Shown here: positions 1 through 4,183 of the stretch, one piece after another
How positions within the stretch are numbered: position 1 is the first letter of the stretch
How the letters are laid out: each line of letters starts with the position of its first letter
The notes under the pieces: generated by a model
Databases searched by the model: none
Told to the model about the DNA's origin: nothing
What the model saw: only the letters and a program-made list of their open reading frames with translations
Position numbers and translations under genes: made by a program
Source of the DNA: Enterobacteria phage FrSangria
Sequence record: PP430145.1
Direction: 5' to 3' (one strand)
Length of the DNA stretch: 4,183 bases

Positions 1-49
1 TTAGGGGGTCACCTCACACAGCAGTATTTCACTGAGTATAAGAGGACAT
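1..49 (+). other. 5' untranslated leader (partial); 2-10 'TAGGGGGTC' looks like the 3' half of the Qβ 5'-terminal hairpin whose G-rich 5' partner lies outside the window
   Basis: Non-coding sequence upstream of the first ATG at 50. As I recall it, the Qβ genome begins GGGGACCCCCUUUAGGGGGUCACC..., and the window starts inside that sequence. Confidence 0.7.
39..46 (+). promoter_or_regulatory. Shine-Dalgarno region of the maturation gene (TAAGAGGA, 3-nt spacer to ATG at 50)
   Basis: Purine-rich GAGGA at 42-46 lies directly upstream of the ATG at 50-52. Confidence 0.6.
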
Positions 50-1312
50 ATGCCTAAATTACCACGTGGTCTGCGTTTCGGAGCCGATAATGAAATTCTT
101 AATGATTTTCAGGAGCTCTGGTTTCCAGACCTCTTTATCGAATCTTCCGACACACACCCGTGGTACACACTGAAAGGCCGTGTGTTGAATGCCCATCTTG
201 ATGATCGCTTACCTAATGTAAGCGGTCGCCAGGTTAGGCGAACTCCACATCGTGTTACTGTTCCGATTGCCTCTTCAGGCCTTCGTCCAGTAACAACCGT
301 TCAGTATGATCCCACAGCACTATCGTTCTTATTGAACGCTCGTGTTGATTGGGATTTCGGTAATGGCGACAGTGCGAACCTTGTCATTAATGACTTTTTG
401 TTTCGCACCTTCGCGCCTAAGGAGTTCGATTTCTCGAATTCCTTAGTTCCTCGTTATAACCAGGCCTTCTCCGCTTTTAATGCCAAATATGGCACTATGA
501 TCGGTGAAGGGCTCGAGACTATAAAATATCTCGGGCTTTTACTGCGCAGACTGCGTGAGGGTTACCGCGCTGTGAAGCGTGGCGATTTACGTGCTCTTCG
601 CAGGGTTATCCAGACTTACCATAAAGGTAAATGGAAACCGACTACTGCTGGTAATCTCTGGCTCGAATTTCGTTATGGCCTTATGCCGCTCTTCTATGAC
701 ATCAGAGATGTCATGTTAGACTGGCAGAAACGTCATGATAAGATTCAACGCCTCCTCCGGTTTTCAGTTGGTCACGGCGAGGACTATGTTGTCGAATTTG
801 ACAACTTATATCCTGCTGTTACCTACTTTAAACTGAAAGGTGAGATTACACTCGAACGCCGTCATCGTCACGGCATATCTTACGCTAATCGCGAAGGATA
901 TGCTGTTTTCGATAACGGTTCCCTTCGGCCTGTGTCCGATTGGAAGGAACTTGCCACCGCATTCATCAATCCGCACGAGGTTGCATGGGAGTTAACTCCC
1001 TACAGTTTCGTTGTCGATTGGTTCTTGAATGTCGGTGACATACTTGCTCAGCAAGGTCAGCTATATCATAATATCGATATTGTAGACGGTTACGACAGAC
1101 GTGACATTCGCCTCAAATCTTTCACTATAAAAGGTGAACGAAATGGGCGACCTGTCAACGTTTCTGCCGACCTATCTGCTGTCGATACATTTTATAGTCG
1201 ACTTCATACTAGCAAGCTTCCGTTCGCTACACTCGATCTCGATACTACCTTCAGTTCGTATAAACACGTTCTTGATAGTATCTTTCTATTAACCCAACGC
1301 ATTAAGCGTTGA
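50..1312 (+). CDS. A2: Maturation protein A2 (pilus attachment protein; in Qβ-like phages also the lysis protein, inhibiting MurA)
   Basis: A 420-aa ORF from ATG 50 to TGA 1310-1312. The translation MPKLPRGLRFGADNEILNDFQELWFPDLFIESSDTHPWYTLKGRVLNAHLDD... agrees closely with Qβ A2 as I recall it. First gene in the order and the expected size for a Qubevirus maturation protein. Confidence 0.93.
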   Translation: MPKLPRGLRFGADNEILNDFQELWFPDLFIESSDTHPWYTLKGRVLNAHLDDRLPNVSGRQVRRTPHRVTVPIASSGLRPVTTVQYDPTALSFLLNARVDWDFGNGDSANLVINDFLFRTFAPKEFDFSNSLVPRYNQAFSAFNAKYGTMIGEGLETIKYLGLLLRRLREGYRAVKRGDLRALRRVIQTYHKGKWKPTTAGNLWLEFRYGLMPLFYDIRDVMLDWQKRHDKIQRLLRFSVGHGEDYVVEFDNLYPAVTYFKLKGEITLERRHRHGISYANREGYAVFDNGSLRPVSDWKELATAFINPHEVAWELTPYSFVVDWFLNVGDILAQQGQLYHNIDIVDGYDRRDIRLKSFTIKGERNGRPVNVSADLSAVDTFYSRLHTSKLPFATLDLDTTFSSYKHVLDSIFLLTQRIKR

Positions 1313-1332
1313 AACTTTGGGTCAATTTGATC

Positions 1333-1734
1333 ATGGCAAAATTAGAGACTGTTACTTTAAGTAACATCGGGAAAGATGGAAAACAAAATCTGGTCCTCAA
1401 TCCGCGTGGGGTAAATCCCACTAACGGTGTTGCCGCGCTTTCACAAGCGGGTGCAGTTCCTGCGCTGGAGAAGCGTGTTACCATTTCGGTATCTCAGCCT
1501 TCTCGCAACCGTAAGAACTACAAAGTCCAGGTTAAGATCCAGAACCCGACCGCTTGCGCTGCAAACGGTTCTTGTGACCCATCCGTTACTCGCCAGGCGT
1601 ATGCTGACGTGACCTTTTCGTTCACGCAGTATAGTACCGATGAGGAACGAGCTTTCGTTCGTACAGAGCTTGCTGCTCTGCTCGCTAGTCCTCTGTTGAT
1701 CGATGCTATCGATCAGTTGAATCCAGCGTATTGA
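1333..1734 (+). CDS. cp: Major coat (capsid) protein, 133 aa
   Basis: ATG at 1333 gives MAKLETVTLSNIGKDGKQNLVLNPRGVNPTNGV...LLIDAIDQLNPAY, ending at TGA 1732-1734. This is near-identical to the Qβ coat protein. The ORF track's start at 1309 is a TTG upstream of the real ATG and overlaps the A2 stop. Confidence 0.95.
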   Translation: MAKLETVTLSNIGKDGKQNLVLNPRGVNPTNGVAALSQAGAVPALEKRVTISVSQPSRNRKNYKVQVKIQNPTACAANGSCDPSVTRQAYADVTFSFTQYSTDEERAFVRTELAALLASPLLIDAIDQLNPAY

Positions 1735-2325
1735 ACGTTGCTCATTGCCGGTGGTGGCTCAGGGTCCAACCCCGATCCGGTTATCACTCCGGATCCACCG
1801 ATTGATCCGCCGCCAGGGACAGGTAAGTATACCTGTCCTTTCGCAATTTGGTCCTTAGAAGAGGTTTACGAGCCTCCTACTAAGAACCGACCGTGGCCTA
1901 TCTATAATGCTGTTGAACTCCAGCCTCGCAAATTTGATGTTGCCCTTAAAGATCTTTTGGGCAATACAAAATGGCGCGACTGGGATTCTCGGCTTAGTTA
2001 TACCACGTTCCGCGGTTGCCGTGGCAACGGTTACATTGACCTTGACGCGACTTATCTTGCTACTGATCAGGCTATGCGTGATCAGAAGTACGATATTCGC
2101 GAGGGCAAGAAACCTGGTGCTTTCGGTAACATTGAGCGATTCATTTATCTTAAGTCGATAAATGCTTATTGCTCTCTTAGCGATATTGCGGCCTATCACG
2201 CCGATGGTGTGATAGTTGGCTTTTGGCGCGATCCATCTAGTGGTGGTGCCATACCGTTTGACTTCACTAAGTTTGATAAGACTAAATGTCCTATTCAAGC
2301 CGTGATAGTCGTTCCTCGTGCTTAG
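1333..2325 (+). CDS. A1: A1 read-through minor capsid protein (coat domain plus C-terminal extension made by UGA suppression)
   Basis: The frame stays open from the coat UGA to the tandem stops TAG/TAA at 2323-2328. The extension ...GGGSGSNPDPVITPDPPIDPPPGTGKYTCPFAIWSLEEVYEPP...CPIQAVIVVPRA agrees with the Qβ A1 read-through domain as I recall it, including the Gly/Pro-rich hinge. Confidence 0.9.
1732..1734 (+). promoter_or_regulatory. Leaky UGA stop codon of the coat gene (programmed translational read-through site)
   Basis: The TGA at 1732-1734 is followed in the same frame by 591 nt with no stop until TAG-TAA at 2323-2328. In Qβ a low percentage of ribosomes read this UGA as Trp, producing A1. 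Confidence 0.9.
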
Positions 2326-2330
2326 TAACT

Positions 2331-2335
2331 AAGGA
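2331..2335 (+). promoter_or_regulatory. Shine-Dalgarno (AAGGA) for the replicase gene, 8-nt spacer to ATG at 2344
   Basis: The sequence TAACTAAGGATGAAATGCATG places AAGGA at 2331-2335, upstream of the replicase start codon. Confidence 0.6.
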
Positions 2336-2339
2336 TGAA

Positions 2340-2359
2340 ATGCATGTCTAAGACAGCAT
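2340..2359 (+). promoter_or_regulatory. Translational operator hairpin (coat-protein binding site) containing the replicase start codon
   Basis: AUGCAUGUCUAAGACAGCAU folds as an 8-bp stem (2340-2343/2356-2359 and 2345-2348/2352-2355) with a bulged A at 2344 and a 3-nt loop UAA (2349-2351). The replicase AUG (2344-2346) sits in the stem. This matches the Qβ coat-protein operator architecture. Confidence 0.85.
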
Positions 2360-4113
2360 CTTCGCATAACTCTCCTAGCGCACAATTGCGCCGAGCTGCG
2401 AACACAAGAATTGAGGTAGAAGGTAACCTCGCACTTTCCATTGCCAACGATCTATTGTTGGCTTATGGTCAATCGCCATTTAGCTCCGAAGCCGAGTGTA
2501 TTTCATTCAGCCCGAGATTCGACGGGACCCCGGATGACTTTAGGATAAATTATCTTAAAGCCGAGATCATGTCGAAGTATGGCGATTTCAGCCTAGGTAT
2601 TGATACCGAAGCTGCTGCCTGGGAAAAGTTCCTGGCAGCAGAGGCTGAATGTGCTTTAACGAACGCTCGCCTCTATAGACCTGACTACAGTGAGGATTTC
2701 AATTTCTCACTGGGTGAGTCATGTATCCACATGGCTCGCAGAAAAATAGCCAAGTTAATAGGAGACGCGCCGTCCATTGAGGGTATGTTGCGTCACTGCC
2801 GATTTTCTGGCGGTGCCACAACAACGAATAACCGTTCGTACGGTCATCCGTCCTTCAAGTTTGCGCTTCCACAAGCGTGTACGCCTCGGGCTTTGAAGTA
2901 TGTTTTGGCTCTTAGAGCTTCTACACACTTCGATATCAGAGTTTCTGATATTAGCCCTTTTAATAAAGCAGTTACTGTACCTAAGAACAGTAAGACTGAT
3001 CGTTGTATTGCTATCGAGCCCGGTTGGAATATGTTTTTTCAACTAGGCGTTGGTGGCATTTTACGCGACCGGTTGCGTTGCTGGGGTATCGATCTGAATG
3101 ATCAGACGATAAATCAGCGTCGCGCTCACGAAGGCTCTGTCACTAATAACTTAGCGACGGTTGATCTCTCAGCGGCAAGCGATTCTATATCTCTTGCTCT
3201 CTGTGAGCTCTTATTGCCCCCAGGTTGGTTTGAAGTCCTTATGGACCTCAGATCACCGAAAGGGCGGTTGCCTGACGGTAGTGTTGTTACCTACGAGAAA
3301 ATATCCTCTATGGGTAACGGATACACATTCGAGCTTGAGTCGCTTATTTTTGCTTCTCTTGCCCGTTCCGTTTGTGAGATACTGGACTTAGACTCGTCTG
3401 AGGTTACTGTTTACGGAGACGATATTATTTTACCGTCCTGTGCAGTACCTGCCCTTCAGGAAGTTTTTAAGTATGTTGGTTTTACCACCAATACTAAAAA
3501 GACTTTCTCCGAGGGGCCGTTCAGAGAGTCGTGCGGTAAGCACTACTATTCTGGCGTAGATGTTACTCCCTTTTACATACGTCACCGTATAGTGAGCCCT
3601 GCCGATTTGATATTGGTTTTGAATAACCTATATCGGTGGGCCACAATTGATGGCGTATGGGATCCTAGGGCCTATTCCGTTTACCTCAAGTATCGTAAGT
3701 TGTTGCCTAAACAGCTGCAACGTAATACTATACCTGATGGTTACGGTGATGGAGCCCTCGTCGGATCGGTCTTGATCAATCCTTTCGCGAAAAACCGCGG
3801 GTGGATCCGGTATGTACCGGTGATCATAGACCATACAAGGGACCGAGAGCGCGTTGAATCGGGATCGTATCTCTACGATCTCTTTTCGCGTTGCTTCTCG
3901 GAAAGTAACGATGGGTTGCCTCTAAGGGGTCCGTCGAGTTGCGATTCTGTAAATCTGCTTGCTATCGACCAACTTATCTGCAGGAGCAATCCTACTAAGA
4001 TAAGCAGGTCTACTGGTAAGTTCGATATACAGTATATCGCGTGCAGTAGCCGTGTTCTGGCACCCTACGGGGTCTTCCAGGGCACGAAGGTTACATCTCT
4101 ACACGAGGTGTAA
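2344..4113 (+). CDS. rep: RNA-dependent RNA polymerase, replicase beta subunit (589 aa)
   Basis: ATG at 2344 gives MSKTASSHNSPSAQLRRAANTRIEVEGN..., ending at TAA 4111-4113. It contains the catalytic YGDD motif at 3412-3423 (VTVYGDDIILPS). The translation is near-identical to the Qβ replicase as I recall it. The ORF-track start at 2335 (MKCM...) is an in-frame upstream ATG and probably not the real start. Confidence 0.95.
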   Translation: MSKTASSHNSPSAQLRRAANTRIEVEGNLALSIANDLLLAYGQSPFSSEAECISFSPRFDGTPDDFRINYLKAEIMSKYGDFSLGIDTEAAAWEKFLAAEAECALTNARLYRPDYSEDFNFSLGESCIHMARRKIAKLIGDAPSIEGMLRHCRFSGGATTTNNRSYGHPSFKFALPQACTPRALKYVLALRASTHFDIRVSDISPFNKAVTVPKNSKTDRCIAIEPGWNMFFQLGVGGILRDRLRCWGIDLNDQTINQRRAHEGSVTNNLATVDLSAASDSISLALCELLLPPGWFEVLMDLRSPKGRLPDGSVVTYEKISSMGNGYTFELESLIFASLARSVCEILDLDSSEVTVYGDDIILPSCAVPALQEVFKYVGFTTNTKKTFSEGPFRESCGKHYYSGVDVTPFYIRHRIVSPADLILVLNNLYRWATIDGVWDPRAYSVYLKYRKLLPKQLQRNTIPDGYGDGALVGSVLINPFAKNRGWIRYVPVIIDHTRDRERVESGSYLYDLFSRCFSESNDGLPLRGPSSCDSVNLLAIDQLICRSNPTKISRSTGKFDIQYIACSSRVLAPYGVFQGTKVTSLHEV

Positions 4114-4183
4114 CCTGGGAGGGCGCCATTATGGCGCCTAATTGTGAATAAATTATCACAATTACTCTTATGAGTGAGAGAGG
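4114..4183 (+). other. 3' untranslated region (partial, 3' terminus missing) with two stem-loops
   Basis: Hairpin 1 at 4122-4138 is GGCGCCA-UUA-UGGCGCC (7-bp perfect stem, 3-nt loop). Hairpin 2 at 4140-4163 is AAUUGUGA-(AUAAAUUA)-UCACAAUU (8-bp stem). The window ends in ...GAGUGAGAGAGG, without the C-rich terminal segment and the CCA/CCCA end expected for a levivirus. Confidence 0.75.

Follow-up and report, generated by a model that had tools for sequence, protein, structure and literature searches.

A sequence matching the Qβ-clade phage FrSangria that stops short of both genome termini

A stretch of 4,183 nucleotides, written as DNA and hereafter called the window, was described in a first-pass annotation as a near-full-length copy of a Qβ-like single-stranded RNA phage genome that lacked both termini and so could not replicate as it stood. 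The description raised the question of which phage the sequence belongs to and whether the missing ends are a property of the virus or of the way its sequence was recorded.

Gene content and identity of the window

The window carried genes for A2, coat and replicase in this order, all on the plus strand, the arrangement expected of Qubevirus genomes, which measure about 4.2 kb. The features were located as follows.

1-49, plus strand: clipped 5' UTR, ends aligned to HL4-9, Qβ Anc, VK and TW18
50-1312, plus strand: A2 maturation/lysis protein, 420 aa (PF03863 Phage_mat-A, E 8e-137)
1333-1734, plus strand: coat protein, 133 aa including Met (PF01819 Levi_coat, E 6e-60), coordinates transferred from annotated relatives
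1732-1734, plus strand: leaky UGA of the coat gene, TGA kept in 8/8 aligned genomes
1735-2325, plus strand: A1 read-through extension (PF16814 Read-through domain, E 1e-96), stop TAG at 2323-2325
2340-2359, plus strand: coat-protein operator hairpin AUGCAUGUCUAAGACAGCAU, 8-bp stem, bulged A and UAA loop (-8.1 kcal/mol, z = -2.7)
2344-4113, plus strand: replicase β-subunit (RNA-dependent RNA polymerase), 589 aa (PF03431, E 3e-217)
2964-2971, plus strand: UAAAGCAG, internal pseudoknot partner, invariant in 8/8 aligned genomes
3576-3659, plus strand: long stem-loop inside the replicase gene (-34.5 kcal/mol, z = -4.2)
4114-4183, plus strand: clipped 3' UTR with hairpins 4121-4139, 4140-4163 and 4164-4175 (fold z = -4.4)

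The gene order and the Qβ type of the proteins, both claimed from the sequence at first reading, were borne out by the open reading frames, four Pfam families and amino-acid identities of 94-97.3%. A1 is in frame with the coat gene and comprises 330 codons in all, including the UGA, which is its single internal stop; the read-through domain after this codon runs for about 196 codons and stays open to 2325. Occasional suppression of the coat UGA would thus yield the A1 minor capsid protein, a read-through predicted from the reading frame. The replicase contains D274 and G358-D359-D360; D274, D359 and D360 correspond to the catalytic Asp273/358/359 of PMC4200798, where the numbering is one lower.

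MS2-type phages (Emesvirus, Fiersviridae) likewise depend on the F pilus, encode maturation, coat and replicase proteins in single-stranded RNA, and carry a coat-binding operator hairpin where the replicase gene starts. In MS2, lysis is encoded by a gene of its own that overlaps its neighbours, and no read-through protein is made. The window differs in having the PF16814 read-through domain, which lies between coat and replicase. A search for a separate MS2-like lysis gene among ORFs of 40 aa or more in the other plus-strand frames found none that spans the coat/replicase junction. That A2 brings about lysis follows the literature and the naming of the protein as 'maturation-lysis protein A2'. 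Two further ORFs, one of 84 aa in an alternative plus-strand frame (1907-2161; broken by stops in TW18, M11 and MX1) and one of 147 aa in antisense (1855-2298), were rejected as genes because stops interrupt both in most or several relatives.

A megablast search of 50,697 phage records with the whole window as query returned 81 matching records, every one of them Qβ or Qubevirus (33 covered at least 80% of the query). The alignment to Qβ-type genomes was collinear over the whole window without rearrangement, and it fell at interior coordinates that stop short of the reference termini, as expected for the near-full-length genome first proposed. The top match was Qβ strain HL4-9 (FJ483841), with 95.1% identity and 100% coverage in one ungapped piece (positions 13-4195 of 4221), and the prototype Qβ AB971354 (Anc(P1), 4217 nt) aligned at 94.2% identity over its positions 12-4188.

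The A2 and replicase proteins matched WZB35618.1 and WZB35621.1 of Enterobacteria phage FrSangria residue for residue, and these two exact protein matches indicate that the window is very probably strain FrSangria (PP430145.1). No difference from FrSangria was detectable in this comparison; the one discrepancy is the length quoted for the record, given in the ApeA preprint (bioRxiv 10.64898/2026.03.20.713152) as 4215 nt versus 4183 nt; 4215 equals 6 + 4183 + 26. The genome is therefore already known and ordinary, that of a deposited and published Qβ-clade phage.

The A2 of Qβ binds the F pilus, and the A2 encoded here is 96.7% identical to it; the F-pilus dependence of FrSangria is taken from the literature. 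The phage was isolated from wastewater with an IncF host (Quinones-Olvera et al., Nat Commun 2024, PMC11015023), and its sequence was obtained after reverse transcription of its RNA. It was amplified on MG1655 + F' and described as IncF-dependent and Qβ-like; it forms plaques and lyses cells, and the F pilus is named as its receptor. The RNA origin and F specificity put forward at first reading agree with these reports and with the exact protein matches.

The two ends

The first-pass annotation placed the start of the window inside the 5'-terminal hairpin and its end before the C-rich 3' segment and CCA, and alignment of the ends agreed on both counts. Of the 5'-terminal hairpin, bases 1-13 (UUAGGGGGUCACC) supply the loop and the 3' arm, but the 5' arm GGGG(G)ACCCCC is not there. 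Because the window begins within the loop, GGGG(G)ACCCCC(C/U) is missing; judged by HL4-9 this is GGGGGACCCCCC (12 nt), and judged by Qβ it is GGGGACCCCCT (11 nt). A terminal hairpin forms at the complete 5' end of HL4-9 (-23.6 kcal/mol), whereas none forms at the 5' end of the window (z = -0.25). At the other end, the 9-nt 5' arm of the 3'-terminal hairpin is represented by 8 nt, bases 4176-4183. The window stops at this point, 8 nt into the hairpin, and GAUCUGCUUUGCCCUCUCUCCUCCCA, with the loop, 3' arm and CUCCCA tail, is missing. Read directly in the alignment, the missing 3' bases are GATCTGCTT(T/A)GCCCTCTCTCCTCCCA (26 nt), and the extension of the window to the full terminus is GATCTGCTTTGCCCTCTCTCCTCCCA. 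Complete Qβ-clade records carry the termini that the window lacks; the normal ends are 5' GGGGACCCCC... and ...CCUCCCA 3'. The 5'-GG... and ...CCA-3' termini with their terminal hairpins, which are expected of Qubevirus genomes, are absent from the sequence as written.

The absence of both termini would also be expected if the window were a biologically truncated, defective Qβ-like RNA. A read-archive contig argues otherwise: Logan contig SRR24145723_47 was 100% identical to window positions 1690-4183 and continued with GATCTGCTTTGCCCTCTCTCCTCCC, reaching 25 nt past the window end to ...CCUCCC, and its 3' UTR, longer by these 25 nt, folded at -46.8 kcal/mol (z = -7.0). FrSangria was moreover plaque-purified and replicates. 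For the 5' end of FrSangria, assembled contigs were queried for its exact A2 protein, which was not on record among them. A start a few bases inside the 5' hairpin recurs in the sister records of FrMerlot, FrHibiscus and FrBurgundy as well as in an unrelated JGI contig, a pattern typical of short-read assemblies of RNA ends. We consider a truly defective RNA very improbable. It is just as hard to believe that the lysate used for sequencing contained FrSangria RNAs with genuinely truncated ends and that these, instead of trimming of the assembly or record, account for the clipping.

Since the identical contig extends to ...CCUCCC and the phage forms plaques, the missing ends belong to the record or assembly and not to the virus, which refines the earlier description. 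The window is almost certainly cDNA-derived sequence of the positive-strand RNA genome of FrSangria, clipped technically in assembly or record, and the virus itself has normal ends.

Relationship to other Qubevirus genomes

A plasmid-borne laboratory cDNA clone of prototype Qβ might likewise be written as DNA and show clipped, primer-like ends, and so might a copy inserted into the genome of a bacterium. Searches of 72,556 plasmids and of E. coli sequences (5,426 genomes; 20,395 records) found nothing that matched the window, in keeping with the initial view that it is not part of a cellular genome. It diverges by about 6% from laboratory Qβ lineages and differs at 52 positions from all five close strains compared, and vector sequence was found at neither end. 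We regard a clone or integrated copy as having next to no chance of being correct.

Equally negligible is the chance that the window represents a new species or another Qubevirus lineage, be it the M11/MX1 group or the FI/SP group (Qubevirus faecium). The window is identical to no record in the phage collection (best match 95.1%), but its replicase is 95.4-97.3% identical to those of Qβ-clade strains versus only 68.7-70.3% for M11 (AF052431) and MX1 (NC_001890). These two represent another lineage inside Qubevirus durum, with about 71-75% nucleotide identity to the window and different UTR hairpin sequences; they share with it the gene order, the read-through design, the UGA stop and the pseudoknot partner, as well as the 3' tail CUCCCA that is absent from the clipped window. 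By the proposed species cut-off of 80% replicase amino-acid identity (quoted in PMC11015023), the 96.4% identity to the prototype Qβ replicase places FrSangria, of the Qβ clade of the genus Qubevirus, inside the species limits of Qubevirus durum, and the isolating authors place none of their single-stranded RNA phages below this cut-off (PMC11015023).

Within the clade, the window was 92.4-95.1% identical in nucleotides to HL4-9, TW18, VK, FrMerlot and AB971354, and it has its operator and all four genes in common with them. The differences, of about 5-8%, were mostly synonymous, and in-frame indels lay in the Pro-rich A1 linker (1775-1788). The window shares a 3-nt (Thr) insertion state with HL4-9. 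Amino-acid identities to Qβ strains were 94.0-96.9% for A2 and 95-97% for coat. Compared with HL4-9, 147 codons differed synonymously and 43 non-synonymously, with the changes concentrated at third codon positions, which indicates that the genes are under purifying selection. A recombinant mosaic was sought by sliding-window identity to five Qβ-clade genomes, and identity was 91-98.5% throughout, with no convincing breakpoint; the nearest strain shifted only by small margins, and no region switched to a distant parent. An exact 35-mer search of IMG/VR gave no match, and a scan of JGI metagenomes with a conserved 5' 23-mer gave the single contig mentioned above (92.4% identical).

Internal RNA structures and consequences of the missing termini

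Folds and alignments agreed with the operator and UTR hairpins described at first reading. The operator hairpin spans the replicase AUG (2344-2346), is identical in sequence to that of Qβ and is invariant in six Qβ-clade genomes; from established knowledge of Qβ, we take it to be the translational repressor site for replicase. A permissive Rfam scan found no family matching the Qβ operator or UTRs. Weak hits to a plant miRNA family on both strands of a hairpin at 1915-1988 (22.8 and 21.9 bits versus a gathering score of 90) were treated as chance.

The stem-loop inside the replicase gene has been reported as the trigger of the ApeA defence nuclease in FrSangria (bioRxiv 10.64898/2026.03.20.713152), where it is numbered 3582-3665, an offset of +6. 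The G at 3609 within it was unique to FrSangria among the strains compared. Strain-specific bases such as this one may give FrSangria distinctive biology, a point already claimed in the 2026 ApeA preprint.

Qβ replicase, which acts together with the host proteins EF-Tu, EF-Ts and S1, initiates de novo, and does so at the penultimate C of CCA-3'. That both ends are needed for initiation, as first stated, is established: 5'-GG and CCA-3' are required (PMC4200798). About 11-12 nt are missing from the 5' terminus and 26 nt from the 3' terminus, and neither site of replicase initiation is therefore present in the sequence as written; the plus-strand site would be CCA-3' and the minus-strand site the complement of 5'-GG. 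A long-range pseudoknot has also been described (Klovins and van Duin 1999, ref 67 in PMC4200798). By our own reading of the exact pairing, UAAAGCAG would pair with loop CUGCUUUG of the 3'-terminal hairpin; this loop falls in the part missing from the window, and the complementary loop was seen in contig SRR24145723_47. The sequence as written would thus also lack the 3' partner of the pseudoknot.

The features listed at first reading are textbook Qβ biology and carry little weight as discovery. The value of the result is one of bookkeeping, in that the window is viral RNA-derived sequence and not bacterial DNA, and before an infectious clone or RNA-structure model is built from it, the 5' terminus would need about 12 nt restored and the 3' terminus 26 nt.

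Relationship to Qβ-type phages

Megablast was performed using the full window as the query against 50,697 phage records. Each of the 81 matching records was Qβ or Qubevirus, and query coverage was at least 80% in 33 of them. The top match, Qβ strain HL4-9 (FJ483841), showed 95.1% identity over 100% of the window in a single ungapped piece, corresponding to positions 13-4195 of 4221, while prototype-lineage Qβ (AB971354, 4217 nt) showed 94.2% identity at record positions 12-4188. M11 and MX1, from the other lineage inside Qubevirus durum, were more distant (~75% identity in the alignable core and ~71% by global alignment). The match was far beyond chance and confirmed the near-full-length Qβ-like genome proposed in the first-pass annotation. 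The best match reached only 95% because PP430145 itself was not among the records searched; the window replicase and A2 (maturation/lysis protein) matched WZB35621.1 and WZB35618.1 of Enterobacteria phage FrSangria exactly. The annotation had also called the source viral rather than cellular. A plasmid clone or cellular copy was contradicted by the lack of any match among 20,395 complete E. coli genome records or 72,556 plasmids, and by 52 window positions unlike all five close strains.

FrSangria (PP430145.1) was isolated from wastewater using an IncF-plasmid host, in a study with four Qβ-related isolates in all (Quinones-Olvera et al. 2024, PMC11015023); reverse-transcribed RNA was sequenced by Illumina and assembled by Unicycler or rnaviralSPAdes. 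Two later studies of defence systems made use of FrSangria. A Logan read-archive contig from an unrelated run (SRR34512418_2698, positions 1-2983) was 97.8% identical to window 14-2996, nearer than every record in the phage collection, indicating that FrSangria-like strains are present in other samples. Identity to window 1-2890 was 92.4% in a contig from a JGI metagenome (Ga0179939_1057709).

Genes and proteins

Gene coordinates were carried over from three annotated relatives and were consistent with the window ORFs. The four Pfam matches had E-values of 6e-60 to 3e-217.

Genes of the window, with amino acid identity to Qβ-clade strains and to M11/MX1
50-1312, A2, PF03863; 94.0-96.9%; 64.6-67.7%
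1333-1734, coat, TGA end, PF01819; 94.7-97.0%; 82.0-85.0%
To TAG at 2323-2325, A1 read-through extension, PF16814; 92.7-97.6% (A1); 76.7-77.3% (A1)
2344-4113, replicase, PF03431; 95.4-97.3%; 68.7-70.3%

The replicase identities contradict placing the window in a new species or in a different lineage of Qubevirus, in agreement with the isolating authors' statement that none of their ssRNA phages fell below the 80% replicase-identity species threshold (PMC11015023). Between the window and HL4-9, 147 differing codons were synonymous and 43 non-synonymous, with changes mostly at third codon positions, which is the signature of functional genes. D274 and G358-D359-D360 were present in the window replicase, corresponding to catalytic Asp273/358/359 of the crystal structures, whose numbering is one lower (PMC4200798). 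A recombinant mosaic was not supported, as no convincing breakpoint was found.

An in-frame AUG lies three codons 5' of the annotated replicase start (window 2335-2343), so that the mechanical ORF begins at 2335; it was kept in six Qβ-clade genomes and absent from M11 and MX1. The Pro-rich linker where the A1 read-through domain begins (1775-1788) was an in-frame indel hotspot: the window and HL4-9 carried 3 nt (Thr) over Qβ and TW18, FrMerlot carried 6 nt more than the window, and VK was different again. The 90%-identity protein cluster represented by the window replicase also held many 283-aa bacterial EF-Ts (Pectobacterium, Kluyvera, Klebsiella). Engineered EF-Ts/EF-Tu/β-subunit fusions served for the Qβ replicase crystal structures, and the EF-Ts entries are probably a clustering artefact chained via such constructs.

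Opposite the read-through domain, the minus strand carries a 147-aa ORF (1855-2298) that was open only in the window and prototype Qβ; it was broken by stops in HL4-9, FrMerlot, VK, TW18, M11, and MX1 and is therefore very likely due to chance. An 84-aa alternative-frame ORF (1907-2161, plus strand) was broken in TW18, M11, and MX1.

RNA signals

RNA features of the window
2340-2359, operator (coat-binding hairpin), 20 nt, AUGCAUGUCUAAGACAGCAU, with the replicase AUG (annotated start 2344) inside
2964-2971, octamer UAAAGCAG, invariant in all eight aligned genomes
3576-3659, long stem-loop within the replicase gene, -34.5 kcal/mol, z = -4.2
4121-4139 and 4140-4163, 3' UTR hairpins, window fold z = -4.4
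4176-4183, 5' arm of the 3'-terminal hairpin, 8 of 9 nt in the window

In the folded operator, a UAA loop caps an 8-bp stem that carries a bulged A, and the operator sequence was unchanged across the six Qβ-clade genomes compared. The octamer was complementary to CUGCUUUG, which lies in the loop of the 3'-terminal hairpin missing from the window. A long-range pseudoknot was reportedly described by Klovins and van Duin (cited in PMC4200798), and we read this complementarity as that pseudoknot, the exact pairing being our own reading of the sequence.

Escape mutations of FrSangria against the HEPN defence nuclease ApeA are reported to cluster at the replicase-gene stem-loop, numbered 3582-3665 in the 2026 preprint (bioRxiv 10.64898/2026.03.20.713152). 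Its basal stem was paired more completely in the window than in Qβ. Position 3609 was G in the window, A in all five close strains, and C in M11 and MX1. At 4129, the first 3' UTR hairpin read CAUUAUG around the loop, compared with CAAUAUG in four of the five close strains; U at 4129 was common to VK and M11. The hairpin at 1915-1988 matched the plant miRNA family mir-2574 (Rfam) below threshold, at 22.8/21.9 bits on the two strands against a gathering score of 90; the likeness is one of generic hairpin shape and due to chance.

The missing termini

The window ends were set beside complete genomes and compared directly. The window starts with UUAGGGGGUCACC, which belongs to the 5'-terminal hairpin as its loop and 3' arm; the absent 5' arm is GGGGGACCCCCC in HL4-9, VK, and TW18 (12 nt) and GGGGACCCCCU in Qβ (11 nt). 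The window stops at ...GAGUGAGAGAGG, and complete genomes go on for 26 nt, GAUCUGCUU(U/A)GCCCUCUCUCCUCCCA. Folding agreed: the complete HL4-9 5' end formed the terminal hairpin (-23.6 kcal/mol), the window 5' end folded no better than shuffled sequence (z = -0.25), and restoring the 3' tail yielded a fourth, terminal hairpin (-46.8 kcal/mol, z = -7.0). A start inside the 5' hairpin and an end short of the 3' tail, as annotated, were thus observed. The accompanying claim of a non-replicable copy holds for the sequence as written, since CCA-3' and 5'-GG are needed by both strands, with initiation at the penultimate C (PMC4200798); it bears on the record rather than the virus.

RNA genuinely truncated at both ends was contradicted by several observations. 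A Logan contig (SRR24145723_47) was 100% identical to window 1690-4183 and ran 25 nt past its end, GATCTGCTTTGCCCTCTCTCCTCCC, without just the final A. Clipping within the 5' hairpin was also present in the sister records and in a JGI contig unrelated to them, and is usual in short-read assemblies. FrSangria has been plaque-purified and replicates. The final 3' A is a non-templated addition (PMC4200798). A second Logan contig (SRR24145721_6) was identical to window 897-3031; both run numbers fell within the span of accessions that the authors list for their BioProject, although the list does not name these exact runs.

The window length of 4183 nt differs from the 4215 nt quoted for PP430145.1 (bioRxiv 10.64898/2026.03.20.713152). 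Stem-loop coordinates in the preprint are offset by 6, and 6 + 4183 + 26 = 4215; a FrSangria version with 6 more 5' bases and the full 3' tail therefore probably exists. The missing ends are a trait of the record, not of the virus. The finding is correct and ordinary: a Qβ-clade phage genome, already deposited and published, with technically clipped termini.

Follow-up and report, generated by a model that had tools for sequence, protein, structure and literature searches.

The maturation protein A2 as the probable lysis protein of phage FrSangria, a Qβ-like genome in which no dedicated lysis gene is supported

Among the single-stranded RNA phages of Escherichia coli, a dedicated lysis gene is found in MS2 and GA but in neither Qβ nor SP. 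In Qβ, lysis was assigned to the maturation protein A2 in 1983, MurA was recognised as its target in 2001, and a structure of the complex of the two followed in 2017. Lysis results from the binding of Qβ A2 to MurA, which is thereby inhibited, and expression of A2 alone suffices to lyse cells. The murA allele L138Q makes the host resistant to A2. Resistant hosts of this ‘rat’ class are known for Qβ (Bernhardt et al., 2001), and a block of lysis by such alleles or by overproduced MurA belongs to the literature on that phage. The protein binds the closed, UDP-GlcNAc-liganded form of MurA via the tip of its β-region, and the A2-MurA complex has been resolved by cryo-EM (PDB 5VM7). According to Cui et al. 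(2017), as cited in PMC12856241, most of the MurA contacts are made by residues 30-120, and the shortest N-terminal fragment reported to be lytic comprises residues 1-180. In lysis assays with Qβ A2, position 418 has been found to tolerate deletion as well as exchange for Ser or Glu, whereas V418K abolished lysis; the V418K mutant is defective in cytosolic A2 lysis yet infectious (PMC12856241). The same work describes Qβ particles being released in the absence of functional A2, and its authors have suggested that an alternative lysis route may exist. That free Qβ A2 is sufficient for lysis is clear, whereas its exclusive necessity for Qβ lysis is debated.

The window analysed here, i.e., the whole stretch of 4,183 nt from the FrSangria genome, can be aligned over its entire length with Qβ-type genomes; it begins at about position 12-13 of the complete records and therefore lacks a few terminal nucleotides. 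Over the full length, the nucleotide identity amounts to 95.1% with the Qβ strain HL4-9 (FJ483841), 94.9% with FrMerlot and 94.2% with the laboratory Qβ clone AB971354, and to ∼75% with M11 and MX1. All four Pfam families are those expected for a Qβ-type genome, and the genome plan that marks Qubevirus/Allolevivirus members, with A2, coat, A1 via a leaky UGA and replicase, is present without a conserved extra ORF. Judged by these comparisons, FrSangria is a Qβ-like genome of Qubevirus durum. The encoded A2 and replicase match exactly the deposited proteins WZB35618.1 and WZB35621.1 (both Enterobacteria phage FrSangria), and the product of 50-1312 (WZB35618.1) has been deposited as ‘maturation-lysis protein A2’. 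In the preprint on this phage, FrSangria has been described as plaque-purified and as lysing E. coli in about 60 min, and the gene label “mat/lys” is given on its genome map.

The A2 maturation/lysis gene lies on the + strand at 50-1312 (ATG at 50, UGA at 1310-1312; Pfam Phage_mat-A), and the reading frame that the earlier note had delimited here bears out as an ATG-initiated ORF of 420 codons. Its frame (50 mod 3 = 2) differs from the one in which coat, A1 and replicase are all read (1333 mod 3 = 2344 mod 3 = 1), a sharing of frame which the same note had correctly recognised. The coat gene (1333-1734, + strand; Pfam Levi_coat, E = 6.3e-60) occupies the same position as in the relatives and ends with a leaky UGA at 1732-1734, behind which follows the 196-codon read-through domain of A1 and not the replicase. 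The A1 read-through protein (1333-2325, + strand; Pfam Read-through, E = 9.7e-97) ends in a tandem TAG-TAA stop, with the TAG at 2323-2325 and the in-frame TAA at 2326-2328. The latter opens the A1/replicase spacer (2326-2343, + strand), which continues with 15 nt containing the Shine-Dalgarno sequence AAGGAUG; the 15 nt of untranslated sequence (2329-2343) described before are therefore right when counted after the second stop, and become 18 nt (2326-2343) when counted from the first. Among 12 Qβ-like strains the spacer is nearly invariant, and it falls inside the segment of lowest synonymous diversity (2293-2394). The gene of the replicase β-subunit (2344-4113, + strand; 589 aa; Pfam RNA_replicase_B, E = 2.7e-217) begins with an ATG at 2344, in agreement with the start in all annotated relatives. 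A further in-frame ATG is located at 2335-2337, 9 nt upstream of this start and within the AAGGAUG stretch, and mechanical ORF callers place the replicase start there (MKCMSKT...), which no annotated relative does. In GQ153931, the replicase start codon is GTG.

Regarding A2 itself, residues 36-420 match the Pfam family PF03863 (Phage_mat-A) with E = 8.1e-137, and the protein matches phrog_4286 with E = 3.7e-142. Residues 1-420 align to residues 1-420 of the Qβ A2 chain in PDB 5VLZ, 5VM7 and 7LHD (E = 3.9e-284), and a match to Qβ A2 in PDB 5MNT has also been obtained. In a MAFFT alignment with 15 relatives, FrSangria A2 is 96.7% identical to laboratory Qβ A2 over its full length, with 14 substitutions in 420 aa and neither gaps nor insertions, so the comparison that the earlier note had proposed upholds its description of this protein as Qβ-like throughout. 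The substitutions relative to Qβ are G58S, A89T, T137N, S189T, N192K, A198T, N227K, A258T, F348Y, S374D, L380T, N389K, F404Y and V418I. Only three of them (G58S, A89T, T137N) fall into the equivalent of the lytic fragment named in PMC12856241 after Cui et al. (2017), i.e., codons 1-180 at 50-589 on the + strand, and each recurs in other plaque-forming isolates: G58S is common to the strains VK and BR12, and A89T to HL4-9, GIII_C, FrMerlot, BZ1, FrHibiscus and FrBurgundy. Within codons 30-120 (137-409, + strand), which correspond to the β-region with most of the MurA contacts in Qβ, only G58S and A89T differ from Qβ, the limits of this region being a second-hand definition taken from the citation of Cui et al. 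(2017) in PMC12856241. Three of the substitutions, all conservative, occur in no other Qβ-like strain (S189T, A258T, F348Y), and the residue introduced by each is present in M11/MX1 or SP/NL95. With V418I, FrSangria A2 has the residue that almost every natural isolate shows at this position. Codon 258 (821-823 of the window), which is T also in M11 and MX1, adjoins V257. For Qβ, an exchange of this valine for A (U830C, numbered 256 in that paper) has been described to prolong the latent period, possibly via the A2-MurA or the pilus interaction. Taken over all positions, no functional difference between FrSangria A2 and Qβ A2 is predicted.

By every feature checked in its sequence, FrSangria A2 is a member of the Qβ A2 family, and because of its near-identity to Qβ A2 we infer that it would be the lytic agent of this phage, with MurA as the putative target. 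The product of 50-1312 is the single-copy maturation protein, which in Qβ binds the genomic RNA and the F-pilus, and its exposed N-terminal β-region would be expected to bind closed, UDP-GlcNAc-liganded MurA in the same way. Such binding would block the first committed step of peptidoglycan synthesis, and growing cells would lyse as a result. We hold with high confidence that FrSangria is without a dedicated lysis gene and that A2 (50-1312) serves as both maturation protein and, via MurA, lysis protein. The proposal of the earlier note that A2 doubles as the lysis protein in a Qβ arrangement is thus supported by the Qβ layout of the genome, by the degree of A2 identity and by the lack of a credible second lysis ORF.

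In this virus family, only the + strand is messenger. Accordingly ranked were the + strand ORFs of at least 20 aa, by their maximum Kyte-Doolittle mean over 17 residues and with a threshold of 1.6, which six ORFs in alternative frames reach. These are located on the + strand at 1907-2161 (84 aa, ATG, with two hydrophobic stretches, in the +1 frame within the A1 read-through domain), 2900-3046 (48 aa, ATG), 3647-3775 (42 aa, UUG start), 1134-1292 (52 aa), 840-995 (51 aa) and 342-446 (34 aa). When codons were shuffled synonymously 300 times with the four proteins preserved, 5.7 ± 1.7 hydrophobic ORFs were expected versus the 6 observed, and the best hydrophobicity and the longest length are likewise within this null. 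Across 13 relatives, five of the six ORFs have lost their start codon or have a truncated frame in close relatives, and 3647-3775 is open in all. No recognisable Shine-Dalgarno sequence has been found in the 20 nt upstream of any of the six, ten candidate peptides, compared with Pfam and PHROG at E ≤ 1, have matched no family, and the synonymous diversity of the host genes is not depressed over any of these ORFs, where it stays at or close to the gene mean or exceeds it (percentiles 0.43-0.76 among segments of the same size). The statement of the earlier note that there is no dedicated lysis gene therefore stands insofar as no such gene is supported, and has to be amended insofar as small hydrophobic ORFs do exist, in a number given by chance. 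A small membrane-protein ORF, which had been named there as evidence against the proposal, has been searched for in the alternative frames, and none is supported by conservation, synonymous diversity, shuffles or protein families.

Several of these frames have been rejected as genes individually. In Qβ, BR12 and BZ1 the ORF 1134-1292 ends prematurely, and M11 and MX1 have neither its start nor that of 342-446; the start of 840-995 is absent in HL4-9 and Qβ. The ORF 3647-3775 is without a Shine-Dalgarno sequence, is not hydrophobic in M11/MX1 and begins with a UUG that is part of the 3' arm of the highly stable stem-loop at ∼3576-3659 discussed below. On the opposite strand, the antisense ORF 1855-2298 (147 codons, − strand, opposite the A1 read-through domain) has been assigned to chance, as its length differs between strains, with 40 to 178 codons in the 12 Qβ-like ones and 20 in M11 and MX1; the minus strand is not known to be translated.

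Taking into account the particle release reported for Qβ without functional A2 (PMC12856241), an Sgl ORF embedded in another frame of A1 or replicase might contribute to lysis or cause it, the more so as sgl genes within rep have been described in the literature as common among leviviruses, including metagenomic ones. The best candidates are 1907-2161 and 2900-3046, both with an ATG start and Kyte-Doolittle maxima over 17 residues of about 2.2, and in 10 of 12 Qβ-like strains the former begins with ATG or GTG and is open over all 84 codons. However, HL4-9, which is the closest relative, and MX1 have ACG at this start, and the frame closes after 29 codons in both TW18 and M11 and after 50 in MX1, whereas in laboratory Qβ, FrMerlot, TW18, FrHibiscus and FrBurgundy the third codon of 2900-3046 is a stop. 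The synonymous diversity of the host gene is also higher over both ORFs than the gene mean (0.163 vs 0.124 for 1907-2161 and 0.175 vs 0.139 for 2900-3046), and the shuffle null for count, hydrophobicity and length, the family scans and, for 1907-2161, the missing Shine-Dalgarno sequence count in the same direction. An embedded Sgl is therefore considered very unlikely, and 1907-2161 has been judged a chance ORF. That it is translated into an accessory membrane protein which aids or times lysis in some Qβ-like strains has been rated as highly improbable; if true, such a protein would fit the Qβ particle release without functional cytosolic A2 lysis. As a genus-level alternative, which the earlier note had brought up, we have also considered that an MS2-type L gene was missed at the coat/replicase junction through a non-canonical start or a frameshift, for which no point in favour has been found. 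An MS2-L-like ORF (∼75 codons, +1 frame, with a C-terminal hydrophobic domain) has not been detected at the junctions, where only ORFs of 21-37 aa exist and where 1731-1805, 1745-1858, 2216-2305 and 2286-2351 contain no hydrophobic runs of transmembrane length. The A1 domain behind the coat stop, in place of replicase, speaks against such a gene, as does the length variation of the coat-stop ORFs 1731-1805 and 1745-1858 among strains. Across the A1/replicase junction, 2286-2351 (21 aa, hydrophilic) is the only + strand ORF, and 2216-2305 (29 aa) ends just upstream of it, within A1. Both are unchanged in start and length throughout the 12 Qβ-like strains, but they adjoin the invariant replicase operator region, and the junction ORFs match no Pfam or PHROG family. 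The chance of an L gene missed in this way is practically nil, and as far as the sequence can tell, an MS2-type L gene in FrSangria is effectively refuted. The ORF 2216-2305 has been rejected as a gene on its own account: it is the only small ORF with low synonymous diversity (5th percentile), its hydrophobic run spans ∼10 residues, and it is not hydrophobic in M11/MX1. Because it adjoins the invariant operator region, its low diversity has been read as a constraint on RNA structure.

A further product has to be weighed against A2, since in laboratory Qβ a +1 shift at GAGGUUG near the replicase start has been reported to yield a lytic product of 67 aa (Nishihara et al., 2004, as cited in PMC12856241). 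By arithmetic on our alignment, this length fits 24 replicase residues followed by 43 residues of the +1 frame. In FrSangria, GAGGUUG as a site for shifting or restarting into an open +1 frame of 43 codons has not been found; the corresponding entry site (2413-2419, + strand) reads GAGGUAG. The +1 codon there is the stop UAG (2417-2419), and therefore the cryptic ORF cannot be entered at this site, a +1 shift being terminated at once. Downstream of it, the +1 frame is open for 42 codons, and re-initiation at a later UUG (2441) could give a product of 35 aa (2441-2548); this remnant, however, is without a hydrophobic segment (Kyte-Doolittle maximum over 17 residues of 0.32), and synonymous diversity over the cryptic +1 ORF is average. 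Of the 14 aligned genomes, 5 have UUG as the entry codon (both laboratory Qβ clones, BR12, M11 and MX1), 3 have UAG (FrSangria, GIII_C and TW18) and 6 have UCG, and in three strains (VK, BR12 and BZ1) only 12 codons of the frame behind the site are open. Lysis of FrSangria by such a replicase-proximal +1-frame peptide, whether made by a shift or by re-initiation at UUG, is thus extremely unlikely, even with the cryptic product cited for Qβ in PMC12856241 on its side. Its lack of conservation in natural isolates, together with its closure in FrSangria, argues against this ORF as the general back-up lysis route suggested in recent work.

Lysis by A2 remains the preferred reading, and the segments in which synonymous codons vary least can be given a different role. 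Among 12 Qβ-like genomes, the lowest synonymous diversity has been found at 2293-2394, which is the replicase start and operator region, at 4030-4107, the 3' end of replicase, at 2536-2616 and 2638-2712, both in the 5' part of replicase, and at 1289-1392, the coat start. In phage SP, the S and M regions are annotated as replicase-binding; in analogy to these, the segments named here are probably RNA cis elements and not overlapping genes. A long and highly stable RNA stem-loop has been detected at ∼3576-3659 in the replicase gene, with a minimum free energy of −38.2 kcal/mol (3560-3670) and z = −3.55, none of 200 shuffles being as stable. It appears to be the FrSangria stem-loop reportedly sensed by the defence nuclease ApeA, for which the preprint gives positions 3579-3668 in its own numbering and to which escape mutations have been mapped.

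Since the role of A2 in lysis is already known, and is already contained in the public annotation of the FrSangria genome, the analysis carries little weight as a discovery: the genome had been deposited with a “maturation-lysis protein A2”. Its value lies mainly in the quality control of annotation, an overlooked embedded lysis gene being not supported in FrSangria. In LC710219.1, the coat gene (1335-1736) has been labelled ‘lys: lysis protein A2’ and the A2 gene (52-1314) only ‘maturation protein’, which is an annotation mix-up. The 90%-identity cluster of the FrSangria replicase also holds many bacterial EF-Ts proteins (283 aa), a link that presumably arises via the fused EF-Ts/EF-Tu/β-subunit constructs made for Qβ replicase crystallography; this clustering is a database artefact and not biology.

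[quoted passage not shown] Peptidoglycan synthesis is not inhibited by L, and in FrSangria, unlike in MS2, the junction is taken by the A1 read-through domain and the 18-nt spacer. The cryptic Qβ ORF of Nishihara et al. (2004) has its homologous FrSangria region at 2413-2548, with the entry codon closed. Closer likeness is found in the natural Qβ-like isolates FrMerlot, FrHibiscus, FrBurgundy, HL4-9 and TW18, whose A2 proteins are 96.2-96.9% identical to that of FrSangria at a genome-wide nucleotide divergence of about 5%. The A2 products of FrMerlot, FrHibiscus and FrBurgundy have been annotated as ‘maturation-lysis protein A2’, and FrSangria is the fourth phage of this set. Within it, FrSangria alone is strongly restricted by the ApeA defence system, a difference that has been mapped in the preprint to the RNA stem-loop in rep and not to A2. 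The nearest described counterpart is Qβ A2 itself, which FrSangria A2 resembles in its length of 420 aa, in its position as the first gene, in the A1-containing genome layout and in its assignment to the species Qubevirus durum.

Follow-up and report, generated by a model that had tools for sequence, protein, structure and literature searches.

Our analyses indicate that the coat gene of Enterobacteria phage FrSangria ends at a leaky UGA (1732-1734, + strand) and that the coat frame continues beyond it into the A1 extension, as in the classical coat/A1 read-through of Qβ. We place the probability of this reading at about 97%; in it, near-cognate tRNA-Trp would compete with RF2 at the UGA and, in a few percent of passages, give rise to the 36-kDa A1 protein. 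No data contradicting this classical explanation were found. The read-through is already known for FrSangria and already annotated in its own GenBank record (PP430145.1), where the deposited A1 protein carries Trp at the UGA. The conceptual 330-aa translation with Trp at this position is identical to WZB35619.1, which was deposited as 'maturation read-through protein A1 [Enterobacteria phage FrSangria]'. In an exact-sequence look-up the coat, A2, replicase and conceptual A1 proteins encoded in the window (the whole 4,183-nt stretch of DNA analysed here) matched the deposited WZB35618-WZB35621 with no detectable difference. All sequence-testable features of Qubevirus coat-A1 read-through are present in FrSangria, namely a coat-family gene ending in UGA, an extension within the range of 195-199 codons, A1 homology, the gene order and selection on the extension. 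The case can serve as a calibration point, in that the sequence alone was enough to recognise recoding where a mechanical ORF list shows two separate frames.

Sequence comparison identifies the window as a nearly complete genome of Qubevirus durum, a Qβ-like ssRNA coliphage. A megablast search against annotated phage genomes matched the window to 81 Qubevirus records, the best match being Qβ strain HL4-9 with 95.1% identity across 100% of the window. The window is collinear with Qβ genomes over its full length and is of the + strand genome type of approximately 4.2 kb. Pfam domains were found on the + strand in the order expected of Qubevirus: maturation protein A2 (PF03863, E 8e-137), coat (PF01819 Levi_coat, E 6.3e-60), read-through domain (PF16814, E 9.7e-97) and replicase (PF03431, E 3e-217). 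All 15 of the relatives fetched are annotated with a coat CDS and a longer overlapping read-through CDS that share a start codon. Relative to HL4-9, the window is approximately 12 nt short at the 5' end, where positions 1-30 open with TTAGGGGGTCACC..., and approximately 26 nt short at the 3' end, where 4154-4183 close with ...GAGTGAGAGAGG; the terminal replicase recognition sequences of full-length Qβ genomes are therefore incomplete. A genome length of 4215 nt is given for FrSangria in a 2026 preprint on ApeA, and the record holds 4183 nt.

The complete recoded A1 cistron occupies 1333..2325 on the + strand and comprises 330 codons with Trp at the UGA. Its first part is the major coat protein gene (1333..1734, +), with 133 codons including Met followed by the UGA, a PF01819 match and an exact counterpart in WZB35620.1. 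The coat start at ATG 1333 is the start annotated in all related records, among them HL4-9, Qβ and FrMerlot. The read-through site (1729..1737, +) consists of UAU at 1729-1731, UGA at 1732-1734 and ACG at 1735-1737; direct reading thus agrees with the single UGA in the context UAU-UGA-ACG given in the initial annotation. The extension, or A1 read-through domain, follows at 1735..2322 (+) and is closed by the tandem stops UAG UAA at 2323..2328 (+; TAG 2323-2325, TAA 2326-2328). The frame had been described as open for 197 codons. It is indeed open to the tandem stops, but the extension has 196 sense codons, and 197 is reached only by counting the UGA. An in-frame stop soon after the UGA would have told against read-through, and none occurs within the 196 codons. 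The predicted mass of A1 is 36.1-36.2 kDa (36.2 kDa with Trp at the UGA), in line with the roughly 36 kDa proposed earlier, and the predicted junction peptide across the UGA reads ...LNPAY-W-TLLIAGGGSGSNPDPVITPDPPIDPPPGTGK.

The mechanical ORF list splits this cistron into 1309-1734 and 1738-2325, as had been pointed out. Both starts are artefacts, because the list places a start at the first ATG/GTG/TTG after a stop, and the real coat start is ATG 1333. The statement that gene callers miss the read-through also holds for public assemblies, where automatic ORFs begin with MLIAGGG... (194 and 199 aa) or further inside the extension (122 aa). Taken at face value, the 195-aa ORF listed from TTG 1738 and the automatic calls that agree with it would make the extension a separate gene with independent initiation at TTG 1738. 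We consider this very improbable, because the codon is not conserved: of the 13 Q. durum genomes, just 4 have TTG at codon +2 and the rest have the synonymous CUG (Leu), and most genomes offer no start-like codon in frame until 74 to 112 codons further on. Further, the sequence upstream of 1738, TCCAGCGTATTGAACG, contains no Shine-Dalgarno-like run of purines, and Qβ A1 has the coat domain at its N-terminus and substitutes for a coat subunit in the capsid (PMC12469967). Read-through as recoding of the Qβ type rather than a separate gene, the original proposal, is instead what the homology, the annotation of the relatives and the exact match to WZB35619.1 all support.

The open frame at 1735-2322 is more than chance. 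Given the base composition of the window, 196 codons would be free of stops with a probability of 5e-5, and of 20,000 shuffles of the region just 4 had no stop in this frame (approximately 2 in 10,000). The other five frames of the same region contain from 2 to 22 stops. The extension matches the Pfam family PF16814 'Read-through domain' with 322 bits against a cut-off of 27 and, at E 1.1e-128, the 'A1 protein' entries 3RLC/3RLK of the PDB, the crystallised Qβ A1 domain, which it follows nearly residue for residue at approximately 98% identity. Protein alignment gave identities of 98.5% to the extension of Qβ A1, 73-74% to those of MX1 and M11, and 41-45% to those of SP, FI and NL95. The similarity to levivirus A1 proteins on which the initial annotation had made its interpretation depend is thus present in the family match, in the structure match and in the alignment to Qβ.

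Comparison with 10 close strains clearly points to purifying selection on the extension in the coat frame. Substitutions fell at codon positions 1, 2 and 3 in 63/43/222 cases, codon changes comprised 202 synonymous and 86 non-synonymous cases, and the pattern is the same as in the coat gene itself. These results bear on whether the UGA could be a sequencing error or quasispecies variant of UGG, with a constitutive fusion as the product, or an efficient stop followed by an untranslated frame. Either is a formal possibility only, UGA and UGG being one base apart, and we regard the pair as extremely unlikely. An error or a constitutive fusion was rejected because the UGA is invariant, being present in 16 of 16 independent genomes from two species. 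A levivirus capsid, moreover, requires free coat protein as its major product, which counts against a constitutive fusion. An untranslated frame was rejected because such a region would not keep both the selection and the 98% identity to a crystallised domain.

The extension begins with a linker (1735..1818, +), in which protein alignment delimits a Gly-rich and then a Pro-rich, polyproline-type segment, TLLIAGGGSGSNPDPVITPDPPIDPPPG. Across protein alignments and public assemblies the extension measures 195-199 codons, and the insertions and deletions are confined to the linker segment. All of the length changes fall in a short Pro-rich stretch, a hot spot at approximately 1774-1791 within ...PDPVITPDPP.... 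Further linker variants, such as ENPGPINPKPVDPDPP, occur in public assemblies. A polyproline type II helix has been described for Qβ A1 (PMC8067240).

The stop site was compared among 16 Qubevirus genomes, 13 of Q. durum and 3 of Q. faecium. In all of them, and so in both species, the coat gene stops at UGA and never at UAA or UAG. The sequence before the stop is ...CCN GCN UAY (Pro-Ala-Tyr), so that a Tyr codon (UAY) adjoins the stop in every genome. The base at +4 is A in 13/13 Q. durum and G in 3/3 Q. faecium, and the base at +5 is always C. The A1 terminator, for its part, is UAG-UAA in 13/13 Q. durum and a single UAA in Q. faecium. In Q. durum the arrangement of the codons reads as a weak stop where leakage would be wanted and a double stop where it would not.

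Under the classical coat/A1 read-through, ribosomes would start the coat cistron at AUG 1333 and arrive at the UGA at 1732-1734. Most of them would be terminated by RF2 and release the coat protein of 14 kDa. By analogy with Qβ, near-cognate tRNA-Trp would decode the UGA instead in a few percent of passages, and these ribosomes would stay in frame for 196 codons and stop at the UAG UAA of 2323-2328. The product would be the 36-kDa A1, consisting of a coat domain, the Gly/Pro-rich linker and a globular read-through domain. As in Qβ, A1 may then replace a coat subunit at a few positions of the capsid and be needed for infectious particles.

For FrSangria, the insertion of Trp, a rate of 3-5%, presence in the virion and essentiality would carry over from the Qβ literature. 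In Qβ the UGA is read as Trp in approximately 5% of passages and A1 is a low-copy, essential protein (PMC6071253; PMC8067240; PMC12469967). The rate is put at 3-5% in a passage of PMC13517186 that cites Weiner and Weber 1973, and across sources the values range up to approximately 1 in 15 (PMC6071253; PMC8067240; PMC12469967; PMC13517186). That low-copy A1 in the virion is required for infectivity is attributed to Hofstetter et al. 1974 in a passage of PMC12469967. Viral stop-codon read-through was first described in the Qβ coat/A1 system, which is its founding example (PMC13517186).

Our search for a special stimulatory RNA signal adjoining the UGA, by folding, alignment and a synonymous-site scan, gave no evidence of one. 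In nine-codon windows spanning the stop (1711-1746), synonymous variability was 1.65-1.72 times the gene average, and thus nothing beyond the protein sequence appears to be constrained there. Synonymous conservation was not raised directly 3' of the stop; variability fell to approximately 0.5 times the mean only from 1738-1779, and equal dips were seen elsewhere. In E. coli a UGA is intrinsically leaky when the next base is a purine, and a minimal signal of this kind is compatible with the results of the search. We infer that a dedicated stimulatory element is not needed and that the 'programme' may consist of the weakest stop, an open frame under selection and a strong double stop.

Two candidates for a signal were examined and discarded. 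The first, a 6-bp hairpin with the UGA in its loop, forms in the FrSangria fold but lacks conservation, being broken in Qβ and VK. The second, the UGA-A context, is found at the end of the A2 gene as well and is therefore no special mark of the coat stop. The A2 stop lies at 1310-1312, with a second in-frame UGA five codons on at 1328-1330. In MX1 and BZ1 the A2 frame is also the coat frame, so that a ribosome reading past the A2 UGA (UGA-C in MX1) would make an A2-coat fusion; this shared frame is probably without function, because it is found in only 2 of the 16 genomes.

The UGA is also the selenocysteine codon, and with a small hairpin able to form around the stop in FrSangria it could in principle be recoded as selenocysteine through a SECIS hairpin. 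The hairpin is not conserved in Qβ or VK, however, and the literature has Trp at this position (PMC6071253; PMC8067240). When the whole window was scanned permissively against Rfam (E up to 1), no SECIS or other credible family was found, and the only matches were two chance miRNA-like ones, far below threshold. Selenocysteine is the least probable of the explanations that we weighed, and its likelihood is negligible.

Further downstream, RNAalifold on 15 genomes returned a conserved helix (1752-1758 / 1809-1815) with smaller hairpins inside it and, next to it, another hairpin at 1816-1840. Folding of the region gave unusual stability, with z = -4.3 for 1700-1860 (161 nt) and z = -6.8 for 1600-2000 (401 nt), and the same helices appear in both folds. 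Within the outer helix, four of seven pairs change on both sides among the 15 genomes and 97% of the cells are paired. The covariation score of the whole structure exceeded all 500 shuffles and every slid register, in a test where the structure was derived from the same alignment that tested it and most compensatory changes belong to the Q. faecium clade. Synonymous variability over the helix arms was 0.4-0.6 times the average, with dips at 1738-1779 and 1804-1830. Many other stretches of the gene show dips of the same depth, as would be expected of levivirus genomes, which are structured throughout. In the linker part of the helix, GGN codons for the Gly residues of GGGSG are paired with CCN codons for the Pro residues of DPPPG, and thus protein linker and RNA helix share the same bases.

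We considered whether the level of read-through is set or boosted by this structure, that is, by the helix with its inner hairpins and the hairpin at 1816-1840. The stable fold, the covariation and the synonymous dip would speak for such a role, and the entry for a downstream structure of Qβ in the 2026 review PMC13517186 is 'ND'. Against it, the synonymous sites flanking the stop are more variable than average, the dips over the arms are matched elsewhere in the gene, and the covariation carries the limits of its shared alignment and single main clade. Known read-through stimulators typically have a spacer of roughly 8 nt. The spacer between UGA and helix is 17 nt in the window and approximately 14-20 nt across the genus by alignment, which is longer and less fixed. 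No conserved structure at a short, fixed distance 3' of the stop was therefore found; the helix is present at a distance of 14-20 nt. Because this distance is long and variable, we keep the helix as a stimulator at a low probability, an unlikely explanation although less so than the separate gene, the UGG variant or selenocysteine. Slightly more doubtful still is that the branched structure at 1750-1815 and the hairpin at 1816-1840, lying 15-17 nt past the UGA, tune the rate through a slowed ribosome or RF2 access. If they did, the Gly/Pro-rich linker codons would act as protein linker and RNA helix at once. We found no evidence of an influence of the 1750-1840 structure on read-through.

The classical coat/A1 read-through was also set against other known systems. 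With Qβ (Qubevirus durum; Weiner and Weber 1971/1973; 3RLK/3RLC), FrSangria shares UAU-UGA-A, the gene order and the tandem UAG UAA. The differences are one extra linker codon in FrSangria (PVI-T-PD versus PV-I-PD), three substitutions in the extension, and synonymous changes in the pair of codons that follow the stop (ACG UUG versus ACA CUG). On this comparison the read-through site of FrSangria departs in nothing from that of Qβ. Qubevirus faecium (SP, FI, NL95) is alike in that its UGA comes after ...P-A-Y and its extension, 197-199 codons long, belongs to the same domain family; it differs in a G at +4, an extension that is only 41-45% identical and an A1 that ends in a single UAA. The MuLV gag-pol pseudoknot and the alphavirus nsP3/nsP4 stem-loop systems similarly combine a single leaky stop with a C-terminal extension made at a few percent (PMC13517186). 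Unlike these eukaryotic viral cases, the FrSangria system is bacterial, with RF2 opposed to tRNA-Trp, and its stop is without constrained flanks, the nearest conserved helix being 14-20 nt off and variable in position. In Qβ phage display A1 serves as the scaffold, and the protein is essential for infectivity.

Several features elsewhere in the genome were noted. The replicase ORF has its first in-frame ATG at 2335, whereas all related records annotate the ATG that matches window position 2344. ATG 2344 sits within a 20-nt hairpin, ATGCATGTCTAAGACAGCAT (2340-2359), which we take to be identical to the coat-protein-binding operator of Qβ. A long stem-loop (-28.6 kcal/mol, z = -2.1) is predicted at 3579-3668. 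Its position corresponds to that of the stem-loop described in the 2026 ApeA preprint as what the ApeA defence nuclease senses in FrSangria, although the numbering of the preprint may differ. The A2 protein (50-1309) carries an RGD motif (…KRGDLRAL…) and A1 is without one; RGD is found in A1 and/or A2 of most alloleviviruses (PMC6071253).

Two observations concern related database entries. The 90%-identity cluster of Qβ replicase includes many 283-aa enterobacterial EF-Ts proteins, the link probably being EF-Ts/EF-Tu/replicase fusion constructs in the database. A Lactococcus cremoris 'hypothetical protein' (TNU90119.1) on a 428-nt contig is in fact a 137-aa piece of Qβ A1, and is probably contamination.

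Follow-up and report, generated by a model that had tools for sequence, protein, structure and literature searches.

Does the short hairpin over the start of the replicase gene of phage FrSangria serve as an operator through which the coat protein represses replicase translation, as in Qβ? We examined this question for positions 2340-2359 of the window, that is, of the whole 4,183-nt stretch of DNA that was analysed (PP430145.1), to which all coordinates refer unless another record is named. Taking the predicted fold, the position, the RNA identity, the conservation, and the coat protein together, we consider it very probable that 2340-2359 is the replicase translational operator of a Qβ-type phage and is repressed by the coat protein.

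The replicase start and its hairpin

The whole window (1-4183) aligned end to end with Qβ isolates at 92-95% identity, a genome-wide difference from the known isolates of approximately 5-8%. The top match was strain HL4-9 (FJ483841, 95.1%), which aligned over positions 13-4195 of its 4221-nt record, so that the window falls short of the full record by just 12 nt on the 5' side and 26 nt on the 3' side. Judged by its sequence, the window represents almost the entire genome of a Qβ-type RNA phage (Qubevirus durum). The Qβ gene order (A2, coat with the A1 read-through, and replicase) was kept, all four genes were intact, and each of the four proteins gave a strong Pfam match. The genes were assigned as follows.

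50-1312: maturation/lysis protein A2 gene (ORF and Pfam)
1333..1734 (+): coat protein gene, encoding the proposed repressor (Pfam Levi_coat, 6e-60), with a leaky UGA end at 1732-1734
to 2325: A1 read-through extension of the coat gene (ORF and Pfam)
2344..4113 (+): replicase beta-subunit gene, the proposed regulated target (Pfam RNA_replicase_B, 2.7e-217; ORF)

Four features were located at the junction between the A1 extension and the replicase gene.

2331..2335 (+): replicase Shine-Dalgarno sequence AAGGA, read from the sequence, 5 nt upstream of the operator hairpin and outside it
2340..2359 (+): coat-protein operator hairpin (very probable), from the fold, the Qβ identity, the covariation in the genus, and the pair probabilities
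2344..2346 (+): replicase start codon AUG, homologous to the annotated starts of all relatives (Qβ, M11, MX1, SP, NL95, and FI), with ATG invariant in columns 31-33 of alignment A1
2349..2351 (+): loop U(+6) A(+7) A(+8), with A at its second and third positions in 16/16 sequences and U or A at the first

The longest open reading frame in the ORF list opens at an upstream in-frame ATG at 2335 (MKCMSKT...). This codon was rejected as the replicase start: it is confined to Qβ-type isolates, shares sequence with the Shine-Dalgarno element, and is passed over in favour of the downstream AUG in the annotation of every record. The homologous Shine-Dalgarno sequence of the relatives reads AAGGAG or AAAGGAG. 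As a separate observation, the segment 2335-2351 holds three AUGs within 12 nt, the first (2335) in the replicase frame, the second (2340) off frame, and the third (2344) the real start; the AUG at 2340 opens a mini-ORF encoding Met-His-Val that is terminated by the UAA of the hairpin loop.

The plus strand of 2340-2359, AUGCAUGUCUAAGACAGCAU, gave the same minimum free energy (MFE) and centroid structure, ((((.((((...)))))))), at -5.7 kcal/mol. The stem comprises 8 bp in two 4-bp blocks, the lower formed by 2340-2343 and 2356-2359 and the upper by 2345-2348 and 2352-2355, with A2344 bulged on the 5' side and a 3-nt loop of U2349, A2350, and A2351 (UAA). Numbered as in the literature, A2344 becomes +1 and the loop +6 to +8, with A2351 as A+8. 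The fold did not change between the isolated 20-mer, contexts of 51 and 101 nt, and the whole-window MFE structure, and the partition function in a 1.4-kb context gave pair probabilities of 0.84-1.00, with A2344 unpaired at a probability of 1.00. Secondary-structure prediction thus returned exactly the 8-bp stem, bulged A, and UAA loop that the preliminary description had taken to be directly readable. That description had also put the replicase AUG inside the stem, and the codon indeed lies within the hairpin: its A is the bulge, U2345 pairs with A2355, and G2346 pairs with C2354. The Shine-Dalgarno sequence (2331-2335), unlike the AUG, is left uncovered by the hairpin. The minus strand of the same interval, AUGCUGUCUUAGACAUGCAU, can likewise form 8 bp at -5.7 kcal/mol, with a 3-nt UUA loop whose last base is A and a bulged U on the 3' side.

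When the 20-mer was compared with the published Qβ operator, as had been proposed, all 20 positions were identical (20/20 with AB971354, 2348-2367), and the sequence also matched the operator printed in PMC12724129. The same 20 nt were found in five other Qβ-type phage isolates and in contig L016 (identical to L020), and L019 carries them as well. Substitutions at the loop or the bulge, which had been named as grounds for refutation, were looked for; none was present in the loop, which includes A+8 (2351), or at the bulged A+1 (2344). FrSangria and Qβ share the 20 nt, the fold, the placement on the replicase AUG, the organisation of the genome, and the coat pocket residues; the RNA shows zero differences, and the five substitutions in the window's coat protein lie away from the cited contacts. 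On this sequence comparison, the hairpin is the Qβ operator itself and not a variant, every defining feature that can be tested in sequence having been found in it. The Qβ operator was reportedly treated by Witherell and Uhlenbeck in 1989, by Lim, Spingola, and Peabody in 1996, and by Rumnieks and Tars in 2014 (PDB 4L8H).

Among more distant systems, MS2/R17 (Emesvirus) shares the logic, in that a coat dimer sits on a hairpin at the replicase start by means of an adenine pocket and tyrosine stacking (PMC12724129, PMC3561173, PMC11724954). In the MS2 operator, a 7-bp stem with an unpaired purine at -10 carries a 4-nt loop, and the AUG is found at the stem's 3' foot, whereas the hairpin in the window has a 3-nt loop, an 8-bp stem, and the AUG in its 5' arm; an MS2-type operator was ruled out by loop size, stem length, and AUG position. 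In PP7 (Pepevirus), the coat protein likewise binds a hairpin where the replicase gene begins, and the loop of this operator is 6 nt long. Published comparisons report that loop size and stem length differ between the MS2 and Qβ operators (PMC12724129) and that PP7 recognises RNA in a very different mode (PMC7467689), by which a PP7-type operator was ruled out as well. Within the genus, the operators of M11, MX1, SP, FI, and NL95 share with the window the upper stem UGUC/GACA, a WAA loop, and a 4-bp lower stem over the AUG, although the SP laboratory strains have a C·A in the upper stem.

Repression and the coat protein

Late in infection, translation of the Qβ replicase gene is repressed by the coat protein, which binds a hairpin at the beginning of that gene (PMC7467689, PMC3561173, PMC2978339), and the replicase initiation site is first opened by translation through the coat gene (PMC2978339). 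The late shut-off of replicase claimed in the preliminary description is thus the published account for Qβ. Because the RNA is identical to the Qβ operator, we infer that the coat protein of this strain would bind the hairpin and repress replicase in the same way. Being weak (-5.7 kcal/mol), the hairpin would open readily in early infection, and ribosomes would initiate at the AUG at 2344. As the coat protein builds up, one of its dimers would bind the folded hairpin, with A2351 (A+8) entering a pocket of N30, T49, S51, and Q65, A2350 and the bulged A2344 stacking on Tyr89 of the two subunits, and the 54-61 loop contacting the lower stem. The bound dimer would lock the AUG in the stem and sterically block the 30S subunit, so that replicase synthesis would stop. 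The predicted folds agree with such a two-layer picture, in which a weak operator would allow initiation until the coat dimer clamps it. The same coat-operator complex is probably also a high-affinity contact for genome packaging.

Packaging could, on the other hand, be the main selected role of the hairpin, which would then act as the highest-affinity coat contact in capsid-assembly nucleation, with repression as a side effect. The operator has been suggested to initiate specific encapsidation as well (PMC3561173), and assembly is described as nucleated by many coat-binding RNA hairpins (PMC7467689). The window is also rich in hairpins of the operator class, defined as having a 3-nt loop ending in A, at least 8 bp, and at most 1 bulge: 7 were observed, against 2.7 ± 1.6 expected per shuffled window under a null of dinucleotide shuffles of the window, and 1% of the shuffles reached 7. 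A pure packaging signal, however, has no need to be placed exactly over the replicase AUG, as this hairpin is in every member of the genus, and the literature describes repression as the function (PMC7467689, PMC2978339). We therefore judge it unlikely that packaging is the main role and repression a by-product, while the two roles are not mutually exclusive.

Besides the operator, six more hairpins of the class were located, at 507-540, 695-715, 1347-1368, 2532-2555, 3909-3936, and 4121-4139. They are candidates for dispersed coat contacts of the kind described for Qβ virions.

Repression by the strain's own coat protein also presupposes a competent RNA-binding surface. The window's coat protein was identical to the Qβ coat in the PDB (5KIP, 1QBE) at 128/133 residues, and the same search retrieved 4L8H, the crystal complex of coat and operator. 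The five substitutions relative to the PDB sequence were G9S, T18N, S34A, V50I, and T75A (mature numbering), and none of the five falls on a cited RNA-contact residue. According to the literature, the A+8 adenine pocket consists of Asn30, Thr49, Ser51, and Gln65 (PMC7354602), A+1 and A+7 stack on tyrosines of two subunits (PMC12724129), this tyrosine being Tyr89 (PMC11724954), and the coat loop Gln54-Asn61 touches the lower stem (PMC11724954). The pocket (N30/T49/S51/Q65), Y89, and the 54-61 loop were all intact in the window's coat, and N30, V32, T49, S51, R59, K60, K63, Q65, K67, D91, and the 54-61 loop were invariant in 8 genus members.

These residues bear on a second alternative, that the hairpin is a passive structural attenuator of initiation and that coat binding has been lost or has become irrelevant in this strain through its coat substitutions. 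The U and G of the AUG are indeed paired in a structure predicted with high probability, five substitutions are present, and V50 adjoins the pocket residues T49 and S51. Yet -5.7 kcal/mol is weak for a stand-alone block, and the cited contact residues are all intact. Moreover, G9S, S34A, and V50I are the normal residues of M11 and MX1, and V50I was fixed in all three viable heat-adapted Qβ lines (PMC7354602). Since M11 and MX1 also carry Ile at this position, V50I in the window (codon 1483-1485) is probably a natural polymorphism. A purely passive attenuator thus appears very unlikely, and coat-mediated repression remains the preferred reading. An RNA identical to the characterised operator, a stem that folds, and an intact coat pocket agree with the intact coat/replicase circuit proposed in the preliminary description, in which binding by this coat protein would be expected from the sequences. 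The statement there that the Qβ pair is widely used as an RNA-tagging tool was overstated, as the pair performs worse than MS2 and PP7, the standard tags: the natural Qβ RNA has low activity and less than 3-fold selectivity against the MS2 coat protein in cells, and it cross-binds the MS2 coat (PMC11724954).

Differences around coat residue 89 were noted in other members of the genus. The equivalent of Tyr89 is Phe in SP and FI 4184b (L004 and L018, residue 89), and residues 88-90 of the NL95 coat (L005) are Gly-Ser-Arg, against Ala-Tyr-Ala in Qβ. The operators of SP, FI 4184b, and NL95 keep the upper stem and the loop despite these changes at coat residues 88-90.

Conservation and covariation in the genus

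The folding statistics of the hairpin were modest. The bare 20-mer had a z-score of -2.41, with 7/200 shuffles folding equally well, and the z-scores in context were -0.85 (51 nt) and -1.02 (101 nt). Together with the 7 class hairpins against 2.7 expected, these values mean that thermodynamics alone is no proof; the operator is set apart from chance by its position, its identity, and its covariation. A scan of 4227 Rfam families gave no match at 2340-2359, and there was accordingly no curated covariance model with which to score the site. Elsewhere in the window, the Rfam family mir-2574 was returned at 1915-1988 with sub-threshold scores of 22.8 and 21.9 bits (one per strand) against a gathering score of 90, and the match was taken as chance. 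The segment itself, in the A1 read-through region, is a long imperfect hairpin that is real.

Across 8 Qβ-type sequences, the operator contained zero variable sites. It lies within the longest invariant run, 59 nt at 2302-2360, found in a 601-nt region in which 11.8% of the sites were variable among these 8 sequences; the run ends one base past the hairpin. The synonymous third positions 2349, 2352, 2355, and 2358 were invariant in all 8.

A wider comparison was made with an ungapped alignment of 16 sequences, comprising the window, six Qβ-type isolates, M11, MX1, SP, four FI strains, NL95, and FI 4184b. The upper stem UGUC/GACA and the loop residues A+7 and A+8 were invariant in this alignment. 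The lower stem differed by lineage, being AUGC/GCAU in Qβ, UAGC/GCUA in SP and FI, AAGC/GCUU in NL95, and UUGC/GCAA in FI 4184b. Protein-guided scans found 4 loci in viral contigs and 3 in metagenome contigs, with a sole new lineage (the metagenomic L022), whose coat protein is 84% identical and whose lower stem is UAGC/GCUA. The outer pairs of the lower stem compensate, alignment pair 27-46 being A-U or U-A and pair 28-45 U-A or A-U. Both sides were changed in 4/11 distinct rows for pair 27-46 and in 6/11 for pair 28-45 (approximately 6/16 sequences each), and since this covariation mostly splits two species-level clades, it reflects few independent events, approximately 3-4. In the operator helix, 94% of the alignment cells were paired. 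For the operator together with a second hairpin immediately upstream (described below), which add up to 15 pairs, the value was 93.3%, and it fell to 23-50% when the 3' partner was slid by 1-3 columns. RNAalifold returned the same structure, containing both hairpins. Taken together, the sequences indicate that the operator structure has been held in evolution by compensatory change.

The 5' arm of the lower stem (2340-2343) is intercistronic and non-coding, and the 3' arm encodes Ala-Ser, where a change at 2359 swaps the serine codon family from UCU to AGU. Covariation between the two arms, only one of which is coding, extends to this serine-family switch, and coding constraint alone was rejected on that ground. 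That the hairpin arose by chance and is conserved only through the coding of Met-Ser-Lys-Thr-Ala-Ser is accordingly next to impossible in our estimate, even with about 2.7 such hairpins expected per window, weak context z-scores, and an upper stem and loop that are both coding and invariant, in view of the covariation between the two arms, the fixed synonymous third positions in the 8 Qβ-type sequences, and the identity with the RNA crystallised with the coat protein.

In M11 (L002, 2348-2369) and MX1 (L003, 2347-2368), the 3' lower arm is displaced downstream by 2 nt. This allows A+1 to pair with a U and moves the bulge from the 5' to the 3' strand, where the bulged base is a C. A bulged A is typical of Qβ-type operators but is not known to be required for Qβ coat binding, and the shift of the bulge in M11 and MX1 fits this property.

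All SP laboratory records (L004, 2438-2457; L023, L024, and L025) read AUGCC, not AUGUC. With this C, the upper stem contains a C·A mismatch and residue 2 of the replicase is Pro and not Ser; the predicted pair probabilities are lower, at 0.00-0.74. The FI strains BR1 and BR8, which are close to SP, retain the U (AUGUC).

The upstream hairpin and a predicted long-range pairing

Two further structures were predicted around the replicase Shine-Dalgarno sequence.

2316..2338 (+): upstream hairpin, from local folds, with the core CUUAG-UAA-CUAAG at 2321-2333 and outer pairs between 2316-2319 and 2335-2338
1580..1648 (+): coat-gene segment predicted to pair at long range with 2311-2337 (including the Shine-Dalgarno sequence), from the whole-window MFE structure and the 1.4-kb partition function

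The upstream hairpin has 5+4 bp around a G·G mismatch and, like the operator, a UAA triloop. Both stop codons of A1, UAG (2323) and UAA (2326), fall within it, and part of the Shine-Dalgarno sequence is contained in its 3' arm. The hairpin was kept throughout the genus with an NAA loop, 5/7 tested pairs had changed on both sides, and RNAalifold retained it.

In the predicted long-range pairing, CAUCCGUUACU pairs with AGUAAC..GGAUG and GAGGAACG with CGUUCCUC, with duplex energies of -15 and -18 kcal/mol. Homologous partners in the coat gene were predicted in Qβ, M11, and MX1, and both arms were changed in M11; the pairing was absent from the 1.4-kb partition-function predictions for SP, NL95, and FI, in which the local hairpin formed instead. 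As predicted conformations, the long-range pairing and the local upstream hairpin compete with one another. The predicted pairing fits the published coupling of replicase to coat translation (PMC2978339). It is conceivable, though improbable, that the upstream hairpin is a second, weaker site for a coat dimer, or a switch that alternates with the pairing of 2311-2337 and 1580-1648. If the putative coat site were real, two operator-like hairpins in tandem would let the coat protein clamp the AUG as well as the Shine-Dalgarno sequence.

The operator itself is already known, and the original observation was correct but ordinary. Few RNA-protein switches are better characterised, and an exact copy is no surprise in an isolate that is 95% identical. 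The result has little value beyond annotation: the window is recognised as a Qβ-type genome with what appears to be an intact coat/replicase feedback, and the true replicase start is placed at 2344, not 2335. For the genus, the comparison is of minor value in that the lower stem covaries, the bulge switches strand in M11 and MX1, and SP tolerates a C·A in the upper stem.
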